A stretch of 64,000 nucleotides of DNA. Origin: a virus. The DNA is taken from the IMG/VR virus record IMGVR_UViG_3300047558_000077, positions 96,001 through 160,000 of that record; one strand, written 5' to 3'. This document shows positions 1 to 64,000 of this stretch, one piece after another; position 1 is the stretch's first letter; each line of letters starts with the position of its first letter. The translations under genes were made by a program, and so were the position numbers. The notes beneath the pieces are model-generated. The model saw nothing but the letters and a program-made list of their open reading frames with translations. It was not told the DNA's origin and did no database searches.

Positions 1-2
1 AT

Positions 3-446
3 GCAGGCGGTAAAGGTCATCCTCCACATGCTGGTTGGGTTCTACGTCACGAAGGTCGTGGTCTAAAAGCTGGTCGTGTATGGTACGAAACAATCGTCGC
101 CATGGGTTCAGCTAAGAGCGATGCATCTGACGATACATACTTCCCGGATACATTTATTCAGATCACATCTAATCCATCTAGCAGCACATCAAACGTTGCA
201 TCTAACGTAACATTTACTGTTGCTGCCACGTCAACACCATCTGCTACACTATCTTATCAGTGGCAGGTAAATAACAACGGTTGGCAGAATATCTCTTATG
301 CTGCTGGTCAGTATTTCAATCCAACCACTGCTACACTTACAGCAAATAACGAGACAGCAAATGGCAATGTGTTCCGTGTTCTAGTAAGTTCAACTGGCGC
401 AAACACAGTCAACTCCGCAAACGCTACCGTTCTTTACGTAGTATAA
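3..446 (+). CDS. Virion structural protein with C-terminal Ig-like domain (5' truncated by window edge)
   Basis: Frame is open from position 3 (AGGKGHPPHAGWVLRHEG...GRVWYETIVAM), upstream of the called 102 start; C-terminal Ig-like pattern FTVAAT..LSYQWQ..ATLT..FRVLVS. Confidence 0.6.
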   Translation, partial: AGGKGHPPHAGWVLRHEGRGLKAGRVWYETIVAMGSAKSDASDDTYFPDTFIQITSNPSSSTSNVASNVTFTVAATSTPSATLSYQWQVNNNGWQNISYAAGQYFNPTTATLTANNETANGNVFRVLVSSTGANTVNSANATVLYVV

Positions 447-458
447 GGAGTGATATAA

Positions 459-1643
459 ATGAAATCATTCCGCAATTTTATCAGTGAAGAAGTGCTTCCA
501 TCAGTCCAAGTGGCTGATGGTAGCCTTGACATTAGCAAGCCAGCCGTTCGTGCTGCTATCAATGCTGCCATCGCTGGCGTTGTATCACAGCCTGCGGTCA
601 CACCTTACGTTGTGTTCAATCGTTTATCAAAGCTATTAGCACAGTATCACATTGTTCTACCTAAGAGATTTCTTGAAGGTGATAAAGGTGTAGAAGTATT
701 TGAGCTAAAGCAGTTTGGTCATCGTATGGGTATGACTGACTCCGGCGAGTTTATCAATGAAGTTCCAACAACTCATTATCTATTCTTGCAGTATGGTATT
801 CTTACACCAATGGGTGTGACATATGCTAAGCCACTCGTTGGCGGTATGTTTCGTGTTACTGCTAGATTAGTTGATAAGGCAGAACTTGATAAGCTACTTG
901 ACATGGCTGAAATCACAATGAGTGAAGAAGCCGAAGTTCGTCAGAAGGCAGCTAAGGCTATGGCTCCTAAAGAAGATCCACATACCGCTCTAGGTGACTG
1001 TGACTGTAGCCAAGGCGACTCACCAAGCACCAAGAAAGCAGTCAAGGTTTCTATGAAGAAGATTGACGAAGACAAAGATCCTTGTTGGAAGGGTTATGAG
1101 ATGGTTGGCATGAAGAAGAAGGGTGGCCGCAAGGTACCTAACTGTGTGCCAGTCGAGGAAGAAAAGTCTTTTAATGAAATGACTCCTTCTGAAAAGATGC
1201 AATGGATGAAGGATCAGGTTCAGAAGGGTAAAGAAGAAAAGAAGCGTCTAAGAAAATCTTTGAGAGAAAAGCCAAAGAAAAACATCAAAGAAGAACAGAT
1301 TGATGAGGTTTCTGCTGGTCTTGCTCGCCGTGCAGCACATCATGCCTTTGTAAAGTCAGACAAAATGAAGGCTGACGCCAAAAAAGAACCTGATATGCAT
1401 TCTTATGTTCAGGCAGTTCACAAAGGTGAAAAGAAGAGTAAGCAGGGTATCAAGTTCGCTAAGTATGCTGCCAAGAAGATGGAAGAAGCACAGATTGATG
1501 AAAAGGCTCCTCCAGGTGCCAAGTTTGAGCGTATGGTCAAACACATCAAGAAGGGCTATTCTAAGGACGGTCTAACTGCCAAGGAAAAGTCTATCGCTTA
1601 CGCTACAGCATGGAAAGCAAAGAAGCGTGAAGAAAATAAGTGA
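459..1643 (+). CDS. Probable head-internal protein with T4-like capsid-targeting N-terminus
   Basis: N-terminus MKSFRNFISE resembles T4 internal-protein CTS (MKTYQEFIAE); Lys/Glu-rich with repeated IDE/IKEE; DPCWKGY..VPNCVP motif; GGAG RBS. Confidence 0.55.
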   Translation: MKSFRNFISEEVLPSVQVADGSLDISKPAVRAAINAAIAGVVSQPAVTPYVVFNRLSKLLAQYHIVLPKRFLEGDKGVEVFELKQFGHRMGMTDSGEFINEVPTTHYLFLQYGILTPMGVTYAKPLVGGMFRVTARLVDKAELDKLLDMAEITMSEEAEVRQKAAKAMAPKEDPHTALGDCDCSQGDSPSTKKAVKVSMKKIDEDKDPCWKGYEMVGMKKKGGRKVPNCVPVEEEKSFNEMTPSEKMQWMKDQVQKGKEEKKRLRKSLREKPKKNIKEEQIDEVSAGLARRAAHHAFVKSDKMKADAKKEPDMHSYVQAVHKGEKKSKQGIKFAKYAAKKMEEAQIDEKAPPGAKFERMVKHIKKGYSKDGLTAKEKSIAYATAWKAKKREENK

Positions 1644-1878
1644 GCATCTAAAGAAAAGTAATACAACATACATGGCTCATTTGATTTGGGCCGTGTATGC
1701 TGGCTTTGTTCTAATAGGCACAGGTATTGCTTCTATTATACATGGTCTTGTACCGTCATTGTTTGAAGGCACAACCGCCAAGACAGTGATTGAAATGTTT
1801 TACAGAAGATTGTATAATCATCCAAGTAAAGAATATCAATACAAGATCATGAAGGAAATGAAAAGAGCCAAGAACTAA
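1627..1878 (+). CDS. Small membrane protein (DUF6356-like)
   Basis: HL...TY..H motif followed by hydrophobic segment and IHGLVP. Confidence 0.45.
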   Translation: MKKISEHLKKSNTTYMAHLIWAVYAGFVLIGTGIASIIHGLVPSLFEGTTAKTVIEMFYRRLYNHPSKEYQYKIMKEMKRAKN

Positions 1879-1881
1879 GTT

Positions 1882-2268
1882 ATGTTTGATTTGAACGATG
1901 GCAACTTTTTGATATATGCAGCAAAGCACTATGATCGTCCTCATATAATACAATCGGAGTTCGAGGATGATCTAAACCGTATCAAGTATGTCAAGAGGTT
2001 GCTTCGTAAGTATAGACAAACTGCCGAGTTCAAAGAACGTCTTGTTTTAAATCATGTAATCATTCTAGCAAATGTGTTTGGTGTAGAAGCCACAACTAAC
2101 ATGCTATTCTACAGAGTAGATAAAGAAGATTATCCGCTACTCAAAACTATTTTAATATATTTAAACTATATGCCGATACATCTAAACGTCACGTTTGATA
2201 AATACTACGTTAGACAAGAAGAGATTCCTGTAGACTTGTCTATAGCAGATAAATTGAGGAAGATATGA
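1882..2268 (+). CDS. Conserved T4-like myovirus hypothetical protein
   Basis: NF.IYAAKHY..EF.DDLNRIKYVKRLLRKY..ERLVLNH pattern typical of cyanophage-type myoviruses. Confidence 0.6.
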   Translation: MFDLNDGNFLIYAAKHYDRPHIIQSEFEDDLNRIKYVKRLLRKYRQTAEFKERLVLNHVIILANVFGVEATTNMLFYRVDKEDYPLLKTILIYLNYMPIHLNVTFDKYYVRQEEIPVDLSIADKLRKI

Positions 2269-2678
2269 TAGAAGAAGATGCACCTACAGTAAACGCTGGC
2301 TCTGGCAATATTGCTGGTCTTGGTGTAGGACCTCAAGGCGAGCCTGGTGTTTCTAGAAAAGCGCAAAGAAAGAAACAACGTAATGTGTCAACTCCAACAT
2401 CTGTCATTATAAATATGTTGAAACGTAAGGCACCTAATCCAATCGTAGAAGATTTTGGATCATTTGCCGGATCAGTAGTCTTTGAAGTATCTTCTAAAGT
2501 TTTTCACATGGCTAGAAATGAAAAGCGTAAAGGCAAGCATTGGCGAACATACTTAGACGAAGATGATTGTTTCGCCGATATTAGAGAATATGCCAAGAAG
2601 AACCCTGGGAAAGGAATTGTTCTACGAAATGAAAACACTGGTGAGATGTGTTATGCCCGCTATCCCAAGAAAAGATAG
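2265..2678 (+). CDS. Hypothetical protein (EDAPT..GNIAG N-terminal motif)
   Basis: ORF track; ATGA overlap with upstream gene. Confidence 0.5.
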   Translation: MIEEDAPTVNAGSGNIAGLGVGPQGEPGVSRKAQRKKQRNVSTPTSVIINMLKRKAPNPIVEDFGSFAGSVVFEVSSKVFHMARNEKRKGKHWRTYLDEDDCFADIREYAKKNPGKGIVLRNENTGEMCYARYPKKR

Positions 2679-2695
2679 ACAGGAAAGCAAAAGGA

Positions 2696-3043
2696 ATGGA
2701 AGCAACAATGGTTAATAACAACACCAACGATGATGATAATGCAGTTGGTGGTATTGTAGAAAAAGTTCCACACTTTATCACCGCTATTATTGCGGTAGGT
2801 GGTCTAATCGCTGCCTACTTTATGACCATTGGCGACTTCAAAATGAAGGACTTGGAACTTCAACAAAAAGTCACATATCTTGAATCAAAGGTAAATCGCA
2901 TAGAGGAAACAGTAGACTCCATCAAGTCAAAGTTGGACTCTCGTATTCCTGTTGTAGATAATGAGCGTCAGGATCTTCGTAAGGAAATAGATAACCTTAG
3001 AGAAGTCCTACAGCAAATGAAGCCTTACCTACAGAAAAAATAA
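2696..3043 (+). CDS. Membrane-anchored coiled-coil protein
   Basis: One hydrophobic helix (FITAIIAVGGLIAAYF) then heptad-rich tail. Confidence 0.45.
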   Translation: MEATMVNNNTNDDDNAVGGIVEKVPHFITAIIAVGGLIAAYFMTIGDFKMKDLELQQKVTYLESKVNRIEETVDSIKSKLDSRIPVVDNERQDLRKEIDNLREVLQQMKPYLQKK

Positions 3044-3044
3044 C

Positions 3045-3073
3045 TTGACATTGTGATTAGGATGGTATATCAT
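3045..3073 (+). promoter_or_regulatory. Sigma70-type promoter for primase
   Basis: TTGACA-17 bp-TATCAT. Confidence 0.65.
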
Positions 3074-3099
3074 GCTCTTTCATAATGCTCAGGTGACAA

Positions 3100-4113
3100 A
3101 TGACGGTATATGTAGATAAGAAATATGTTTCTCTCCTCGCTCCTAAACTCAAGCAGTTCAAGCAGCGGGGAGAATTTTTATGGAACTTTCGTTGTCCTGT
3201 ATGTGGAGACTCACACAAGGACAAACTGAAAGCCCGTGGATACATCTACAAGCGCAAAGAAAACTTTGGCTTTATGTGTCATAACTGCGGCAGTTCAATG
3301 TCGTTACAGAAGTTTATCAAGTATGTTGATCCGCACCTGTATAACGAATATCAGTTGGAATCATTTGTTCAGTCTAATACAACTAACACAAAGGTTGATG
3401 TGAATGATTTTGTTAGCAAGCCTAAGTTTGTTAGCAAACCAAAGTCTATTCTACAAACCGATGCTGTAAGATTAAATAGTCTAAATCCATACAATCCTGC
3501 TAGACAATATATGGAGAATAGAAAGGTTCCTATTGATGAACTATTCTATACGGAAGACTTTGCTAAGTTTGTTAGAGATATGTTTCCAGAGAATGACAAA
3601 ACACTATATAAAGAGTCACGCATCATCATTCCATTCTACGACAAGGAAGGCAATCTTCTAGGTGTCCAGGGTCGAGCAATCGGTCCTTCCAAAATCAAGT
3701 ATATAACGATCAAAGGCGATGAAACATATCCTAAGATATTTGGTTGGAATAGAGTTGATACTAGCAAAACTATGTATGTGGTTGAGGGACCCATCGATTC
3801 TCTTTTTCTTAACAATTGCGTGGCTACTATGGATGCAAGTCTGTATATTGCGCCTTCTATAGTAGGTCTTGACTTTGACTATGTTTTCTGCTACGATAAT
3901 GAATCTCGCAACAAGCAAATCGTAAGCAACATGCGGAAAACAATAGACATGGGTCGTAAGATTTGTGTATGGCCCGATACTATTGAGCAGAAAGATATCA
4001 ATGAGATGGTTTTGGCAGGAATGCATCCAAGTCAAATTCAACATATCATAGATAGTAACACGTATGAAGGACTGATAGCAACAATGAAAATGAACCAGTG
4101 GAGCCGAGTATGA
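3100..4113 (+). CDS. gp61: DNA primase (T4 gp61-like)
   Basis: Zn ribbon CPVCGDS...CHNC; TOPRIM VEGPIDSLF; YDNE; KDINEM. Confidence 0.93.
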   Translation: MTVYVDKKYVSLLAPKLKQFKQRGEFLWNFRCPVCGDSHKDKLKARGYIYKRKENFGFMCHNCGSSMSLQKFIKYVDPHLYNEYQLESFVQSNTTNTKVDVNDFVSKPKFVSKPKSILQTDAVRLNSLNPYNPARQYMENRKVPIDELFYTEDFAKFVRDMFPENDKTLYKESRIIIPFYDKEGNLLGVQGRAIGPSKIKYITIKGDETYPKIFGWNRVDTSKTMYVVEGPIDSLFLNNCVATMDASLYIAPSIVGLDFDYVFCYDNESRNKQIVSNMRKTIDMGRKICVWPDTIEQKDINEMVLAGMHPSQIQHIIDSNTYEGLIATMKMNQWSRV

Positions 4114-4946
4114 ACACAGCGAAGATTATTGCGATAACACAGCCATTCGTAAAGACTGAGAACTATGATGAATACCTTTCTCTCTTAGAGAAGGGTGATA
4201 TATCTCCTGCGGAACGTCCGAACAAATATCTTACTGCCGAAGAGTTTATCGCATACACCGCCCGAGTATCAAATCCATCTAATCAGCATAACACACTAAC
4301 CGCACCAAAACTCCTAAAGTATCTAATCTCACATAAGCACTGGTCTCCTTTTGAGATGGTGTCTGTGACTATGGACATTGAAACAACTCGTGACATTGCT
4401 CACCAGATTGTTCGTCATCGTTCATTCTCATTTCAGGAGTTTAGTCAGCGTTATGCTGATCCCACAAAGGACATGGGTTTCGTAACAAGAGAAGCAAGGT
4501 TCCAAGATCACAAGAACCGTCAGAATAGTATTGATGTAGAAGAGATTGCCGATTTCCATACTGCATATACTATTAGAGACGATTTTACAGCACTACAATA
4601 CACAGTTATTGAACAGGCAAAAGTTGCTTATGATATAGCAATCAAGAATGGTATCGCCAAAGAACAAGCAAGAGCAGTTCTACCAGAAGGTCTAACCAAG
4701 ACTCGTCTATATATGTCAGGGACGCTTCGTTCTTGGATTCATTACATTGATGTTCGTGCCGAAGAAGGCACGCAGAAGGAACATCGTGAGATTGCTTTGG
4801 CGGCACAGAAAGAAATCTTGAAGCATTTCCCATCATTGGAAGAGTATTGGTTTCCAACTATGAGTTATTCTATTGAAAAAGTGGAACTCAATACAAAGAC
4901 AAGACCGTTTGGCGAAACTAAACCTTGGTGGAGATTTTGGTCATGA
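4110..4946 (+). CDS. thyX: FAD-dependent thymidylate synthase
   Basis: ThyX motif RHRSFSFQEFSQRY; HWSPFEM; EQARAVLP. Confidence 0.95.
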   Translation: MNTAKIIAITQPFVKTENYDEYLSLLEKGDISPAERPNKYLTAEEFIAYTARVSNPSNQHNTLTAPKLLKYLISHKHWSPFEMVSVTMDIETTRDIAHQIVRHRSFSFQEFSQRYADPTKDMGFVTREARFQDHKNRQNSIDVEEIADFHTAYTIRDDFTALQYTVIEQAKVAYDIAIKNGIAKEQARAVLPEGLTKTRLYMSGTLRSWIHYIDVRAEEGTQKEHREIALAAQKEILKHFPSLEEYWFPTMSYSIEKVELNTKTRPFGETKPWWRFWS

Positions 4947-5143
4947 GTAAGCAACTTCTAAATCTAAGTTCAGAAGACTTTCATCAAAGATTTGGTGAAG
5001 TATATCGCCGAAATCTAGTAGACAAAAACATAAAGAGACCTTGCACTTTAGCACAATGGCAATCCCAGATAATCATTATTGGAGAACTGCCTACAAGTGG
5101 TTTGTCAATCTTTTGTGATATTAAAGATGTCCCATGGTGTTAG
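4943..5143 (+). CDS. Hypothetical protein
   Basis: ORF track; ATGA-coupled to thyX. Confidence 0.35.
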   Translation: MSKQLLNLSSEDFHQRFGEVYRRNLVDKNIKRPCTLAQWQSQIIIIGELPTSGLSIFCDIKDVPWC

Positions 5144-5328
5144 AATTGAAAGACTACATAAAGAACAACTATGGTAAATGTAAAGTCTATGATCCTAAGA
5201 TAAAAAACTCATGTTCATGTATGAAAGATGGATGGTTAGGTCTTGCGTGTCCTAACTGGCAACCTGTGGAATGGAATAGTTTTGAAGAACGAATTGAAGA
5301 ATTGAAAAGAAACAAAGAGGAAGAATAA
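5134..5328 (+). CDS. Small Cys-containing hypothetical protein
   Basis: ORF track; C..CSC..C pattern. Confidence 0.45.
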   Translation: MVLELKDYIKNNYGKCKVYDPKIKNSCSCMKDGWLGLACPNWQPVEWNSFEERIEELKRNKEEE

Positions 5329-5329
5329 A

Positions 5330-5470
5330 ATGATTGAAGATATTGAACACTTCAAAAAGAAGTTAGAAGAAACTACAGACCCTATAGAAAGAAACAAATT
5401 AGTTAAGCAGATTGAACTATTGGAAGATGCTGTTGCGATCTATAGGCTTACACGACCAGAGGAAGAATAA
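5330..5470 (+). CDS. 46-aa hypothetical protein (below ORF-track cutoff)
   Basis: MIEDIEHFKKK...PEEE*; AGAGGA RBS; fills the gap before nrdJ. Confidence 0.5.
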   Translation: MIEDIEHFKKKLEETTDPIERNKLVKQIELLEDAVAIYRLTRPEEE

Positions 5471-7363
5471 ATGGAATCACTATATCAAGAGTTTATCTAT
5501 AAAAGCAGATACAGCCGCTATCTGCCAGAGAAGAATCGCCGTGAGAACTGGGACGAAACTGTAAATCGTTACCTGGATTTCATGGAGAACCATCTACAGA
5601 AGAACTTCAACTATAATATGCAGGACATTCGTCCTCGTCTCTATAACGCCATCTATGATCTCAAAGTTATGCCATCTATGCGTGCTTTGATGACCGCAGG
5701 TGTAGCATTGACTCGTGATAATACATGTGGTTATAACTGTTCGTTTCTTCCTATTGATGATCCTAAGGCATTTGACGAAGCCATGTTCATTCTACTATGT
5801 GGAACAGGTGTTGGATTTTCTGTTGAGCGCCAGTTCATCAATCAGTTGCCAGAGATTCCAGAAAAGTTGTTTGATTCTGAAACTGTAATCTCTGTTAGAG
5901 ACAGCAAAGAAGGATGGGCAAAGGCACTTCGTATGCTTATCTCACTTCTATATGCTGGTGAAGTTCCAAAGTGGGATCTAACAAAGGTTCGTCCTGCCGG
6001 TGCTCCACTAAAGACATTTGGTGGTCGTTCCTCTGGACCTGGTCCTCTTTCGGAACTATTCAAGTTTGTTGTAAAGATTTTTAGGAATGCTCACGGTCGT
6101 CGCTTGACTTCCTTGGAGTGTCATGATATTATGTGCAAGATTGGTGAGGTAGTGGTTGTCGGAGGCGTTCGTCGTTCGGCAATGATTTCACTTTCTAATC
6201 TTTCCGATGACCGTATGAGACATGCCAAGGCAGGTGCTTGGTGGGAAGCAAATCCACAGCGAGCATTGTCTAACAACTCTGCGGTGTATAACGAGAAGCC
6301 TGAAATCGGTTCATTCATGTCCGAGTGGCTGGCACTATACGAATCAAAATCAGGAGAAAGAGGACTATTCAGCCGTGAAGCATGTCAAAAGATCGCCAAG
6401 CGAAATGGACGCCGAGACCATGATCAGTTATTCGGCACAAACCCGTGTTCTGAAATTATCCTTAGACCATATGGATTTTGCAATCTTACCGAAGTGGTTA
6501 TCAGAGCCACAGACACCATTGAACAGATTAAGGAGAAGATTGAGATTGCTACTATTCTCGGTACTTTCCAGTCTACTCTCACTGACTTCCCGTATCTAAG
6601 AAAGATTTGGCAGAAGAATGCCGAAGAAGAAAGACTGCTTGGTGTTTCTCTAACAGGCATCTATGACTCTAAACTATTCAACAATCCAGATGACAAGGGC
6701 ATCAAGGAGCGCCTTGCGTCTCTTCGTGACTTTGCTGTTGAGGTAAATAATGGACTTGCTAACACTCTCGGTATTAATCCTGCTGCCGCTATCACTTGTG
6801 TTAAGCCTTCAGGCACTGTATCACAACTCTGCGACTCTGCTTCTGGGATCCATCCCCGTCATGCTAGTTACTATATTCGCCGTGTGCGTGCTGATAATAA
6901 GGACCCACTCACCAAGTTTATGAAGGACAATGGTGTGCCATGGGAGCCAGATGTTATGAAGCCAGACTCAACAACAGTATTCTCCTTCCCAATGAAGGCA
7001 CCAAAGGGTGCTGTTGTTAGGGACGACATTGACGCAATCAAGCATCTTGAACTATGGGCAGTGTATCAAGAGGCGTGGTGTGAACACAAGCCATCCGTTA
7101 CAATCAATGTAAGAGAACATGAATGGATGGATGTTGGTGCGTGGGTATATCGTCACTTTGATGAAATGTCTGGCGTATCATTCTTGCCTCATGATGGCGG
7201 TTCATATCGTCAGGCACCATACGAGGAGATTAGTGAAGACCTTTACAGGGCAATGTTACCATCTATTCCAAAGTCTCTTGATTGGGACAGTCTGGTTGAA
7301 ATGGAAGATAATGTTGAAGGTGTCCAGACATTGGCTTGCACTTCAGGAAGTTGTGAAATATGA
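5471..7363 (+). CDS. nrdJ: Class II (adenosylcobalamin-dependent) ribonucleotide reductase
   Basis: YNCSF, GGVRRSA, GTNPCSEI, TCVKPSGT and C-terminal CTSGSC redox pair; 630 aa with no adjacent nrdB. Confidence 0.88.
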   Translation: MESLYQEFIYKSRYSRYLPEKNRRENWDETVNRYLDFMENHLQKNFNYNMQDIRPRLYNAIYDLKVMPSMRALMTAGVALTRDNTCGYNCSFLPIDDPKAFDEAMFILLCGTGVGFSVERQFINQLPEIPEKLFDSETVISVRDSKEGWAKALRMLISLLYAGEVPKWDLTKVRPAGAPLKTFGGRSSGPGPLSELFKFVVKIFRNAHGRRLTSLECHDIMCKIGEVVVVGGVRRSAMISLSNLSDDRMRHAKAGAWWEANPQRALSNNSAVYNEKPEIGSFMSEWLALYESKSGERGLFSREACQKIAKRNGRRDHDQLFGTNPCSEIILRPYGFCNLTEVVIRATDTIEQIKEKIEIATILGTFQSTLTDFPYLRKIWQKNAEEERLLGVSLTGIYDSKLFNNPDDKGIKERLASLRDFAVEVNNGLANTLGINPAAAITCVKPSGTVSQLCDSASGIHPRHASYYIRRVRADNKDPLTKFMKDNGVPWEPDVMKPDSTTVFSFPMKAPKGAVVRDDIDAIKHLELWAVYQEAWCEHKPSVTINVREHEWMDVGAWVYRHFDEMSGVSFLPHDGGSYRQAPYEEISEDLYRAMLPSIPKSLDWDSLVEMEDNVEGVQTLACTSGSCEI

Positions 7364-7608
7364 GTGAGTTCAAGGAAATCATAATCAAGGCAAGAGTCCT
7401 CAATACAAAAGAGGAACTTGCCAATATGATGAAACGAGACAAACATAGAAACTATACAGAAGATGATCTATTGCTTGTTTCAAGGTTCGTAGATACAAAT
7501 ACATTTACCCCATGGGCGGTCTTTGCTATAAAAGAAGAAAACACACCGTTCTCGGAATGGTTGAAGTTTGCTGCGCCTATGGAACTAACTGCGAAAGAGA
7601 TGGTATAA
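7360..7608 (+). CDS. Hypothetical protein
   Basis: ORF track; translationally coupled on both sides. Confidence 0.45.
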   Translation: MSEFKEIIIKARVLNTKEELANMMKRDKHRNYTEDDLLLVSRFVDTNTFTPWAVFAIKEENTPFSEWLKFAAPMELTAKEMV

Positions 7609-8009
7609 TGAAAAATCTAATCGTTGCTATGATGCTACTATCTACACCAGCACTTGCTGAAACAAATATCACCGTCAGCAAGTCGCATCAGATGATGCAG
7701 GTTGATAGTGACTATGGTTCTTATCAGTGGCCTGTTTCTACCGCTCGTAGGGGTTTCTATACCCCTACGGGCACCTTCCATGTTCAATCAATGGAGAAAA
7801 TGCATTATAGTCGCCTTTATGATTGGTCGCCTATGCCAAGCAGTATCTTCTTCAATGGAAATATCGCCATTCATGGAACACCGCATACAGGTAACCTAGG
7901 CAGACCCGCCAGTCACGGTTGTATCCGAATTTCTCCAACCAATGCAAAAACACTTTATGACATTGTATCCAAGGATAGAAACGGAACGACCATTAGAGTT
8001 ATTGATTGA
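7608..8009 (+). CDS. L,D-transpeptidase (YkuD family) with signal peptide
   Basis: Signal peptide MKNLIVAMMLLSTPALA; catalytic IAIHGT...ASHGCIR; WPVSTAR, TPTG motifs. Confidence 0.88.
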   Translation: MKNLIVAMMLLSTPALAETNITVSKSHQMMQVDSDYGSYQWPVSTARRGFYTPTGTFHVQSMEKMHYSRLYDWSPMPSSIFFNGNIAIHGTPHTGNLGRPASHGCIRISPTNAKTLYDIVSKDRNGTTIRVID

Positions 8010-8119
8010 TGGTTGATGGTAAGGTGATTCGTCCTGAAACAAATCCTACTGGACATTCTGTTTTCATAACATTCACCTTACCATTATTTAGTAATCTTGT
8101 GATTTAGACGGAGTTATTT

Positions 8120-8497
8120 ATGGATAAAAAATCAAATCTATTCCAACTGGGAGATTTTACATCCCACGCCGGAAACATTCTTCCCTGGAAAATAGAGGCA
8201 GATGCCCTAACTGACGAAGACTGGGAATGTCTCGCCAAGATGATTGCCGATAGATGTTCTTTTGGTTCTGTGTATGGCATTCCTCGTGGTGGTGTAAAAC
8301 TACAAAAAGCATTGGAAAAGTATGCTGAACCTAACAATCCATTTCGTCTTGTGGTAGATGATGTGTATACTACAGGTAAATCCATGAGAGAAGAAATGAA
8401 ACAAGGTGATATCGGTTTCGTTGTCTTTGCTCGTAATAAAGTTGACTTTGATCCAGAAAGATATGTTCGGGCACTATTTACAATGGATGCGACATGA
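8120..8497 (+). CDS. Type I phosphoribosyltransferase (orotate PRTase-like)
   Basis: PRPP-binding loop LVVDDVYTTGKS; GIPRGG; GDFTSHAG. Confidence 0.8.
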   Translation: MDKKSNLFQLGDFTSHAGNILPWKIEADALTDEDWECLAKMIADRCSFGSVYGIPRGGVKLQKALEKYAEPNNPFRLVVDDVYTTGKSMREEMKQGDIGFVVFARNKVDFDPERYVRALFTMDAT

Positions 8498-8769
8498 CAG
8501 AAGACAATTTCAAAGACGGATATCGTCAAGGTTTTACTGATGGGTTCAAACTAGCAAAAGAAATCTATGACAAAGAGAAAGAACCATATAAACCTGTAGA
8601 TTTGTTTCATAAGAAATACAAAAATGATATGGATCATATTGGAGCACCTCCAGTGCCTTCAAATGCTTGTAAAGTTTGTGGTATGAGTTTTGTTGATGAA
8701 ATGGGTAGACCAAAAGTCATGGGTTATGTCTGTGTGCATGATAAGTGCCCATCAAGGATTACATGCTAA
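8494..8769 (+). CDS. Hypothetical protein with C-terminal Zn-finger-like CxxC...CxxxxC
   Basis: CKVCG...YVCVHDKCP. Confidence 0.5.
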   Translation: MTEDNFKDGYRQGFTDGFKLAKEIYDKEKEPYKPVDLFHKKYKNDMDHIGAPPVPSNACKVCGMSFVDEMGRPKVMGYVCVHDKCPSRITC

Positions 8770-8922
8770 CATGACCGACGAACGATTTAGATCCATAATG
8801 GCACTAATAATCAACATAACTCTTTTCATGCTGTTAGCAGAGGCCACTAATCTGTCCTTTGCTATCGGCGCTGTGTTAGGTATATGTGCTGCTTTTGTGT
8901 GGCTAGTGTAAGAGAACTATGT

Positions 8923-9264
8923 ATGGATGAACTGGACGAAATACTATTAGAACAACTACATGCTGCCAAAAGAAGTAAGAAACTGGTAAAGCGTATCAGA
9001 AAACTATTCAAGAATGATCCGGCCATTGATAAAGGCGAAGTCTATATAGATGGTAGAATACAGTTTTTTGAGAACATGATCCAAGATAAGTCATTGCTTC
9101 TCAAGAAGGTCAAAAAGAAGAAAGCAAAACAATCAGACTTGCTGTCAAGGAATCCTGTTTATGAATGGTACAGAAATACTATGCTCATTACCAATCTCGG
9201 TTATAAGATGTTTACGGATTCATTATCGCAGTATATGTCTTATTTCAGAAAGGATAAAACGTAA
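8923..9264 (+). CDS. Hypothetical protein
   Basis: ORF track; start trimmed to MDELDE. Confidence 0.45.
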   Translation: MDELDEILLEQLHAAKRSKKLVKRIRKLFKNDPAIDKGEVYIDGRIQFFENMIQDKSLLLKKVKKKKAKQSDLLSRNPVYEWYRNTMLITNLGYKMFTDSLSQYMSYFRKDKT

Positions 9265-9482
9265 TGGCAGGAGAAAGAGCAGCCATATTTGGACAGTTTA
9301 TTGAAACGTATTCAGAGAGTGATGTTGGTGTTCTAGAACGAGAAGAAACCTATAGAGTATTGCTTGAGGTTCTAGAAGAGTTTGAAATAAAAGGTATGGA
9401 GACATATCTAAACATTGACCCCGCATTTGATGAAGTTTGGAATGAAAAGTATCCACCTGAGATAGAAGACTACGAAGAATAA
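9264..9482 (+). CDS. Acidic hypothetical protein
   Basis: ORF track; TAATG coupling. Confidence 0.5.
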   Translation: MAGERAAIFGQFIETYSESDVGVLEREETYRVLLEVLEEFEIKGMETYLNIDPAFDEVWNEKYPPEIEDYEE

Positions 9483-9493
9483 CTATATAGTCC

Positions 9494-9910
9494 ATGATGA
9501 CATGGACATACAACAACGAACCACTTACAGAAATACCACAAGGATACGAGGCTTTCGTATATCTGATTACGAACACGGTCACTGGTAGAAAGTATGTTGG
9601 GAAGAAACTATTCAAGTTTACTCGCACATCCAAGAAAAAGGGCAAGCGAGTAAAGAAACAAGTTGATTCTGATTGGATTGATTACTATGGATCAAACAAA
9701 GAACTCCTATCGCACGTTGATCTATTCGGTAAAGAAAAGTTCAAACGAGAAATCTTGTATCTATGTAAGAGCAAAGGCGAGGCTTCGTATATGGAAGCGA
9801 AAGAACAGTTCAATAGGGATGCTTTGATTTCCGAAGAATACTATAACGAATGGATTATGGTAAGAGTAAGGAAATCTCACATCAAAAAATCACTTGACAT
9901 TCCGAAATGA
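9494..9910 (+). CDS. GIY-YIG family endonuclease (Seg-like)
   Basis: FVYLITNTVTGRKYVGKK; YYGS; F.REIL; YYNEWI. Confidence 0.8.
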   Translation: MMTWTYNNEPLTEIPQGYEAFVYLITNTVTGRKYVGKKLFKFTRTSKKKGKRVKKQVDSDWIDYYGSNKELLSHVDLFGKEKFKREILYLCKSKGEASYMEAKEQFNRDALISEEYYNEWIMVRVRKSHIKKSLDIPK

Positions 9911-9923
9911 CTATGCTATAAAT
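9894..9923 (+). promoter_or_regulatory. Promoter upstream of glutaredoxin
   Basis: TTGACA-17 bp-TATAAA(T) with extended TG. Confidence 0.5.
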
Positions 9924-9929
9924 GAGGTT

Positions 9930-10166
9930 ATGATGGCAATTGTAATGTATTCCAAACAAGACTGTCCCTTCTGCGACAAGGCAAGGGAACTCCTGCGTTC
10001 ACAAGGAAAGTTTTTCATCGAATATAAACTTGACAGAGACTTTTCCAGAGAGACTTTAAAGGCACTATTTCCTACCGCAAAAACTTATCCCGTAATAACA
10101 CTTGACAGCCGCTATATTGGCGGCTATAATGAGTTATCAAAACTGCATGAGGAAGGGAAATTGTAA
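9930..10166 (+). CDS. Glutaredoxin
   Basis: CPFC active site; TYPVI; YIGGY. Confidence 0.9.
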   Translation: MMAIVMYSKQDCPFCDKARELLRSQGKFFIEYKLDRDFSRETLKALFPTAKTYPVITLDSRYIGGYNELSKLHEEGKL

Positions 10167-10408
10167 TGTGGATCTCAGAATTAGATTCCGCACAATTAGG
10201 AACTGTAAAAATCGGATCGTTTCATTCCAAGGATGAGGCCATAGAGGCGACCAACAAATGGTTAAATGAAACGAAAATTTCTGATGGCGAAGAAGAAGTT
10301 ACCATGGGTGAATGGATCAACGATAGTTGGACAGATGAAATTTTCATCTTCGAGGAAAATGATTATGAATGGGAATATGAAGATGAAGATGGAGAGGAAG
10401 ATGATTGA
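10166..10408 (+). CDS. Highly acidic hypothetical protein
   Basis: ORF track; D/E-rich tail. Confidence 0.45.
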   Translation: MWISELDSAQLGTVKIGSFHSKDEAIEATNKWLNETKISDGEEEVTMGEWINDSWTDEIFIFEENDYEWEYEDEDGEEDD

Positions 10409-10661
10409 CAAGTATGCTCTCAAGGAAGACCTAAAGAACGGTGTTGTTACCGTTGTCTTTGAAAAGAAGGACGGAACAGAACGCACCATGCGGGCTACTC
10501 TTTCCGATAACTATGTTCCACAGGTATTGTCAGAGTATGATGGACAGGTTGCTAAGCCTGCTCGCCAGCTAAATGATGATGTTCAGGCAGTATGGGATAT
10601 TGACGCTAATGGTTGGCGTTCATTCCGTATTGATTCTGTCAAACAACTATTGAAGGAGTGA
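10401..10661 (+). CDS. SH3/WYL_2-like beta-barrel protein conserved in T4-like phages
   Basis: V.FEKKDGTERTM.ATL...VWDID..GWRSFR. Confidence 0.75.
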   Translation: MIDKYALKEDLKNGVVTVVFEKKDGTERTMRATLSDNYVPQVLSEYDGQVAKPARQLNDDVQAVWDIDANGWRSFRIDSVKQLLKE

Positions 10662-10663
10662 TA

Positions 10664-10762
10664 ATGGCGCATCCGCATAAGAATAGACCTCGCAAGGGTC
10701 GTCGTAAGATTGGTTCTACAAAACGCAAGGCTCGTCGTCTCAAAGGAAGAAAGAAGAAGTAA
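10664..10762 (+). CDS. 32-aa extremely basic peptide (not in ORF track)
   Basis: MAHPHKNRPRKGRRKIGSTKRKARRLKGRKKK*; AAGGAG RBS; TAATG-coupled to next gene. Confidence 0.65.
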   Translation: MAHPHKNRPRKGRRKIGSTKRKARRLKGRKKK

Positions 10763-11022
10763 TGCCTATCAATCTACCAGAAGGAATCCACAAAATGAAG
10801 GGTCTAGACAAGGCCAAGATTATCAATGTGTCTGCTACGTCCGAAGGCATCAACTTTTATGATGGTCTGGCACTATTGCTTATTGGTCTAAAACTAACCG
10901 ATCATCTTCCAACTTGGACATGGATCGAGATCCTCGCTCCTCTTTGGGTGCCTTTCATGTTGTCTTGGTTTGTTCGCCTAGTAAAGGGAACTTTCTTTAC
11001 CGATGATGAGGATGAAGAATAA
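10762..11022 (+). CDS. Small membrane protein
   Basis: LLLIGLKLT..WTWIEILAPLW motif. Confidence 0.6.
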   Translation: MPINLPEGIHKMKGLDKAKIINVSATSEGINFYDGLALLLIGLKLTDHLPTWTWIEILAPLWVPFMLSWFVRLVKGTFFTDDEDEE

Positions 11023-11315
11023 TGTCTGCTGATAACGGCATCTATGTTTTGCTAACAGAAACAGAAAAAGGTCCAGAGTATCGTGTAGCCTATGCCCAGG
11101 CGATTGACAACATTTACGGAAAGTTCAACGAGGAACTATGCCGTTATGAAGGAGACATTCAACAGATCCGTTCCGTATTTGAGGACTCTCAAGTATTTCA
11201 TACACTTAACGAGGCACTTGACTTTGCTGAAGGTATGGAGTATGATTATGAATATCTTGAAGACGGAATATGTGTGATAAATGAGTTCAAAGACTACAGT
11301 CATATCTTTACCTGA
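11022..11315 (+). CDS. Conserved phage hypothetical protein
   Basis: MSADNGIYVL..EYRV..AQAIDN..YLEDGI pattern. Confidence 0.55.
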   Translation: MSADNGIYVLLTETEKGPEYRVAYAQAIDNIYGKFNEELCRYEGDIQQIRSVFEDSQVFHTLNEALDFAEGMEYDYEYLEDGICVINEFKDYSHIFT

Positions 11316-11322
11316 GAAAAAT

Positions 11323-11778
11323 ATGGCAAAGATTGTATTACACGGACATCCTAAAAAGATTACCAGACAAGAGTTAATACAATCTGCTGCCTTCTTTAGC
11401 GACCATCTGCTGAAAAAACTTAGCAAGAATGTTACGGTGGTCATCAAACTCAAAAACAATCTATATAAGACGACCAAATGTTTCGGTCTATGCACCTATA
11501 CAGACGACGACATTAGAACTTCTAATCATCGTGAGTTTGAGATAGAAATGGACTCGGACTTTGGTCGTCCTTTTATGTTGAGAACACTAGCACATGAACT
11601 TGTCCATGTTAAACAATACGCCCGAGGTCAACTCATTGAAATGTCCGGACCATATCAGAAATGGAACGGTGTAATGTTTAGTGAGAATAAGGTGCCTTAT
11701 AAGAAACTGCCTTGGGAGGTAGAAGCATTACAGTTAGAAAAAGAACTGTATGAGTTATGGAAGCAACATCGTGGCTAA
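11323..11778 (+). CDS. Zincin-like metallopeptidase
   Basis: TLAHELVHVKQY (HExxH); PWEVEA. Confidence 0.75.
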   Translation: MAKIVLHGHPKKITRQELIQSAAFFSDHLLKKLSKNVTVVIKLKNNLYKTTKCFGLCTYTDDDIRTSNHREFEIEMDSDFGRPFMLRTLAHELVHVKQYARGQLIEMSGPYQKWNGVMFSENKVPYKKLPWEVEALQLEKELYELWKQHRG

Positions 11779-12889
11779 TAAGGAGAAGAAAGTGAAAACG
11801 GCAACCGTTCGTCGTCCCAAGTTTGCTGATGAAAAGTATCTCGGTTCTGAGCCGACTGTGGATGAAAATGCCACAGAAATTGATATGGCCAAGGCATACA
11901 CCTGGTTCAACTATTTCTATAACTCGGAAGATGCCAAGACCTTCACAATCTCCTATCTCAAGCATATTAAATACAACAAAGACACTATCAAGAAACTCTC
12001 CAAAGTTAATGCTATCAATCTTCACAACATCGGTTGGAACTGCCGTTTGCTCTATAATGGCAGCACTCTACCTGATGGTGTGTGGGAGCGTTGCGACTCC
12101 AGAATTAAACAATTGGCTGATGCTATTACAATCGTCGATGACGAAGAAGTGGCAGCACCAGTCAAGGTCGTATCAATTCAGGATCGTATCAACAATAAGG
12201 CTGCCGAACTGATTGGCGAACTTGAAGAACAATTGGATGTGTTCTTTCAAGAAGGAGTTATTCAGTTTGACGTTAAGAAGTGGTCCCTTGAGAAGGGAAT
12301 TAAACCGCAAATTGCGAAGAGGATTGCGGACAAATTCCGTCCTCAATTTGCAGAAATCACCGAAGCCCTCGAAGGCAAAGACGCTGACTTGGTGGAAGCG
12401 TATAAGGGTTGGCGCAAGCCAGTTCTTAAAATCATGGCTCTATTCATCAAGCGTATAATCGACCATATGGTTGAACTGGACTCCGCTGGGCAGACAGTTC
12501 GCAAGCCACGCAAGAAGAAGGTAAAGCCTGCTTCGGTTCTGGTCGCCAAGATGAACTATTGTAAATCCGCAGATACTCTAACGAGTGTTGATCCGAAGGA
12601 GATTATCGGTGCTTCGCAACTTTGGGCATACAATCATAAAACTCGCAATCTTTCTGTGTATAATGCCGTGGGTCATTCTGGCCTTTCGGTCAGAGGGTCT
12701 ACGATTACAGGATTTGACGAGACAACTTCGGTTACAAAGAAACTCCGTAAACCAGAAGCAGTAATCAAGCCGCTGATGGAAGGTAGTAAGGTTTATCTTC
12801 GCAAGGTTATGGACAATCTCACAACGACCGAACAGAAAGCAACTGGTCGCATCAATGTGGACACAATACTACTGAGAGTGGTAAAATGA
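11771..12889 (+). CDS. Conserved T4-like myovirus hypothetical protein
   Basis: Long ORF; WFNYFY, IIGASQLW.YN, K.LRKP, GRIN..TILLR; exact start uncertain. Confidence 0.6.
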   Translation: MANKEKKVKTATVRRPKFADEKYLGSEPTVDENATEIDMAKAYTWFNYFYNSEDAKTFTISYLKHIKYNKDTIKKLSKVNAINLHNIGWNCRLLYNGSTLPDGVWERCDSRIKQLADAITIVDDEEVAAPVKVVSIQDRINNKAAELIGELEEQLDVFFQEGVIQFDVKKWSLEKGIKPQIAKRIADKFRPQFAEITEALEGKDADLVEAYKGWRKPVLKIMALFIKRIIDHMVELDSAGQTVRKPRKKKVKPASVLVAKMNYCKSADTLTSVDPKEIIGASQLWAYNHKTRNLSVYNAVGHSGLSVRGSTITGFDETTSVTKKLRKPEAVIKPLMEGSKVYLRKVMDNLTTTEQKATGRINVDTILLRVVK

Positions 12890-12987
12890 CCGTAGAAGCA
12901 TTCATGTGGGCGTGGATATACATGGGTTATGTAGTGGCAGCACTCTCGGTGTTGACACTACTACTCATTACAATTTATAAGGACTAA
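12886..12987 (+). CDS. 33-aa single-pass membrane peptide
   Basis: MTVEAFMWAWIYMGYVVAALSVLTLLLITIYKD*; ATGA overlap with upstream gene. Confidence 0.4.
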   Translation: MTVEAFMWAWIYMGYVVAALSVLTLLLITIYKD

Positions 12988-12989
12988 CA

Positions 12990-13391
12990 ATGGCTAATAA
13001 AGTAATCGAGTTCCCCAAGAGTAAGGTTGTTCGTGAAATTCCAGAAGAAGTTCATATAGAACGACAAGCCAAAGCAGACATGAAACAAGCCGATGTTATC
13101 GTGGACGAAGTTGCTGGTCTAATGATCACCGAACTTGATAACTACTTTGTCGATGTTACATCCAAACAGTTTAGTAAAGATATTATTCTGGTTGTGGATG
13201 CTCTAAAGGCTGCCGTGTATAGATCATACGGAATCGACCATCATCTTCATCCGTTCATTGACGATAATGTGAAACTGATTGAAGGCGATATCAACGGAAT
13301 GTCAAAAGAAGAAATCAAGGAAAAGATCGAAAAGATCATGCTGGAACTTTCCGAAGCGAAAGAAAAGATTGACAGCGAAGAAGAAGAGTGA
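12990..13391 (+). CDS. Hypothetical protein
   Basis: NKVIEFP N-terminus; AAGGA RBS. Confidence 0.55.
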   Translation: MANKVIEFPKSKVVREIPEEVHIERQAKADMKQADVIVDEVAGLMITELDNYFVDVTSKQFSKDIILVVDALKAAVYRSYGIDHHLHPFIDDNVKLIEGDINGMSKEEIKEKIEKIMLELSEAKEKIDSEEEE

Positions 13392-13397
13392 TATACT
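13369..13397 (+). promoter_or_regulatory. Sigma70-type promoter for rnh
   Basis: TTGACA-17 bp-TATACT. Confidence 0.65.
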
Positions 13398-13423
13398 TTC
13401 TATTCACTCAATAAGGAAATATT

Positions 13424-14284
13424 ATGTCTTACATGCTGATTGACCTCAACCAGGTTCTAATCTCTAATCTGATGCAACACCTAAAGTTTGTATCAAAGCA
13501 GCACGAAATGAGTGAAGACCTTATTCGTCATATGTGCATCAATACAATCCGATCTAACGTAAAGCAGTTTCGTTCCAAATATCAGAACGTTATTCTTTGC
13601 TGCGACTCGAAGCATTATTGGCGGCGTGATTACTTTGCGTTTTACAAGTCGCATCGTAAGCATGATCGTGAGGCATCTGGTCTTGATTGGGATATGATCT
13701 TCACTGTCCTAAATGGTCTTCGTGATGAGTTGCGTGATAACTTTCCGTATAAGACACTAAATGTGGAAGGCGCAGAAGCCGACGATGTTATTGCTGTGCT
13801 AACTGCTAGACTGGCTCCACATGCTCCTGTTCTTATTCTATCGTCAGATAAAGACTTTGGTCAGTTGCAGAAGTATCCAAACGTTACACAGTATTCACCT
13901 ATTCTAAAGCGGTTTATCAAGATTGATGATCCGAAGACTTTCGTTCGGGAGCATATCATCAAGGGTGATCGTGGCGATGGCATTCCAAACTTTCTTACAA
14001 ATGACAATGCTCTTGCTGTTGGCGAACGACAGAAGCCTATCAGTAGCAAGAAACTGACCGAATGGGTTCACAAAGATGCCTCCGAGTTTTGCACTACGGA
14101 TTGGATGCTTCGTTGTTATAAGCGCAATCAGACTCTTATTGATTTTGACTATATACCTAACGAGATCCAGTCTAAAATCGTTGATGCATTTGAAGAGACA
14201 AAACCCGCAGACAAACAGAAAATGCTGAACTACTTTATCAACAAAGGACTCAAGGCGATGATTGAGTCTATTCATGATTTTTGA
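13424..14284 (+). CDS. rnh: T4-type RNase H / 5'-3' exonuclease
   Basis: LIDLNQ, YWRR..YK..R, EADDVI, SSDKDF.QL, KGDRGDGIPN. Confidence 0.92.
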   Translation: MSYMLIDLNQVLISNLMQHLKFVSKQHEMSEDLIRHMCINTIRSNVKQFRSKYQNVILCCDSKHYWRRDYFAFYKSHRKHDREASGLDWDMIFTVLNGLRDELRDNFPYKTLNVEGAEADDVIAVLTARLAPHAPVLILSSDKDFGQLQKYPNVTQYSPILKRFIKIDDPKTFVREHIIKGDRGDGIPNFLTNDNALAVGERQKPISSKKLTEWVHKDASEFCTTDWMLRCYKRNQTLIDFDYIPNEIQSKIVDAFEETKPADKQKMLNYFINKGLKAMIESIHDF

Positions 14285-14291
14285 GGATAAC

Positions 14292-14729
14292 ATGACAAAT
14301 AAAAACATATATGAAGTTTTCAATGAGTTTAAAAATGCCAAGACAAAACAAGATCGCTTAGAGGTTCTAAGACGTAACAACAACTACGCTTTAAAAAATG
14401 TTTTGTTAGGTGCATTCAATAACAATATCAAATTCACTGTTAATAAAGTTCCTGACTACAAAAAGATAGATGTGCCGCCAGGCATGTCATACTCACACAT
14501 GACCGAGGCATTATCAAAGGTATACCTTTTTGTGGAGGGTAATGCAAAACGACCACAAGGTCTGACAGAAAAAAGAGCAACAGAACTTCTGATACAGTTG
14601 TTGGAATCTCTTGAACCAAATGAAGCAGAAGTTTTTGCCAACATGATTCAAAAAGATTTAAAAATACCATATCTAACAGTCAATCTAATCAATGAAGCAT
14701 TCCCTGGCCTGTTGCCGGATAAGGAGTAA
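14292..14729 (+). CDS. Conserved T4-like hypothetical protein (DUF6433-like)
   Basis: IYEVF...QLLESL.P.EAE...AFPGLL pattern; lies downstream of rnh. Confidence 0.55.
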   Translation: MTNKNIYEVFNEFKNAKTKQDRLEVLRRNNNYALKNVLLGAFNNNIKFTVNKVPDYKKIDVPPGMSYSHMTEALSKVYLFVEGNAKRPQGLTEKRATELLIQLLESLEPNEAEVFANMIQKDLKIPYLTVNLINEAFPGLLPDKE

Positions 14730-14744
14730 TCAAGGCTTAATACC

Positions 14745-14942
14745 ATGAAGAACAAATCACCAAGTTTGAAACACGATCCTTTATATGCCGAATTATTCGA
14801 AGAAGATAGAAAGTATGGTGGCAAACGTTTGGAACTTCCTCAAACCGACTTAAAAAAGAAACGTCCCATCCAAAATCTAAGGAAAGCATGGATGGAGCAC
14901 GAGGAAGACTTCGACGAGGTTGATGACTTTTACGAACATTGA
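14745..14942 (+). CDS. Hypothetical protein
   Basis: ORF track. Confidence 0.4.
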   Translation: MKNKSPSLKHDPLYAELFEEDRKYGGKRLELPQTDLKKKRPIQNLRKAWMEHEEDFDEVDDFYEH

Positions 14943-14960
14943 TTGTAAACAGGATAGTGC

Positions 14961-14988
14961 TTGACATTCCTTAAATTTCGAGTAGGAT
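14961..14988 (+). promoter_or_regulatory. Promoter for DUF262-HNH gene, overlapped by a long palindrome (14984-15029)
   Basis: TTGACA-16 bp-TAGGAT; upstream TGTAAACA box. Confidence 0.5.
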
Positions 14989-15048
14989 AGGTACCATGCT
15001 GATCAATAGTGACAGCAGGTATCTATCCTTAACAGAAGGAATTATAGA

Positions 15049-16419
15049 ATGTCTAATTGGAAATATGTCACCCGCACAGTTCAGGAATTTGTCAACGAGG
15101 CTCAACGTGATAACTGGAATGTTGATCCTGAGTGGCAGCGCCTTGACACAAATTTAAACCTTAATGCTAAAGGCTCGAAGCCCTCTAAGGCACAGAGCAT
15201 CATTGCTTCCATGTTTAATGGCCAAGATATTGGTGAAATTAAACTTTGTGACTATGAAGGTGTTAAGTCCTCAATTGATGGTGGTAATCGTAAGAGAGCC
15301 ATTCTAAATTTTTATAATAACAAGTTTGCCCTTCCCAAGGGTAGCAAGTATGCAGGCCTAAAGTATAAAGACCTTAGCGAAGATGCGAAAGAACTCTTCC
15401 TTAGCTATGTGATCCGTTTCATCGAATACGGTGAAATCACTACACAAGAAATTGGTGAAACTTTCCGTAACACCAACAATACAACTCCCGTCAATAAGCA
15501 GGAAATGCGTAACAGCGAAGGACAGAATCCAGTTGCGGTTCTCGTTCGTCGTACCACACGCAAGATTGATGAGGTTGGTAATATCCCTCACATCCTCTTT
15601 GATTGGAGAATTAACGCAAAGGGTGATGCGGAATATACTTATCTTACCTTCAATAACAAAGGCCTGCATCTGGATGAACAGACGGCTCGTTTGCTTTGCC
15701 GTGTTTTACAGGGTGAAAAGTCCATTGCCGTGAGCGATGACGACCTTGATAAAATGTATGCAGATTATGAGGCGTTTTTGACCGATGAGGAAAACCTCAA
15801 GAAGGCTAAGAAGAAGTTGTATGAAGTATTGGACTTTATTGTCAATATTGCCGATACAGCTAGAAAGTATAAGAATGGTCGTGGTCTTGCCCATAAGCAG
15901 TATGAAATGCTGGTTCGCCTGTATTTCTACCTTAAAGAACACCACAAGTCCTTTAAGGTTACCGATGCTAGTGAATTTTGGGTTGCGTTCACTACCGCTA
16001 TGGACTCGGTTCTTTCGTGTGACGATATCACATTTAAGGAGCGTAGCGGTAAGACTCGTGTCGTTGCAGAAGCCTTCGGTCAGTATCTTAAAAGCGACTT
16101 GAACGACCAGTGGAAGTATGATAAGTCCCTCGAACTCTTCCTGAATGAGTTTAATCTTGATAACTGCGGTCTAAAGTTGCTTGATCCTAAGCGTTGCTTT
16201 AGCCGTGATGAAATCGAGAGTGCCTTGATCAAGCAAGGTTACAAGGACTTTATTGATGGTAAGAAACTGACCATGAAAGATGCGGTTGGTGCCCATGTTA
16301 TTGCACATTCTAATGGTGGTAAGACGGAGACCGACAATCTAGTGGTCGTTTCTAAGGCTCATAACACGGCGATGGGTACCATGCCCGTTGATGTTTACAA
16401 AGCCTCTCTCGGGTATTGA
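15049..16419 (+). CDS. DUF262 (ParB/Srx-like) plus C-terminal HNH nuclease, GmrSD-like
   Basis: PEWQR, IDGGNR (DGQQR-like), F...NN.TP in N-terminus; AHVIAHSNGGKT..DNL...HN in C-terminus. Confidence 0.72.
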   Translation: MSNWKYVTRTVQEFVNEAQRDNWNVDPEWQRLDTNLNLNAKGSKPSKAQSIIASMFNGQDIGEIKLCDYEGVKSSIDGGNRKRAILNFYNNKFALPKGSKYAGLKYKDLSEDAKELFLSYVIRFIEYGEITTQEIGETFRNTNNTTPVNKQEMRNSEGQNPVAVLVRRTTRKIDEVGNIPHILFDWRINAKGDAEYTYLTFNNKGLHLDEQTARLLCRVLQGEKSIAVSDDDLDKMYADYEAFLTDEENLKKAKKKLYEVLDFIVNIADTARKYKNGRGLAHKQYEMLVRLYFYLKEHHKSFKVTDASEFWVAFTTAMDSVLSCDDITFKERSGKTRVVAEAFGQYLKSDLNDQWKYDKSLELFLNEFNLDNCGLKLLDPKRCFSRDEIESALIKQGYKDFIDGKKLTMKDAVGAHVIAHSNGGKTETDNLVVVSKAHNTAMGTMPVDVYKASLGY

Positions 16420-16438
16420 TCTAAGTCAAAGGTAACTT

Positions 16439-16543
16439 AGGTATGTCAACAGTCTACCTAAAACGTAGACTTAGGGTGCGTCACCCTGTCGCACCTGTTG
16501 ACATACCTTTTTTATTGACTCTTCCGTTCCGCCGTGCTATATT
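16439..16543 (+). promoter_or_regulatory. Composite early promoter module, copy 1
   Basis: 14-bp inverted repeat AGGTATGTCAACAG/CTGTTGACATACCT enclosing AGTCTAC-N7-GTAGACT and TGCGTCA-CCC-TGTCGCA; then TTGACT-17-TATATT; ATG at the expected start site (leaderless). Confidence 0.8.
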
Positions 16544-16549
16544 AAGTCC

Positions 16550-16870
16550 ATGATCACGAAACGCAAGAAGCGGTCCGACCGCAATCACATAATCTACAGC
16601 TTGACTGTAAAGGGTCAGGAATATATCGGTGTTACCCATGTCGAAAACGGCAAGGTTAACAAGTCTTTGGACCGTCGCTGGCGCAAGCATGTCGGTCGTG
16701 CGATGACCGAAGGTAAACTGTGGAAATTGTGCGTGGCTATTCGTAAGCATGGACCTGACAATTTCACTGTCGGCGTTCTGGAAATTGTGCGTGGTAAGTC
16801 TGCGGCTCATATACGTGAGCGGGAACTTATCCGTGAACGTAAGCCTAAACTTAACTCGGATGTGCGCTAA
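16550..16870 (+). CDS. Stand-alone GIY-YIG domain protein
   Basis: IIYSL...EYIGVT...RWRKH...AIRKHG..F...E..LI...LN. Confidence 0.7.
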   Translation: MITKRKKRSDRNHIIYSLTVKGQEYIGVTHVENGKVNKSLDRRWRKHVGRAMTEGKLWKLCVAIRKHGPDNFTVGVLEIVRGKSAAHIRERELIRERKPKLNSDVR

Positions 16871-17109
16871 TGTCTACAACCTTCAATGATCTTATTGGTA
16901 TGCATGACCTTGACCAGAAGGTGATTGTAAAAAAGGCCTTAGAGAGCCTTACGCCCAGAATGCAATTTGTCGTCATTCGTCGGTTTTTTCAGAACCAGAC
17001 CTTGTCGTCAATCGCTGAGGAAATTGGTCTATCTGAGGCTAGACTATATCAAATTGAACGCAAAGCCCTATGCAGCCTAAAGCGTGGCTTTAGGCGAAAC
17101 AAAATCTGA
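16870..17109 (+). CDS. Sigma-70 region 4-like HTH protein (no region 2)
   Basis: ALESLTPRMQFVV.RRF...TLSSIAEEIGLSEARLYQIERKAL..LK. Confidence 0.8.
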   Translation: MSTTFNDLIGMHDLDQKVIVKKALESLTPRMQFVVIRRFFQNQTLSSIAEEIGLSEARLYQIERKALCSLKRGFRRNKI

Positions 17110-17111
17110 GG

Positions 17112-17168
17112 TGCGACAACCTGTCGCATATGTTTACAGTTGACTCTTCCATTCCGCTGTGCTAATAT
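17112..17168 (+). promoter_or_regulatory. Composite early promoter module, copy 2 (short)
   Basis: TGCGACA-ACC-TGTCGCA, TGTTTACA, TTGACT-CTTCCATTCCGCTGTGC-TAATAT. Confidence 0.8.
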
Positions 17169-17195
17169 ATTCCCATAATGATGAAAGGAACAAAT

Positions 17196-17366
17196 ATGTC
17201 TAACGCTCGCTTCGCTCCCAAGAACCCCAACGGCAAAGATACTGCTAACATTTTTGCGCTTATTCGCTGGCACGAAAATGGTGGTAAAATCACCAAAGTG
17301 AAATCGTCCAAGCGTCCGAAGCGTGGTTATACTGTCGGTAAATCTGTCAAAACGGGAGATAAGTGA
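17196..17366 (+). CDS. Small basic early protein
   Basis: GAAAGGA RBS; NGGKITKV motif. Confidence 0.55.
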   Translation: MSNARFAPKNPNGKDTANIFALIRWHENGGKITKVKSSKRPKRGYTVGKSVKTGDK

Positions 17367-17566
17367 TGGAAGTTTTCGTCCTGATGAGCCATATCCTCTA
17401 TGAATGCGACGAGTTGCTGGGCGTCTACCACAATGAATCGGACGCCGAGTTTGCCCGTGATGAATATAAACGAGAAAACGAAGATCATATGTTCGATCAA
17501 TTTAGCATTGAACGCCGTGTAATCGGTGCTGCGGCTCGGGCAGATTGGGAGACAGATAATGTCTGA
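17363..17566 (+). CDS. Small acidic early protein
   Basis: VFVL...ELLGVY...A pattern. Confidence 0.55.
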   Translation: MMEVFVLMSHILYECDELLGVYHNESDAEFARDEYKRENEDHMFDQFSIERRVIGAAARADWETDNV

Positions 17567-17626
17567 TATCGTTCTGTTTATTGTGCTATTCGGTATGCCT
17601 ATATCCCTGGGCCTTATTGCTATTCT

Positions 17627-17763
17627 CTCGGAGGACTAATATGACAGAACAGGAAATCACCAAGCACAATAACCGCAATTCTGAACATCAGCTTATTTGG
17701 CATGGTGTTTGCGTTTGGATCTATTCTGAATATCTGAATGGATAACTCGGAGGACTAATATGA
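17627..17763 (+). repeat. 18-bp direct repeat of RBS/start cassette flanking a 34-aa ORF
   Basis: CTCGGAGGACTAATATGA at 17627-17644 and 17746-17763. Confidence 0.75.
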
Positions 17764-17945
17764 TTGATCGTGATGCCTTAATAGCCGCAATATATGATCG
17801 TTATCTTGTTATAGGTAACTATTGGTGGTGTATTGATGATGTGCCCGACTTTTTAGATGATGTTATGTCCGATGGTCACTATGATAATATATCTTTTGAT
17901 CAGATAGTTGTCATGGTTTCCGATTATATGTATGATTGCGACTAA
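17760..17945 (+). CDS. Small acidic early protein
   Basis: ORF track; GGAGG RBS. Confidence 0.5.
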   Translation: MIDRDALIAAIYDRYLVIGNYWWCIDDVPDFLDDVMSDGHYDNISFDQIVVMVSDYMYDCD

Positions 17946-18059
17946 GGAGAATGAAATGATCGATAATTCTAAAACGGTTCAGTTTGTGGCACTAACGGTA
18001 ATGTCACTAGCATTGGTGTTCGGTGTTTATCTGATTTATCTTCTGGATGGAGGCATCTA

Positions 18060-18251
18060 ATGGAGTTTACTCTCTTCAAGGCTCTAATGATTATTATGTT
18101 TATTCTCACGGCTGTTGGCATGGCATATAATGCTAAAATCATGAATGATTGTATTGATAGTGGCAGTCCAAAAAGCCAGGCGTGTTTCAAGTATAATGTA
18201 ATCAATAACAACATGCATAATCTCAACCTGAACGTAGATAATGGAGAATGA
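18060..18251 (+). CDS. Small membrane/exported protein
   Basis: Hydrophobic N-terminus; GGAGG RBS; Cys pair. Confidence 0.5.
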   Translation: MEFTLFKALMIIMFILTAVGMAYNAKIMNDCIDSGSPKSQACFKYNVINNNMHNLNLNVDNGE

Positions 18252-18405
18252 AAATGGCTAATGTGAAGACCTATAACCTTTCTATTCATCTGAAAGGTAA
18301 TCGCACTCTCACTTTTCGTGGCATTTCTCGTGTAGCGGTTGAACGATATCGCAAGCACTATGAAATCCAAATGGACTATATTTCCGCATCGGTGGAGAAT
18401 CGTTA

Positions 18406-19629
18406 ATGTCTTATCAGTTCGTGCAAGGTCGTGGTGCGCCGCTCAAGATGTGGTGCGAAGGTGTTGAGGTCGAGGACGATGCTCGTACCCAGTTAGAGAA
18501 CATAGCGTCCTTGCCGTTCGTGTATAAGCATGTGGCGGTGATGCCGGATGTTCACTTGGGTAAGGGTGCTACGGTTGGTTCGGTTATCGCTACCAAGGGT
18601 GCGGTAGTTCCGGCGGCTGTTGGTGTTGATATCGGTTGCGGTATGATGGCAGTTCGGTTGTCTCTAAAGGCAAACGACTTGCCGGACAATCTTGCTTCGC
18701 TTCGTTCTCATATCGAGTCCGTAGTGCCGCATGGTCGCACGGACAACGGCGGTAAGAACGACAAGGGAACGTGGCTTGACCGCATTCCGAACTCGGCTTC
18801 AAATGCTTGGTTGTCTTTGTGTAGCCGTTATGATGCTATAGTGGCAAAGCACCCGAAGATTGCGTCTCATAAGACTTTTGAGTTTATGGGCACTCTCGGC
18901 ACGGGCAACCACTTTATCGAGTTGTGTCTGGACGAGGACGATTATGTGTGGGTAATGCTACACTCTGGTTCTCGTGGTGTAGGTAACAAGATCGGTCAGT
19001 ATTTCATCGAGGCTGCTCGCAAGGAGATGGAGCGATATCATATCCTGCCGTATCTGCCGGATAAGGACTTGTCCTATTTGGTAGAGCATACCACGCTATT
19101 CGATGATTATGTTGAAGCAGTATCCTGGGCACAGGAGTTTGCTGCTCTCAACCGTCAGGTGATGATGGATGCGGTGCTTGATGTTCTGCGTCAGCGTTTG
19201 CCGTCGTTTGTCGTGTCTGATGAAAAGGCTGTGAACTGCCACCACAACTATATCTCCAAGGAAAACCACTTTGGAGAAAATGTGTTTGTGACCCGTAAGG
19301 GTGCGGTTCGTGCCCGTGAAGGCGATCTTGGTATCATACCGGGTTCTATGGGCACGGGTTCGTTTATCGTTCGTGGTCTTGGTAATCAGGAGTCGTTTTG
19401 TTCGTGTTCTCATGGTGCTGGTCGTCGTATGTCCCGCAATGCGGCTCGTAAGGCTATCACGCTAGATGATCATATCAAGGCGACCGAGGGTATTGAGTGC
19501 CGTAAGGACGTAGATGTGATTGACGAATCGCCGGCTGCTTACAAGGATATCGGTGCGGTCATGGCTGCACAGGATGACCTTGTTGAGATTGTCCACCGAT
19601 TGCGTCAGGTTCTAAACGTAAAGGGATAA
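18406..19629 (+). CDS. rtcB: RtcB RNA ligase (2',3'-cyclic phosphate/5'-OH)
   Basis: MPDVHLGKG, GVDIGCGM, GTLGTGNHFIE, LHSGSRG, HHNY, RKGA, IPGSMG, SHGAGR, DESPAAYK. Confidence 0.96.
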   Translation: MSYQFVQGRGAPLKMWCEGVEVEDDARTQLENIASLPFVYKHVAVMPDVHLGKGATVGSVIATKGAVVPAAVGVDIGCGMMAVRLSLKANDLPDNLASLRSHIESVVPHGRTDNGGKNDKGTWLDRIPNSASNAWLSLCSRYDAIVAKHPKIASHKTFEFMGTLGTGNHFIELCLDEDDYVWVMLHSGSRGVGNKIGQYFIEAARKEMERYHILPYLPDKDLSYLVEHTTLFDDYVEAVSWAQEFAALNRQVMMDAVLDVLRQRLPSFVVSDEKAVNCHHNYISKENHFGENVFVTRKGAVRAREGDLGIIPGSMGTGSFIVRGLGNQESFCSCSHGAGRRMSRNAARKAITLDDHIKATEGIECRKDVDVIDESPAAYKDIGAVMAAQDDLVEIVHRLRQVLNVKG

Positions 19630-19631
19630 AA

Positions 19632-19748
19632 ATGAAACGCAAGAATGTAAACCCAGTGGCTAAGGCGTTACGTCTTGGTGTATGTAAACCTAAGGTGATT
19701 GTAGACAGGAAAACTGTATACAATCGCAAAAGGCTACCAAAACTATAG
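19632..19748 (+). CDS. 38-aa basic peptide, ArfA-like (not in ORF track)
   Basis: MKRKNVNPVAKALRLGVCKPKVIVDRKTVYNRKRLPKL*; starts 3 nt after rtcB stop. Confidence 0.5.
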   Translation: MKRKNVNPVAKALRLGVCKPKVIVDRKTVYNRKRLPKL

Positions 19749-19907
19749 ACTATAGTGACTTGGTGTTCTAATATCTCAAAAATACCCCTTCAAGGGCAAC
19801 CATGCCCTGTCCGAAAAATCGATAGGAAGCACCAGGAGACTTTTCACGGTCTTCTGGTGCTATAGTCTCTTCCAGACCTCAAAACTCTCCTGGCGTCTCC
19901 TGGAGAT

Positions 19908-20007
19908 TGTAAACAGTCTACCAACTCTATAGACTTTAGGTGCGACATCCTGTCGCACCTGTTGACATACGATTTCTCTTGCTTCTTCCGTTCCGTTGTG
20001 CTACTAT
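19908..20007 (+). promoter_or_regulatory. Composite early promoter module, copy 3
   Basis: TGTAAACA, AGTCTA-N9-TAGACT, AGGTGCGACA-TCC-TGTCGCACCT, TGTTGACA, TTGCTT-CTTCCGTTCCGTTGTGC-TACTAT. Confidence 0.8.
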
Positions 20008-20033
20008 ATCCGCATAATGTTGAAAGGAACAAA

Positions 20034-20675
20034 ATGATCAATCTCTCCAAGGCCTCTAAAATGCCTGCTAAGTCCTGGTCGCTTCAAGCGGGTTCGACCT
20101 GTCCGGGTTCTATCGATCCCGTTACCAAGCAGCCGCTTCCTGTTTGTGCGGGTTGTTATGCAAAAGATGGCATGTATAATATGCCAAACGTCAAGTCGGT
20201 TCGTGACGCTAATCGAGAAGATTGGAAGCGTGCCGAATGGGTCGATGAAATGGTTGCTTTGCTTAAAAAGCAAAAGTATTTCCGTTGGTTCGACTCGGGA
20301 GACGTTTATCATCCGGCTCTTGCTTTCAAAATCTTTCTGGTTATGCAAAAGACTCCGCATGTGAAGCATTGGCTTCCTACCAAGTCTTATAACATTCCGA
20401 AGATCCGTGCTATTCTTGATCAGATGAAAATGCTTCCGAATGCATCTGTTCGATATTCGTCTCCGTCTATTACGGGTGAATTTAATAGCGAACATGGCTC
20501 CACTGTTATCGCATATGCCGATGATGAAACGACCGCTACGGTCTGTGGTGCTTATTCTCGGAATGGCAAGTGTGGCGATTGCCGTGCTTGCTGGGATACG
20601 AATGTTAAGGTTGTCGCTTATCCCGCACATGGTCGTCGTATGATGTCCAAAGTCCGTAAAATGAAAGCAGCCTAA
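20034..20675 (+). CDS. Gp88-like Cys-rich phage protein (possible Fe-S / radical-SAM-like)
   Basis: SKMP..SWSL.A..TCPG...VCAGCYA; FRWFDSGD; HWLPT; CGDCRACW; GAAAGGA RBS. Confidence 0.7.
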   Translation: MINLSKASKMPAKSWSLQAGSTCPGSIDPVTKQPLPVCAGCYAKDGMYNMPNVKSVRDANREDWKRAEWVDEMVALLKKQKYFRWFDSGDVYHPALAFKIFLVMQKTPHVKHWLPTKSYNIPKIRAILDQMKMLPNASVRYSSPSITGEFNSEHGSTVIAYADDETTATVCGAYSRNGKCGDCRACWDTNVKVVAYPAHGRRMMSKVRKMKAA

Positions 20676-20686
20676 GGAGGATTAAT

Positions 20687-20893
20687 ATGTCACGCATATC
20701 TGATCTGATTATTCAAGCAGAGAACCTCGTTATTGAGGCTATGGGCGTTTCGGGTATTATGACCGACCGTGATGTTCTCGAATATGTAAATGACCGTATG
20801 CCTATTTACGTCGATATGCATTTTGTCGAGAGTGTCCTTGACAAGTATTTCGGCGATGACTGGTATGGCGGCGATATTCGCTCTTATAATTGA
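20687..20893 (+). CDS. Hypothetical protein
   Basis: AAGGAGG RBS; ORF track. Confidence 0.55.
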   Translation: MSRISDLIIQAENLVIEAMGVSGIMTDRDVLEYVNDRMPIYVDMHFVESVLDKYFGDDWYGGDIRSYN

Positions 20894-20902
20894 GGTGATG
20901 AA

Positions 20903-21145
20903 ATGTCGTGTAGATGGCATTCATTCTATGAAAATGGACGCCTAAGGATTTATCTTTCCCATGAATCGCTCGAAGACCTGGAAAATAGTCTTTGTCAAGG
21001 TTTCTTTGTAGCATACGGCACTTCGCCGAATGGCGGTCCGTCAGATTGTATCTGGTATGTGCCTAACACCATAATGCAACAGGAAGGAATTTTCGCTTAT
21101 GAAAACCCGAGAATATACCAACAAGATTATCGAAATGGTCGATGA
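20903..21145 (+). CDS. Hypothetical protein
   Basis: GAGGTG RBS; ORF track. Confidence 0.4.
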   Translation: MSCRWHSFYENGRLRIYLSHESLEDLENSLCQGFFVAYGTSPNGGPSDCIWYVPNTIMQQEGIFAYENPRIYQQDYRNGR

Positions 21146-21317
21146 AGGTCTAATCGATCGGGATATTCTTATTCGTGATCTTCTAAACTATATGTCCGAG
21201 TCCGATGTTGAAAACTTTTATGACCAGTATTATGGTTATGAGGACGAGGACGATGAATTGGATGATGGTCAGCCGTCGGAAATGGACGAATGGCACGACT
21301 ATGACCCAGGATGCTGA
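21099..21317 (+). CDS. Acidic hypothetical protein
   Basis: R.YTNKIIEMVDEG...YMSESDV; C-terminal DGQPSE..EWHDYDP.C motif. Confidence 0.6.
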   Translation: MKTREYTNKIIEMVDEGLIDRDILIRDLLNYMSESDVENFYDQYYGYEDEDDELDDGQPSEMDEWHDYDPGC

Positions 21318-21331
21318 CTGTAAACGAGAGA

Positions 21332-21432
21332 ATGTCAACAGTCTACCGACTTTATAGAATATGGATGCGTCACCCTGTCGCACCTGTTGACATACCTTTT
21401 CGCTTGCAATCTGTCCTTACTTGTGTTATCCT
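21332..21432 (+). promoter_or_regulatory. Composite early promoter module, copy 4
   Basis: ATGTCAACAG...CTGTTGACAT inverted repeat enclosing GTCTA-N9-TAGA and TGCGTCA-CCC-TGTCGCA; TTGCAA-17-TATCCT. Confidence 0.78.
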
Positions 21433-21462
21433 TAGTCATCAAATCGAAACAGGAGTTTTAAT

Positions 21463-22005
21463 ATGCCCCGTACCGCTCAATCTAATGGTATCAAACCCTA
21501 CCTGCGTGCCCTTGCCGTTATCAAGCTCGGTGTTCCTGTGACCCCGACCGAGATTAACGAGCATGTTGGCACCGGTGACTATGCTGCAAAGTATATCTCT
21601 TTTCTTCGCAATCGCAACGGCTTCGAGTTTACCATTCAGAAAGATGGTCGCAAGGTCGTTTCTTATACCTTGATCAAGGAACCGGCTGATGCCGAGGCCT
21701 TGCGTAATCTAATGCCAAAGGCCGCTAAGTCTAAGGCGCCTAAGGTTGCTAAGACTTCTGCTCCCAAGGTCGTGGTTGCTCCTGCTCCTAAGGCTGCTAA
21801 GACTAAAGCGCCTAAGAAGGTTGCGGCTAAGAAGTCTGTTGCCGATATCAAGGCAGCTAATCTTGCTAAACTCAAGGCAGTTGGTCAGCGTTTCAAGGCT
21901 GATCAGGTTCAGGTTCTGACCGAAGCGCCTGCGTCCACTTCGTTTAGCATTGACAACGACTGGGACTCGGTCGAAGGTCTTGACCTCAAGAACCTCATTG
22001 GATAA
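21463..22005 (+). CDS. Putative DNA-binding early protein with Ala/Lys/Pro-rich (histone H1-like) linker
   Basis: wHTH-like N-terminus; repeated KAPK/KAAK; AGGAG RBS. Confidence 0.55.
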   Translation: MPRTAQSNGIKPYLRALAVIKLGVPVTPTEINEHVGTGDYAAKYISFLRNRNGFEFTIQKDGRKVVSYTLIKEPADAEALRNLMPKAAKSKAPKVAKTSAPKVVVAPAPKAAKTKAPKKVAAKKSVADIKAANLAKLKAVGQRFKADQVQVLTEAPASTSFSIDNDWDSVEGLDLKNLIG

Positions 22006-22016
22006 GGAGTGCTAAT

Positions 22017-22271
22017 ATGGCATATGTTCGTATTGATATGGACGACATTGAAACAGAGGATTTGGTCGAGGAACTGGAGGATCGTGGTTATACTATGATT
22101 GAGCCTGGTGGTGAACATGAAAATGTAGAAACAATCAAGCGCATGGAAGATGATATCTATAATCTCTATCGTGATTATGTTCAATGGGCAGGTAATAAGT
22201 CGTCTTGTAGTTCCTTCGAGAGTGCCATAAAACGCTTCTTTGAGAAGCATACTAATAAGATTGTATCCTAA
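22017..22271 (+). CDS. Hypothetical protein
   Basis: D..TEDLVEELEDRGY motif; AAGGAG RBS. Confidence 0.55.
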   Translation: MAYVRIDMDDIETEDLVEELEDRGYTMIEPGGEHENVETIKRMEDDIYNLYRDYVQWAGNKSSCSSFESAIKRFFEKHTNKIVS

Positions 22272-22281
22272 GGAGAAACAA

Positions 22282-22644
22282 ATGGCCCGTCTCAAAATCA
22301 AATATAAAAATACTCTGGTTTTGCGTGGGTCAAATGTTTATGTGCCTGATCATAGCGTATATGTCGGTCGTGTCGTAAAGCCACGGCCGTCTTGGCTTTC
22401 CAAAGACGAATTTCTTTTCACCACTGGTGATATTGACTCGCCTGTCCGTATTCTTGATAAGAAAAACATTATTGAGGCGTGGGTGTCACATAAGAATGTT
22501 GATGATGGTGTGACACTTGTTCCTGGTGAAAAGCGACCGTATGTTGTGACTCGTGGTCCATTCGGTCGTTATTCGTGTAACTGTACCGCATATGGCTATC
22601 GGCAGCGGTGTTCTCATATTGATGGAGTGAAACATGGGTCTTGA
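22282..22644 (+). CDS. SWIM-type zinc finger protein
   Basis: YSCNCTAYGYRQRCSHI (CxC...CxH). Confidence 0.65.
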   Translation: MARLKIKYKNTLVLRGSNVYVPDHSVYVGRVVKPRPSWLSKDEFLFTTGDIDSPVRILDKKNIIEAWVSHKNVDDGVTLVPGEKRPYVVTRGPFGRYSCNCTAYGYRQRCSHIDGVKHGS

Positions 22645-23065
22645 TATGAATCTTTATGGTGAAAAGATTATTTGTGGTTCGGAGGCGGCCCCGGAGGCAG
22701 CCCTCGAAGATGGATTTCCTCTTTCATCTAAAATTCTTGACTTGGGATATTGGCGTAAACATCCCAATCTTCATGGTTACATCGTTGATACTTTCGCTGA
22801 TGGTAAAGACGAATGCCAGCGTATTTATTTGGACGAGAATGAACTCCAAAAGATCATAGAAGCATTAGAAAACGATGCTATCTATGATGAACCTGTTACG
22901 GGTTTCTTCTTCGGCAAATCTTACTTTCCTGGTGAGAAAGATGAATATAGTTCTTATGAAGAACAGAAGTCCCGTGATATAGATATCTTCACAAAGGCAC
23001 TCAATTGGATTCAGAATAATCCTTCTAAAGAGTGGCGAAATCTGTATTATCAGGCATCGTGGTGA
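22634..23065 (+). CDS. Conserved phage hypothetical protein
   Basis: MGLDM.LY...YWRKHPNLHGY...GFFFG...YYQASW. Confidence 0.65.
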   Translation: MGLDMNLYGEKIICGSEAAPEAALEDGFPLSSKILDLGYWRKHPNLHGYIVDTFADGKDECQRIYLDENELQKIIEALENDAIYDEPVTGFFFGKSYFPGEKDEYSSYEEQKSRDIDIFTKALNWIQNNPSKEWRNLYYQASW

Positions 23066-23194
23066 TAATATGTGGGACATTCACTGGATATGGAACCCTC
23101 GACATTGGGCGGTTCATAAAGTAACAAGATTCAATGGCGGCCGCCCCTATGAAAGTTATAGATTCGGTCCACTGTTTATCAGGAGATTTTGGAA

Positions 23195-23608
23195 ATGAAA
23201 ATACACAATGAAAGTTCCTGGCTAAACTGTGATGGCATCGCCATGGCAGAAAAGATGTATAATGCCAAGTATGTGTTCGAGTCCTGCTTAAAGACGAAAG
23301 ATGGTGGTTGGTGTAATATGCCAGTCGCTATCTTCTATACTGAAAAGGCCCACCCAGAAGGTTCAAACTATTTTGGATTGTATCGCACAGACTATGGTGA
23401 TCTAATGATCACAGACGGTATCTCTGCTACCGAACCATTTGATGCTTTACAGGTAGGTGAAGATATTATCTATTCTCGTTATCGTCACGATTGTCGTGAG
23501 TTTAATGGTGCGATGGTTGATGGTGGTCGAGATTACTTCAAGACCAATATGAAGGGCACTCCTGTCAAACTACAGGTTGTTGGTGATCATTTGGAGGTGG
23601 TGAAATGA
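23195..23608 (+). CDS. Conserved phage hypothetical protein
   Basis: YSRYRHD...VDGGRDY motif. Confidence 0.55.
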   Translation: MKIHNESSWLNCDGIAMAEKMYNAKYVFESCLKTKDGGWCNMPVAIFYTEKAHPEGSNYFGLYRTDYGDLMITDGISATEPFDALQVGEDIIYSRYRHDCREFNGAMVDGGRDYFKTNMKGTPVKLQVVGDHLEVVK

Positions 23609-23823
23609 AGATTAAACATTCAGTTGAATTAGACTTCGATTCTGTTAGTGAATTGATTCGTAAAAGTCTAATGTATGATTATGAAATCAATAGCAAACCT
23701 GATAAATTTGATTGTTCAGATGATGTTATTGAACCGGATCATGAGTTTCTAAGATGTTTAGAAGTTGTGATTCAGTATTATTGTAGTTGTTCTCAGTTCG
23801 AAGAATGGAAAAAGAATAGATAA
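23605..23823 (+). CDS. Hypothetical protein
   Basis: ORF track; ATGA coupling. Confidence 0.45.
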   Translation: MKIKHSVELDFDSVSELIRKSLMYDYEINSKPDKFDCSDDVIEPDHEFLRCLEVVIQYYCSCSQFEEWKKNR

Positions 23824-23906
23824 CCGATTATCATGGAGCTCCTGAATCATCGCTAATTATTTGGCTTCATGATGCCCATGATAGAAACCCTTTAAGGAGA
23901 AAGTAA

Positions 23907-24050
23907 ATGAAACTGGCATGGCTTTGCTATCATCTAATAGAGAACACTGGAAAACTGGAATACGATAAACCTGAAATTCTGTTCTATGAACCAGACCGTT
24001 ATCTTTATGATAAGGTTGTTCCAATCGTATATGCGGAGATTGTAGAATGA
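23907..24050 (+). CDS. 47-aa hypothetical protein (not in ORF track)
   Basis: AAGGAG RBS; ATGA-coupled to the ligase gene. Confidence 0.45.
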   Translation: MKLAWLCYHLIENTGKLEYDKPEILFYEPDRYLYDKVVPIVYAEIVE

Positions 24051-25177
24051 AAACCACCCAGAAACTTTACAAGATTGACTCCAACGGTAATGCTCGTGTC
24101 TGGTGGATGGAGTATGACAATACCAAGTATCGCACTCATTCAGGTATCGATGGTGGCAAGATTGTAGTTTCTGGTTGGAAGTATCCAGAGGCCAAGAATG
24201 TCGGTCGTGCTAATGAAACATCTGTGAAGGAGCAGGTTGAGTTAGAGGTTATTTCTCAACTCACTAAAAAGTCCGCACAAGGCAAGTATCACGCCAGCAA
24301 GAATACTGCCGCTAAGGGTGCCAAGTTCTATGAATGTATGCTGGCATCAAAGTATGATCCCAAGAAGCATAAGAACTTTCCCTATTACTCGCAGCCTAAA
24401 CTAGATGGCATTCGCTGTCTGGTTTCAAAGGACGGTATGCAGTCTCGCAATGGCAAGCCTATTCTTTCTTGCCCGCATATTCTTGAGGCGCTTGAACCGT
24501 TCTTTGACAAGTATCCTGATGTTGTGCTTGACGGTGAACTGTATAATCACGACCTGAAAAACGACTTTGAAAAGATTGTGTCTCTTGTTCGCAAGACTAA
24601 GCCAACCACCCACGATTATATCGAGGCATCTAAACTGGTTCAGTATCATATCTATGACTGTATGACAGACTATGATTTTGCTGGTCGTAATCAGATGATA
24701 GCGGATATATTCGAGACATTTGATTCAAAGTATAGAAAAGAGAACGATCCTATTGGTAGAGTGAATACTACTGTAGTTGAAAATGAACACGACATTGAAA
24801 CAATGCTTGGTCATTATCTTGAACAAGGTTACGAAGGTCAAATGCTTCGTGTTCCTAACTCTCTGTATGAAGGCAAGCGTTCAAAAGGACTTATCAAGCA
24901 TAAAGAGTTTGAGGATGACGAGTTTGAAATCGTCTCTATTGAAGAAGGCAAAGGTAACTGGGCAGGTGCTGCCAAGCGTGTTGAAATCCGTTTGAAAGAC
25001 GGAACGACACAGTTTTCGGGAGTGCGTGGCTCGTTTGACTTTCTGAAAGAACTGCTGTATAATGCTAATGATTATATCGGTACGGATGTTACCGTGAGAT
25101 ATCAGAACAAAACGGACGATAACAAACTCCGTTTCCCTGTGATCGTTACATTCTGGAAAGGTAAGCGTGATGTCTAA
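24047..25177 (+). CDS. gp30: ATP-dependent DNA ligase
   Basis: Motif I QPKLDGIR; LDGELY; YEGQMLR; K.KEF.D; LRFPV. Confidence 0.92.
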   Translation: MKTTQKLYKIDSNGNARVWWMEYDNTKYRTHSGIDGGKIVVSGWKYPEAKNVGRANETSVKEQVELEVISQLTKKSAQGKYHASKNTAAKGAKFYECMLASKYDPKKHKNFPYYSQPKLDGIRCLVSKDGMQSRNGKPILSCPHILEALEPFFDKYPDVVLDGELYNHDLKNDFEKIVSLVRKTKPTTHDYIEASKLVQYHIYDCMTDYDFAGRNQMIADIFETFDSKYRKENDPIGRVNTTVVENEHDIETMLGHYLEQGYEGQMLRVPNSLYEGKRSKGLIKHKEFEDDEFEIVSIEEGKGNWAGAAKRVEIRLKDGTTQFSGVRGSFDFLKELLYNANDYIGTDVTVRYQNKTDDNKLRFPVIVTFWKGKRDV

Positions 25178-25373
25178 GGACATTGTTTACTACAAACTGG
25201 TAAAAGAAACCATTCCTCATAATCCTAATGCTTTTGTAACTGCTGCTGTTTGGTCGTGTGTCCTTTGTGACGAAACTATTAGCGGTCACAGTGGACCTGG
25301 TTCTGGTGAGATTTGTGTGCAATGTGCCGTTGATATTCGCTCAAATAAACTAAAATATAAGCGTGACCTATGA
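25170..25373 (+). CDS. Small CxxC-CxxC zinc-binding protein
   Basis: CVLC...CVQC. Confidence 0.45.
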   Translation: MSKDIVYYKLVKETIPHNPNAFVTAAVWSCVLCDETISGHSGPGSGEICVQCAVDIRSNKLKYKRDL

Positions 25374-25591
25374 CCGAGATTAGAAAGATTGACATTGAAC
25401 TGGATGAACGTGTGGAGACTGGTCCTCTCCAGTTTGGTGATGACTGGCCCGGCTTATTTATTCGTGGTGATAATGCCGCTTACTATGCCATGGTGCTTCG
25501 TTACCATCTTGATGGTGGTCGTGATGATATCTTTGGTAAAATGGCACTAGAAAGACTCTATAAAGACCTATCAGGGTGTATAGTGAAATGA
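25370..25591 (+). CDS. Conserved phage hypothetical protein
   Basis: RVETGPLQFGDDWPGLFIRGDNA motif. Confidence 0.6.
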   Translation: MTEIRKIDIELDERVETGPLQFGDDWPGLFIRGDNAAYYAMVLRYHLDGGRDDIFGKMALERLYKDLSGCIVK

Positions 25592-25752
25592 TTACCGACT
25601 ATATGAGACAGATAGCATATAACGAAGGATATAAAGCATACATCGATAACTTTGATTGTAGGGATAATCCATATGAAGGTAATAGTGATGAGTTATATTA
25701 TATGTGGGATGATGGTTGGTGGGATGCTTTTTACGAGGATGAAGCACGATGA
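25588..25752 (+). CDS. 54-aa Rmf/CrpP-fold-like protein (not in ORF track)
   Basis: AYNEGYKA...NPY...W.DGW.DA matches Rmf pattern; ATGA-coupled on both sides. Confidence 0.55.
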   Translation: MITDYMRQIAYNEGYKAYIDNFDCRDNPYEGNSDELYYMWDDGWWDAFYEDEAR

Positions 25753-26291
25753 ACATTTTCTATATCCATACTGACCCTAAAATGTGTGCCGAGTGGGCAG
25801 TGGATAGCCATTGTGTAAAAATGATTTTAGAGGCGAGCCAGTTGCTGTCTACCGCACATCGTTTGCTCGACGGTGTAGAGTATACCGATAAGACTAAGAC
25901 TGGTCGCAATGTAAAGCGTTGGCGTTTGCCTGATTCCAGAGAAACTGTATTATACTCCGCAACTCATGTGTCGCACCCATCGGCTGTGTGGGCTCGGGAG
26001 AATGCCCGCAACTATGGATGGCTATGGTGTTATCTAGATGAACATTGTAAAGAATACACCTATCGTTATGGTAAGATTCACAAGGTTGAAGAAAGTGGTC
26101 TAAAAGGCACACTTGCTCTTACACCGAATAACATTCCTAATAAAGACTTTACACAACCTCCAAGTGCGATGGATACTAAATACATCATATCAGAAGATGC
26201 GGTAAAGAACTATCGCAACTACTACAAGGTTGGCAAAGCGCATCTTCACAAGTGGCGCAATCGACAGCCACCAGCATGGATTATGGAGTGA
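25749..26291 (+). CDS. Pyrimidine-dimer DNA glycosylase/endonuclease V-like protein
   Basis: MNIF...D.HCVKMILEA.QLLSTAH...HPSAVW...YRYGKIH. Confidence 0.72.
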   Translation: MNIFYIHTDPKMCAEWAVDSHCVKMILEASQLLSTAHRLLDGVEYTDKTKTGRNVKRWRLPDSRETVLYSATHVSHPSAVWARENARNYGWLWCYLDEHCKEYTYRYGKIHKVEESGLKGTLALTPNNIPNKDFTQPPSAMDTKYIISEDAVKNYRNYYKVGKAHLHKWRNRQPPAWIME

Positions 26292-26293
26292 CA

Positions 26294-26485
26294 ATGCCAA
26301 CATATAGTTTTCACAACAAAGAAACAGGAGAAGAGTTTGACATTTTCATGTCAATCTCCGAATTAGACAAGTATCTAGAAGACCATCCTGAGCTTGAAAA
26401 GCTATTGTCTGCACCTCATTTTTTAGGCGCTCAAATGAATGGCGGTTTGCTAAATAACAGAACATATGATCCAAAGGGTAAGTGA
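26294..26485 (+). CDS. FmdB-like small protein, paralogue 1
   Basis: MPTYSF.NKETGEEF..FMSISE.D.YL..HP. Confidence 0.6.
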   Translation: MPTYSFHNKETGEEFDIFMSISELDKYLEDHPELEKLLSAPHFLGAQMNGGLLNNRTYDPKGK

Positions 26486-26749
26486 ATGCCATATTATACG
26501 TTTCGCAATAAAAAGACTAATGAAGAAATGACTGTCCAGATGACTATGGCAGAACATGATACATATCTAAATGACAAGCCTGATTGGGAACAGGTTATTC
26601 GTGCTGTCAACTTTGCTGATCCTGTGACCATAGGCGTCACCAAACCTCCGTCCGATTTTCAGAAGTATGTGCTTGGTCGTGTCAAAGAAAAGATGCCAGG
26701 CGCTACTGCTATTGCTAACAAGCGTTGGGACATTCCCAAGGAGATTTAG
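26486..26749 (+). CDS. FmdB-like small protein, paralogue 2
   Basis: MPYYTF.NKKTNEE...MT.AE.D.YL..KP. Confidence 0.6.
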   Translation: MPYYTFRNKKTNEEMTVQMTMAEHDTYLNDKPDWEQVIRAVNFADPVTIGVTKPPSDFQKYVLGRVKEKMPGATAIANKRWDIPKEI

Positions 26750-26780
26750 CCTGTCAGAAGATCAACCTTCCAGAAAGTTT

Positions 26781-26817
26781 AGAGGTCGTGCCCGTAAAAA
26801 GGCATCGACCTCTTTTT
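26781..26817 (+). terminator. Rho-independent terminator
   Basis: AGAGGTCG-TGCC...GGCA-T-CGACCTCT followed by T-run. Confidence 0.7.
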
Positions 26818-26858
26818 GTTATGATGATGTGACTAACAATAACAAAAAAGGTCAATAT

Positions 26859-27575
26859 ATGTCACGTAAGAATAGAAGAAATAGCAAGCAACAAAATCAA
26901 AATCAAAACTTTGAGGAGAACAATCATTTTGCTTTGCGTCATATCAATCCACTAACAGTAAACCAGCAAAGAGTGTGGGACGCATACAATAATGAATCTA
27001 ATCTCATGTTGCATGGCTATGCCGGTACCGGTAAAACCTTTCTATCAATGTATCTTGCACTAAAGGAGGTCCTAACCAGCGACATATATAAGAGGGTCGT
27101 TATCATCCGCTCAGTTGTTCCATCCAGAGACATGGGTTTTCTACCAGGAACAGAGAAACAAAAAGCGGAAGTATATGAACAACCCTATCAAGAAATCTGT
27201 GACAATCTATTTGGTCGTGGAGATGGATGGCGCATATTGAAACTAAAGAGACTTGTTGAGTTTACGACAACATCGTTTCTACGTGGCACTACGTTCAACG
27301 ATTCTATTATCATTGTTGATGAGTGCAACAATATGAACTTTCAAGAGATTGATACAGTTATGACTCGTATTGGTAATAACTCTCGTATCATTTTCTGTGG
27401 AGACTATCGCCAGGCAGATTTACATAAACCACATGATAAAACAGGTATCAAAGAGTTGATGGCAGTTACTCGCCGTATGCCATCATTTGAGCATATTGAA
27501 TTTGGTATTGAGGACATTGTCCGCTCTGGTGTGGTAAAAGAGTATATCATCCAGAAAACTGAAATGGGACTGTGA
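26859..27575 (+). CDS. phoH: PhoH-like ATPase
   Basis: GYAGTGKT Walker A; MGFLPG; FLRGTTF; IIVDECNN; TRIG; GDYRQAD; DIVRSG. Confidence 0.93.
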   Translation: MSRKNRRNSKQQNQNQNFEENNHFALRHINPLTVNQQRVWDAYNNESNLMLHGYAGTGKTFLSMYLALKEVLTSDIYKRVVIIRSVVPSRDMGFLPGTEKQKAEVYEQPYQEICDNLFGRGDGWRILKLKRLVEFTTTSFLRGTTFNDSIIIVDECNNMNFQEIDTVMTRIGNNSRIIFCGDYRQADLHKPHDKTGIKELMAVTRRMPSFEHIEFGIEDIVRSGVVKEYIIQKTEMGL

Positions 27576-27584
27576 CTAAATAGC

Positions 27585-27609
27585 AGGTGGGAGTGCAATG
27601 CTCCCACCT
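27585..27609 (+). terminator. Stem-loop after phoH
   Basis: AGGTGGGAG-7 nt-CTCCCACCT perfect 9-bp stem. Confidence 0.55.
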
Positions 27610-27615
27610 ATTCAC

Positions 27616-27644
27616 TTGACAATTCAGTAAAGGTGATATATAAT
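27616..27644 (+). promoter_or_regulatory. Consensus sigma70 promoter
   Basis: TTGACA-17 bp-TATAAT. Confidence 0.8.
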
Positions 27645-27655
27645 GAACACATACC

Positions 27656-28333
27656 ATGAAAACTTTTAGACATTTATACAACGATCCGATTCTATGTGAA
27701 CTGAAAAGGGAAGAATATAATGGCAAGCGATACTACATATCTCCAACAGGCAAGAGACTTCCCTCCGTTACTACCTTCTTATCCCATTTTAAAGGGGACG
27801 CCATCCTCAAGTGGCGGCAAAAAGTGGGGGAAGAAGAAGCGAATAAAATATCAGCAAGAGCAAGCCGAAGAGGTACAAAATTTCATTCTCTTATGGAATC
27901 TTATCTCGGAAATCAGGAAGGATTCCTAACTCACAAAGATGTTATGCCAGATATGCGACATTCTTTCAGATTGATGCAGCCTCTGGTTGACAGAATAGAC
28001 AATATACATTATATTGAGACTATGCTTTATAGCGATGCATTAGGACTCGCTGGACAGGTAGATTGTATAGCAGAGTTCGATGGTGTTCCTTCCATTATAG
28101 ATTTCAAAACATCTCTAAAACTGAAAAAAGAGGAATGGATTCTAAACTACTTTGAACAATGCACCTGCTATTCTTTGATGTATGAGGAAATGACAGGAGT
28201 GAAGTGCAAGCAGATTGTTGTATTGATAGCAGTTGATGGCGAAGACCCGCAATGTTTTGTCAAGCAACGTAAGGACTACATTCCAGAACTAGCCAATAAG
28301 ATCAAAACATTTAGACAGGAGTTTGTGTTATGA
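27656..28333 (+). CDS. PD-(D/E)xK exonuclease (Cas4/lambda-exo-like)
   Basis: PSVTT; RGT.FH; AGQVDCIA...IIDFKTS; Q...Y. Confidence 0.85.
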   Translation: MKTFRHLYNDPILCELKREEYNGKRYYISPTGKRLPSVTTFLSHFKGDAILKWRQKVGEEEANKISARASRRGTKFHSLMESYLGNQEGFLTHKDVMPDMRHSFRLMQPLVDRIDNIHYIETMLYSDALGLAGQVDCIAEFDGVPSIIDFKTSLKLKKEEWILNYFEQCTCYSLMYEEMTGVKCKQIVVLIAVDGEDPQCFVKQRKDYIPELANKIKTFRQEFVL

Positions 28334-28449
28334 GAAAAGCATATCTAGCAATAGCATTGGTGTTTCTTAGTTTGGGTTTGTCTGGTTGTGTTTTGGCGAC
28401 CGTCGGTAAGTGCGTTGTATGGGATGCAACTAGCCGTCCCTGTAACTGA
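28330..28449 (+). CDS. 39-aa micro-lipoprotein (not in ORF track)
   Basis: MRKAYLAIALVFLSLGLSG|CVLATVGKCVVWDATSRPCN*; canonical lipobox LSGC. Confidence 0.65.
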   Translation: MRKAYLAIALVFLSLGLSGCVLATVGKCVVWDATSRPCN

Positions 28450-28488
28450 ACCAATTATAGAAGATTTTGAAAATCAGATACCAGAAGA

Positions 28489-29955
28489 ATGATTATCACT
28501 CGTAACTGGATACGTGACGACATACTCATATACACCGAGAAAGCCACTGGCGGTCTTCGTGTGTATGGTAAGAAAGACATATGCGAGTTTATCAATTATT
28601 GGAAACTGAAACTACTATCACATAATGCAAAGCCTGGTGATAAATTAGGATTTACGTTTGAGAACACCGAGATTCATTCTTATGCTCTTATGTTTGCAGC
28701 ATTTGAACTTGGGTTACGTGTTGTGGTTTTACATCGACCAAGCACAGAGAAGGAATGTTTGGCACCAAAAAGCAATGCTCATTTACCTCTAGACTTCTAT
28801 GTCTATCTCACATCATACCTAAATCGTTCAACTACTGTCACGGGTGTCAATCATTATCGAAAGCATTCTAAAGTTTGCATTAGCTATGGTCCTATGGAAT
28901 GGACCGAGTTTAGTGAAGACTTTAGATCAAATGAAGAAACACCTATAACAGTCAAACCCGACGATGTTGCTTTTTGTTGTAACAGTAGCGGTACAACCGG
29001 AGATCCTAAACTCATATCATACACACACGAGTTTCTTTACAACCTATGCACACATAACTGGCAAGACTTAGGTTATAAAGACGATGATACCATTGTGCAT
29101 CTGTCTTCCCTAAATCACGGTGGAGTCATAACTTTACTATTACCGGCACTAAGAACTTGCAAGACACACTTCTTTTATAACTACATCTTTGCAGCATCAT
29201 ATGATCGTCTTCTATCATTCATAGATGTTTGTCTAGATTATAATGTGTCAAAAATATTCTTTGCAAACGGTGGGGAGCTGAATACGCTCATTGATCACTT
29301 AATAGAAACCGATAATAAACTATCCAATGTTAGTGCCTACATTCTTTCGTTTATCAGTCCTAGATGGTCAGATACTATTCGTGATCAAAGACTAAAGGAG
29401 ATTGTTAGCGTTTTTGGTTGTAGTGAGATATGTGGTCCTGTCTTTATGCCTAGACTAGACAATAGCAATGTTGATGGCTTTGATCCAAAGTTACTAGGCA
29501 AGCCAATGACAGGCTTCTATGAAACAAAGATCATTAATAACAGAATACACACGAAACTAAAAGACGGAGGAGAGTTTGTCTTTGATGATGTTGTAGAAGA
29601 TAGAGTAGAAGGCGCTTATTTCATATCAAAGAATAGACTACAGAAGATCAATGATGTGGATATCAATCCACTGGACATTATAGAGATAGTAGAAAGATAT
29701 GTATCACGGTATGAGTTTGAGTTATATGTGGACGAAATCTATAACGAGATATACATCATAACTTCCAATGCCAATCTTGATAGAGGGAAGATAAGACAAG
29801 ACATATCTGCATTCTATCTGGACAAGATAACTCTAACCGATATCATATACGAAAAGGAACTATATGATACTCGGATCACTCACAAAGCGGAAAGAGATAA
29901 ACTATCACACATAGTTGAAAGATTCCGCTTGACATTTCAGAATAACTCTGTATAA
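28489..29955 (+). CDS. Adenylate-forming (ANL/AMP-binding) enzyme
   Basis: P-loop NSSGTTGDPK; L.HGG; FGCSE; A10-like K..R..L near C-terminus. Confidence 0.72.
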   Translation: MIITRNWIRDDILIYTEKATGGLRVYGKKDICEFINYWKLKLLSHNAKPGDKLGFTFENTEIHSYALMFAAFELGLRVVVLHRPSTEKECLAPKSNAHLPLDFYVYLTSYLNRSTTVTGVNHYRKHSKVCISYGPMEWTEFSEDFRSNEETPITVKPDDVAFCCNSSGTTGDPKLISYTHEFLYNLCTHNWQDLGYKDDDTIVHLSSLNHGGVITLLLPALRTCKTHFFYNYIFAASYDRLLSFIDVCLDYNVSKIFFANGGELNTLIDHLIETDNKLSNVSAYILSFISPRWSDTIRDQRLKEIVSVFGCSEICGPVFMPRLDNSNVDGFDPKLLGKPMTGFYETKIINNRIHTKLKDGGEFVFDDVVEDRVEGAYFISKNRLQKINDVDINPLDIIEIVERYVSRYEFELYVDEIYNEIYIITSNANLDRGKIRQDISAFYLDKITLTDIIYEKELYDTRITHKAERDKLSHIVERFRLTFQNNSV

Positions 29956-29961
29956 TAAATA
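29929..29961 (+). promoter_or_regulatory. tmRNA promoter (sigma70 plus overlapping late-like box)
   Basis: TTGACA-16 bp-TATAAT, overlapping AATAAATA. Confidence 0.7.
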
Positions 29962-30252
29962 CTATGCCGAGGTCGTTGAGAGGAACGGCATAGACGTTTC
30001 GGACGGGAGTTCGACTCTCCCCACCTCCACCATAGGTACACATTTTGAGGTCTTGGTCGTTACCAGCATGGCAAAAACGGCGACAATGTGTATCTTTGAT
30101 GGGGGTGTAACGGGTATCGACGGGCGTAGTAAGGGTTCAAGGAGACCAAAGGCAAATTGCAGGTGCAGCAAACGACAATGTACCATTTGATTACGCTCTA
30201 GCAGCATAATCATTGGGGTGGCGACTTCCCTAGAAACAGAAAAGTCGCATTT
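29962..30252 (+). ncRNA. ssrA: Circularly permuted two-piece tmRNA; tag (A)ANDNVPFDYALAA
   Basis: T-arm GGGAG-TTCGACT-CTCCC and CACCTCC-ACCA (30022-30032) precede the 5' acceptor strand GGGGGTG (30101-30107), giving a 7-bp stem with G3:U; tag frame 30165-30209 ends in ALAA-TAA; outer boundaries approximate. Confidence 0.93.
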
Positions 30253-30267
30253 TCAAAAAGGATCTAT

Positions 30268-30495
30268 GTGATGACACCGGATGATATTCAAAAGTTTAGT
30301 ATGGAGATCGAGGAACTGGTCTATATGAAGGACATTCCTTATATTGATGCTGTTGTGGAATACTGTGAGATGACCGGGTTTGAAATAGAAACTGCGGCCA
30401 AATTAGTCTCCGGCGTTCTCAAATCTAAAATCAAACTCGAAGCAGAAAACCTCCACTACCTCAAAAAGTCAAACACCTCACAACTTCCTCTCTAA
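30268..30495 (+). CDS. gp33: Late promoter transcription co-activator
   Basis: FS.EIE..V....YIDAVV.YCE..E.E..AKL...LK.KI..EA..L.YL. Confidence 0.85.
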   Translation: MMTPDDIQKFSMEIEELVYMKDIPYIDAVVEYCEMTGFEIETAAKLVSGVLKSKIKLEAENLHYLKKSNTSQLPL

Positions 30496-30511
30496 AAGGA
30501 GAACCTATATT

Positions 30512-31360
30512 ATGTCTGAACCGCATACGATTACTAAATCGGTTTTTGACCGTGAAGAAACAACACACATCGCTAATGTCAAAGCAAAGTTGGAATCAGC
30601 ACTATCTGGTGCTGGTGTATTTGACTGTATGCAACTCAAAGTCAGCGATGATGGAGATCGTGAAGCGATAACGCATAAACTTCAACCCGATCAGCGACAC
30701 AATATTGTGATTGCCGGCGGTGTAATGGCTTCTCTTATCAGCAATGAGCATGTCAATGATATTGATGTGTTTATACTCAATTCCAAAGAATCTTTGTTCA
30801 ATTCTCTTATTCGCTTTAAAAGAGGTAAATGGAATGTTCGTTACCAACTGAATGAGGATGAAAACTATTACAATCCTCATATCATCGCTACAGCAACAAA
30901 CAAAGAATCAAAAGTTCAGTATATTCTAACGGACTTCACTAATCGACAAGATATACTAAAGGACTTTGACTTTCTACATTGTACCTGTTCGTATCACAAC
31001 GATCAGTTGTTTATCAGTCGGGAGACATATGATGCTATCGTCAAAAAGCATTTGATTTGTCAGAACAAAAAGAAGAAGCCTAAAAAATGGCGTATAGATA
31101 AGTTTCTCGGTCGTGGTTGGTCGGATCACACTAATCCAGACTATAAACTTATCACCATTTTTGACAAAGCAATTGAAAGGTCAATGGCCCAAAAGAGTGC
31201 GGCAATGCTTGAAAAATATGAGTGGCCAACCACCAGCATGGGCGCTGAATACAATGAAAAGGCATGGAAAGAACTATTCGAGAAAGATAAAGAAAAGTGG
31301 AGAGTGAAGGAAGAATCTAGTCTTCCTGACTATTGGAAAAACATTGTAAGAGAATTATGA
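30512..31360 (+). CDS. Pol-beta superfamily nucleotidyltransferase (CCA/poly(A) polymerase head-like)
   Basis: IAGG....L......NDIDVF; VQYI; DFDF.HC. Confidence 0.6.
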   Translation: MSEPHTITKSVFDREETTHIANVKAKLESALSGAGVFDCMQLKVSDDGDREAITHKLQPDQRHNIVIAGGVMASLISNEHVNDIDVFILNSKESLFNSLIRFKRGKWNVRYQLNEDENYYNPHIIATATNKESKVQYILTDFTNRQDILKDFDFLHCTCSYHNDQLFISRETYDAIVKKHLICQNKKKKPKKWRIDKFLGRGWSDHTNPDYKLITIFDKAIERSMAQKSAAMLEKYEWPTTSMGAEYNEKAWKELFEKDKEKWRVKEESSLPDYWKNIVREL

Positions 31361-31995
31361 AACACTTTTCTGGATATGGAGCATATCTGTTATTCTTGGC
31401 CTTGAGGACACATTTCACCAAGGCCAAGTATGACTTCTTTGAAATGAACGGCAAACTCCGTGCTAACAAAGAGTCATATGAAAAACGCAGAGATAAAATG
31501 TTCTTTGTGAAGTTGGCTAAGACATACAATACAGAAGAACTAAAATACTTCTTTGTAGCCAACTTCCTAGACGACAGACATTACATAACCGACATGTTAT
31601 CGGAGGAAGCACACGGAGCCTATTATGAATTTGAGAAACGAAGACAATCGCTATCCTATGTCTTCAAGAATGATATTGAAAAGTTATTTGAGAATGGGTG
31701 CCATTCTGCTTTCAAGTCTGATGATGGTGATTATCCTTTGCTTGTCGGCATGGTTCTCAGCCGAGATGTCTCTTTGGATTCTGCGGTTATTCTGAATGAG
31801 TTTGTTCCTTATGTGTCAAAATTTGATAAATATATGGACGACGATTGTATATGGCAAAAAGTATCAAGTAAGATCAAAAAGTATAGACCATTTCTAAAGT
31901 ATGAAAAAGATAAGATGAAGATCATACTGAAAGGTGTAATACATGAACAAAGAGAAAAGACAGAAGCGTTTTCAGCAAAAACAGCGACACATTGA
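31357..31995 (+). CDS. gp59: Helicase loader
   Basis: AY..FLALRTHF...YDFF..NGK......Y.KRRD..FF.KLA; position between gp33 and gp32. Confidence 0.85.
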   Translation: MKHFSGYGAYLLFLALRTHFTKAKYDFFEMNGKLRANKESYEKRRDKMFFVKLAKTYNTEELKYFFVANFLDDRHYITDMLSEEAHGAYYEFEKRRQSLSYVFKNDIEKLFENGCHSAFKSDDGDYPLLVGMVLSRDVSLDSAVILNEFVPYVSKFDKYMDDDCIWQKVSSKIKKYRPFLKYEKDKMKIILKGVIHEQREKTEAFSAKTATH

Positions 31996-32254
31996 ACGCC
32001 AGTTTTCTATTCGAAAGACAAATAACTCATTATGGGATTATAACAACAACGAAGAACAAAAGCACCGTTATCACAAGATGAAAGGATGGACTTGCCATTC
32101 TGGTTGTGCTTTGTGTGGTAATCCTAGAACATATTGGGGTGCTAAGACGCTTCAAGAAACAAAGTTTGAATGTTCCGCAGTTGAACAAACTAATCGGGAC
32201 GCTATTGGTAAACAGGAATGGGAAGATTTGAATGATCCTAGAATGGAGTGGTGA
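31943..32254 (+). CDS. Basic Zn-binding phage protein
   Basis: HRYHK...CHSGCALCGNPR. Confidence 0.55.
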   Translation: MNKEKRQKRFQQKQRHIERQFSIRKTNNSLWDYNNNEEQKHRYHKMKGWTCHSGCALCGNPRTYWGAKTLQETKFECSAVEQTNRDAIGKQEWEDLNDPRMEW

Positions 32255-32324
32255 CTAAATACTAAGAACAGGATTGTTGTTATGGATTTTCCTGTGAGAT
32301 ACATCTATCTTTAAGGAGAAAGGT

Positions 32325-32504
32325 ATGACAAGAGAAGACTTAATCGATTCAATGGAAATCATTATCAAGGAACACTCACCTGAAAACGCAGCCGAGTATA
32401 TCTACCGTCTGTGGACAAATCATAATGACTATGAGATTAAGAAGGGTAAGGTGGTCCATATCACCAAGGGTCTTGATATCTCGCAGAAAGTTCCGAGGGA
32501 TTAA
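32325..32504 (+). CDS. 59-aa hypothetical protein (not in ORF track)
   Basis: AAGGAG RBS; ACTAAATA late-like box at 32254. Confidence 0.5.
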   Translation: MTREDLIDSMEIIIKEHSPENAAEYIYRLWTNHNDYEIKKGKVVHITKGLDISQKVPRD

Positions 32505-32514
32505 TACTATATAC

Positions 32515-32543
32515 TTGACAGGAGCTTCGGCTCCTGTTATAAT
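32515..32543 (+). promoter_or_regulatory. Consensus promoter for gene 32 with a UUCG hairpin in its spacer
   Basis: TTGACA-17 bp-TATAAT; ACAGGAGC-TTCG-GCTCCTGT. Confidence 0.8.
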
Positions 32544-32604
32544 ACACTTATTGTTATGATGATGTGGATAATACGACTATACAACGAACATACGGAGAAA
32601 TACT

Positions 32605-33528
32605 ATGAACTTTGCAAACCTTAAGAAACAGTCAAAAGATTTCAGCAGCCTTCTCAAGAAGGTTGATGAACTCAATAAGCCCACCTACGATAGAGACGAT
32701 TCCACAGACAACTATTGGAAGCCAACGCCCGATAAGGCTGGCAATGCTCTAGCTGTCATTCGCTTTCTTCCTGGTCCAGCCGTTGATGGCGACGATGCTC
32801 TACCATGGGTTCAGTATTGGGATCACGGTTTTCAGAACAAGACAACCGGTAAGTGGTATATTGAAAAGTCTCTGACTACACTCGGTCAGAAGGATCCTGT
32901 TTCTGAATATAACTCCACACTTTGGAACTCTAGCAGCGATGATAATTCGCCGGAGCGCAAGCAGGCCCGTGACCAGAAGCGTCGCCTGCATTACGTTTCT
33001 AACATCTATGTTGTGAGTGATCCTAAGAATCCTCAGAATGAAGGCAAGGTCTTTCTATTCAAGTATGGTAAGAAAATCTTTGATAAGCTAACAAAGATGA
33101 TGAACCCAGACCTTGAGTCCGAAGAAGCTATCAATCCATATGATCTATGGGCTGGTGCTAACTTCAAGTTGAAGATGGTCCGTCAGTCTGGCTTTCCAAA
33201 CTATGACGAGTCAACATTCTTGGCTCCTGGTCCATTGTCAAAAGATGACGATGAACTAGAAAAGATTTGGAAGAGTGAATATTCACTTGCTGAAATTACC
33301 GATCCGAAGAACTTTAAGACATACGATCAGTTGAAGGCACGTTTGGATGAAGTTCTCGGTCTTGGTGGTTCACCCGCTCGTGCGGCTAAGCCAACAATTG
33401 AAGATAGTGAAGAGGTTCCGTTTACGGACTCGAAGCCGGTCGCTAAGACCACAACTAAGGCTCCCGTTGTCGAAGACGAAGACGAAGACCTTAAGATGTT
33501 CCGTGAACTAGCTGATCTAGACGACTAA
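32605..33528 (+). CDS. gp32: Single-stranded DNA-binding protein
   Basis: AVIRFLP, HGF....WYIE, NIYVV.DP.NP.NEGKVFLFKYGKKI, GANFKLK, NYD.S.F; acidic tail. Confidence 0.95.
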   Translation: MNFANLKKQSKDFSSLLKKVDELNKPTYDRDDSTDNYWKPTPDKAGNALAVIRFLPGPAVDGDDALPWVQYWDHGFQNKTTGKWYIEKSLTTLGQKDPVSEYNSTLWNSSSDDNSPERKQARDQKRRLHYVSNIYVVSDPKNPQNEGKVFLFKYGKKIFDKLTKMMNPDLESEEAINPYDLWAGANFKLKMVRQSGFPNYDESTFLAPGPLSKDDDELEKIWKSEYSLAEITDPKNFKTYDQLKARLDEVLGLGGSPARAAKPTIEDSEEVPFTDSKPVAKTTTKAPVVEDEDEDLKMFRELADLDD

Positions 33529-33533
33529 GATTT

Positions 33534-33551
33534 GGGGAGCTTCGGCTCCCC
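33534..33551. terminator. Hairpin terminator between convergent genes
   Basis: GGGGAGC-TTCG-GCTCCCC. Confidence 0.75.
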
Positions 33552-36083
33552 TTATCCTATCTTTGTCCCACCGAAATGATCATATGCAGCCCCGCTAGGA
33601 TCATGTGTGTTTCTCATAGCACGTTCTAACGATGGTGTCGGAAACGCTGGGTTGCTTCTTTCCAAAAATTTATCAATATTTACTGTCTGTTGTGGTTTGG
33701 CAGCCGTCGCTGGCTGCATATTGAATGATTGTTTTTGAGGTTCTTTATACATTTGATCTGGTGCCATCATAGCAGGATCTAAGTTTTTCTTATCCACACC
33801 AGGCAATGGTTGACTGTCCTTCGTGAAAGAAGGTGCTAATACACTAGGCGTAAGAGACGGAACAGCAGGAGGTGTTTGTTTTACTTCTTTAGCTGTGAGA
33901 GGCGTCTCCACAAGTGACTCGAAATAATCCTTGGCTTTCTGATAGAAAGACTTTGGTGGCGCTTTTTCAACTTTAGCAGTTTGTGTCTGAGAGGGTTGTG
34001 CAGGTGTTGGCGCAGGTGTTGGTGCCGTAGGCTTTTCTGGCGCTTGAGCTATTCTTGTATCTGTTGATTTAGCTGCAATTTCCGTTCTAGCAGAAACCAA
34101 AGATTCTTTAACTTGCTCTAGTGTATGACTTGCTTTGTTTCCGCCTTTATAATGCGAACGTCCTGTTTTAGGATCAGGCAAAGATGCCCATTCTTCTGAT
34201 AAGTCTAATTGAGCAGCATGAAGATCATTCGACTTACCTGTTAGATAAGCGTTTAGATGTGGTCTATTTTGAATAAGAGCCATTGCTAATCTCTTTTGAG
34301 TATCTTCATTGAAAACTTCATCTTTACTGATACCAGCCAACGCCACGGCTCTTTTCATTGTCTGAGGAATTATTTGAAATCTACCCGCAGCAAAAATCTC
34401 TCTTCCCGATCCTCTTGTGCCTTCTTGCTTTTTCATTATTTCAGCAATAGTTAATTCAGACAGACTTTTGCCACCAAACTTGGCATCGTGAACGCTTCCA
34501 AAACTTTTTCCTGAACCTTTGTTGATTGAATTGTAACCACCCTCACCTTGTCCAATAAGTGATAGAAGACTGTCTACAGGAGATAGATGATCTTTAACTT
34601 CCGATGGCATAACATCAACATCAAAATTAGGTTTTGCATTACCTCGCCCTTTCTTCTTACCTCTGCTATCACCAAGTCCTTCACCTTGTGTGAAGAATCC
34701 TGCTAGATCACCGGCGAAACGCATCATGTCGCCTACTGTTGCTGTTTGAATACTCTTAACTGTTTCTTGTTGTTGAAGATTTGTTTGTGGACCTGGTGCA
34801 TTATCTGGAACAGTTGCCTCATCATTTGTTGTGACTGATCCTGTTGCTGTTTCAGGTCCAGAGGATCCGCCTTTTAAAATGGCATCATGATGGCCCATGA
34901 TACTGTTTTTGATTTCATCATTAGGCGCAAGCGCAGCACCATAACGTAATGCTTCGACCGATTGTTCATTGTGTAGTTTACCATCAGACTGAATGATACC
35001 AAACTTTACTGTACCACCCATAGCACCACCATCATATGAGTTAGCATTGACTTGTCTTAGCTGTGGCTTTTTACCAGAGAATTGTTCAAGCAACCAGAAT
35101 TTGCCATCTTTATCAGGTGTAGTCATAGCAACACCGGCGTGATAACCTGAACCAGTTCTATCACCTCCAGGAAGATTATAGCGCATAGTTGCAACAGTCA
35201 TACCGGGCTTGATTTCACCATCTACAACTGACCAACTATGAGAACGACCAATATTTGGATTGAATGCTTTTGCTAGTGTCGCACACTGTTCTTCGTTCTT
35301 TTGATCATAGAGAGACTTATCTTTTGGAACAACATAGCCAGAACTTGATATCTCATAACTACCACCTGGTGCGGATTCGTTACCGGCTCTATTGCTCATC
35401 TCCGAACCGTAGCCCTCTGCCGTGCCAGCACGATAAGCGGCTGTCGCATCTGTATTAGCTGGTCTCTCAAAGTCTTTGGTGAATCCCATAGATGCATCAC
35501 GGCCATTAGCAAAGTTCTTACCGAGATAAGTTTTCATTTCACCTTCTGTTAAAGCAAAGTCGATTTGCTTTTTCCAGTTTGTTTTCCAATCATCACCGAC
35601 ATAATTCTTCATGGCTGTGAATCGAGAAGCATGGTGTTGAAACAAACCACCAGATGTTCCGCCATCGCCAATAGCACCTGAATTGAAGTTGGATTCATAC
35701 TTCATATTGTTTACTATACCTACAGCATGATTATGATCTACACCTTTCTGTCTTAGATAATCATAAATCTCTCTTGCTCTAACAACATTAGTAACTTTCT
35801 CACCTGTAGCAACATTAGCAGTTCCTTGTGCTTCTCCTGCTCTACTTGTCTTTTCACCACCTGATGTTCCCTTTGATAATGCTCTTTGGAATCCAGCAAC
35901 ATCAGGCTTCGCTTCTCTATAATAACGAGGAAATAACTCGGCAAATTGCTCAGGTGTCAATAATGTGAATGGTGTTCCGCCTTCTTGATACTTTGTCTTA
36001 TTGAAGAGATCAAGACGCTTTGCCGGAGCCATTGTCTTTAGTTTAGAAAAGATATCTGATTGTTTACCTACGTTGAAAGCCAT
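33552..36083 (-). CDS. Baseplate-associated multi-domain peptidoglycan hydrolase
   Basis: Phage tail lysozyme (GIVNNMKYES..GGLFQH..R..FERP); Cys/His amidase-like (EQCA...YHAGV...LEQF); lambda-type lysozyme (GEG.Y...AAGRFQI...EWASLP). Confidence 0.72.
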   Translation of the reverse strand: MAFNVGKQSDIFSKLKTMAPAKRLDLFNKTKYQEGGTPFTLLTPEQFAELFPRYYREAKPDVAGFQRALSKGTSGGEKTSRAGEAQGTANVATGEKVTNVVRAREIYDYLRQKGVDHNHAVGIVNNMKYESNFNSGAIGDGGTSGGLFQHHASRFTAMKNYVGDDWKTNWKKQIDFALTEGEMKTYLGKNFANGRDASMGFTKDFERPANTDATAAYRAGTAEGYGSEMSNRAGNESAPGGSYEISSSGYVVPKDKSLYDQKNEEQCATLAKAFNPNIGRSHSWSVVDGEIKPGMTVATMRYNLPGGDRTGSGYHAGVAMTTPDKDGKFWLLEQFSGKKPQLRQVNANSYDGGAMGGTVKFGIIQSDGKLHNEQSVEALRYGAALAPNDEIKNSIMGHHDAILKGGSSGPETATGSVTTNDEATVPDNAPGPQTNLQQQETVKSIQTATVGDMMRFAGDLAGFFTQGEGLGDSRGKKKGRGNAKPNFDVDVMPSEVKDHLSPVDSLLSLIGQGEGGYNSINKGSGKSFGSVHDAKFGGKSLSELTIAEIMKKQEGTRGSGREIFAAGRFQIIPQTMKRAVALAGISKDEVFNEDTQKRLAMALIQNRPHLNAYLTGKSNDLHAAQLDLSEEWASLPDPKTGRSHYKGGNKASHTLEQVKESLVSARTEIAAKSTDTRIAQAPEKPTAPTPAPTPAQPSQTQTAKVEKAPPKSFYQKAKDYFESLVETPLTAKEVKQTPPAVPSLTPSVLAPSFTKDSQPLPGVDKKNLDPAMMAPDQMYKEPQKQSFNMQPATAAKPQQTVNIDKFLERSNPAFPTPSLERAMRNTHDPSGAAYDHFGGTKIG

Positions 36084-36301
36084 TACATTCTTCTTCTGTT
36101 GATTTGAGACATCATGTTTTTATATTCTTGCTCTTGTTGCTTTGTTAAGTCTTCTTGTTCTCTTAACCACGCATTTAATAACTCAACATATATGTGTTTC
36201 TCCCATGGCATCATTCCGTCTATTTCACCAAGATTCCACTTATGATGATGTATAAGATTGAAGTTAGATTTGATATGGTTAGATAACGTATCATGACCCA
36301 T
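36083..36301 (-). CDS. gp51: Baseplate hub assembly protein (gp51-like)
   Basis: NF.LIHHHKW.L.EID.MMPWE..IYV.LL; follows gp26. Confidence 0.65.
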   Translation of the reverse strand: MGHDTLSNHIKSNFNLIHHHKWNLGEIDGMMPWEKHIYVELLNAWLREQEDLTKQQEQEYKNMMSQINRRRM

Positions 36302-36303
36302 GA

Positions 36304-37026
36304 TTAGGTAAAAAAATCGTAGAACTCTGTATACCTCACATTATGATGAAAACCACATTTTGGGCAATCTGCTTCGATCTTTCCTGCTATTGTTGGAAAC
36401 CTATCTACGTATGCTTCCAGCTTCTTATAGTTTTCTTCTGTCAATCCCTCGACAAAATCCTTTAGTTCATCTTGTGTGTAGTCTTTATATGAGTGCATAC
36501 CACTCTTGTCGTATATGTAATCGATAGAACTGACGATGATATGCGTCTTCTTATCAATATCAGGCAGTTCTTCAATCTTTCTCATGATATCATAATTTGG
36601 ATACCTCATTCTAACACCAGAGGCCGGACCCAATTTGATATCATCAAGCACACCATCAAACTTTACGAGTTCAACGTTACCAATATCTACTTCTGTGACA
36701 AACTTATGGCCGCATGTGCTGTTATCTTCTAATGTGTTGTTACACGTTAAATTGACCGCAGCCGACTCTCCGACAGACTTTGCTCTTAGAAAGATAAAGA
36801 GATAGTCGATATCAAAAAACGGTAACTTTTCTACATCAATATCATCTTGCACACAGTTATTAATAACTTGTTTAACAGTGGCGATGATATCACTTGCGAC
36901 TTTCGACTCAATTGCCATCAACAGTAATTTTTCTTCCTTGACTGTAAATGGTCTAACTTTGACTACTTTGCCGTTTGATGGAATAGTAAAGTCATATGTT
37001 GGCAAATCAATCTTTGGTAAAGGCAT
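36304..37026 (-). CDS. gp26: Baseplate hub subunit
   Basis: LPKI..P.Y...IPS....VRPF.VKEEKLLL; FDIDYLF..LRAKSVGE; CPKCG. Confidence 0.85.
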   Translation of the reverse strand: MPLPKIDLPTYDFTIPSNGKVVKVRPFTVKEEKLLLMAIESKVASDIIATVKQVINNCVQDDIDVEKLPFFDIDYLFIFLRAKSVGESAAVNLTCNNTLEDNSTCGHKFVTEVDIGNVELVKFDGVLDDIKLGPASGVRMRYPNYDIMRKIEELPDIDKKTHIIVSSIDYIYDKSGMHSYKDYTQDELKDFVEGLTEENYKKLEAYVDRFPTIAGKIEADCPKCGFHHNVRYTEFYDFFT

Positions 37027-37038
37027 AATAATACTCCA

Positions 37039-37632
37039 TTATAATAGTTCTGATCTTTCCCAATACTTATATGCAAATGCGACTTGCAGTCTTAGAACAT
37101 CTTGATCTGCCCAGTTGACAGGTTGATCATTGATCAATGTTGGCCAGGCTCTAAGTAACTTCCAGCTATACGAAATAGTTGGAACAGGTCGTGTTGTTGA
37201 ACCTACGTTTGGATTACCCCATTCTGTATACTGATAAATATTGATTTCACTATGATACGTATTTGGGTATCTAAAGTTGAAATTGTTAACTGGGTTTATA
37301 TAATCCATCCAATCGTCAAAGAAACGTCTCTCTTTACTATCAGCACGACATATGAATGTAAGTGATAGTGGTTGATACTCAGTATTCGTTGGTATCATTT
37401 GAGATGGACCATAATCACGTAACGTTGCTAGACTGAATCCACGGCCTGGCAAATCTGCTGTTTCGCAAAGATAATGTAAGTCTTTAGGATAGGTTCTTAT
37501 TGCTTCTGGTGGTCTGATCGATACTATAAATCGACATGCCTTGGACACACTTCCTGCGGCATCTAGAACAGATTTAAATCTGTTTAAGTTTAAGTCTTTA
37601 AGACCATTTTGTTTTACTTGAATCTCTGCCAT
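37039..37632 (-). CDS. gp54: Tail tube-like baseplate-tail tube initiator
   Basis: LCE..LPG; FFDDWM; L..AWP; L.V.FAYKYW tube fold. Confidence 0.6.
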   Translation of the reverse strand: MAEIQVKQNGLKDLNLNRFKSVLDAAGSVSKACRFIVSIRPPEAIRTYPKDLHYLCETADLPGRGFSLATLRDYGPSQMIPTNTEYQPLSLTFICRADSKERRFFDDWMDYINPVNNFNFRYPNTYHSEINIYQYTEWGNPNVGSTTRPVPTISYSWKLLRAWPTLINDQPVNWADQDVLRLQVAFAYKYWERSELL

Positions 37633-37634
37633 TG

Positions 37635-38480
37635 TTAGTATCCGCTGTCTATGTCATACTGGCTAATAACACGCATTTCTCTGAATACCATTGTTAGCTG
37701 CATGTTAGTCGGTGCACCATTTTCAAATGTGCTGAAATCGCCTTGTTGTGCTACGTCAATATCAATTCTTTCTAGAACACATCTACCAATCTTTGGTAAG
37801 TATTGATTTTCAGGAGCATTGCGGCCCTGACCGTTACTTGTGATTGAATGAAATGTAATGATAAACTCAGCAGGCGGAATGAACCATAGACCTGATTGCA
37901 ACTGTGATGCTTGCCCTGATGGGCTTTGAAAAGCACCACCAAACTCTAAAACACTATTCACAAATCCTAATCCTGGAGGTACCGCAGAAATCTCAGGTGA
38001 TGAATACTTTCTTAGCTGCTTTACAATTTCTTTAGCAGTTCTACTTTCTTTCTCTGATTGTGGTGCAAGAAAGAAAGTGAACGTAAATTTACGTAACTCT
38101 GTGTTACCATATAGAACGTCAACCTTGGGGTTAATTGTTCCGTATCCTGCTAGTCTGGCTCCTGTCAAAGCCGCACTTGATATTTTCTCAGCCGCTGCCG
38201 CAATCGCCTCTCCACCCGGAAACATTCTTGTCATGGCACCAACAACACCAACACCTAGCTTTGTTAACTTAACATCGTCATATTCGTGTGCTGCGGTCCA
38301 TGTCAGAGGGCCACCATTCGAGTTACCACCTGGTATGAATAGCATGATTGTTGGTGGGTTTTTAGATGCTGACGCCTTGCTTGGTATAGTTTGTATCTTC
38401 ATAAAGTGTCCTTGCTGACGAGTAGCAAGATCAGAAGGAAATACGAGTGGGCCAATATTAATGTCTGGTAACGTTACCAT
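37635..38480 (-). CDS. gp48: Baseplate tail tube cap
   Basis: INP...LY...ELRKFTFTF.L.P.S..E; CVL..I.V; L.F.E. Confidence 0.75.
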   Translation of the reverse strand: MVTLPDINIGPLVFPSDLATRQQGHFMKIQTIPSKASASKNPPTIMLFIPGGNSNGGPLTWTAAHEYDDVKLTKLGVGVVGAMTRMFPGGEAIAAAAEKISSAALTGARLAGYGTINPKVDVLYGNTELRKFTFTFFLAPQSEKESRTAKEIVKQLRKYSSPEISAVPPGLGFVNSVLEFGGAFQSPSGQASQLQSGLWFIPPAEFIITFHSITSNGQGRNAPENQYLPKIGRCVLERIDIDVAQQGDFSTFENGAPTNMQLTMVFREMRVISQYDIDSGY

Positions 38481-38500
38481 TTATACCTCCGTGCTACATA

Positions 38501-38508
38501 TATTTAGT
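38501..38508 (-). promoter_or_regulatory. T4-type late promoter for the minus-strand baseplate operon
   Basis: ACTAAATA on the minus strand about 20 nt upstream of the gp48 start. Confidence 0.55.
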
Positions 38509-38519
38509 GAGGTATCAGA

Positions 38520-38975
38520 ATGGCAAATAGTTACAAACAAGGTTTTTTTACTCCCAAGTTTCCAAATAAATATATCGGAGATCATAATAACATCGTCTAT
38601 CGATCGGGATGGGAAAAAAGGGTTATGATTTCCTTAGATGAAAACGTTAACGTTATTCGATGGTCGTCAGAGGAAATCATCATACCGTATATCTCTCCTA
38701 TTGATAATCGTCCGCATAGATACTTTGTTGACTTTTATGTAGAAGCCAAGGCACCAGACGGTTCAGTTAAGAAGATGTTGTTAGAGGTTAAACCAGCGGC
38801 ACAGGTTAAACCACCGACTACTTCGAAACGAAAAACAAAACGATACATAACCGAAGTTATGACATATGGTGTAAATGAAGCTAAGTGGAAAGCAGCCAGA
38901 GAGTTTTGCAAAGATAGAGGATGGGAGTTTCGAATAATAACAGAGGCCGAACTATTCAAAAAGAAGACTAAATAA
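38520..38975 (+). CDS. gp4: Head completion nuclease (TnsA-like)
   Basis: KY.GD..NIVYRS.WE; WSSEE..IPY; HRYFVDF; EVKP..Q; N.AKW.AA. Confidence 0.88.
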   Translation: MANSYKQGFFTPKFPNKYIGDHNNIVYRSGWEKRVMISLDENVNVIRWSSEEIIIPYISPIDNRPHRYFVDFYVEAKAPDGSVKKMLLEVKPAAQVKPPTTSKRKTKRYITEVMTYGVNEAKWKAAREFCKDRGWEFRIITEAELFKKKTK

Positions 38976-38979
38976 CTAT

Positions 38980-39510
38980 ATGGCAAAAGATTACACAAAC
39001 GACGAATTAGCCGAATGGTTTAGAGATAAAGCTCTATCCACCAAAAATGCTGGGGTTATTCGTAATAGAATATTAGATGCCTCAGAAAGACAAACTGACG
39101 TATCCGATAATTTTGTCGGCTCTATGTATTTCTTTCGCTATGATCCAAAGCATAAAGCGACACTACCAATGTATGATAAGTATCCGCTTGTTATTGTGAT
39201 TGATCGTTATAATGACGGTTTTCTAGGTTTGAACCTTCATTATCTGACACGAGGTCAGCGAGGTTCTATGGTGAGATTGTTTAATGACTTTTACACTAAG
39301 AGAAAGTTAGTCAATGGAATCATTTCTGGTTCAGCAAAGTCTAACTGGAACTTGATTCAATCAGCCACAACCGGTGTAGAAAGCTATTCAAGAGAATGTG
39401 TCAAGAGATATTTATACAATCACATTCGTAGTCAAATTATCAGAATAAACAAAGACGAATATGATAAAGCAGTCCAGCTACCCATCGATGAATGGGTCAT
39501 TAAAAGGTAA
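38980..39510 (+). CDS. gp2: DNA end protector protein
   Basis: MYFF.YDPK.K.TLP.YD.YPLV; GFLGLNLHYL; KRYL..H; ACTAAATA at 38967. Confidence 0.85.
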   Translation: MAKDYTNDELAEWFRDKALSTKNAGVIRNRILDASERQTDVSDNFVGSMYFFRYDPKHKATLPMYDKYPLVIVIDRYNDGFLGLNLHYLTRGQRGSMVRLFNDFYTKRKLVNGIISGSAKSNWNLIQSATTGVESYSRECVKRYLYNHIRSQIIRINKDEYDKAVQLPIDEWVIKR

Positions 39511-39515
39511 GATTA

Positions 39516-40301
39516 ATGGTAGATGTATCGCCATATTTTGGTAACTTTCCAAAAATACAGTATTCAATCAGTGACGACAAAAACATTAAAGAGTCCGTAA
39601 CGGATATCTTCAAACGCTTTGCCATCCTCAGAGAGATTATGAGCAATGCATCTTCTTATGTTCTATACGAAGTAGAAGACGGAGAGACGCCAGAGATACT
39701 AGCTGAAAAGGTTTATGGTGATGCTGGCGCCGGCTGGATCATTCTATATGCCAATCAGATTATCGATCCACAGTTTGACTGGCCTCTATCCGAAACAAAC
39801 TTTAGGAAATATATCATTTCAAAGTATGGTTCACTGTCCACAGCGCAAACCACATATCATCATTATGAAAAAATCGTCGAAACGACAGTTGGCGATCAGA
39901 CTTATACCAGAACTTATCTGATTAACAAAGAAAGACTTACGGAGAATGCTCCTGATGTCCCTTATACTTACTTTGAACCATATTCCAATAACTTCTTTCT
40001 GACATGCGACACGACTAATGTGACCGCAGATAATGTCTATTTCACCGTAGATCATAACAATCACTACTCATGGAATGACACTTCCGTATCTCAGTATTTT
40101 TCTTATGAAACCCATGATGTAAATGATAAGACGGTATTTTTAAATACATATGGTAAAGCAGTTACTAATTACGACTATGAACTATTACTAAATGACAATA
40201 GAAAGTTTATTAAAGTTATTAAAGCAGCATACTATGCACAGATTATGAGTGAGTTTAAAGCACTAACACTAGGCGATCCAAGATACATAAGGAATTTCTA
40301 A
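39516..40301 (+). CDS. gp53: Baseplate wedge subunit
   Basis: YF..FP.I.Y; GETPE.LA..VYGD...WIIL..N.I.DP..DWP. Confidence 0.85.
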   Translation: MVDVSPYFGNFPKIQYSISDDKNIKESVTDIFKRFAILREIMSNASSYVLYEVEDGETPEILAEKVYGDAGAGWIILYANQIIDPQFDWPLSETNFRKYIISKYGSLSTAQTTYHHYEKIVETTVGDQTYTRTYLINKERLTENAPDVPYTYFEPYSNNFFLTCDTTNVTADNVYFTVDHNNHYSWNDTSVSQYFSYETHDVNDKTVFLNTYGKAVTNYDYELLLNDNRKFIKVIKAAYYAQIMSEFKALTLGDPRYIRNF

Positions 40302-40304
40302 AGT

Positions 40305-41573
40305 ATGGTTGATGAAAATGTAACAGGTCAAAACAGATTCAATCGAATTGACCTGACACAACAAAGTAATGATCCCAAATATCAAGTAACAGCGGCTGTC
40401 AGCATTGACGGAAGATTATTCCAAGATGTTACTCTTAAGGAAGTTATCATTGGCGAAAGTCTATTGAATCCGTCAGCACATGCTGTGGTCACTCTACAGT
40501 CCGCTATGTATTTTCGTCCTCAAGATTGGGATTATTTTAGATGTCGTCCTCTTACAATCACAGTCAGTGATAATAGTAACAATGAAGCCAGGAGAATGAC
40601 TGTTAATCAGGAGGTCTATCGCTGTGACAATAGAAAATTTACAACAACAAATACTGGTTCAGTCGAAGAACTAAGTCTTCACACTATCGATAAATCCATT
40701 CTTCGTGACGCAGAGACAATCTGGGAAAAGTCATGGAAGTGTTCAACACCAGCGCAAGTTGTTAAAGAAGCGTTGCAAAAAATCGGCGCAACGAATGTGA
40801 GAATAGAAAACAACACAGGACCTGGTCGCCCATACGTAGCAGAATCCATTCATCCATTGCAGGTCATTCAGCAACAGGCAAACGTTGCATTGCATAACGG
40901 AACTGATCCATCTTTTCTACACTACATGACGATTGAGGAACAAACTGGACGCAATGTTCATAATTTCTATCCATTAGCAACACTAATGAAGAAAACACCG
41001 TATGACATATTTGCAGCGGATACTGCCGTTAGTGGAGGTGTTGGATTCTCGGACTCTTACGCTAATTCGTTTGCTCCTAAGGCTCTTAGAACGGCTGTCA
41101 CATTTAACTTTCCATGTGATTATGATGTCCTATCTGACATTCTGAATGGTATTGATTGCGGTGGTAAATATCTAAACGATGTTCGAACGTTTAATCTAGC
41201 ATCTGGTGAGTTTAACTCAGCTAAGGGTGCATTGTCACAAGCAGCTAACATCTTTAAGACTCTTACAAATCTAGGCACCGCACAACAGCAAAATAGCTGT
41301 GAAACTAATGTTGAAAAATATCTTCAAATGAGACAAGCAAGAATGGGATTGCTTGACAAGAATAAGATTGCTTTGCGTATTACAGTTCCGTGGTCGCCAT
41401 GGCTACATGTTGGGCAGACAATTAACTTTATCTGGCAGAATAGATATGATCCAACATACAAACAATATGGCTCAGGTAAGTATTTAATTCTACATATGAC
41501 ACATAATATTCAATACGGTGGTTATGCCACAACCACACTCGATTGCATTGCTAATACTTATGGAGGTCAATGA
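40305..41573 (+). CDS. Probable baseplate hub protein (gp27-like)
   Basis: Position between gp53 and gp5; C-terminal L.VG..I....SGKYLI....H. Confidence 0.5.
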   Translation: MVDENVTGQNRFNRIDLTQQSNDPKYQVTAAVSIDGRLFQDVTLKEVIIGESLLNPSAHAVVTLQSAMYFRPQDWDYFRCRPLTITVSDNSNNEARRMTVNQEVYRCDNRKFTTTNTGSVEELSLHTIDKSILRDAETIWEKSWKCSTPAQVVKEALQKIGATNVRIENNTGPGRPYVAESIHPLQVIQQQANVALHNGTDPSFLHYMTIEEQTGRNVHNFYPLATLMKKTPYDIFAADTAVSGGVGFSDSYANSFAPKALRTAVTFNFPCDYDVLSDILNGIDCGGKYLNDVRTFNLASGEFNSAKGALSQAANIFKTLTNLGTAQQQNSCETNVEKYLQMRQARMGLLDKNKIALRITVPWSPWLHVGQTINFIWQNRYDPTYKQYGSGKYLILHMTHNIQYGGYATTTLDCIANTYGGQ

Positions 41574-43234
41574 TGGCAGGTAAGTTTCCGGGACCAGATT
41601 CCAAGTTTCAGGTCTGCGTCGTAACAGATCAAAAGGCAGAAGATCACTCTGGTAATCAGGGCTGCTATTCACCAATTGATCATGGTGAAGGTGTAGAAAT
41701 AGATCATCTTGCTCTCAATCCGATGCTTAGTTCACCAGTTGCATTCCTACAGCAAATCTTTCCAGGTGGACTAGATCCCGGCACATCCGTTGTTACTCTC
41801 AAGCAAGCTGGCGAACTTGGTGGTATTATTCTCGGACAATCTAATACTGTTAAAGGTGGCGGGCAGCCAACATCTGGTAAAAGTCTCGGTTCGGCGCAAA
41901 AAGTCTCACAACTTACTAATACAGAGCGTGAGATTAATATCGCTCCTGACGTTAAAGAAGTAGAAGAAAATGGCGTCAAGATTAGAAAGATCATCGAAAA
42001 AGGTATAGGCCATAAGCTAGACTTGCTTGATGGTCTACCTGTTCACGGTGCATTATTTGACATAGCTGGCTTTAGACTACCAGAAATCAAAAACGTTCCT
42101 ACTGCTAAACAGACTAATGATGCTATGATGTCTGTTCAAAATCTACAGCAAATGATGGGACAGATTATGTCTCTTGGACAAATGATCCAAGGACTAGCTG
42201 GTAATAAAGGCGGAGGTGGTGGAGCAGGCGGCTTTGGTGCTGGTTATACTCCGCCAACTACTGGTGTCTATACACCATATATTCCACCAGGAACCGAAGA
42301 TGGTGCTGGTGGTGGAGAATATGGCGGTGGACTTGGCCCTAATATTGTTCGTGGCTTTGAAGCTGATTCGAATACACCACTACATCAAATTAATGAGGGA
42401 CTAACACCTGCCATGCGCTCGGCAGTTAATAGTCTTAGCGTTCTATTGCAGGGATATGAAGCGCAAGATGGTGTAGCGTTTGTCACTGGCGATGTTGTTC
42501 ACGAAGACACATATCTACAAAATGCTCAGGAATTACTAAGTCAAGTCACATCTCTTGATGATCTAATGTATGTGTTGCATCGTCTACAGTGGGACGATTC
42601 ACTTAAAGGCACAGAGAAACTAGCCAACGTCAAGAATGAAATACAGACAGCTTGGGGTGTCGCTCTACAAGAAATTGACGTGGATGGTAATGTCATTATC
42701 ACTTATGGTGCAGAAGATGCTAATAATGAATTAGACTTTGCCAATACAATGACCAGCAATACGGGTAGTCCTGCATTGGGCTATTTCGATGGTGATAATA
42801 CAACCGACGTTTTCTATTCAATTAACTCTACTGGTGCAAGTCTCGGCTTTGATGCTCAGTCTAATCTACCTGTTGGTCCCGGTGGCCCATCTGGCTCCGG
42901 TTCTGGTAATAACCCTGGTCAAGTCATCGGTCAGGTGCAAGGACTACTAGGCCAAATTCAGGGCCTAGCCCAAGGCATGAACCAGAATATGTTTGGTGAA
43001 GCAGCTGGCACAATGAAAGAAATGTGGAAGCGTATGACACGAGAACAAGAAAATGATGCCAAGAAAATGCACGAGAAATTAAATCAAGCACAAGACACAC
43101 AGAAAATGACTCAGATTGTAGAAAAGACCGTCAAAGGCGGTAAGCCACTATCTACAGAACACTTTGATGAAAGCGCACTGGAAAGTGGTGCTGATATATC
43201 TAATTTCGGTGTATCATTTAATCCAAATCCATAA
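41570..43234 (+). CDS. Baseplate protein, possibly the N-terminal part of a split gp5
   Basis: Position; divergent OB-fold-like start; Gly-rich linkers. Confidence 0.4.
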   Translation: MMAGKFPGPDSKFQVCVVTDQKAEDHSGNQGCYSPIDHGEGVEIDHLALNPMLSSPVAFLQQIFPGGLDPGTSVVTLKQAGELGGIILGQSNTVKGGGQPTSGKSLGSAQKVSQLTNTEREINIAPDVKEVEENGVKIRKIIEKGIGHKLDLLDGLPVHGALFDIAGFRLPEIKNVPTAKQTNDAMMSVQNLQQMMGQIMSLGQMIQGLAGNKGGGGGAGGFGAGYTPPTTGVYTPYIPPGTEDGAGGGEYGGGLGPNIVRGFEADSNTPLHQINEGLTPAMRSAVNSLSVLLQGYEAQDGVAFVTGDVVHEDTYLQNAQELLSQVTSLDDLMYVLHRLQWDDSLKGTEKLANVKNEIQTAWGVALQEIDVDGNVIITYGAEDANNELDFANTMTSNTGSPALGYFDGDNTTDVFYSINSTGASLGFDAQSNLPVGPGGPSGSGSGNNPGQVIGQVQGLLGQIQGLAQGMNQNMFGEAAGTMKEMWKRMTREQENDAKKMHEKLNQAQDTQKMTQIVEKTVKGGKPLSTEHFDESALESGADISNFGVSFNPNP

Positions 43235-43245
43235 GGGAATAGAAT

Positions 43246-44418
43246 ATGTCTAATACTGATGGCTCACAGGGATCCGGTTCAGTTTCTTTTCTTGAAGAAC
43301 CTAAGAAGGAAACGCCTAAGAAGTGGAAACAGCCACATAAATCTGATGCACGTAAAGCTAAATCATCTGGTAAGTATCCTGACTATTTCTCATGGAAGAC
43401 TAGATCGGGACATGTATTACAACTAGACGACAGCAAAGGCGGTGAGACAGTCACACTACAGCATCGTGGCGGTACAGCTATACAAATGGCACCCGATGGC
43501 TCTATGCATGTCACCGCACATAACGGTAAATATGAAATTACATTTGGTGAAGATCGTGTGACCATATCCGGCGCACAGGATATCACAGTCAAAGGTGATG
43601 CATCGTTTCGTGTCTATGGCGACTATAATGTGACCTGCCAAAAAGATTATAATCTTACCGTGCTAGGTAATTTCAATCTAATGGCAAAGAACCACAATCG
43701 CCATATTCTCGGTAATATCGATACACAGGCCAGAAACGAGAATAAAAAACTTATGGGTTCGTCGGCCAAGATTGCTCGTGGTGCCATTGCTTATGTGTCG
43801 AAAGGTTCTGCAACGATTGCGTCTCAGTCTGATCAAATATTCCTAGGCGGTGCAGCGGGTGCTAATCTCTGGGCTAAAAAGGGTAATATCACTCAGAACA
43901 TCGAGGAACAAGGCAACTTTCATAGTGAAGCAAAAGATGGCGAGTATCATGTCAAAGCAAAGAAAGCCGTCAATGTCGAGTCGACCGATGAAAATATGAA
44001 ATTTAAATCTAAGAAAGATATGGGTCTAGAGTCCGCTGATAACAGCATTCAAGTCAAGGCACAGCAAGATATTGGTCTAAGTTCAACATCCGGTGATATT
44101 CAAGCATCCGCAACAGGTGGTAATGTTGAAATGACCGCACAGTCTAAAATGGATCTTAGAGCCACTGGAGATGCCTCTCTATCTGGCTCAACTACTCACG
44201 TTAGCGGCACAACAGTTCATGTCAAAGGATCGGCCACTACTAACATTGATGGTCCATCGGCACTTAATTTGAATAGCGGCACAAGTCAGCTAATGTCTGC
44301 TCTAGGATTACAGTTAAACTTTGATTTTGGACAAGCACAAGGTGAGACAGGAACATCAAGAGGTAGTCATGCACCTGATAGACCAGCAGGAAGAAACGAG
44401 GCTGACGAATGGGCATAA
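43246..44418 (+). CDS. gp5: gp5-like central spike beta-helix
   Basis: TRSGHV.QLDD..G.E...HR.GT; 8-residue V.G repeats; ends ..LNLN. Confidence 0.7.
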   Translation: MSNTDGSQGSGSVSFLEEPKKETPKKWKQPHKSDARKAKSSGKYPDYFSWKTRSGHVLQLDDSKGGETVTLQHRGGTAIQMAPDGSMHVTAHNGKYEITFGEDRVTISGAQDITVKGDASFRVYGDYNVTCQKDYNLTVLGNFNLMAKNHNRHILGNIDTQARNENKKLMGSSAKIARGAIAYVSKGSATIASQSDQIFLGGAAGANLWAKKGNITQNIEEQGNFHSEAKDGEYHVKAKKAVNVESTDENMKFKSKKDMGLESADNSIQVKAQQDIGLSSTSGDIQASATGGNVEMTAQSKMDLRATGDASLSGSTTHVSGTTVHVKGSATTNIDGPSALNLNSGTSQLMSALGLQLNFDFGQAQGETGTSRGSHAPDRPAGRNEADEWA

Positions 44419-44443
44419 ATAATATGGACACCAGGGAACTAAA

Positions 44444-44848
44444 ATGGCACAGGTAAATATCAGCCGTCAACCAGATTATTCTGATCTTGATCTAGACTTT
44501 CAGATCAATCCGATCACCGGAGATATCAATAAAAAGAAAGGTGCGGATGCGGTCAAAAGATCCATTCGCAATCTTATCTTTACTAGTTATTATGAGAGAC
44601 CTTTTAACTCCTCTATTGGATCAGATATTCCTAAATTGCTATTTGACAATGTTGATATCGTCACGGCATCATTGATCGAAGACGCTTTACGGAATCTAAT
44701 AAATACATATGAGCCTAGAGTTCAGGTCAATAATCTGACTGTATATGCCGATGAGGACAATCACGGTTTTAGTGTTATACTGGAATATGTCATTTTAAAT
44801 ACAGAAACACCGGCTACCTTTAATCTATTCCTGGAGAGGATTCGTTAA
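44444..44848 (+). CDS. gp25: Baseplate wedge subunit
   Basis: YSDLDL.F..NP; AVKRSIRNL..T..YERPF; YEPRV; CATAAATA late box at 44414. Confidence 0.9.
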   Translation: MAQVNISRQPDYSDLDLDFQINPITGDINKKKGADAVKRSIRNLIFTSYYERPFNSSIGSDIPKLLFDNVDIVTASLIEDALRNLINTYEPRVQVNNLTVYADEDNHGFSVILEYVILNTETPATFNLFLERIR

Positions 44849-44852
44849 TCTA

Positions 44853-46922
44853 ATGTCTAGAGCAAATACAACCCTAAGAGTAGCGGAACTAGATTTTAAT
44901 ACTATTCGCAATAATCTCAAGACATATCTAAACAGCCAGTCAGAGTTCTCAGACTATAACTTCGAGGGTTCTGGTCTTTCTGTGCTTTTAGACATTCTAG
45001 CCTATAATACATACTATAATGGCTTCTATCTCAATATGGTCGCCAACGAAGCATTTTTGGATACTGCACAACTTCGTCAGAGTATTCTATCACAAGCCAA
45101 ACTAATTAACTATTTTCCATCATCATCTCATGGCTCAGAAGCTATGATCAATATTAGAGTGACGCCTACTAGTTCTGAAAATCAGACAATTGATTATGTT
45201 GTCCTAGACAAATACACACAACTACTAGGTGCTGATATCGAAGGCACATCATATCCTTTTATCACGATTAATTCAAATACAGCTTATAAGTCTAATGGGT
45301 CATTTTACTTTCCTAATGTTCGTATCAAGCAAGGAGAAGTAATTACGCAGCAGTTTTCTATGACTTCTAATAATAAAACTGCCAGATTTGAAATTCCATC
45401 AGCCAATATCGACATTAGCACACTGACTGTCACCGTTCAGGAGTCTCCTTCTAACACATACACCGAAGAGTATTTGCATTCCGCTGATATCACAGAGATA
45501 ACAGCTAATAGCCGCATTTACTTTATGGAAGAAAATGAAAACCTAAACTATACTCTACAGTTTGGCGATGGTATTCTAGGATATCGTCCAAAGATCGGCA
45601 ACATTGTTATAACAACATATGTTGATACTCAAGGCTCAGAAGCCAATGACGTTTCTAAATTCAATGTAGTCGATCCTATTGGCGTGTATAGAGGTAATGT
45701 AAGAGTTACCACCGTATCCAGTTCAAGATCAGGATCAGATAAAGAGTCGATAGAAACGATTAGACTCAGAGCACCACAATATTACACAGCGCAAAATCGC
45801 TGCGTCACAACTCGTGACTATGAAGCTATTCTAATGAAGGACTATCCAAACATCGATGCCGTCTCTATTTGGGGTGGTGAGGATAATGATCCACCAGTTT
45901 ACGGAAAAGTTTATATCTCTATCAAGACGAAAGGCTTCTATACACTCACAAATCTTGAAAAAGAGAATATCAAGACCAATCTGATTAAAGACAAGAATGT
46001 TGTCACGGTAACTCCTGTTATTGTCGATCCCGATTATATCTTTGTTACAGTTCGTGGTAAGATTTATTACAATCCATCTCTTACAACAAAGACAGCTAAC
46101 GAAATCATGGATCTTGTCAAGCAGGCTGCATACAACTATGCCGATGTTGAGTTGAATACATATCGTTCAACATTTAAAAAGTCACGCCTACAAGGTTATA
46201 TCGAGAGGGCTGACCCATCTATTACTGGTGCCGATATCGATATCTTTTTGCAGTCTCGTAAGCTAATCGATAGAACACAGAGTAGAAAATATACTTTCGA
46301 CTTTAAGACTCCAATCGAAAGAGGCACATTTACAAATAAGCTATACTCTTTCCCACAGATTACTGTTACGGATAGCAGTCTTATTAATCGTAACGTCTTC
46401 TATGAAGAGGTACCAAACTCATTCACAGGTGTTGATGAAATTGAAATCACCAACCCTGGTCGTGATTATACCTACGCTAATGTCGCTATTACTGGTGATG
46501 GTACTGGTGCCACTGCCGATGTGACCGTGGTCAATGGTAGAATTATCTCAGCCAGAATGACGAATAAGGGTATTAATTATTCTCGTGCTATTGCCACGAT
46601 CTATGGTGACGGTGTTGATGCTCTCGCTACGGTCACACTACAGGCCAGAGTCGGCACACTTAGAACTTATTACTATGACAATCTCGGTAATAAGATCATC
46701 GTTGACGAAGAGGCAGGAACAATTGACTATAACACCGGTGAGATTGTTCTGGATAGTATCAGGCCAAGTGCGGTGGTCGCCAATGATTACTATGATACAG
46801 ATATTCTAACTATCAATGTCGTAGCTGGTGAAGAAATTATTCCGCCATTGAGAAATCGTATTCTAACCATGGACGATAACAATATCCAGACGGTACAGCT
46901 AGAAATGGTAGCGGAAAAGTAA
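44853..46922 (+). CDS. gp6: Baseplate wedge subunit
   Basis: ELDF..I..NLK.YL; DYNFEGSGLS.LLD.LAYNT.Y; FGDG..G; QNR.VT..DY; WGGED. Confidence 0.92.
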   Translation: MSRANTTLRVAELDFNTIRNNLKTYLNSQSEFSDYNFEGSGLSVLLDILAYNTYYNGFYLNMVANEAFLDTAQLRQSILSQAKLINYFPSSSHGSEAMINIRVTPTSSENQTIDYVVLDKYTQLLGADIEGTSYPFITINSNTAYKSNGSFYFPNVRIKQGEVITQQFSMTSNNKTARFEIPSANIDISTLTVTVQESPSNTYTEEYLHSADITEITANSRIYFMEENENLNYTLQFGDGILGYRPKIGNIVITTYVDTQGSEANDVSKFNVVDPIGVYRGNVRVTTVSSSRSGSDKESIETIRLRAPQYYTAQNRCVTTRDYEAILMKDYPNIDAVSIWGGEDNDPPVYGKVYISIKTKGFYTLTNLEKENIKTNLIKDKNVVTVTPVIVDPDYIFVTVRGKIYYNPSLTTKTANEIMDLVKQAAYNYADVELNTYRSTFKKSRLQGYIERADPSITGADIDIFLQSRKLIDRTQSRKYTFDFKTPIERGTFTNKLYSFPQITVTDSSLINRNVFYEEVPNSFTGVDEIEITNPGRDYTYANVAITGDGTGATADVTVVNGRIISARMTNKGINYSRAIATIYGDGVDALATVTLQARVGTLRTYYYDNLGNKIIVDEEAGTIDYNTGEIVLDSIRPSAVVANDYYDTDILTINVVAGEEIIPPLRNRILTMDDNNIQTVQLEMVAEK

Positions 46923-46925
46923 TTA

Positions 46926-49900
46926 ATGTCCCGATCAAATAACAAAACCTCAATACTTGTCGCTAGTCAGCTTCCTGCATTTGTCAGGGAAGAACATGAA
47001 CAATTTGTCAAGTTTCTGGAGTATTACTACAAGCAACAGGAAAGAGAAGGCCAGGCTCTTTATCTTTCCAAGAATATGCTACGTAATCTGGATATTGACA
47101 GACTATACCAGCACGTATTAGATGCTCATACAGATTTACAGGGTCTAAGAACGGATTATGAATATCATGCATTTCTTCAAGAGATGTATAATACATTCAT
47201 TAAATATATTCCTGATACTGTTCTAGCCGATAGAACACTTATTCTAAAACATGCCAAAGAGTTTTACCAGGCCGCTGGTTCAGAGAAGTCGGTTCGCTTT
47301 CTTATTCAGGCTCTATTCAATAAAGAAGCTAGTTTCTATTATCCAAAGACAGACATTCTAAGAGCGTCGGATGGTAAGTGGTTCATTGAGAAATCTCTAA
47401 AGATCAATAGTATTCACGTTAATAATGTTTCAAATACCATAGCAGCATCTCGATTCGCTAATACAACAATTAAAGGCCTAAGATCAAACGCCACAGCTAT
47501 TGTAGAAAAGGTTGATACTTACTTCGATAAAGGTCAGCTAATTAACGAACTGAAACTCTCTAATATCTATAAAGAGTTTTTGAATGATGAAACAATCTTT
47601 GCCTACTACACCGAAGAAGGTGTAAATAATTATATCACGGCAAATCTGTTTTCTGGTATTATTACCGCCGCTCAAATCATTTCTGGTGGTTCGGGTTATA
47701 CCGAAGGCGCAACTGTTCCTATTACAAGTAATACGGGTGTAGGTGGTCAGGTTATTATTTCCAGAGTATCAAAAGGAACAATTCAGGCTGCCGGTGTTGT
47801 TAGCGGTGGTGCTGGCTTTAGAGTCGATGATGCTCTACTAATCTTCGGTTCTGGTACAGGTGCCACAGGTATCGTAACAGACGTGGATGACAGCGGTTTC
47901 TATCATCCCAATAGCTATAACGTTATATGGTCAACTATCAATCTTGAAGCCAATACAACTATCGGCAATACTCTATACTCAAATCTTAATTCATCAAACG
48001 TTAATACGACAATTGCCGACGCTATGTCTTATTTTGTGTTCGCCAACTGCGGTCCAGCGTTTGCTCTATCTATCACTAACGGTGGTCAGAACTATGTTCC
48101 ACCTATCACGATTGGTATCTCTGCCAACTCAATCATTTCAAGAATGGGTATTATTGGTAAGATGCAAATCGTCTCTGGCGGTCTAAATTATACCGCTGGT
48201 GATACTATTGAGTTTATCAATCCACCAGGCAGCACAGGCTTTGGTGCAAGAGCTAATGTTACAAACGTAGCCGCTAACGGTATGATTACCGAAGTTAAGT
48301 TTGAACAAGTTCCTGGACAAATTATTGGTGGTTCTGGATATGACTGGTTCAATCTGCCCACAGCAAATGTTATCACTAGCACAGGTTCTGGAGCAAATAT
48401 TGCTGTTACAGCTATCATTGGCCATAACGAAGAAGTTATTCAGTCTGTCTCTAACGTCGGTACAATTCAGGCACTAACCGTTATTTCTGGTGGTTCTGGC
48501 TATACAGATAATCCAACACTTAGACTTGATACGCTAGGCGATGGCACTGCCAATGCAACACTATCAACGGTGTCTGGTGCGTTCTCATATCCTGGTCGTT
48601 ATATCACAGACGACGGTCACTTGTCTGGTTATAACTTCCTTGAAGATAGAGATTATTATCAAGAGTTCTCATATGTTGTTAAGGTTGACGAGTCGATCAA
48701 CAAATATAGATCAGCAATCAAGGATCTAACACATCCCGCAGGCACGAGACTGTTTGGTGAATATAACTTCATATTCGATGATGAAACACAAACTAATACA
48801 AACGTCGAAATCACGTATGCAAATACCGAGTCAATAACTCTTCCATACAAGACAATGTATCAGGTTCAGGAATACACATCTGGTGTGTTTACTCCTAACG
48901 TTCTGGTCGGTGTAGCAAATGCCGAATTTGTTGTCGGTAGCTATTCTGTCAATACATCTAATCATCTATCAAGATATGCGGCACAGAATAACAATATCAC
49001 TATCGCATATAACTTCCACGGCTTCTTTGTCAATGATTACGTATTCCTACACTTCCAGACAAATGCGTGGTCAAATCTAGGTAATACGAACTACGTTGTC
49101 ACCGATGCTAACGTAACTCACTTTACTGTCTATAACCCACTAACAGAGACCGTAACAGGTAACGTGGGTAATGTTCGTGTCTATAATCCTGATATTATGG
49201 TCAATATGCCATATAGTCGTCCTTCTCTAAATGAGAACGTCTATATCCAGTTCCAGTCTGTTGATCCATCTCTAGCTAACGCTTTCTATCAAGTTATTAG
49301 CGTCAAAGATGCCAATACGTTTAACGTTCTGCATCCTGACATGACGACCGCTAATGCTCCTACTGGTGTAGCAAATACGATTACAAAGAAAGTTATCGTG
49401 ACTGCCGAAGAGCATGGTTTCAGTGTTGGTGATCATACTTACCTACTATTAATCGGAGGTGACTCTGCCAATACAGACAATGGCTACTATACTGTAACTG
49501 GAGTCAATGGAGCTAATTCATTCAATGTAACCGCAGCTAATACACTATTTGATGGTTCTGTTGCTGTTGTTCACCAGAAGAAGTCACACATTATTGTTCC
49601 TTCTCACCCATACGCAAACGGAAATCTTGTTTATATCTCATTTACCAGTGGTGATCAGGCTAACGTAACAAATGGTGTATACCAGCCTGTCAATATTGGT
49701 TCAGATGTATTCCGTATAAACGTAGCCAAGCCAGCTACAGGCAATAGTAATGTTAGAGTTTGGTATCAGTCAAACAACTACTCCAACATCAAGTTTACCA
49801 CATTGATGACAAATAATGGCCTATCGGCTAATGATAATGTTTATATCGAGTTCTATTCATCGGCGACCGATCTTGCCAATGGCATCTATATGATCAAGTC

Positions 49901-50096
49901 CGACTATAACGGAAATACGTATAACATCATGTATGATGGTAATACATATATTCAGAATGCGTTTAGCACATATCAGTCACTAGTCTATATTCCAGGTAAC
50001 ACGAATAACACGATCAATATTGTTGCACATTCAGGTCTTGGTGTTGTTTCTAGTTCGCTCATGGAAGGTATGGCTTTGGTTTCGCCTTATAAATAA
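46926..50096 (+). CDS. gp7: Baseplate wedge initiator (gp7-like)
   Basis: SQLP.FVRE; FL.YYY; EFY...G.E.S; LRASDGKW; YYQEFSYV; HPAG. Confidence 0.75.
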   Translation: MSRSNNKTSILVASQLPAFVREEHEQFVKFLEYYYKQQEREGQALYLSKNMLRNLDIDRLYQHVLDAHTDLQGLRTDYEYHAFLQEMYNTFIKYIPDTVLADRTLILKHAKEFYQAAGSEKSVRFLIQALFNKEASFYYPKTDILRASDGKWFIEKSLKINSIHVNNVSNTIAASRFANTTIKGLRSNATAIVEKVDTYFDKGQLINELKLSNIYKEFLNDETIFAYYTEEGVNNYITANLFSGIITAAQIISGGSGYTEGATVPITSNTGVGGQVIISRVSKGTIQAAGVVSGGAGFRVDDALLIFGSGTGATGIVTDVDDSGFYHPNSYNVIWSTINLEANTTIGNTLYSNLNSSNVNTTIADAMSYFVFANCGPAFALSITNGGQNYVPPITIGISANSIISRMGIIGKMQIVSGGLNYTAGDTIEFINPPGSTGFGARANVTNVAANGMITEVKFEQVPGQIIGGSGYDWFNLPTANVITSTGSGANIAVTAIIGHNEEVIQSVSNVGTIQALTVISGGSGYTDNPTLRLDTLGDGTANATLSTVSGAFSYPGRYITDDGHLSGYNFLEDRDYYQEFSYVVKVDESINKYRSAIKDLTHPAGTRLFGEYNFIFDDETQTNTNVEITYANTESITLPYKTMYQVQEYTSGVFTPNVLVGVANAEFVVGSYSVNTSNHLSRYAAQNNNITIAYNFHGFFVNDYVFLHFQTNAWSNLGNTNYVVTDANVTHFTVYNPLTETVTGNVGNVRVYNPDIMVNMPYSRPSLNENVYIQFQSVDPSLANAFYQVISVKDANTFNVLHPDMTTANAPTGVANTITKKVIVTAEEHGFSVGDHTYLLLIGGDSANTDNGYYTVTGVNGANSFNVTAANTLFDGSVAVVHQKKSHIIVPSHPYANGNLVYISFTSGDQANVTNGVYQPVNIGSDVFRINVAKPATGNSNVRVWYQSNNYSNIKFTTLMTNNGLSANDNVYIEFYSSATDLANGIYMIKSDYNGNTYNIMYDGNTYIQNAFSTYQSLVYIPGNTNNTINIVAHSGLGVVSSSLMEGMALVSPYK
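50088..50095 (+). promoter_or_regulatory. T4-type late promoter
   Basis: TATAAATA upstream of gp8; same 8-mer at 2408, 58309 and 61916. Confidence 0.65.
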
Positions 50097-50121
50097 GTAG
50101 ATAATAAGAGAGGTATATTCC

Positions 50122-51447
50122 TTGGCATCGTCACGCTCTAAAAATCTTGATATCTTTGTCGCAAAGCAGGTCAAAGAATCCGTATCTGAACCACAATCAT
50201 CAAATGTGTATCTAACTTTTGGTAAGAGTTCGTCATGGGCCAATGACGCTGCACCACCTCAGGCAAATACATCTACCGTCGAATACAATGATATTTGGAA
50301 GAATATGATTGGTGGTAAGAGAATATCAGGTAACAATATCAGACATGCCATTCCTAGAGTGGACTGGACATCTGGTGTTGTATATGAAGCCTATAGTGAT
50401 ACGAACGACTCCCTTGAACAATTAAACATCAATAATCAATTCTATGTTCTAACATCGGAGCATAACGTATATAAGTGTCTGTCGAATAATGGCGGTGTAC
50501 CATCTACAGTTATGCCTAACATTCTAGTTACAACTACACACTTCCAGACTAGCGATGGTTACATTTGGAAATATATGTATAGTCTAAATGCCGAAGAGAA
50601 GTTGCGCTTTCTCACATCATCATTCATGCCTGTCAAGACTATCTCCGAGAGTGATAACAGTCAGCAATGGCTAGTTCAAGAAAATTCTATCGACGGTGCT
50701 ATCCATGTCATCGATGTTCTTAACGGCGGTTCTAATTATTCTGCAAATGATGTGGTTGTTTCTATCGTTGGTGATGGTTTTTATGCGAATGCTTTTGCTG
50801 TATTAAACACATCATCAAATACCGTTCAGTCAATTGTTGTCGATAATCTAGGGTATGGTTACACACACGCAAACGTATCAATTATTTCTTCATTTGGTGG
50901 TGGAGCAACAGCTAGGGCTATCATTAGTCCTCCAGGCGGTCACGGATCAGATCCAATAACAGAACTTGGTGGTTCATATCTACTAGTCAATGTTCAAATT
51001 AGAGACACTGAAAACGGAGTTCTTTCAACTCACAACGACTATAGACAGATTGCTCTTATAGAAGATCCTCGCCTATATGGTACAACTACGGTGTCATCTT
51101 TACCCGCAGTTTCACAGCTAACAGTTCTCAATCTAAACGGCACGTCAGTTGAATACAACGAAGATGAATGGGTGTATCAGGGTTCATCATTTGCAACGTC
51201 ATTCTTTAAAGGCTACGTAGTTGAATGGGATACAGGTAACAACATCATTAAACTAGCACAGACAGAAGGTGTTCCATCAAAGGATCTATTGATCGGTGCT
51301 AATACCACCGCTGCTCGCTTCGTTAGTTCTATCACTAATCCAACTCTACAGCCTCGTAGCGGAAATCTACTATATACAGATAACATGACTGCAATTCAAA
51401 GGGCTGATGACCAAGCCGAAGATTACAAAATTGTCCTGAATTTTTAA
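50122..51447 (+). CDS. gp8: Baseplate wedge subunit
   Basis: IPR.DW..G; VYKCL.N; DGYIWKYMY; P.GGHG.D...ELG; YRQ..L..DP. Confidence 0.85.
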   Translation: MASSRSKNLDIFVAKQVKESVSEPQSSNVYLTFGKSSSWANDAAPPQANTSTVEYNDIWKNMIGGKRISGNNIRHAIPRVDWTSGVVYEAYSDTNDSLEQLNINNQFYVLTSEHNVYKCLSNNGGVPSTVMPNILVTTTHFQTSDGYIWKYMYSLNAEEKLRFLTSSFMPVKTISESDNSQQWLVQENSIDGAIHVIDVLNGGSNYSANDVVVSIVGDGFYANAFAVLNTSSNTVQSIVVDNLGYGYTHANVSIISSFGGGATARAIISPPGGHGSDPITELGGSYLLVNVQIRDTENGVLSTHNDYRQIALIEDPRLYGTTTVSSLPAVSQLTVLNLNGTSVEYNEDEWVYQGSSFATSFFKGYVVEWDTGNNIIKLAQTEGVPSKDLLIGANTTAARFVSSITNPTLQPRSGNLLYTDNMTAIQRADDQAEDYKIVLNF

Positions 51448-51462
51448 AAGGAAAGAATAAAA

Positions 51463-54400
51463 ATGGCTTATAACAAAGCAAATAATACATTGACTACAGA
51501 CTTCAATGTGACTCCTTATTATGACGATTACACCATTGACAGTAATTACTATAGAATCCTATTCAAGCCAGGCTTTGCAGTTCAGGCCCGTGAACTTACA
51601 CAGATTCAGTCATCATTGCAGGAACAGATCAATCGCTTTGGTAAGCACGTATTCAAAGAAGGTTCTATCGTCATTCCTGGTGGCTTCACACTAGAAACAC
51701 ATGGCGGAGCTAATACAGGTTCAGGTATTCGTTATGTTAAGGTAAAAGATTTCGACGCATCTAACAATAGTGTTACGATTTCCGATTTCACTGGCTATGA
51801 CGTTATCGGTGCTACATCAAACATTACCGCAGCGGTTGTTGATGTTCTACCTGGTACTCAGTCAAGTTCAAACACAAAAACTCTCTATGTTAAGTATAAA
51901 ACCACGTCAAGTTCAAACAATCGTCAGAAAGTATTCCTTGCTGGTGAAACACTAACTGCAAATGTCGGTGGTGAAAACAAGACACTAGTTGTTCTTAATA
52001 CTGACCCAGTTGCTAACGTTGGCTTTGGTTCACGCTTTAAGATCGAAGAAGGTGTTGTGTTCGCCAAGAATCACTTCATTTCTTTCCCAACACAGACGAT
52101 CATTCTTGATAGATATAATCCAAACCCATCTTGTAAAGTTGGTTTCTTTATTTCAGAAGATATCACCAATGCTTCACAGGACACATCTCTACTAGATCCA
52201 GCACTAGAAGCATCTAACTATGCTGCTCCGGGTGCAGATCGTCTAAAGCTAACACCTACTCTAACAATTAGACCATATGATGATCCAGTTGGCCCTCCAG
52301 ACTTCGTTGAACTATTCAGCGTAGAAGGTGGTGTTGTTAAGTCATACTTTGAACGTTCGCAGTATAACATCATTCAGGACGAAATGGCCAAGCGTCTATT
52401 TGACCAGTCTGGTGACTATGTTGTTCGTGGTCTTGATGTTCAAATTCGTGAGCATGATGATACAGGATCAAACTTCGGTCGTTATGCTAACGGTAATAAT
52501 AGCCTACTATTCGTCGGTGTATCATCTGGACTAGCATATGTTCAAGGTTATGAAATCAATAATCTTGATACCGCAGAACTACAGATCGAAAAAGGTTTAG
52601 CAACATCCGAGTTTAGAGAACAGATTTCATCCGCTACACTTGGTTCATACGTTACTGCCAATAACGTTGTCGGCTCATGGGCACTTGACAAAGCTATCCC
52701 TGTCAACCTCTATGATACTGTCCAGCGTCGTGTTGCTAACAATCTATGGTCAGGCGGCTCGGCTCCTACAGGTAGAGTTATCGGTACAGCCAACGTAGCA
52801 TCATTTGAATATGCTACAGGCACACCAAGTTACGATGGACAATACAATCTATACTTGATGGACGTAAGAATGTTGGGAAGTAACAGCTTCGCCAACGTAA
52901 GAAGTGTTTATTACGATAGTGCTGTGTCTGACGGATATGCAGACGTTGTATTAAGTTCAGCCGGTAATGCTACACTCACCGACGTGAACAACTCACAGTT
53001 GCTATATTATGTCGGCGATGATTACGTTAAGAGCGTAAGAGATATTGACGATTCTGGTGTAAATGCCACAACGTTCTATTTCAATAAGACAGCATCTATT
53101 TCACCAATTGCTGCTAATGGCACATTTACAATTGGTGATGGTAGCACAACCGAAACTCTACCATATGGCACAGCAACACTATCCGCAGCACAGAAGTCAG
53201 AACTTGTTCTAACTCTCGATTCATCTGCTAACATTGCAATGACTGGTACAGTTAGCGGATCAGGATCATCTCTAACTGGTGTCGGCACATTCTTCACAAG
53301 ATTGAATGTTGGCGACAAGCTAGAGTTTGCTGGTAACACAAGATCATATTACATTTCATCTATCACCAACGACAATGCTCTTACTGTTGTAGGAACACTA
53401 CCAAGTCTTTCTGGCGCAGCATTCTTCAAGGCATACAAGACTGGTGATATTGTTGATCTAACAGGTAAAGGATCAGCCGCTGGTGCTACCAGAACTGTAA
53501 CAGCAACCTCTGGCCCATCAGGATCACTAACATTTGATCTAAAAGAAACATTCCCAACTACACTAAATGCCACACTAACTTATAAGATGGCTAGAACAAC
53601 AGCCAAAGAAATCGAAAAGGTTAAGAGAGCCGGTAGATATGTAAGAATTAACTGTTCTACAGCCGGCACATCTGGACCATTCGATCTAGGTTTCTCTGAC
53701 GTTTATAAAGTTAAGAGCATTAGACTTGGTTCAGGTTCATATCCTGCATCTAATACGGCAGGCACAGACGTTACAACTCTATTCAAGATTGATAATGGTC
53801 AGCGTGATGGTTACTATGATCACGGAACAATTACACCTGCCGGTATCGGTCTATCTGCATCTGATAGACTACTAGTAGAGCTAGATTACTTTGAACCAAA
53901 CTTCACATCTCGTGCAGGTTACTTCTCTATTGATTCTTATCCAATCGAAGATGATGACACACTATACAATGATTCGTTGGATATTAGAACAGAGAATGTT
54001 CCTATCTACAAATCACCTGTAAATGGTAAAGAGCTTAATCTAAGAAATTATCTAGACTTTAGACCAGTCAAGACTAACACAGCGACAGATACTACTACAC
54101 CAGCTTCTGGTACAGAGAATCCTGCTAAGTCATATTCCTATCAGAATAGCACGAATGGTCTAAGAATACCAGTTCCATCAAGTCAGATCACCTATGATTA
54201 TACAACATACATGGGTCGTCGTGATCTACTTGTAGTTGACAAGGATAAACGATTCCAGGTTATTCCTGGTATTCCAAGCAACTTCCCTATCACACCAGAA
54301 GCAACACCTGGTACGATGGCAATTGCTGTTCTTAATATTACACCATATCCATCGCTGTCACCGGCTTATGCTTCGTCTATCAATAGACCGGATCTATCAA

Positions 54401-57400
54401 CATCTACCAAGAAGATGTCGAACGCCAGGTTTACAATGCGTGATATTGGCACACTAAAACAGCGTATCGTCAATCTTGAATATTACACATCATTGTCTGT
54501 CCTGGAAAAGGCAGCCGCTGATATGCTTATTCTTGATAGTAATGGACTTGATCGCTTCAAGAATGGTATCTTCACAGACTCATTCCGTGATCAGTCTCTT
54601 GCTGCAACTTATAATGCCGATCATCGTATTACTGTTGACCCAGAAGAAAAAGTTATTCGTCCACTCTATACCATGGACTCATTCGGCTATGACTATGTTA
54701 GCGGAACAAACGTTGTCAAGAATGACGATCTAGTTACACTAACGTTTACCGAAGAGTTGCTATGGAATCAGCAATGGGTAACATCTGATAGAAACGTCGA
54801 ACGCCGTGATTGGCTATTCGTTGGTCAGGTTCGTCTATTCCCAGAGCAAGATGTTTGGGTTGATACGACTACAGCACCTGACGAAGAGATCAATCTAGGC
54901 ACATGGACACAAACAAACGTTCTAACCAATAAGTCAGTATTGACAAGCACCGAGTGGGGTGCATGGAGAAAATACGTAGTTGGTTACCGTGTCTACACTG
55001 GCACAGGTTCGGGAAGAACCGCATATAACTACGGCAATCTTTACAGAACATATGACGAAGCCAGAGACGTTGCTAACTCTCTAAACCCACCAGGTAATGG
55101 TCGTGGTGTTTCTGTTGAGACAGTCTATAACAATGTTCGCACAGGCACAGAATATTGGATGTCCGATCAGACTCAGAAGGCTGAAAGCGGATATAAGATC
55201 ATCAATACAGAGGTCATTCCATATATTCGTCCTCAGACAATTACTGTTGCTTGTACCTCATTGAAGCCATTTACAAGAGTTTGGACATTCTTTGATAATG
55301 AGCCAATGACACAGTATGCACGCCCAATTACGGCAGAGCAACATGCGGCCATTACGGATGGTGTTGAAAATACACTACCACAAGGTCCATGGGCAGCCGA
55401 AGGTTCTGATCTTGTAACTGACGAAAACGGAACACTATACTTCCAGTTACGTCTACCAAACGAGAAGAGATTCCGTTGTGGTAATCGTGCGCTAGTGGTT
55501 GCAGATACTCTTGTTCCTGTAAACGAAGCATCTGTATCACCACTTGGTGCATCTGACGATCTTTCAACTGGTGGTCGTGCATTCTTCTATGCATCTGGTA
55601 CCGCAGTAACAAGACAGAAATCAATCTACTCTTCAAGACGTATCGATTACTATGAAAAAGAACTTGAAGAGACATACAGTGACAGCGGCTTCCAAGATAT
55701 CGCTGCTCCACCACCTCCACCACCAGCAGGAAAGCACTGTTCCGCTTATTCATTCTTGGCACAGGCTCCTGACGGTGAAGAAGGTATGTTCCTAACATCC
55801 GTTGATATCTTTATTTCTCGTATCAGAGATAAGGGTGTTTGGTTCGAGGTTCGTGAGATGACCGCAGGCGGTAACATTACACGTAATCAGGTTCCATTCT
55901 CAGAAGTCTGGTACGAAGATGTTTCACAGATTCCAATTTCTACAGACGGCAGAACCAATCCTCTAAACGTAAAGTTTAAGGCACCAATCTTCTTGTTCCA
56001 TAATACAATGTATGCGTTTATCGTTCATGCTATCGATGGCAACCCTGATGTTTACTTCTGGACTGCTAAACTTGGACAGACAGATATTAATGGTAGAGGT
56101 CAGTATAATAATCGTCGTAACACTGGTACATTCTATCAGACAAACAATAACATCAACTGGGACGTTATCGCCGACGTTGATCTAACTTGTAAGTTCTATA
56201 GAGCAAACTTCGTTACAAATGTTGAAGGTGAGGCTATTCTTGGTAACAAGCCAGTTGAAAATCTACTTCTATCAAGTAGATCAAAAGACCTAAGACCAAG
56301 ACAGGGTGACGTATTCACTACTGGTGCCAAGCTAGTTCTATCATCAAACGGAACTATTCAGACAACAGATATCATCAAGGGTGTAACATCTCTTGCTAAC
56401 TCTTCTGTTTCTTCTATTGACGGTTCAACATATTCAATGTCCAACACTGGATATGTCGTAGGCGAAACTGTTAACGTCTTTGCCGCTAACAACGTTTATC
56501 GTGGTATCTCAGCAAATGTCACATCGGTATCATATGGTCGTGGTGTTCTAAACAACTATGTTGACGGACCATCAACCAACTCTGCTATCACATATAGCAT
56601 TGCTCAGTTGACCAACTCTGATGGTAACTTCTCTGCTAATGACTATATCTTTAGTGCTACTAACCCAGATTACAATGCTGTAATCGGTCAAGTCAAAAAC
56701 TATAGATATTCAGCTATCTCATTTGAGCCAGGAACAATGAACTTCAAAGATACTGATCTTAAGTTCGAAATGCGTTCTTACTCAAATACTGGCATTGAAG
56801 GTCCATATGTTTCTATTCAGCCATCAGAGACATACTACTACATTGATGAACAGGCTCTACACTCTAAGAGCAATGAGATTGCAACCCTCGGTGGTGCAAG
56901 ATCAAATCAGCTTAGAGCTAAGTTTAGAACTGGTAAGATCGGTGTTTCACCTGTCATCGATATGGCTAGAACACATACGATCTATCTTGACAATATCATT
57001 AGTGCCAACTCTGGTGGTGAGACAGCCGCATCTGGTGGTGAGTTAATAAATAGATACATCTCCAAGACTGTAACACTAGCAGAAGGTCAGGACGCAGAAG
57101 ACATTCAAGTTGTTCTAACTGCATATCGTCCACCAAACACAGATGTTAAGGTATGGATCAAGATCCTACATCGTGAAGATGCTACACTATTCGACAATGC
57201 TCCTTGGGTCGAGCTATCAAGAATTAGCGGTGATGTTTATTCATCTCTAGCCCTTAGAACAGACTTCAAGGAATACACATACGGATTTAGTAGCTCATAC
57301 CTAACTGGTCCAAATGGCGAGGTTCAATACACTAATGCTGCCGGAATCAAGTTCACTGGCTATAAGTATTTTGCAGTTAAGATTGGTCTAGTAAATACTC

Positions 57401-57462
57401 AGAACAATACTGCAATCTATCCTCGTGTCGGTGATCTTCGTTGTATCGCACTACAGATATAA
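51463..57462 (+). CDS. Large virion structural protein (VrlC/DUF4815-like)
   Basis: PYYDD...YYRILFKPG.AVQARELTQ.Q; APGADRLK; RFKNG.F.DSF; DLR.IAL. Confidence 0.8.
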   Translation: MAYNKANNTLTTDFNVTPYYDDYTIDSNYYRILFKPGFAVQARELTQIQSSLQEQINRFGKHVFKEGSIVIPGGFTLETHGGANTGSGIRYVKVKDFDASNNSVTISDFTGYDVIGATSNITAAVVDVLPGTQSSSNTKTLYVKYKTTSSSNNRQKVFLAGETLTANVGGENKTLVVLNTDPVANVGFGSRFKIEEGVVFAKNHFISFPTQTIILDRYNPNPSCKVGFFISEDITNASQDTSLLDPALEASNYAAPGADRLKLTPTLTIRPYDDPVGPPDFVELFSVEGGVVKSYFERSQYNIIQDEMAKRLFDQSGDYVVRGLDVQIREHDDTGSNFGRYANGNNSLLFVGVSSGLAYVQGYEINNLDTAELQIEKGLATSEFREQISSATLGSYVTANNVVGSWALDKAIPVNLYDTVQRRVANNLWSGGSAPTGRVIGTANVASFEYATGTPSYDGQYNLYLMDVRMLGSNSFANVRSVYYDSAVSDGYADVVLSSAGNATLTDVNNSQLLYYVGDDYVKSVRDIDDSGVNATTFYFNKTASISPIAANGTFTIGDGSTTETLPYGTATLSAAQKSELVLTLDSSANIAMTGTVSGSGSSLTGVGTFFTRLNVGDKLEFAGNTRSYYISSITNDNALTVVGTLPSLSGAAFFKAYKTGDIVDLTGKGSAAGATRTVTATSGPSGSLTFDLKETFPTTLNATLTYKMARTTAKEIEKVKRAGRYVRINCSTAGTSGPFDLGFSDVYKVKSIRLGSGSYPASNTAGTDVTTLFKIDNGQRDGYYDHGTITPAGIGLSASDRLLVELDYFEPNFTSRAGYFSIDSYPIEDDDTLYNDSLDIRTENVPIYKSPVNGKELNLRNYLDFRPVKTNTATDTTTPASGTENPAKSYSYQNSTNGLRIPVPSSQITYDYTTYMGRRDLLVVDKDKRFQVIPGIPSNFPITPEATPGTMAIAVLNITPYPSLSPAYASSINRPDLSTSTKKMSNARFTMRDIGTLKQRIVNLEYYTSLSVLEKAAADMLILDSNGLDRFKNGIFTDSFRDQSLAATYNADHRITVDPEEKVIRPLYTMDSFGYDYVSGTNVVKNDDLVTLTFTEELLWNQQWVTSDRNVERRDWLFVGQVRLFPEQDVWVDTTTAPDEEINLGTWTQTNVLTNKSVLTSTEWGAWRKYVVGYRVYTGTGSGRTAYNYGNLYRTYDEARDVANSLNPPGNGRGVSVETVYNNVRTGTEYWMSDQTQKAESGYKIINTEVIPYIRPQTITVACTSLKPFTRVWTFFDNEPMTQYARPITAEQHAAITDGVENTLPQGPWAAEGSDLVTDENGTLYFQLRLPNEKRFRCGNRALVVADTLVPVNEASVSPLGASDDLSTGGRAFFYASGTAVTRQKSIYSSRRIDYYEKELEETYSDSGFQDIAAPPPPPPAGKHCSAYSFLAQAPDGEEGMFLTSVDIFISRIRDKGVWFEVREMTAGGNITRNQVPFSEVWYEDVSQIPISTDGRTNPLNVKFKAPIFLFHNTMYAFIVHAIDGNPDVYFWTAKLGQTDINGRGQYNNRRNTGTFYQTNNNINWDVIADVDLTCKFYRANFVTNVEGEAILGNKPVENLLLSSRSKDLRPRQGDVFTTGAKLVLSSNGTIQTTDIIKGVTSLANSSVSSIDGSTYSMSNTGYVVGETVNVFAANNVYRGISANVTSVSYGRGVLNNYVDGPSTNSAITYSIAQLTNSDGNFSANDYIFSATNPDYNAVIGQVKNYRYSAISFEPGTMNFKDTDLKFEMRSYSNTGIEGPYVSIQPSETYYYIDEQALHSKSNEIATLGGARSNQLRAKFRTGKIGVSPVIDMARTHTIYLDNIISANSGGETAASGGELINRYISKTVTLAEGQDAEDIQVVLTAYRPPNTDVKVWIKILHREDATLFDNAPWVELSRISGDVYSSLALRTDFKEYTYGFSSSYLTGPNGEVQYTNAAGIKFTGYKYFAVKIGLVNTQNNTAIYPRVGDLRCIALQI

Positions 57463-57471
57463 GGAATTGGT

Positions 57472-58263
57472 ATGGAAATTGAATTTGATCTAAACAATGA
57501 TTTTAAAGAGATAGAAGAGTATGATTTTGGTAATGGTCCGGTCCCCGCACATCGCCACATTCGTGGCGGTGGCTGGGTCGCTAACTCAGCCACTGTAGAA
57601 GACACATGCTATGTTGGCCCTTATGCCAGAGTGTTTGAAAACGCATTTGTTTCCGGTAATGCTTTTATCAATGATGCTGCAAGTGTATTTGGTAATGCTT
57701 CTGTAACGGGTAATGCCAAAGTCTATGGTGATGCAATGGTCTATGACAATGCATCTATCAGAGATCAAGCAAAAGTTAGTGGCTTTAGTAAAATATACGG
57801 CAATGCTACTGTCATGAATAACGCACAAGTATACGAAAGTGCGGAAGTTTTCGACAGAGCCGTTGTTTGTAACAATGCAGAAATCTATGACAATAGTAAA
57901 GTATATGGTGATGGTTACGTATTTGAGTGTATTAGACTGTATGGTCATTGTATTGTGACCCGTAAGCCTATTCTTGGTCTAGGTTTTGAATATCCGGTTA
58001 CAATCACTGACCATCATGTATTGTTAGGATGCACAGTCATTCCGCCAACCACACTTAAGAAACTAGGTAGACGTATTATAACTCTTGTTGGTTATGAAAA
58101 AGAGCAGGCCGATTTGTGGCTAGAGATTGTCGATAGATTGATACAGGTTCACGGATGCACAGACATACCAGAGGATCTAACACCAGAGAACGAAAGACGG
58201 GTTATACTCAATCTTATAACCGAAAGAAATGCAGGTAGTGATAGAGATGTCCGCACAAGATAG
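57472..58263 (+). CDS. Left-handed beta-helix (hexapeptide repeat) protein
   Basis: Tandem A.V.[GD]N hexapeptides (ARVFEN AFVSGN ASVFGN AKVYGD). Confidence 0.75.
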   Translation: MEIEFDLNNDFKEIEEYDFGNGPVPAHRHIRGGGWVANSATVEDTCYVGPYARVFENAFVSGNAFINDAASVFGNASVTGNAKVYGDAMVYDNASIRDQAKVSGFSKIYGNATVMNNAQVYESAEVFDRAVVCNNAEIYDNSKVYGDGYVFECIRLYGHCIVTRKPILGLGFEYPVTITDHHVLLGCTVIPPTTLKKLGRRIITLVGYEKEQADLWLEIVDRLIQVHGCTDIPEDLTPENERRVILNLITERNAGSDRDVRTR

Positions 58264-58453
58264 CAAAACCGATAGACCTGGAATTTATAAGTCGTCTGAC
58301 GGATATCTTATAAATAAAGATAATGAGGCTCTAGCAGCTTATAAGAAGCGTAAAAGAAAAGAACAGGTTGTTGATAGAATGCAAGAGCAATTGGACGAGT
58401 TAAGATCCGATATCAGCGAGATCAAAGACATACTTAGAGGATTAGCAAAGTAA
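58247..58453 (+). CDS. Small coiled-coil protein
   Basis: LIN.D..A..AYK.R...L..DI.EIK..L. Confidence 0.6.
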   Translation: MSAQDSKTDRPGIYKSSDGYLINKDNEALAAYKKRKRKEQVVDRMQEQLDELRSDISEIKDILRGLAK

Positions 58454-58454
58454 A

Positions 58455-59513
58455 ATGTCATTAGCAAACGTAGCACTCACAGATACATTTGACTATTGGA
58501 GAACGGTAACTAACTCGCTGGTTGTTGCTCTAAACGACACGCTGGTTTTCTGTAATACTTCCAATGCCAACGCAGTATCGATTCCATCATCTATTTCAAG
58601 AACCAGTAATCTATACGTAAACATTCTCACATCATCATCTGTTAATGACGCAGCGCCAGGTAACGTAGCTTCGGCACTGGTCGTTAATACTGTTCACGGA
58701 TTGGCTCTATCTTACGTAGCGGCAGCCAATAGTAACGCCGGAATTTCGGTCGCTAGTGCTAATGCATGGAGTAATAGTGTAGCAGCTTCTGCTAACAATT
58801 GGGCAAATACGAAACTTGCAAACACATCGGGAATGTCGTTTGCTGGTAGTCTTTCGATACCTGGTACACTAACAATCTCTACAAATAACGTTATTGATAC
58901 CAATGGCGGTAGATTTAGAACTGGCGCTGGTAACTTTGGTGTAAGAATTTTCCCTGGTGGTGGAACAGATACATCCGCCAGTATTCTACAGTTCACTAAT
59001 GCCGCACAAGACACACAATGGGGTTCTGTTGTTGCTAACGGACAGTTTATGTATGTCGGCACACAACCTGGTGCAGGACCTCTATGGTTTGGTACAGTAG
59101 GCACAACTGGTCTTGCAATTGATACATCGAATAGAGTTGGTATTGGTACAGTTAGCCCCGCAGCAACACTGGATGTTGTTGGCACAGTTAGCATCGCTAA
59201 AGCGAGCGTTCTATCACAAACACTAACAGATGGTGCCACCATCAACTGGGACACATCTCTCGGTCAAGTTGCGACAATTACTCTTGGTGGTGCTAGAACA
59301 ATGGCAGCACCAACCAATCTTAAAGTAGGCACATATATACTTCATGTGGTACAAGATGGTGTTGGAGGCAGAACGATAACTTGGAACTCAGTGTTCAAAT
59401 GGCCGGCAGGCGTAGCACCAACACTTACGACAACAGCCAATAGAAGAGATTTGTTTTCGTTTGTTTGTGATGGTACAAATCTCTACGGATCATATCTACC
59501 GGATGTAAGGTAA
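58455..59513 (+). CDS. Tail fibre protein
   Basis: TDTFD.WR..TN N-terminus; VGIGT.SP..LDV.G; C-terminal TLTDGATINWD...QDG.G.RT.TW...FKW..G.AP. Confidence 0.7.
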   Translation: MSLANVALTDTFDYWRTVTNSLVVALNDTLVFCNTSNANAVSIPSSISRTSNLYVNILTSSSVNDAAPGNVASALVVNTVHGLALSYVAAANSNAGISVASANAWSNSVAASANNWANTKLANTSGMSFAGSLSIPGTLTISTNNVIDTNGGRFRTGAGNFGVRIFPGGGTDTSASILQFTNAAQDTQWGSVVANGQFMYVGTQPGAGPLWFGTVGTTGLAIDTSNRVGIGTVSPAATLDVVGTVSIAKASVLSQTLTDGATINWDTSLGQVATITLGGARTMAAPTNLKVGTYILHVVQDGVGGRTITWNSVFKWPAGVAPTLTTTANRRDLFSFVCDGTNLYGSYLPDVR

Positions 59514-59516
59514 TAA

Positions 59517-60713
59517 ATGTTCTTAGCACCTATTGTAAGACCGACTAGAATTGTAAATATCGATTCATCAACAAACAATGTTGATCTATATGCACAGGCA
59601 GGCAATCCAGCTTATCCTGTCAATGTCCTTTGCTTTGTTAATGCGGCTGTTACTGCAACGTCACCTTCGACACCAGCTTTCAGAACTGGTGGTTCATGGA
59701 TGGGTGGCTCATGGATCTATATCGAAAATAACTCCACTATCACTGGACGTATTGGAAATACAGGTTCTCAAGGAGCTACAGGATCAACAGGCGCCACTGG
59801 AGCACATGGTCATCAAGGCTCTGAAGGTGCATATGGCGCAGGTGGTCACGGTGGTCATGGTGCTCATTCTTCCGCCGGCAGCACTTCTGGTGCTGGTCAC
59901 GGCGGCGGCGGCGGTCCAGGAGCTACTGGAGGAACAGGAAATCAAGGTGGCACAGGAGCAACAGGTGGGCCTGGAGGAACAGGCGCAACTGGAGGCACTG
60001 GCGGTATTTCGTTTCAAGCAGATACAGCTACACTTGCCGCTCTTATCGTAAATAACAAAAACGCAATCATCGGCGGCACAGGCGGTCCTGGTGGTGCGGG
60101 TGGTATCGGTGGTCCTGGTGGTCCTGGCGGACCCGGAGGCGCAGGTGGCCATGGCGGCTGGGGCGGCGGAGGCGGCGGTGGCGGTGGCGGTGCAGCGCAC
60201 GGTTACGGACAACATCAACATTGCGTTCCTTACGGTTGTCACGCACACGGCGGTCACGCTAACGGTGGTGGCGGCGGCGGTGGCGGTGGCGCTGGTCATG
60301 CAGGACATGGTGCTCCCGGCGGTGCAGTTCACTCAACGACTCATGGTCATGGCGGCGGTCATGGTGGAAATCATTATGGTGGCGGCGGTGCTCCTGGTGC
60401 AGGACATTACGACGGCAATCAACATCATGCTCACGTTCACGGTGGACATGGTGGACATGGTGGTCACTGGAATGCTGCGGGCGCTCATGGCGGTGCTGGT
60501 CACGGCGGCGGCAATCATGGCGGCCACGGCGGTGCACCAGGTGGCGGTGCTGGTGGTCATGGTGCTCAAGGTGCTACGGGTGCAACCGGGCCAACAGGAG
60601 CCCAAGGCGTTACAGGACCTACAGGTGCTCAAGGCGCTCAAGGAAATGCTATCGTAGGCAACTCAAACATTAGATACATTAATAACGGACACACATCCGG
60701 ACCAATTTCATAA
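59517..60713 (+). CDS. Gly/His-rich fibre-tip adhesin-like protein with collagen-like segments
   Basis: Gly-X-Y runs, polyglycine tracts and more than 30 His; follows the tail fibre gene. Confidence 0.55.
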   Translation: MFLAPIVRPTRIVNIDSSTNNVDLYAQAGNPAYPVNVLCFVNAAVTATSPSTPAFRTGGSWMGGSWIYIENNSTITGRIGNTGSQGATGSTGATGAHGHQGSEGAYGAGGHGGHGAHSSAGSTSGAGHGGGGGPGATGGTGNQGGTGATGGPGGTGATGGTGGISFQADTATLAALIVNNKNAIIGGTGGPGGAGGIGGPGGPGGPGGAGGHGGWGGGGGGGGGGAAHGYGQHQHCVPYGCHAHGGHANGGGGGGGGGAGHAGHGAPGGAVHSTTHGHGGGHGGNHYGGGGAPGAGHYDGNQHHAHVHGGHGGHGGHWNAAGAHGGAGHGGGNHGGHGGAPGGGAGGHGAQGATGATGPTGAQGVTGPTGAQGAQGNAIVGNSNIRYINNGHTSGPIS

Positions 60714-60728
60714 GAGGCTCAAAAAGAG

Positions 60729-61256
60729 ATGAACATTCATTACAGAGTAGTCAAAGTAGATCCTTCCGCACACGGTCTTGTCATTCGTTACTATACAGAC
60801 AAAGTAACTGAAATGGATCTTGCCAATTCATTCAATGAAGATGGTTCAGTGAAGATGAATGCAGATGGTTATCCAATTAGCACAAGAACCGATGTCTTCA
60901 TGAGCATTTACGATATACCTGCACCAGATCAGCAAGAGATTGATAGACGTATCAAGCTAAATGCTCCTGTTGATTGGCTAAAGCTACAAGAAGATATCAA
61001 AGATCCAAACGTCAATACAAAGATGACCGAGTTGAGAAATCTAACGGGCGAAGAACAGACTTTTACGACCCAAGATATTGATAATCTAAAAGTTAGCCTT
61101 GTTCCAAATACACCCATTGATGAGGCAGACGCAGCACAAAGTAACACACAAAGAGCATATGAGACTGTGGTTAACTTCCTAGACTCAATCAAGGTGTTAG
61201 CTGAAAAAGATCCATCAATTGTTGAGGAACTAAAGAAAACCCTTAATACTATGTAA
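60729..61256 (+). CDS. Hypothetical protein (possible fibre-associated)
   Basis: ORF track; position in the tail module. Confidence 0.45.
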   Translation: MNIHYRVVKVDPSAHGLVIRYYTDKVTEMDLANSFNEDGSVKMNADGYPISTRTDVFMSIYDIPAPDQQEIDRRIKLNAPVDWLKLQEDIKDPNVNTKMTELRNLTGEEQTFTTQDIDNLKVSLVPNTPIDEADAAQSNTQRAYETVVNFLDSIKVLAEKDPSIVEELKKTLNTM

Positions 61257-61275
61257 TTCATACTTTGGATATATT

Positions 61276-61914
61276 ATGAGATATAAAAAAGTTAGCAATG
61301 ACATTATGATGAGAAGAAGGATCACTCCTTCAAGTCTTGTCATAACAGAAGTTTTTGATAGTAATGATATAAACCTTATAGAGTATTACTGTTCTCGAAA
61401 AGAAGGTGATCTAGCACAAGCAAAAGTTGCTAGTGACACAAATGATCTTAGAAAAGATATTAGAGAATCCAAGATAAAGTTCATCAAACGTGACGATGAG
61501 AATAGTTGGATTTTTCAAAGATTGAACGATTCCATAGATCAGTATAATGAAGATTTTTACGGTTTTGATCTATTTGGATATGACTATTTTCAATACACTG
61601 TATATGAAGGTGAGAAGAAAGGTCAATACAACTGGCATAGTGATCTTCTTTATGGCAGTGAATTAGGCGATACACTACACAATTCTATCACGAGAAAACT
61701 CACACTCGTTATGTTATTAAATGAGCCTGGTGTAGACTTTACAGGCGGTGAGTTTCAATTGAATACTGGTAAAGAGGACTCAGCAATAACTATAGACTTG
61801 AAAAGAGGTTCAATAGTTATGTTTCCTTCTTTTGTGCTACATAGGGTGAAACCTGTTCTTTCTGGAGTAAGAAAGTCTATCGTTATTTGGGTGGAAGGTC
61901 CTAAGTTTAGATAA
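61276..61914 (+). CDS. 2OG-Fe(II) oxygenase (prolyl-hydroxylase-like)
   Basis: WHSD (HxD); RKLT; GGEF; FPSF..HRV.PV..G.RKS.V.W..GP. Confidence 0.9.
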   Translation: MRYKKVSNDIMMRRRITPSSLVITEVFDSNDINLIEYYCSRKEGDLAQAKVASDTNDLRKDIRESKIKFIKRDDENSWIFQRLNDSIDQYNEDFYGFDLFGYDYFQYTVYEGEKKGQYNWHSDLLYGSELGDTLHNSITRKLTLVMLLNEPGVDFTGGEFQLNTGKEDSAITIDLKRGSIVMFPSFVLHRVKPVLSGVRKSIVIWVEGPKFR

Positions 61915-61947
61915 ATATAAATAGTAAAAAGACGGAAAGAACCACCA

Positions 61948-62286
61948 ATGGCTGAATACGTAGAACTTTTCATAGATCAAGGAAGCGACTTCTCTACCAC
62001 TATCAATCTTAATGATGATAATACAAATCTTCCCCAAAACGTATATGGCTACTCAGTTTCAAGTTCTCTGAGAAGATCGCTGTTATCTCCAAACGCATCG
62101 GCATATCTATCGGCTTCCGTGTTCGATGCTGCAAATGGTGAGTTTCTACTTACAATGAACTCCTCAAACACTGCTAATCTACGAGCAGGTTCATACTTTT
62201 TTGATGTTAAGGTGACCGATACATCTAGCACTGTAACTAGACTTATTGAAGGTGTGATCTATGTTACTCCATCAATAACAAGGTAA
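61948..62286 (+). CDS. Small virion structural adaptor protein
   Basis: IDQGSDF; YFFDV; RLIEG...VTP..TR; TATAAATA at 61916. Confidence 0.6.
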   Translation: MAEYVELFIDQGSDFSTTINLNDDNTNLPQNVYGYSVSSSLRRSLLSPNASAYLSASVFDAANGEFLLTMNSSNTANLRAGSYFFDVKVTDTSSTVTRLIEGVIYVTPSITR

Positions 62287-62294
62287 CCTAATTA

Positions 62295-64000
62295 ATGTCA
62301 ATCAAGATTACAACTGGCGGCGATAACAAAGTCAACGTAGTAACCACACCAAAGAATAGAGTCCAGGTCACCAATGGTGGTTCTGGATCAATGGCGGGTG
62401 TAGCTCTCGCTACCGATTTACCACCAATTTTCATTCATGCTAACTCAGCTTTCAATACAGCTAATGCTGCATATGGTTCAGTAAACTCTAACTGGACGGT
62501 GATGAATGTTGTCTATCAGACGACTAATGCTAACTACACTATGGGCAATGCAGCTTATATTGCTCTCAACTCAGCATATAACACCGTCAACGCTGTATAT
62601 GCATCCGCTAATTCTAACTGGACAGTCCAGAACCTAGTCTATGCCACGGTCAATGCCAACTACGTTATGGCTAACGCTGGCTATGTAACACTAAACGCAG
62701 CATATGATACTATCAATGCGGTCTATGTTTCAAGTAACTCTAATTGGGTAGTCCAGAACGTTGTTTACGCAACGGTAAATGCCAATTACATAATGTCAAA
62801 TGCGTCGTTTGTTGCTCTCAATTCAGCATATGACACTGTAAATGCCGTATATGCTTCAAGCAACTCTAACTGGGTTGTGCAAAATGCGGTCTATGATCTG
62901 GCCAATACAATCTATGCTTCCGCCAATTCTAACTGGGAAGTCCAGAACCTAGTCTATGCTACAGTAAATGCCGCTTACGATTCTTCTAATTCGAACTGGG
63001 CGGTTCAGAACGCTGTTTATGACCTAGCAAACACAATTTATGCTTCGGCCAATTCAAACTGGGAAGTTCAAAATCTAGTTTACGCTACGGTAAACTCCAG
63101 CTATGTTATGGGTAACGCATCTTACGTTACCTTGAATGCTGCTTACGATACCGTCAATTCTGTTTATGATGTATCAAATAGCAACTATACTATGGCAAAT
63201 GCCAGTTATGTTGCGCTAAACGCAGCATATGATACCGTAAACGCAGTTTTTGCTTCGTCCAATTCTAATTGGGTCATCCAAAACGTAATCTATCACACTG
63301 TAAACGCCGACTACACAATGTCGAATGCCGCTTACAGAACGTTGAACGTGGCATTTGACACAGCTAATGCATCGTATGACTCTGCAAACTCAAATTGGAC
63401 AGTTCAAAACACACTATACGAAACTACAAATGCTTCGTATGTTATGGGCAATGCTGCATATCACACAATCAATGCTGCATATGCTTCTATCAATTCAAAC
63501 TGGACCGTTCAAAACGCTCTTTATAAAGTAGCCAACACTGCATATGATTCCGTCAACTCTAATTGGACGGTACAAAACCTTGTATATGCTACAGTAAATT
63601 CTAGCTATGTTATGGGTAATGCCGCTTATGTGGCATTGAACTCTGCTTACGATACTGTAAACGCTGTATATGCTTCTTCAAATTCTAACTGGGTTGTCCA
63701 AAACCTAGTTTATGCGACCGTTAATGCTGCTTATACACTATCAAACGCAGCATACGCTAATGCTAACTCACTAGCAATCGGTGCCAACAACTGGACAAAC
63801 ACTGTAGGTATGTCAGCAAACTCATATGCTGGCTTCATGGCAAACTCTGCCAATATCTACACAGAAGCAACTTATGTAAAGCTATCTTCTCCATCACTAC
63901 AGCTAATCACTAGCGATCTAGGAATTGCTGGTAATCTATTCGTTGTCGGCGAAGTAACTTACGCTAACACAAGACAGCTACAGGTTGGTGATAACATTAT
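62295..64000 (+). CDS. Long Asn-heptad repeat fibre protein (3' truncated; absent from ORF track)
   Basis: Open frame from ATG 62295 (MSIKITTGG...) to the window end; N-x-x-[YWF]-x-x-x repeats such as NSNWTVQ NLVYATV NAAYDTV. Confidence 0.75.
   Translation, partial: MSIKITTGGDNKVNVVTTPKNRVQVTNGGSGSMAGVALATDLPPIFIHANSAFNTANAAYGSVNSNWTVMNVVYQTTNANYTMGNAAYIALNSAYNTVNAVYASANSNWTVQNLVYATVNANYVMANAGYVTLNAAYDTINAVYVSSNSNWVVQNVVYATVNANYIMSNASFVALNSAYDTVNAVYASSNSNWVVQNAVYDLANTIYASANSNWEVQNLVYATVNAAYDSSNSNWAVQNAVYDLANTIYASANSNWEVQNLVYATVNSSYVMGNASYVTLNAAYDTVNSVYDVSNSNYTMANASYVALNAAYDTVNAVFASSNSNWVIQNVIYHTVNADYTMSNAAYRTLNVAFDTANASYDSANSNWTVQNTLYETTNASYVMGNAAYHTINAAYASINSNWTVQNALYKVANTAYDSVNSNWTVQNLVYATVNSSYVMGNAAYVALNSAYDTVNAVYASSNSNWVVQNLVYATVNAAYTLSNAAYANANSLAIGANNWTNTVGMSANSYAGFMANSANIYTEATYVKLSSPSLQLITSDLGIAGNLFVVGEVTYANTRQLQVGDNI

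What the first reader, a model, noticed from the sequence alone, without database searches (positions are those of the whole stretch)
16439..21432. Four copies of a multi-operator early promoter module carrying a RegA/PrrA/RegR-type box
Seen at about 16439, 17112, 19908 and 21332, in fixed order: TGTnnACA, AGTCTA-N9-TAGACT, TGCG(A/T)CA-N3-TGTCGCA, TGTnnACA, then a sigma70 promoter. Copy 2 lacks the first two elements. Three copies share the spacer CTTCCRTTCCGYYGTGC. In copy 1 the outer boxes form a perfect 14-bp inverted repeat around two inner palindromes, so it could also fold as a branched hairpin. Known: GCG(G/A)C-N5-GTCGC is the binding consensus of the alphaproteobacterial redox regulator RegA/PrrA/RegR/ActR. 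Inference: the phage's early genes are wired to host redox state plus two further unidentified regulators, an enhancer-like architecture unlike T4 early or MotA promoters. The copies could also serve as recombination points for shuffling early gene cassettes.
Basis: partly seen in the sequence, partly recalled or inferred. Interest (0 to 1): 0.8.

Follow-up and report, generated by a model that had tools for sequence, protein, structure and literature searches.

The report
Portable early promoters with host-type operator
A T4-like phage of methane-eating bacteria reuses a roughly 100-base promoter cassette whose conserved 17-base palindrome looks like a docking site for a host redox regulator. 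Phage early genes may therefore be tied to a host signalling system, but no binding has been shown.

Summary
All four copies exist at the stated coordinates, in the stated element order, far above chance. The family is larger: 8 palindromes in this 172-kb genome and 38 distinct modules across related uncultured phages.

The architecture matches PeSLs, the composite stem-loop and early-promoter cassettes of T4-type phages. Modules begin just after the upstream stop codon. They carry a host-RpoD-type promoter plus ribosome-binding site. Homology blocks between relatives start at the palindrome.

The 17-bp palindrome TGCGWCA-N3-TGWCGCA behaves like a protein operator rather than an RNA stem:
- None of its 7 arm pairs shows a compensatory change.
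- 12 of 38 copies carry a mid-stem mismatch.
- The centre is free (16 different triplets).
- The distance to the -35 is 20-21 nt (31 copies) or 10-11 nt (3 copies).

The palindrome equals two inverted PrrA/RegR-type half-sites. The phage carries pmoC 90-93% identical to Methylocystis. Methylocystis encodes ActR/PrrA/RegA and has the same palindrome at conserved promoter-proximal sites.

RegA binding, redox control and early timing are untested. A close relative with the same pmoC has no boxes. I class this as a new variant of a known kind.

Another first-stage note on this genome (e1-5728699) had already reported the phased boxes.

The parts
16439..16452 (+). Copy 1: left arm of the 14-bp outer inverted repeat, containing the TGTCAACA box
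   Evidence: Sequence read. Pairs with 16495-16508 in the fold.
16451..16471 (+). Copy 1: AGTCTA-N9-TAGACT element
   Evidence: Exact match. Across 18 copies the right arm TAGACT is kept in 16, and changes in the left arm are not compensated.
16477..16493 (+). Copy 1: 17-bp palindrome in the TGCGTCA variant, the operator-like box
   Evidence: Lies 21 nt before the -35.
16495..16508 (+). Copy 1: right arm of the outer repeat, containing the TGTTGACA box. A T-run follows at 16508-16513.
16515..16543 (+). Copy 1: promoter TTGACT-N17-TATATT. The downstream GIY-YIG gene starts at 16550.
17112..17128 (+). Copy 2: perfect 17-bp palindrome, starting 3 nt after the stop codon of the upstream ORF
   Evidence: Lies 11 nt before the -35.
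17131..17168 (+). Copy 2: TGTTTACA box, then promoter TTGACT-N17-TAATAT. The likely start codon is at 17196.
19908..19935 (+). Copy 3: TGTAAACA box, then AGTCTA-N9-TAGACT
19941..19957 (+). Copy 3: perfect 17-bp palindrome with centre TCC, the commonest variant in the phages and also in host genomes
19958..20007 (+). Copy 3: right box CCTGTTGACATAC, a T-rich tract, then the weak promoter TTGCTT-N17-TACTAT. The GP88-family gene starts at 20034.
21333..21360 (+). Copy 4: TGTCAACA box, then AGTCTA-N9-TAGAAT (1 mismatch)
21366..21382 (+). Copy 4: 17-bp palindrome in the TGCGTCA variant
21383..21432 (+). Copy 4: right box, a T-rich tract, then the weak promoter TTGCAA-N17-TATCCT. The gene starts at 21463.
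19731..19751 (+). Remnant half-module: an AGGCTA-N9-TAGACT element with no palindrome after it. It is homologous to the upstream part of the relatives' GP88 module.
   Evidence: BLAST blocks covering 19628-19752.
14944..14988 (+). Related promoter: a TGTAAACA box 9 nt upstream of TTGACA-N16-TAGGAT, with no palindrome

Best explanation
The four copies belong to a family of portable early-promoter cassettes of PeSL type. They sit in a T4-like, pmoC-carrying phage whose host is most likely a Methylocystis-type alphaproteobacterial methanotroph.

Each cassette starts just after the stop codon of the gene before it. It ends with a host-RpoD-type promoter, a conserved leader and a ribosome-binding site.

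The conserved 17-bp palindrome TGCGWCA-N3-TGWCGCA is a DNA operator for a dimeric protein. It sits one or two helical turns upstream of the -35, centred near -55 or -65, where a bound protein could contact RNA polymerase and activate transcription.

The protein is most likely a host regulator. The best candidate is the ActR/RegA/PrrA-family response regulator.

The same cassettes serve as crossover points that shuffle gene cassettes between related phages. In copies where a T-run follows the structure, they may also end the upstream transcript.

Shown here: the repeat family, its fixed spacing, conservation of sequence without structure, host look-alike sites, and breakpoints at the modules.

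Inferred: protein binding (about 0.6), a host factor (about 0.5), RegA-family identity (about 0.35), activation, and any redox meaning.
For: **Family size.** There are 8 palindromes in the genome and 38 distinct modules in relatives.

**Sequence kept, structure not.**
- None of the 7 arm pairs shows a two-sided change.
- Arm pair 5 is T.T or A.A in 12 of 38 copies.
- There are 16 different centre triplets.
- The flanking bases are not paired.

**Variants fit the PrrA half-site.** The half-sites fit GWCRMA in 35 of 38 right halves and 38 of 38 left halves. The recurrent variants fall on the degenerate W and R positions (motif from PMC5506826).

**Spacing.** The gap to the -35 is 21 nt in 28 copies, 20 in 3, and 10-11 in 3. 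The intervening sequences are unrelated in kind: T-run plus A-run, two A-runs, or box plus T-run.

**Second element.** It sits a fixed 5 nt before the palindrome in 17 of 18 copies.

**Host.**
- pmoC is 90-93% identical to Methylocystis.
- M. parvus has ActR/PrrA/RegA (316 bits, cut-off 250) and ActS.
- The phage has neither.

**Host look-alike sites.**
- GCGACA-N3-TGTCGC occurs at 66 sites against 15 control sites in 31 Methylocystis genomes.
- At least 13 fetched host loci have it 135-187 nt upstream of the same 55-aa membrane-protein gene (two more lie about 375-394 nt away), with the arms kept and the centre varying.
- Three boxes precede a pmoCAB paralog in two genomes.

**Cassette behaviour.**
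- 11 of 56 homology-block left ends fall within 16-nt windows at the palindrome starts, which make up 0.5% of the region. 19 of 56 fall inside modules, which make up 3.7%.
- The architecture matches the PeSL description (PMC4122927).

**Promoter.** It fits the RpoD consensus of a type II methanotroph: -10 TATAHT with a 17-nt spacer (PMC12403871).
Against: - No binding or expression data exist.
- RegA/PrrA/RegR motifs are degenerate, and ChIP-seq found no strong PrrA consensus (PMC4263372).
- The literal left half of the PrrA motif has G where the phage has A or T in every copy.
- A close relative (98% complete, pmoC 92% identical) has no boxes, so they are not needed for infecting this host group.
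- An RNA reading stays viable. The palindrome folds at a median of -10.8 kcal/mol. In 31 of 38 copies the right box pairs upstream, and 26 of those are followed by a T-rich tail. Four copies have a T-run directly after the palindrome.
- The copies are related by descent and recombination, so the counts are not independent.
- No box lies next to the host actSR genes.
- In the host sites I read, the phase relative to the promoter was 7 or 18 nt, not 10 or 21.
Confidence: 0.5

Rival explanations
1. Plain PeSL. The palindromes act only as RNA stem-loops, as terminators or stabilisers of the upstream transcript, placed in front of a constitutive early promoter. Their sequence conservation comes from repeated recombination between copies (concerted evolution), not from a binding protein.
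For: - Modules begin right after stop codons.
- Four genome copies have the palindrome directly followed by a T-run.
- At genome 75440-75472 a different 10-bp stem uses the right half-site and is followed by a T-run.
- Compound folds are stable: copy 1 has z = -7.6 and copy 3 has z = -5.6.
- 26 of 38 copies have a T-rich tail after an outer stem.
- PeSL stems are known to have lineage-specific consensus sequences (PMC4122927).
Against: - There are no compensatory changes, and 12 of 38 copies have a mid-stem mismatch.
- One copy (in L073) has A-runs instead of a T-run at the same 20-nt spacing.
- Many tails are weak, of the ACGATTTC type.
- A simple terminator scan does not call these sites.
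- A terminator would not need the strict 10- or 21-nt distance to the -35.
- The same palindrome recurs at host promoter regions that have no T-run.
Confidence: 0.25
2. The boxes are operators for phage-encoded proteins, for example a repressor that shuts early genes off at the early-to-middle switch. A further candidate is the small sigma70-region-4-only protein encoded at 16870-17109, acting on the TTGACA-like outer boxes.
For: - The boxes are lineage-specific: present in G000, G001, G004 and G005, absent in G002 and G003.
- The outer boxes contain -35-like hexamers.
- A free-standing region-4 protein is encoded between copies 1 and 2 (Pfam PF04545, E = 1e-11).
Against: - The region-4 gene is missing at the same place in a relative that keeps the modules (L016).
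- The palindrome also occurs at conserved host sites, which points to a host protein.
- No phage DNA-binding candidate was found that co-varies with the boxes. This was not searched exhaustively.
Confidence: 0.12
3. The modules are mainly recombination or mobility sites, meaning targets for homing endonucleases or site-specific exchange, and their promoter activity is incidental.
For: - Breakpoints are concentrated at the palindrome.
- A half-module remnant lies at 19731-19751.
- Copy 1 is flanked by an ORF whose C-terminal end reads like an HNH endonuclease motif (by eye; Pfam gave no hit) and by a GIY-YIG endonuclease gene (Pfam).
Against: - The genome has no resolvase or integrase.
- Only one of the four window copies heads an endonuclease gene.
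- The promoter, leader and ribosome-binding site are all conserved (family D7).
- Homologous recombination between repeats suffices to explain the breakpoints (PMC4122927).
Confidence: 0.08

Closest known systems
PeSLs, the promoter-early stem-loop cassettes of T4-type phages (Arbiol 2010, PMC2839356; Comeau 2014, PMC4122927)
   Same: - The order is the same: stem-loop, AT-rich tract, sigma70-like -35/-10 with a 17-nt spacer, Shine-Dalgarno, start codon.
- There are many similar copies per genome, lying between small variable early genes.
- Copies sit at insertions, deletions and replacements between close relatives.
- Degraded half-copies occur.
   Different: - The stem is a specific 17-bp palindrome, kept at the sequence level across phages and held at a fixed helical phase from the -35.
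- Two more fixed-position motifs lie upstream.
- Base pairing is not maintained.
- Mini-circle formation was not tested.
Host-regulator boxes in T4-like cyanophage promoters: NtcA sites (PMC3037559) and PhoB Pho boxes bound in EMSA (PMC10976474)
   Same: A lytic T4-like phage carries binding sites for a host global or two-component regulator upstream of several of its own genes. The phage also carries a host-derived metabolic gene.
   Different: - The candidate regulator, ActR/RegA/PrrA, is a redox sensor of Alphaproteobacteria.
- The sites are part of a repeated mobile cassette.
- No binding or expression data exist yet.
RegR/PrrA/RegA binding sites of Alphaproteobacteria (motifs quoted in PMC5506826; examples in PMC4064962 Table 1)
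   Same: - An inverted GCG...CGC repeat with a 5-nt gap between hexamers.
- Half-sites TGCGACA and TGCGTCA.
- A location upstream of RpoD promoters.
   Different: The phage box is a symmetric, near-perfect version made of two GWCRMA halves. Natural sites are degenerate and variably spaced. Membership cannot be decided without protein binding.
Intrinsic terminators
   Same: A GC-rich hairpin lies right after a stop codon, with a T-run in some copies.
   Different: There is no covariation, internal mismatches are frequent, and the T-run is often displaced or weak.

Membership tests
PeSL cassette | Stem-loop immediately upstream of an early promoter | tested here: met
   Folds. Caveat: pairing is not conserved.
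PeSL cassette | Sigma70-like -35 and -10 with a spacer of about 17 nt, followed by a Shine-Dalgarno and a start codon | tested here: met
   The leader and ribosome-binding site are conserved between copies 2 and 3 (family D7).
PeSL cassette | Several similar copies per genome, clustered among small variable genes | tested here: met
   Eight copies in three clusters, at genome 62.7, 75.4-75.7 and 112-117 kb.
PeSL cassette | Association with indels and replacements between close relatives | tested here: met
   Mosaic synteny. 19 of 56 block left ends fall inside modules, which cover 3.7% of the region.
PeSL cassette | Excision of mini-circles between tandem copies | not testable with these tools
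   Needs PCR on phage DNA.
RegA/PrrA/RegR binding site | Match to the published motifs | tested here: inconclusive
   - 11 of 12 positions match PrrA YSCGGC(5)GWCRMA.
- All positions match RegR GNGRCRTTNNGNCGC except the central TT.
- Position 5 of the left half never matches.
- The motifs themselves are degenerate (PMC5506826, PMC4263372).
RegA/PrrA/RegR binding site | Host encodes the regulator | tested here: met
   NF033791 at 316 bits and NF033792 at 391 bits in M. parvus. The host itself is inferred from pmoC identity.
RegA/PrrA/RegR binding site | Position and phase compatible with activation | tested here: met
   The gap to the -35 is 20-21 or 10-11 nt in 34 of 38 copies.
RegA/PrrA/RegR binding site | Bound by the phosphorylated regulator, with expression responding to redox state | not testable with these tools
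   Needs EMSA or footprinting, and reporters.
Intrinsic terminator | Stable stem followed at once by a U-run | tested here: inconclusive
   4 of 38 copies have it directly after the palindrome, and 26 of 38 have it after a compound structure. The consensus scan does not call these sites.
Intrinsic terminator | Stem maintained by compensatory change | tested here: not met
   No two-sided change in any pair, and 12 of 38 copies have a mismatch at pair 5.
Known RNA family (Rfam) | Match to a covariance model | tested here: not met
   No relevant hit in 14000-24000 at E <= 1.

The most novel reading that the evidence does not exclude
The phage cassette is a copy or mimic of a host methane-monooxygenase promoter together with its regulator site.

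In two Methylocystis genomes a pmoCAB paralog is preceded by three such boxes. The proximal box lies at the same distance from the -10 as in the phage. The two promoters share two identical short blocks, of 11 and 10 nt, spaced 32 nt apart in both.

If this is real, phage early genes would be co-regulated with a host pMMO operon through one host factor, possibly ActR/RegA. Infection would then be tied to the oxygen or methane state of the cell.
Probability: 0.15. Interest if true: 0.8.

Novelty: new variant of a known kind. Interest (0 to 1): 0.6.

Why it matters
pmoC phages are thought to influence methane oxidation in lakes, yet nothing is known about how their genes are controlled. The paper that described them does not mention promoters or regulators (PMC7674155).

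A short, highly conserved and easily synthesised 17-bp box occurs both in phage early promoters and at conserved host sites, including upstream of a pMMO operon. This gives a direct experimental handle: one gel shift with host ActR, or a DNA pull-down, would identify the factor.

The finding would also extend the PeSL idea. The 'stem-loop' of such cassettes may in some lineages be a regulator-binding site rather than a terminator.

Tried and rejected
**Searches that found nothing**
- Megablast of 15000-23000 against deposited phages: no match.
- Exact 20-mer from the module in viral contigs: no match.
- Rfam: only a sub-threshold snoRNA hit.
- Consensus terminator scan: does not call the modules.
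- Phage-encoded ActR, resolvase and integrase: none found.

**Host checks that did not link up**
- The region around the host actSR genes has no box with fewer than 3 mismatches.
- The 80 host pmoC loci closest to the phage gene have no box or half-site within 500 nt upstream.
- The pattern of half-site plus a fixed distance to GTGCTA is not enriched in 31 host genomes: 2 hits against 15 control hits.
- The second element, AGTCTA-N9-TAGACT, is not enriched in host genomes (44 against 109 control), although one conserved site exists at the sulfate-binding-protein promoter.
- A small HTH protein encoded near the host pmoCAB paralog has no phage homologue and looks transposase-like.

**Other**
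- Matching of the central bases between the outer boxes: 12 matched against 6 unmatched by my reading. This is not distinguishable from chance.
- Papers with the original RegR and PrrA site definitions were not held, so the motifs are quoted second-hand.

Full report
**1. Observation**

- The palindrome TGCGWCA-N3-TGTCGCA occurs only at 16477, 17112, 19941 and 21366 in the window. That is 8 strand-matches against 0.76 expected, and no shuffle reaches this.
- The spacer motif occurs exactly three times.
- AGTCTA-N9-TAGACT is exact in copies 1 and 3 and one mismatch off in copy 4.
- Repeat finding groups the copies as a 96-nt family at 71-80% identity. A second family links the promoter, leader and ribosome-binding site of copies 1-3.
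- Copy 1 has a perfect 14-bp outer inverted repeat and folds as a branched hairpin at -36.6 kcal/mol, z = -7.6.

**2. Setting**

The window is bases 96001-160000 of a 172,364-bp virus record, 40.8% G+C, rated complete.
- The phage is T4-like. Its RNase H is about 50% identical to those of Methylophilales phage Melnitz and of cyanomyoviruses.
- No deposited phage is close at the DNA level.
- The genes behind the modules are small accessory genes:
  - a GIY-YIG endonuclease plus a sigma70-region-4-only ORF;
  - a 62-aa ORF leading a string of small ORFs and RtcB;
  - a GP88-family protein;
  - a 180-aa unknown.
- The genome carries pmoC. It is 90-93% identical to pmoC of Methylocystis and other Beijerinckiaceae.
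- High PmoC identity is one of the criteria the pmoC-phage paper used to assign hosts (PMC7674155).

**3. The family is larger**

Four more palindromes lie outside the window, at genome 62718, 75457, 75553 and 75660.
- The copy at 62718 sits directly after pmoC.
- The other three sit in the tRNA region.
- Each is followed by a T-run and then a strong TTGAC-N16/17-TATAAT-type promoter.

Searches with neighbouring proteins and with the pattern itself recovered 38 distinct modules from about ten related uncultured phage contigs.

**4. Closest known architecture**

PeSLs of T4-type phages are composite cassettes. Their order is stem-loop, AT-rich tract, sigma70-like promoter, Shine-Dalgarno, start codon. 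They are repeated among variable early genes, lie at indels between close relatives, and have lineage-specific stem sequences and degraded half-copies (PMC4122927).

All of these features are met here:
- Modules start within a few bases of the upstream stop codon.
- Synteny with relatives is mosaic. In L016, for example, the 456-aa ORF, the region-4 ORF and RtcB are all absent between retained modules.
- 11 of 56 long homology blocks begin within 16-nt windows at the palindrome starts, which make up 0.5% of the region. 19 of 56 begin inside modules, which make up 3.7%.
- A half-module remnant lies at 19731-19751.

**5. Stem or operator?**

I tested whether the palindromes are maintained as base pairs. 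Over the 38 copies:
- None of the seven arm pairs shows a two-sided change.
- The fifth pair is T.T in 10 copies and A.A in 2.
- The three central bases take 16 different values.
- The flanking G/C bases are often unpaired.

In the second element, the right arm TAGACT is kept in 16 of 18 copies. The left arm changes without compensation in 7 and 4 copies at two positions.

Spacing, by contrast, is rigid:
- 9 nt between the arms of the second element.
- 5 nt to the palindrome in 17 of 18 copies.
- 21 nt from the palindrome to the -35 in 28 copies, 20 nt in 3, and 10-11 nt in 3.

The 20-21-nt gap is filled by three unrelated kinds of sequence: right box plus T-tract, T-run plus A-run, and two A-runs. 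Small internal shifts are compensated so that the total stays constant.

Sequence and helical phase are thus conserved while pairing is not. This is what a protein-binding site that works with RNA polymerase looks like.

**6. The RNA reading is not dead**

- The palindrome alone folds at a median of -10.8 kcal/mol.
- Four copies have a T-run directly after it.
- In 31 of 38 copies the right box pairs with upstream sequence, and 26 of those are followed by at least 5 T in 8 nt.
- At genome 75440-75472 a different 10-bp stem uses the right half-site and is followed by a T-run.

Some copies therefore probably also terminate the upstream transcript. I give this a dual, secondary role.

**7. Which protein?**

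The motifs quoted in PMC5506826 are:
- PrrA: YSCGGC(5)GWCRMA
- RegR: GNGRCRTTNNGNCGC
- RegA: SSGNVRDNHYSNCSS

The phage box is two inverted GWCRMA halves with the correct 5-nt gap, an 11 of 12 match to the PrrA motif.
- The right half fits in 35 of 38 copies, and the mirrored left half fits in 38 of 38.
- The two recurrent variants (T/A and G/A) fall on the W and R positions.
- RegR-shifted B. japonicum promoters list half-sites beginning TGCGTCA and TGCGACA, which are the two phage variants (PMC4064962 Table 1).
- Methylocystis parvus encodes an ActR/PrrA/RegA equivalog and its kinase. The phage does not.

Against this:
- These motifs are degenerate.
- PrrA ChIP-seq gave no strong consensus (PMC4263372).
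- The G at position 5 of the left PrrA half is never present in the phage.

**8. Host look-alikes**

The core GCGACA-N3-TGTCGC occurs at 66 sites in 31 Methylocystis genomes, against 15 for the reversed control.
- At least 13 fetched host loci have it 135-187 nt upstream of an orthologous 55-aa membrane-protein gene, and two more lie about 375-394 nt away. The arms are kept and the centre varies.
- Two genomes have it upstream of a 27-aa peptide gene.
- Two genomes have three boxes upstream of a pmoCAB paralog whose PmoC is 69% identical to the phage's.

In that pmoCAB promoter:
- The proximal box lies at the same distance from the -10 as in the phage.
- Two short blocks are identical.
- Local alignment gives z = 5.2 for one pairing.
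- This was noticed after the fact, and the arrangement is not general in hosts.

These sites argue that a host protein recognises the palindrome. They do not say which one, and no box lies by actSR.

**9. Limits**

- G002, a 98%-complete relative with a 92%-identical pmoC and an 86%-identical GP88 gene, has no boxes at all. Its GP88 promoter is a plain -35/-10. The boxes are an accessory feature.
- Only 8 of the roughly 30 strong sigma70-like promoters in this genome carry them.
- The outer TGTnnACA boxes vary in number and orientation among relatives. They contain -35-like hexamers and may be leftovers of promoter-promoter recombination, as described for degraded PeSLs (PMC4122927).
- Early timing, activation and redox control are all inference.

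**10. Verdict**

The multi-box, phased, RegA/PrrA-like reading survives the tests I could run and gains support from the host data.
- The architecture is a variant of PeSL cassettes.
- The principle that a T4-like phage carries host-regulator boxes is known from NtcA and PhoB in cyanophages (PMC3037559, PMC10976474).
- I rate it a new variant of a known kind, interest 0.6.

Noticed in passing
window 16870-17109 (+): A 79-aa ORF that consists only of sigma-70 region 4 (PF04545, E = 1e-11). It overlaps the stop codon of the GIY-YIG gene. It is absent at the same place in relative L016. It could be the DNA-binding part of a split homing endonuclease, or a -35-binding decoy.
   Followed up: partly
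L001:1388-1710 (genome 75440-75760, outside the window): Three tandem units of promoter, about 45 nt, then palindrome plus T-run. They would give transcripts of about 55 nt resembling the leader of the next gene. They are either empty cassettes left by deletions or small RNAs.
   Followed up: no
L158:1501-1517, L159:1501-1517 and other Methylocystis loci (L179-L201): A conserved host palindrome GCGACA-N3-TGTCGC lies 135-187 nt upstream of an orthologous 55-aa glycine-rich membrane-protein gene in at least 13 fetched host loci. The centre triplet varies.
   Followed up: partly
L209:4730-5302 and L208:4603-5175: Three such boxes lie upstream of a pmoCAB paralog in two Methylocystis genomes. The proximal box and the region before the -10 share two identical short blocks (11 and 10 nt) with phage copies 1 and 2, at the same spacing.
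   Followed up: partly
L017-L035, about 110-30 nt before the GP88 start (locus positions about 2890-2970): In a more distant phage clade the GP88 promoter is embedded in an inverted repeat that flanks the -35 and changes in a compensatory way between contigs (CACGGG/CCCGTG against CACAGG/CCTGTG). A second outer repeat is also present.
   Followed up: no
window 10102-10130 and 32515-32543: Two perfect TTGACA-N17-TATAAT promoters whose 17-nt spacer is itself a GC-rich hairpin.
   Followed up: no
L214:1501-1521, L218:1501-1521, L216:1501-1521: A host palindrome AGTCTAT-N7-ATAGACT overlaps the -10 of the sulfate-binding-protein gene in several Methylocystis genomes. A related site precedes an Rrf2-family regulator gene. 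It resembles the second phage element but is not enriched overall.
   Followed up: partly
L051:1823-1858 and 2863-2879: A distant phage (GP88 33% identical) also has GCGACA-N3-TGTCGC-like boxes next to a TATAAT promoter, two of them adjacent.
   Followed up: no
window 59830-60580 and 62470-63760: Glycine-rich GGN repeats and a 126-nt periodic repeat array inside large ORFs near the window end, probably fibre-like structural proteins.
   Followed up: no

Follow-up and report, generated by a model that had tools for sequence, protein, structure and literature searches.

The 38-residue peptide encoded just downstream of rtcB in this phage is, on balance probably, the product of a genuine early gene and a minimal member of the ArfA superfamily, belonging to its DUF7230 branch; by analogy with ArfA it would act in ribosome rescue, and its companion in the genome would be a phage tmRNA rather than rtcB. 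The window (the whole stretch of 64,000 nucleotides that was analysed) comes from a T4-like freshwater phage with a genome of 172 kb and 40.8% GC. The features that matter here, all on the plus strand, are as follows.

18248..18406, plus strand: conserved early ORF of 52 aa, the syntenic anchor 5' of the peptide gene (52-92% identity across relatives; no Pfam match)
18406..19629, plus strand: rtcB, RNA 3'-phosphate/5'-OH ligase, a GC-rich accessory insertion (Pfam RtcB, E 6e-128, whole model)
19632..19748, plus strand: gene for the 38-aa basic peptide, a DUF7230 member, short and ArfA-like, without GKG and KH
19697..19725, plus strand: hairpin within the peptide coding sequence, in the VIVDRKTVYNR codons (RNA fold)
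19749..19938, plus strand: strongly structured spacer 3' of the peptide gene, including a 13-14 bp hairpin at 19827-19861
19939..19967, plus strand: repeated module of a hairpin and TTGACA, which opens the next early transcription unit
29925..30300, plus strand: permuted (alpha-type) phage tmRNA with the tag AANDNVPFDYALAA (ARAGORN, Rfam)

The stop codon of rtcB (TAA, 19627-19629) is separated by 2 nt from the ATG of the peptide gene (19632) on the same strand. The sequence AAGGGA, 6 nt 5' of this ATG, is a plausible ribosome-binding site, and the ORF ends in its own TAG (19746-19748). In translation the peptide contains the stretches NPVAKAL and VIVDRKTVYNRK and no KGKGS, and 13 of its 38 residues are Lys or Arg, which confirms the original prediction of a basic ORF with these stretches just 3' of rtcB. 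It matches the Pfam family DUF7230 (PF23876), a family of unknown function, with 31.2 bits over residues 7-34 (gathering cut-off 27); in a scan of the phage genome this model gives a single match, at 29.8 bits. On an HMM built from 141 sequences of the family, the peptide scores 42 bits. There are 51 relatives among viral contigs, and an exhaustive HMMER search of 1.8 billion proteins found at least 619 cluster representatives at E<=1e-3. Pairwise dN/dS values among close relatives are 0.04-0.32, with a single low-divergence pair at 0.74. Given the DUF7230 score, the viral relatives, the cluster representatives and the low dN/dS, the ORF is more than a chance one: it is a real gene under purifying selection. 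P0128 headed the matches of the exhaustive search, but the protein (724 aa, 10 stretches) consists of tandem repeats, with a weak unit of the NPLPSALR type, and was taken as spurious.

Existing annotation says little about this family. PHROGs holds solely families of unknown function (phrog_20887), the ESM Atlas solely unnamed or DUF7230 clusters with recognition under the useful mark, and an NCBIfam scan of 17 family members gave no meaningful family. Neither the window peptide nor the family member P0149 matched GenBank phages in tblastn; the more typical member P0148 was needed as the query for matches there.

ArfA is an RF2-dependent alternative ribosome-rescue factor of beta- and gammaproteobacteria, for which ribosome-bound structures are available (5MDV, 5H5U, 5U4I and 5MGP), and its KGKGS loop sits within the mRNA channel. 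The program hhalign was used to compare 142 members of the peptide family with 13 ArfA sequences, and gave a probability of 90.6%, a score of 37.6 and an E-value of 1.3e-6 over 38 columns, corresponding to ArfA residues 8-48, with a lone 3-residue gap at GKG. The ArfA alignment represents only five divergent lineages, because a scan for ArfA loci yielded only near-identical enterobacterial copies. As controls, 100 column shuffles of the ArfA alignment scored at most 13.7, and the reversed alignment 13.4. The HMM of the family gives E. coli ArfA 23.5 bits, against a best score of 8.9 among 3573 six-frame decoy ORFs. When the family profile was run against 177,635 PDB sequences there were six matches at E<=1, all of them ArfA chains (5U4I, 5H5U, 5MDV, 5MDW, 7OJ0 and 5MGP; E 3e-4 to 2e-3). 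A narrow profile of 17 sequences (A2), run against the PDB, did not reach ArfA at E<=10; its matches were coiled-coil designs and uL16, at E>0.7. The 142-sequence profile recovered ArfA.

The two families are also joined by bridging sequences, which combine the NP[IV]AK motif with KGKGS. One of these, P0255, was recovered with the family profile (E 9.8e-7 over 1.8 billion proteins), and three others (L238, L239 and L254) with the NP[IV]AK pattern; all four lie above the Pfam ArfA cut-off and score 42-48 bits on the family HMM. By itself, the window peptide has no match to Pfam ArfA (PF03889) at E<=10, nor does anything else in the phage genome, and on an HMM of ArfA plus five bridging sequences it reaches only 6.8 bits (rank 4, E 1.2). 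Since the peptide alone misses the ArfA models, its link to ArfA runs through family-level profiles and transitivity. The likeness to ArfA that had been proposed, with a profile search as the check, thus stands for the family, by hhalign with its shuffles, by the PDB and by the bridges, and fails for the single peptide.

It could be argued that the likeness is convergent, and that DUF7230 is an unrelated basic mini-protein that binds nucleic acids or associates with the ribosome. The sequences are indeed short, lysine-rich and of low complexity, and HMMER gives no direct match from the peptide to ArfA. We nevertheless regard this as very unlikely, given that shuffling of columns with composition preserved, or reversal, abolishes the hhalign signal, that the whole PDB returns ArfA only, that intermediate sequences fall in both families, and that the Asn, Pro, aromatic, Q-R-V, K-K and Y-x-R-K matches occur in the same order with a single indel. 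On these comparisons of sequence, the DUF7230 family is homologous to ArfA.

ArfA (YhdL; PF03889) is likewise a small basic peptide, and a residue-by-residue comparison provides clues as to how the window peptide might work. The family is collinear with ArfA over residues 8-48 of the latter, from the Asn through a short helix, a Pro, the hydrophobic position at F25, Q-R-V-x and K-K to Y-x-R-K, and the length of the window peptide after the core corresponds to the ordered part of ArfA, about 46-48 residues (PMC8012679). At ArfA Phe25 the window peptide has a Cys (Cys18), followed by K-P-K-V-I; of 132 family members, 131 have Y, F, L or C at the aligned position, and the family consensus continues with Q-R-V-V. 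Where ArfA has its KGKGS loop the window peptide reads DRKTVYNRK, a deletion of 2-3 residues having removed GKG, and in place of the KH motif there is the tail RLPKL (Y-x-R-K-x-K-H is found in 25 of 142 family members). Before the conserved Asn there are 6 residues compared to 13 in ArfA, making the N-terminus 7 shorter, and the residue aligned with ArfA A18 is a Lys, although the register is uncertain in that helix. The window peptide differs further in being phage-borne and in falling outside the Pfam model of ArfA.

By analogy with ArfA, whose functional roles for F25, Q27-E30 and KH are taken from PMC8012679, the C-terminal half, rich in Lys and Arg (VYNRKRLPKL), would insert into the mRNA entry channel, left empty when a ribosome stalls at the broken 3' end of an mRNA. 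The conserved middle, in which x-[QP]-[KR]-[VI]-[VI] comes after a hydrophobic residue and which aligns with ArfA F25 and the β-strand Q27-E30, would recruit a class-I release factor, probably RF2, leading to hydrolysis of the peptidyl-tRNA and freeing of the ribosome. For the phage, the benefit would be a supply of free ribosomes at times when non-stop mRNAs arise through host or phage nucleases. We infer the rescue activity as a whole from this analogy, and with it the binding to the ribosome, the recruitment and identity of the release factor, and the benefit to the phage. A complex prediction for E. coli RF2 with the family alignment gave a score of 0.01, and was counted neither for nor against.

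A peptide of this kind might instead fill the empty mRNA channel without activating a release factor. Its role would then be to block or modulate, for instance by barring host tmRNA-SmpB or the host's rescue factors from stalled ribosomes, or by favouring the phage tmRNA. Consistent with this, the peptide has neither the GKG loop nor the KH motif and lacks most of the ArfA N-terminus, the phage supplies its own tmRNA, and the residue aligned with A18 is bulky; the A18T variant of ArfA remains able to bind and to recruit RF2, yet does not activate it (PMC8012679). However, the best-conserved stretch of the family is the one that aligns with the RF2-contacting segment of ArfA (F25, Q27-E30), and not the basic tail alone. 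We consider this alternative unlikely.

The gene design of the chromosomal relatives also bears on this point. Four chromosomal members (L236, from Pseudaquidulcibacter saccharophilus, and L234, L252 and L237) have an intrinsic terminator within the ORF, like E. coli arfA, so that the self-limiting design of arfA is found in members from SAR11 and Hyphomonadaceae; this fits a back-up rescue factor, and argues against a blocker. The design of a terminator or hairpin within the ORF may also occur in phage kin (L028, L031), and in six relatives (L025-L028, L031 and L034) the peptide ORF runs into the hairpin of the hairpin-TTGACA module before its stop. The window ORF is different, its TAG preceding the downstream hairpins. 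Whereas the ArfA gene gives a non-stop mRNA under tmRNA control, non-stop control is not predicted for the window gene, because it has its own stop codon. With this stop ahead of the downstream hairpins, and with a probable co-transcription with rtcB, constitutive early synthesis would be expected, and the peptide would thereby escape the tmRNA-dependent control that governs bacterial arfA.

The RNA around the gene is strongly structured. The region 19600-19990 folds with z -6.5 against shuffles and contains three inverted repeats (I1-I3). The hairpin in the 3' spacer is not a typical intrinsic terminator, since no T-run follows it. The hairpin-TTGACA module occurs three times in the window (16475, 19939 and 21364), against a chance expectation of none. 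The coding stretch of the peptide core has a folding energy of -27.9 kcal/mol, compared to -16.2 for synonymous recodings (z -3.0). The hairpin in the coding sequence was considered as a feature of the family and rejected, as it is strong in some lineages and absent from the SAR11 copies.

We now turn to rtcB. The original prediction described a complete rtcB, richer in GC than the core genes, and this is borne out: the product of 407 aa matches Pfam RtcB (PF01139) end to end, with 428 bits over model positions 1-426, and the translation contains HGAGR, the stretch bearing the guanylylated histidine of the catalytic motif. The gene has 51.1% GC, against 40.8% for the genome and 41-43% for its flanks, while the peptide gene is genome-like at 40.2%. 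The best cellular matches of RtcB are 61-71% identical and mainly from Alphaproteobacteria. Among the viral loci of the peptide family, only 14 of 51 carry rtcB, all in one sub-lineage, and in three close kin (L024, L031 and L034) the peptide gene directly follows the 52-aa upstream ORF with no rtcB between them. The presence of rtcB is an indel: this GC-rich gene was acquired horizontally and inserted between the peptide gene and the gene upstream of it.

It had been proposed that the two genes make up a ligase-plus-rescue unit. RtcB2-PrfH is a ribosome-repair/rescue module that pairs an RNA ligase with a rescue factor, and the present locus shares with it an RtcB ligase gene adjoining a gene proposed to act on stalled ribosomes. 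A dedicated two-gene unit of this type, in which RtcB reseals cleaved tRNA or rRNA and the peptide frees the ribosomes that this damage has halted, would account for the 2-nt gap on a shared strand, for the order being kept in 14 related contigs, for both functions addressing RNA damage, and for the presence of both genes in the Erythrobacter phage vB_EliS-L02. Against it, the spacing among these contigs varies from 4 to ~690 bp, the kin without an intervening rtcB keep the peptide gene, and the two genes differ in GC content (51% and 40%). In vB_EliS-L02 the rtcB and the ArfA-type gene are more than 60 kb apart. A relative that is 94% complete (G210) has the peptide and the tmRNA but rtcB nowhere, and no rtcB lies within 4 kb of any of 37 bacterial family members. 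Three other rtcB phages that were examined have no such peptide adjoining rtcB, and phiCbK and Lacusarx have rtcB and no member of the peptide family. Unlike in RtcB2-PrfH, the neighbour is a 38-aa peptide and not a release-factor homologue, and no PrfH or RF-1 domain was found in the whole 172-kb genome at E<=1. The comparative data weigh strongly against an obligatory coupling of RtcB and the peptide, and we consider the dedicated unit quite unlikely; the linkage that had been put forward as a check is seen in one sub-lineage of the viral loci and is otherwise not conserved. As judged from these loci, the appearance of an RtcB-Arf operon is an accident of insertion, and rtcB is no obligatory partner. 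It is worth adding that gene 145 of phiCbK, a 48-aa ORF 3 nt after rtcB, encodes a hydrophobic peptide and was rejected as not Arf-like.

The favoured reading, a minimal ArfA-type factor, has a different companion. The window also encodes a permuted tmRNA, identified against Rfam as tmRNA_permuted (95 bits, gathering 47) and alpha_tmRNA (56.2 bits, gathering 50), and a tmRNA is found in the relatives G210 and G212. The conserved pair is thus the ArfA-like peptide and the phage tmRNA, and not the peptide and rtcB. As the genome carries 24 tRNAs beside rtcB, the tmRNA and the ArfA-like peptide, it is plausible, more broadly, that the phage is equipped with a set of tools against RNA damage.

Some other systems are similar. 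ArfT of Francisella and BrfA of Bacillus are likewise small, release-factor-dependent rescue peptides with basic C-terminal tails. For ArfT, as for the window gene, a non-stop mRNA origin is not predicted. ArfT, with its repeated helices and a tail of the KKGGSTNKK type (PMC6299226, PMC6514570), belongs to another family, and no sequence relation to the window peptide was found. Basic peptides of this size could serve other ribosome- or RNA-binding purposes. The closest parallels in phages are gp30 of pelagiphage HTVC027P, for which a canonical ArfA domain is annotated and expression reported (PMC12753301), and an unannotated ORF of vB_EliS-L02 (~144.06-144.2 kb). Both belong to the ArfA superfamily and are encoded by phages that infect Alphaproteobacteria, and the latter opens with an NPIA-type motif, as in the family of the window peptide. 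Unlike the window peptide, both keep KGKGS and KH and lie above the Pfam ArfA cut-off (31.1 bits).

According to PMC8012679, ArfA occurs only in some of the beta- and gammaproteobacteria. We see an even chance that DUF7230 is a large, unrecognised, GKG-less branch of ArfA acting in release-factor-dependent rescue, chromosomal in several lineages thought to be ArfA-free (SAR11, SAR86, Caulobacterales/Hyphomonadaceae and some CPR bacteria) and repeatedly captured by phages. The carriers would be T4-like phages of Acinetobacter, phages of Rhizobium, Sinorhizobium and Agrobacterium, of Roseobacter and Pelagibacter, and the present freshwater lineage. Beside the phage-encoded tmRNA, the peptide would then form a constitutive second route of rescue, no longer dependent on failure of the tmRNA. 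If DUF7230 peptides are working factors of the ArfA type, release-factor-dependent rescue would be much more widespread, reaching abundant aquatic Alphaproteobacteria and many phages, among them cultured phages of Acinetobacter and of rhizobia. Cultured phages with a family member are ZZ1 and Acj9 of Acinetobacter, P9VFCI of Rhizobium and vB_EliS-L02 of Erythrobacter. Neither the KGKGS loop nor the KH motif would then be needed for this mechanism, and a minimal rescue peptide would have ~32 residues. Large phages would carry their own ribosome-rescue equipment, a tmRNA and an Arf-like peptide, presumably to maintain the supply of ribosomes while phage nucleases or host defence RNases cut mRNAs.

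The original prediction described a complete, GC-rich rtcB followed by a basic 38-aa ORF, and every element of that observation is correct. The features of this part of the window are as follows.

Features of the window (positions, strand, description)
16475-16503, 19939-19967 and 21364-21392, +, three copies of a putative early promoter module, each a hairpin with a 10-bp stem followed by TGTTGACA
16550-17109, +, small early genes for a 106-aa GIY-YIG protein and then a 79-aa sigma-70 region 4 protein
18406-19629, +, rtcB, a full-length match to the Pfam RtcB model (E 6e-128)
19632-19748, +, 38-codon peptide ORF, 2 nt past the rtcB stop, with a plausible AAGGGA ribosome-binding site ahead
19697-19725, +, hairpin within the peptide coding sequence, its Ile-Val and Tyr-Asn codons being reverse complements
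19749-19938, +, structured spacer of 190 nt after the peptide gene (fold z -6.5 for 19600-19990)
19962-20675, +, GP88-family / DUF7227 protein containing Cys-rich motifs, immediately 3' of a promoter module
28489-29955, +, AMP-binding (adenylate-forming) enzyme of 488 aa, its gene ending shortly before that of the tmRNA
29925-30300, +, permuted alpha-type tmRNA with the ARAGORN tag AANDNVPFDYALAA

Judged by its sequence and that of its relatives, the peptide ORF is a real gene. The product contains 13 Lys/Arg and one acidic residue, and scores 31.2 bits against Pfam DUF7230 (curated cut-off 27), this being the only ORF in the phage genome to match that family. Seven near-identical proteins are found in a collection of 5.8 billion, relatives are encoded at 51 IMG/VR loci, and a 17-sequence profile, run exhaustively with HMMER, gave 619 cluster representatives at E<=1e-3. 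Among close relatives dN/dS is 0.04-0.32 (0.74 for one low-divergence pair), with synonymous changes greatly exceeding replacements. The family core is N-P-[VI]-A-K-x-L-R-x-P-x-[YFLC]-x-[QP]-[KR]-[VI]-V-x-x-K-K-x-Y-x-R-K. The top match of the exhaustive search, P0128 (724 aa, metagenomic), is a tandem-repeat protein with 10 repeats that are only weakly NP..AL-like, and is almost certainly unrelated.

Use of tblastn with a typical family member identified 98 GenBank phage records, all hypothetical or unannotated, including Acinetobacter T4-like, Rhizobium, Sinorhizobium, Agrobacterium, Roseobacter and Pelagibacter phages. In SAR11 single-cell genomes the DUF7230 gene lies directly after polA, and the family is therefore cellular as well as viral. 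No mention of DUF7230 was found in the literature searched. A canonical ArfA domain has been annotated in pelagiphage HTVC027P, with expression reported (PMC12753301); ArfT is a separate family from that of the window peptide (PMC6299226, PMC6514570).

The window peptide itself has no Pfam ArfA match in a direct sequence-to-profile search, and reaches only 6.8 bits on an HMM of ArfA plus five bridging sequences, these being sequences that belong to both families. For the family as a whole, hhalign was used to compare 142 members (the window peptide heading the alignment) with 13 ArfA sequences, comprising E. coli ArfA, eight other enteric sequences and four divergent ones that the Pfam model had identified in genomes. 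The families align with 90.6% probability (E 1.3e-6) over 38 columns, covering ArfA residues 8-48, with a single gap of three residues at GKG. The score of 37.6 compares with at most 13.7 for 100 composition-keeping column shuffles of the ArfA alignment and 13.4 for a reversed alignment. When a family HMM was built without the bridging protein, E. coli ArfA scored 23.5 bits and the other ArfAs 4-29 bits, compared with a maximum of 8.9 bits among 3573 decoy ORFs drawn from all six frames of the phage genome. Against 177,635 distinct PDB sequences, this profile has six matches at E<=1, all of them ArfA chains of ribosome complexes (E 3e-4 to 2e-3).

Sequences intermediate between the two families were also identified. 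P0255 was retrieved with the family profile (E 9.8e-7 over 1.8 billion proteins), and an NP[IV]AK-type pattern identified MAG-encoded peptides from Pelagibacteraceae (L238, L239) and Rhodospirillaceae (L254). All four have loops of the KKGK[GK] type; they score 26-36 bits on the Pfam ArfA model, above its cut-off, and 42-48 bits on the family HMM. Erythrobacter phage vB_EliS-L02 encodes a 56-aa ORF (L259:1453-1623, record ~144.06-144.2 kb) that passes the ArfA cut-off with 31.1 bits and has KGKGSY and KH as well as an NPIA-type start; no feature is annotated at this site in GenBank. DUF7230 and ArfA thus form a single continuum, with a 3-residue indel as the main difference between the two Pfam families. 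The proposed ArfA-like character, for which a profile search had been suggested as one check, thus holds with family profiles and bridging sequences, and fails for the window peptide searched alone. Supported at the family level, this reading makes the peptide a new, shortened variant of an ArfA-type factor, with a predicted activity.

In ArfA, F25 packs on RF2 strands beta4 and beta5, Q27-E30 add a beta-strand to RF2, and the basic C-terminal end enters the mRNA entry channel as a loop, its KH motif occupying a pocket there; some 46-48 residues of ArfA are ordered when it is ribosome-bound, and a 40-residue truncation has no activity (PMC8012679). Opposite F25, 131 of 132 family members have Y, F, L or C, the residue of the window peptide being Cys18. 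At the RF2-strand position the family consensus is Q-R-V-V, whereas the window peptide has P-K-V-I. The peptide continues five residues past the R-K pair aligned with ArfA R41-K42, and so ends at about ArfA residue 47, just beyond the ordered part of ArfA and past the point of the inactive truncation. The KH motif, present in ArfA register in 25/142 family members, is missing from the window peptide. There are six residues ahead of the conserved Asn, and the residue aligned with ArfA A18 is Lys, the register of the short helix being uncertain by one position.

It had also been proposed that rtcB and the peptide form a ligase-plus-rescue unit, comparable to RtcB2-PrfH. As a conserved unit, this coupling is unsupported. 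The relatives share a syntenic backbone, in the order 52-aa ORF (18248), rtcB (optional), peptide gene, GP88-family gene (optional) and subsequent early genes; like rtcB, the GP88-family gene is present in some relatives and absent from others. Among the relatives rtcB is confined to L009-L022, at 4 to about 690 bp from the peptide gene. In the loci with the most similar flanking genes (L024, L031, L034, with 92% identity in the upstream ORF), that ORF is immediately followed by the peptide gene. Relative G210, 94% complete, encodes the peptide and tmRNA without an RtcB domain anywhere; no rtcB flanks the gene in the more distant viral loci or in any of 37 bacterial loci. Three cultured rtcB phages were compared: phiCbK and Lacusarx have no peptide-family member, and in vB_EliS-L02 >60 kb separate ArfA from rtcB. 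Neither an RF-1/PrfH domain nor SmpB was found in the phage genome. The rtcB gene has 51.1% GC, against 40.8% for the whole genome, and its nearest cellular relatives (61-71% identity) are mostly alphaproteobacterial; the peptide gene, unlike rtcB, is phage-like at 40.2%. The 10-point GC excess and the comparative loci together show that rtcB was acquired horizontally, inserted next to an already existing peptide gene.

The source IMG/VR record (172 kb, rated complete by CheckV), of which the window spans bases 96001-160000, is a T4-like phage with gp59, gp32, DNA ligase and PhoH genes at 24-33.5 kb of the window and, outside the window, 24 clustered tRNA genes that serve most amino acids (genome C1:75119-83779). 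Its tmRNA exceeds the gathering scores of two Rfam models (95 and 56 bits), and is kept in two relatives, G210 and G212. Since the phage has no SmpB, the tmRNA must use that of the host. Two elements related to rescue, tmRNA and the Arf-like peptide, are thus present in this lineage, with rtcB added in some members. The tmRNA type and the affinities of rtcB suggest an alphaproteobacterial host.

In bacterial arfA, a hairpin/terminator within the ORF leads to expression from a non-stop mRNA (PMC8012679), and our analysis reproduced this hairpin in E. coli arfA. Four chromosomal DUF7230 genes from Caulobacterales/Hyphomonadaceae share the design, with hydrophobic tails and an intrinsic terminator in the ORF: L236 (L236:3986-4147; Pseudaquidulcibacter isolate, with a phosphate transporter on one side and a glycosidase on the other), L234 and L252 (Hyphomonadaceae), and L237. 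Each has a GC-rich hairpin a few codons ahead of the stop, followed in 3/4 by a U-run. In phage kin L025-L028, L031 and L034, the ORF has no stop until past the hairpin of the next promoter module. In the window gene a TAG precedes every downstream hairpin, and it should therefore be translated from ordinary mRNA, unlike bacterial arfA. Its coding core folds more stably than synonymous recodings, by 11.7 kcal/mol (z -3.0); this is also seen in L234, L236 and the relative locus L017, and not in the SAR11 copies.

It is worth adding that the promoter-module hairpin is part of the Arf-like ORF in some relatives, where it is read in two different frames. The 190-nt spacer contains nested inverted repeats and several CTATAG palindromes with no T-run, and ends in one of the three hairpin-plus-TTGACA modules, which are probably early promoters. 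The spacer may act as a processing site, a terminator or a small RNA. Among the small early genes, the 79-aa protein consists of little beyond sigma-70 region 4 (E 1e-11), and is possibly an anti-sigma factor, a sigma mimic or a sigma appropriator.

Follow-up and report, generated by a model that had tools for sequence, protein, structure and literature searches.

Several genes that probably act on translation, dispersed in the early region of a freshwater T4-like myophage

Five parts related to translation, namely RtcB, an ArfA-like ORF, an Rmf-like ORF, a two-piece tmRNA and a nucleotidyltransferase (NTase), are found on the plus strand between positions 18406 and 31360 in the genome of a freshwater T4-like myophage (172 kb). 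They give the impression of helpers working side by side, not of a single system, because the relatives of the phage gain and lose them separately, and we think it fairly probable that they are several separately transcribed genes, each acting on the host translation apparatus in parallel and exchanged singly, with no linked system behind them. The region is the early/replication region of the phage, which is a distant relative of Melnitz, of pelagimyophages and of cyanomyophages; gp33, gp59, PhoH and PDDEXK are ordered as they are in Melnitz, synteny that marks the lineage. A preliminary description had named these five parts within 13 kb and stated that they were not in one operon. Both statements hold: all five are present (Table 1), about 25 ORFs separate the first from the last, and two promoters of perfect consensus (27616-27644 and 29929-29956) lie between or among them. 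The calls that it gave as inference, ArfA-like, Rmf-like and NTase, fare better than it had anticipated, each gaining support from homology or fold.

Phage tmRNA, RtcB and phage ArfA have all been published before, and the idea of a toolkit is itself not new. The fresh points are the link between DUF7230 and ArfA and two odd variants, an RMF fold that is acidic and a CCA-type transferase reduced to its head.

Table 1. Features of the region and their positions in the window (the whole stretch of DNA analysed, 64,000 nucleotides).
Feature	Position	Strand	Evidence or remark
RtcB 3'-phosphate/5'-OH RNA ligase, 407 aa	18406..19629	+	PF01139, 428 bits
38-aa basic peptide, Pfam DUF7230, ArfA-related, without KGKGS motif	19632..19748	+	PF23876, 31.2 bits
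54-aa acidic protein, RMF (ribosome modulation factor) fold	25588..25752	+	PF04957, 23.9 bits; predicted fold
Sigma-70-type promoter, perfect consensus, TTGACA-16-TATAAT	29929..29956	+	12/12 consensus positions; just upstream of tmRNA
Circularly permuted (two-piece) tmRNA	29940..30300	+	ARAGORN, RF04321, RF01849
tmRNA 3' acceptor half, encoded CCA	about 29994-30032	+	
tmRNA 5' half	about 30101-30125	+	
tmRNA tag frame AANDNVPFDYALAA, then TAA stop	30165-30209	+	
gp33 late-transcription coactivator	30271..30495	+	PF16805, 72 bits; backbone marker, outside toolkit
282-aa Pol-beta-type NTase, class-II CCA-adding/poly(A) polymerase head, low-confidence helical C-terminus	30512..31360	+	phrogs; predicted fold
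gp59 helicase loader	31333..31995	+	PF08993 and PF08994 matches; backbone marker, outside toolkit

RtcB, the RMF fold and the nucleotidyltransferase

RtcB had been called with confidence, and rightly so. The PF01139 match (cut-off 27 bits) spans model positions 1-426, i.e., the full length, and the metal- and GMP-binding motifs MPDVH, DIGCG, GNHF, HSGSRG and SHGAGR align to the solved Thermus and Pyrococcus RtcB chains. The enzyme would rejoin tRNA or rRNA cleaved to 2',3'-cyclic-phosphate/5'-OH ends. The GC content of rtcB (51%, against 41% for the window) suggests a later insertion, and it looks like a recent arrival of higher-GC DNA beside the ArfA-like gene. Three large alphaproteobacterial phages, Lacusarx, Erythrobacter XM05 and Mesorhizobium Cp1R7A-A1, have RtcB proteins with 64-71% amino acid identity to this one, together with numerous tRNA genes and a permuted tmRNA close to rtcB; in Lacusarx the tRNA/tmRNA/rtcB region has been described as a "translation takeover" region (PMC5648845). 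However, these are siphophages and the backbone here is that of a T4-like myophage, in which 10 kb separate rtcB from the tmRNA and 30 kb separate it from the tRNA array. Among 60 more distant phage RtcB loci, 15 had tRNA genes within 3 kb of rtcB. The RtcB2-PrfH pair type was considered and rejected: the TIGR03073 score was 129.5 against a cut-off of 271.8, and a search of the phage genome for an RF-1 domain (PrfH release-factor homologue) found none.

The Rmf-like ORF had been listed at 25576-25752, but its homologues begin at the ATG at 25588. The likeness to RMF stands at the level of the fold. With the predicted model (pLDDT 88) the best three Foldseek matches were all RMF chains (TM 0.70/0.75), and the best VIA match was the RMF chain 4v8g_AV, with 51 of 53 residues aligned at an rmsd of 1.8 Å and a Z of 7.1, a modest value in a two-helix protein. 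The two-helix fold and a GY..A...C..NPY...W..GWW-type motif are shared with RMF (PF04957; PDB 4v8g, 6h4n, 9iot, 2jrm). However, the Pfam score (E 4.3e-5) falls under the cut-off of 27.9 bits and the net charge is reversed, with a pI of 4.05 and 14 Asp/Glu against four Lys/Arg, so that the basic 16S rRNA-binding surface of RMF is missing from this protein. Since it is so strongly acidic, RMF-like rRNA binding is unlikely, and the protein probably would not bind 16S rRNA in the manner of RMF.

The NTase had been likened to CCA-adding enzymes and poly(A) polymerases, and here too the fold agrees, to the class-II CCA/poly(A) head, while other parts of these enzymes are missing. By sequence it matches phrog_4400 (E 2e-17) and phrog_1614, "nucleotidyltransferase" (E 3e-7). 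The AF2 model (pLDDT 82.8) matches PAP/CCA enzymes over residues 11-208 with Z from 12.3 to 9 (3aql, Z 12.3; 3wfo, Z 11.7; 1miv, Z 10.5; 2la3, Z 8.9), and Foldseek gave 5hc9 (E 8.6e-5). Across 60 homologues the GG...DxD motif has G69 and G70 nearly invariant and D83 and D85 invariant. Head fold and motif A are shared with class-II CCA-adding enzymes, poly(A) polymerase I (PF01743) and the stand-alone "CCA head domain" protein 2la3. In contrast to the full enzymes, a search of the genome with PF01743 (PolyA_pol head) to E 10 gave no match, the homologues are labelled PF26128, and the model has no tRNA-holding body or tail domains: the matches end near residue 208 and the remainder is low-confidence helix, i.e., of a CCA-adding enzyme only the head and some of the neck are present.

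The gap between gp33 and gp59 measures 0-18 nt in loci without the NTase and 650-1700 nt in loci with it, which indicates that the gene is an optional insert; 57-65 of 70 loci have it in this fixed slot. Our best guess is that this CCA-enzyme head, devoid of a tRNA-holding body, would add nucleotides to RNA 3' ends. The phage has 24 tRNA genes, and since CCA is encoded in all 24 and in the tmRNA, a CCA adder would be needed solely for repair and not for maturation. A possible, though rather unlikely, alternative is that the NTase is unconnected to tRNA or tmRNA ends; its neighbours being gp33 and gp59, it may have DNA or nucleotides as substrates during replication or transcription, or be an anti-defence enzyme. 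Besides the constancy of the slot, the missing body and tail and the CCA already encoded by the RNA genes, this alternative draws on the equal presence of the tmRNA where the NTase is absent and on FAM46 and Pol X among the lower structural matches. However, the best nine structural matches are class-II CCA-adding, A-adding or poly(A) enzymes, the CCA head domain and FAM46B (Z 8.4-12.3), the next one drops to Z 5.4, and motif A aligns with that of the Arabidopsis CCA enzyme, all of which speaks against this alternative.

The two-piece tmRNA

The tmRNA, also called with confidence from the letters, was confirmed. ARAGORN classes it as "Permuted", with the acceptor 3' half and its CCA before the 5' half, followed by the resume codon and the tag frame, and the Rfam scores were 95 bits for RF04321 (cut-off 47) and 56.2 bits for RF01849 (cut-off 50). 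Its own consensus promoter sits within the 3' end of an AMP-binding ORF. The tag, AANDNVPFDYALAA, has the degron end ALAA, which is common to all tag variants of the lineage. Phage tmRNAs usually rely on host SmpB. A search of the phage genome for SmpB (PF01668) gave no match, so that the host must supply it. Transcribed from its strong promoter, the tmRNA would use host SmpB and alanyl-tRNA synthetase, release ribosomes that have stalled at broken mRNAs and mark their peptides for proteolysis.

With gp33 as anchor, 42 loci of the lineage were usable, and a tmRNA was found in 41 of them (ARAGORN and Infernal combined, the latter run on representative ARAGORN-negative loci), and its position upstream of gp33 is a near-core, near-universal feature. 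This location, directly upstream of gp33, has been published for Melnitz, a Methylophilales phage, and for pelagimyophages (PMC9004378), whose ssrA occupies the same slot and is of the same permuted alphaproteobacterial type. The order PhoH-PDDEXK-tmRNA-gp33-gp59 and an early-type promoter ahead of the tmRNA are also those of Melnitz. The locus described here differs in its freshwater habitat, in the upstream gene for an AMP-binding enzyme and in the NTase between gp33 and gp59; in addition, an Rfam search of the window found no glutamine riboswitch, another difference from the Melnitz/pelagimyophage locus.

It is rather doubtful that the main role of this tmRNA is something other than plain rescue, i.e., tagging for degradation (amino-acid recycling, removal of host proteins) or competition with the host tmRNA, as proposed for the tmRNAs of Melnitz (PMC9004378) and Lacusarx (PMC5648845). 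Besides these published proposals, the conservation of the ALAA end across every tag variant of the lineage and the early-type consensus promoter speak for it, but tagging and rescue are one reaction and so are inseparable from sequence.

The DUF7230 peptide and its probable relation to ArfA

The ArfA-like ORF starts three nucleotides past the stop codon of rtcB and has its own stop codon. Near rtcB it is kept in 20 relatives, and codon changes in relatives (11 synonymous and one non-synonymous) indicate purifying selection and therefore a real coding gene. The peptide is strongly basic (pI 11.5), and its Pfam family is DUF7230 (PF23876, cut-off 27 bits; 29.8 bits in a six-frame search of the genome). 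With the ArfA family itself, PF03889, neither a six-frame search of the genome to E 10 nor a search of the peptide and five relatives gave a match. The earlier likening to ArfA is supported as probable homology, but the Pfam family is another one and the KGKGS motif is missing.

The homology is supported by several comparisons. Bridging sequences match both Pfam families, and weak, sub-threshold matches connect the two models in both directions. Proteins that score above the ArfA cut-off share the frame NPVAKALR...V.K...Y.RK, the main difference being an insertion of three residues, GKG. For these short, low-complexity basic peptides, hhalign against E. coli ArfA gave a probability of 74% (E 2.9e-5) with a wide alignment that includes two ArfA-positive rows, but just 39% (E 3e-4) when the phage clade was used by itself; the PDB profile match to ArfA had an E of 0.49. 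Bridging sequences and profile comparison, on peptides of this short and low-complexity kind, appear to tie DUF7230 to ArfA. Our peptide and E. coli ArfA (PF03889) are both short and basic and have in common the frame N-x-[VI]-x-x-[AL]-L ... [FC]-[RK]-Q-[RK]-[VI] ... Y-x-RK, and ArfA has been found in another phage, the pelagiphage HTVC027P (gp30; PMC12753301). Unlike both, the peptide described here is a DUF7230 member of just 38 aa, ends at its own stop and lacks the KGKGS segment ahead of the Y-x-RK tail, seen as a three-residue gap in the alignment with the ArfA-positive proteins P0072 and P0083. The absence of this segment implies that the mode of ribosome binding may differ from that of ArfA.

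In Pelagibacterales and Hyphomicrobiales DUF7230 is chromosomal with housekeeping neighbours, and in SAR11-like genomes it is a single-copy gene. The phage peptide would be a shortened ArfA relative, probably taken from a SAR11-like alphaproteobacterial host, whose basic tail most likely senses the mRNA channel when it is empty and brings in RF2 of the host, providing a second rescue route. We tentatively propose, with somewhat less than even confidence, that DUF7230 is a KGKGS-less branch of ArfA that serves as RF2-recruiting back-up rescue in SAR11-like and other Alphaproteobacteria and has been captured by freshwater T4-like phages alongside their own tmRNA. If true, the virus holds both known kinds of non-stop rescue, sustaining translation while the mRNA and tRNA of the host undergo cleavage. 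DUF7230, so far a Pfam family with a name but no characterisation, can be interpreted as a shortened form of ArfA, and its presence in SAR11-like chromosomes and their likely phages makes it a candidate for tmRNA-independent rescue in bacteria that are very abundant in fresh water and the sea.

An unlikely alternative is that the peptide is no rescue factor: being small and basic, it could bind RNA or ribosomes and block or reprogram the ribosomes of the host, or it could resemble ArfA through convergence in composition. The lack of PF03889 matches, the missing KGKGS motif and the weak statistics of the clade-only profile would fit such a peptide, but the frame shared with proteins that pass as ArfA, the two-way matches between the Pfam models and a single copy among housekeeping genes, as expected for a cellular rescue factor, favour kinship with ArfA.

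Distribution of the five parts among relatives

The comparison covered four T4-like genomes of the lineage with a completeness of 94% or more: the source phage, two complete relatives (G053 and G055) and a third that is 94% complete (G054). Only G055 resembles the source phage in having all five parts, with the same spacing; in G053 and G054 RtcB and the RMF-fold gene are missing and the remaining three parts are present, so that both of these genes occur in two of the four genomes and the ArfA-like gene is found without RtcB in the other two. RtcB was present in one of 19 NTase-bearing records. All 30 loci with the NTase also had the tmRNA, as did 11 of the 12 loci without the NTase. Melnitz has, of the five parts, the tmRNA only. 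The proposal that the five act as one system was not borne out by this independent distribution, an outcome that the preliminary description had itself named as counting against it.

It is therefore decidedly improbable that selection keeps the five genes together as a coordinated kit against host defences, in which RtcB would rejoin RNAs after cleavage by anticodon nucleases or ribotoxins of the host, 3' ends would be repaired by the NTase, stalled ribosomes would be cleared by the tmRNA and the ArfA-like peptide, and the state of the ribosome would be reset by the RMF-fold protein: the complete, equally spaced sets of the source phage and G055, the RtcB and permuted tmRNA found 1.3-4.8 kb apart in unrelated alphaproteobacterial siphophages (Lacusarx, XM05 and Cp1R7A-A1 among them) and the RNA-repair and rescue sets on record for large phages (PMC7824862) are in its favour, but G053, G054 and Melnitz dispense with parts of it, the tmRNA is as frequent without the NTase as with it, and the genes are separate units. 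Genes of a phage early region that share a theme need not make a system, a caution for the reading of co-occurrence. Within the preferred reading of parallel helpers, all four of the genomes compared have the ArfA-like gene, the tmRNA and the NTase together, and some functional dependence among these three may therefore exist.

Distribution of the five genes among related viruses

The preliminary description had presented RtcB, an ArfA-like peptide, an Rmf-like protein, a two-piece tmRNA and a nucleotidyltransferase (NTase) as one dispersed toolkit for translation rescue and RNA repair. All five parts are present, as confirmed by Pfam, Rfam/ARAGORN, PHROG and fold evidence, but only a shared theme unites them: they are translation-maintenance genes, separately inherited and predicted to be separately transcribed. 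The window covers bases 96001–160000 of its source record (172,364 bp, complete according to CheckV), which belongs to a T4-like freshwater myophage with no close relative in culture, as indicated by gene order, gp59 divergence and metagenome habitats. The Methylophilales phage Melnitz (Kyanoviridae) has in common with the window the order PhoH, PDDEXK nuclease, tmRNA, gp33 and gp59; the identity of gp59 to the proteins of Melnitz and of cyanomyophages is only ca. 37–40%, and no isolate phage matched the region by megablast. Metagenomes of ca. 10 studies, covering freshwater, rivers and aquaculture, contain the same DNA, and no RNA sequencing runs with this phage were found.

Features discussed in the text (window positions unless stated otherwise)
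Feature	Position	Strand	Evidence or remark
RtcB	18406-19629		PF01139, 428 bits, entire model covered
ArfA-like ORF	19632-19748		starts 3 nt past the rtcB stop; 38 residues, 13 of them Lys/Arg
Gap after ArfA-like ORF	19749-19995		repeated CTATAG-containing motifs, inverted repeats
ATP-dependent DNA ligase	24047-25177		PF01068 and OB domain
RMF-fold gene	ATG at 25588		true start, from homologues
"DNA binding protein"	25749-26291		phrog_624
Promoter	27616-27644	+	sigma-70-type, 12/12 consensus
38-aa ORF	28330-28446	+	signal peptide and lipobox (…LSLGLSGC…)
AMP-binding enzyme	28489-29955	+	488 aa; adenylate-forming, ANL-type
Permuted tmRNA	29940-30300		ARAGORN and two Rfam models concur
NTase	30512-31360		two PHROG matches, one named nucleotidyltransferase
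gp33	within window region		PF16805
gp59	within window region		PF08993/PF08994
tRNA array	genome C1:75119-83779		outside the window; 24 tRNA genes, encoded 3' CCA in 24/24

Two close relatives, G002 and G003, have the entire arrangement in common, which reflects common descent. Comparison of T4-like genomes at least 94% complete gave a different picture: G055 carried all five parts, G053 and G054 were devoid of RtcB and the RMF-fold gene and kept the ArfA-like gene. Melnitz had only the tmRNA. Among 19 larger NTase-bearing records, RtcB was found in one, the ArfA-like gene in five and the RMF-fold gene in two. This wider sampling shows that the genes are distributed independently. A link between tmRNA and NTase seemed strong at first sight (tmRNA in 16 of these 19 records) and disappeared in a control anchored on gp33. 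There, 42 loci with room on both sides were searched with ARAGORN, and representative ARAGORN-negative loci with Infernal; tmRNA was present in 30/30 with NTase and in 11/12 without it, indicating no specific tie between the two.

Genes of this kind are already on record, in reports of phage tmRNA, phage ArfA, RNA-repair sets and a takeover region (PMC9004378, PMC12753301, PMC7824862, PMC5648845). What is new here is the probable connection of DUF7230 with ArfA, an acidic variant of the RMF fold and a putative transferase reduced to the head domain. The three calls previously held uncertain (ArfA-like, Rmf-like and NTase) come out strengthened, although the last two carry caveats.

RtcB and the DUF7230 peptide

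Alignment to solved RtcB proteins showed that the metal-binding and GMP-histidine motifs are kept. The PrfH-paired RtcB2 type was rejected, and no release-factor domain was found in the genome. The high GC of rtcB (51% vs 41% in the window), together with closest isolate homologues in large Alphaproteobacteria phages (64–71% identity), suggests horizontal acquisition. Among more distant phage RtcB loci, 15 of 60 had tRNA genes within 3 kb, consistent with the accepted role of RtcB in tRNA repair. In Lacusarx-like siphophages RtcB lies 1.3–4.8 kb from a permuted tmRNA, and the tRNA/tmRNA/rtcB "takeover" region of Lacusarx is already on record (PMC5648845).

The small ORF next to rtcB is a real gene, as indicated by the excess of synonymous over other codon changes between relatives (11 vs 1). 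It gave no match to Pfam ArfA and exceeded the cut-off of DUF7230 (31.2 vs 27 bits), and the two Pfam models cross-match weakly both ways. A profile search recovered 136 relatives of the peptide, two of which scored above the ArfA cut-off; these two have the NPVAKALR N-terminal frame in common with the rest, the main difference being a GKG insertion that completes KGKGSY. Comparison with E. coli ArfA by hhalign gave E 2.9e-5 for a wide alignment including both ArfA-positive sequences and E 3e-4 for the phage clade only; against all PDB sequences ArfA ranked first, but with E 0.49. From these sequence comparisons, we read DUF7230 as a probable shortened branch of ArfA. ArfA of the ordinary type has been reported in pelagiphage HTVC027P (PMC12753301). 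No paper mentioning DUF7230 was found in the literature, and the clusters retrieved from the ESM Atlas were unnamed except for one of DUF7230, which carried no taxa.

A close RtcB (88–92% identity) occurred on 20 IMG/VR contigs, each of which had the peptide 4–685 nt 3' of it, in a short (37–38 aa) or a long (58–66 aa) size class. A general role as RtcB partner, or an RtcB-ArfA operon, was nevertheless dropped: the peptide was found within 3 kb in none of 60 RtcB loci at 60–72% identity, and it was also absent beside rtcB in four isolate phages. In G053 and G054 the ArfA-like gene sits ca. 10 kb 5' of the tmRNA, the same as in the window, with no RtcB present, indicating that it is older than the adjacent rtcB insertion. 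The gap that follows the ORF holds, after its repeats, a promoter-like TTGACA…TACTAT.

A DNA pattern scan, with its hits filtered by HMM, detected DUF7230 in MAGs of Pelagibacterales (four), Hyphomicrobiales (one), a further alphaproteobacterium and Saccharibacteria (one), five of the genes being on contigs of 56–918 kb. Its neighbors in one Pelagibacterales genome are housekeeping genes, e.g., LptC, LptB-like ABC ATPase and PrpD. Given this presence on large contigs and, in that genome, among housekeeping genes, DUF7230 looks like a cellular gene captured by phage. Chromosomal loci in Pelagibacterales and Hyphomicrobiales MAGs are L187:3825-3935, L142, L199, L205 and L185; at L187 the gene is flanked by a DUF2798 gene and a staphylococcal-nuclease-like gene, with LptC/LptB-like genes nearby.

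An acidic protein with the RMF fold

The Pfam RMF score of this protein (23.9 bits, E 4e-5) is below the 27.9 cut-off, and its profile retrieved no PDB chains by sequence. The model (pLDDT 88) had RMF chains as its best three Foldseek matches, and the best VIA match was ribosome-bound RMF (Z 7.1, 1.8 Å, 51/53 residues), so the fold call stands. The protein is, however, acidic (pI 4.05), unlike RMF, a basic protein that attaches to 16S rRNA; like-for-like silencing of the ribosome is therefore unlikely. The flanking genes code for a DNA ligase and a DNA binding protein, placing the gene among DNA-metabolism rather than translation genes.

The tmRNA and the nucleotidyltransferase

The tmRNA encodes the tag AANDNVPFDYALAA, followed by a stop, and CCA in its acceptor half. 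Upstream lies a 12/12 consensus promoter, its end 15 nt from the Rfam tmRNA match. SmpB was not found in the phage genome, so the host has to supply it. In Melnitz a two-piece ssrA of alphaproteobacterial type lies immediately 5' of the coactivator gene, with an early promoter (PMC9004378); a search of the window with Rfam for the Melnitz-type glutamine riboswitch was negative. In the G055-type relatives L323 (2097-2749) and L333 (2085-2747) the permuted tmRNA match extends over ca. 650 nt vs the usual ca. 240 nt; these ARAGORN-negative genes seem to hold a large additional internal segment.

PolyA_pol had no match in the NTase ORF, but the description as CCA/poly(A)-polymerase-like holds for the head fold. 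G69, G70, D83 and D85 are kept across 60 homologues, and the model (pLDDT 82.8) gave its highest score, Z 12.3, with E. coli poly(A) polymerase; A- and CCA-adding enzymes reached Z 9.0–11.7, a stand-alone CCA head domain Z 8.9 and FAM46B Z 8.4, the following match falling to Z 5.4; Foldseek concurs. The match is confined to residues 11-208, so the protein lacks a body or tail for holding tRNA. As CCA is already encoded in all the tRNA genes of the genome and in the tmRNA, any CCA work would be repair and not maturation. All homologues carry the label PF26128, and no paper mentioning it or the two PHROGs was found. The gene lies between gp33 and gp59 in 57–65 of 70 loci; where it is absent the gp33-gp59 gap is 0–18 nt.

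The AMP-binding enzyme gene adjoining the tmRNA on its 5' side, unusual for a phage, contains at its 3' end the promoter of the tmRNA, and homologues (41–51% identity) occupy the same position in many relatives. Farther upstream, a second consensus promoter is located just 5' of the PDDEXK nuclease gene. The 38-aa ORF overlapping the stop of this nuclease is a predicted small phage lipoprotein; positions 28330-28424 are 96% identical in G002, where neighboring genes are at 70–88%.
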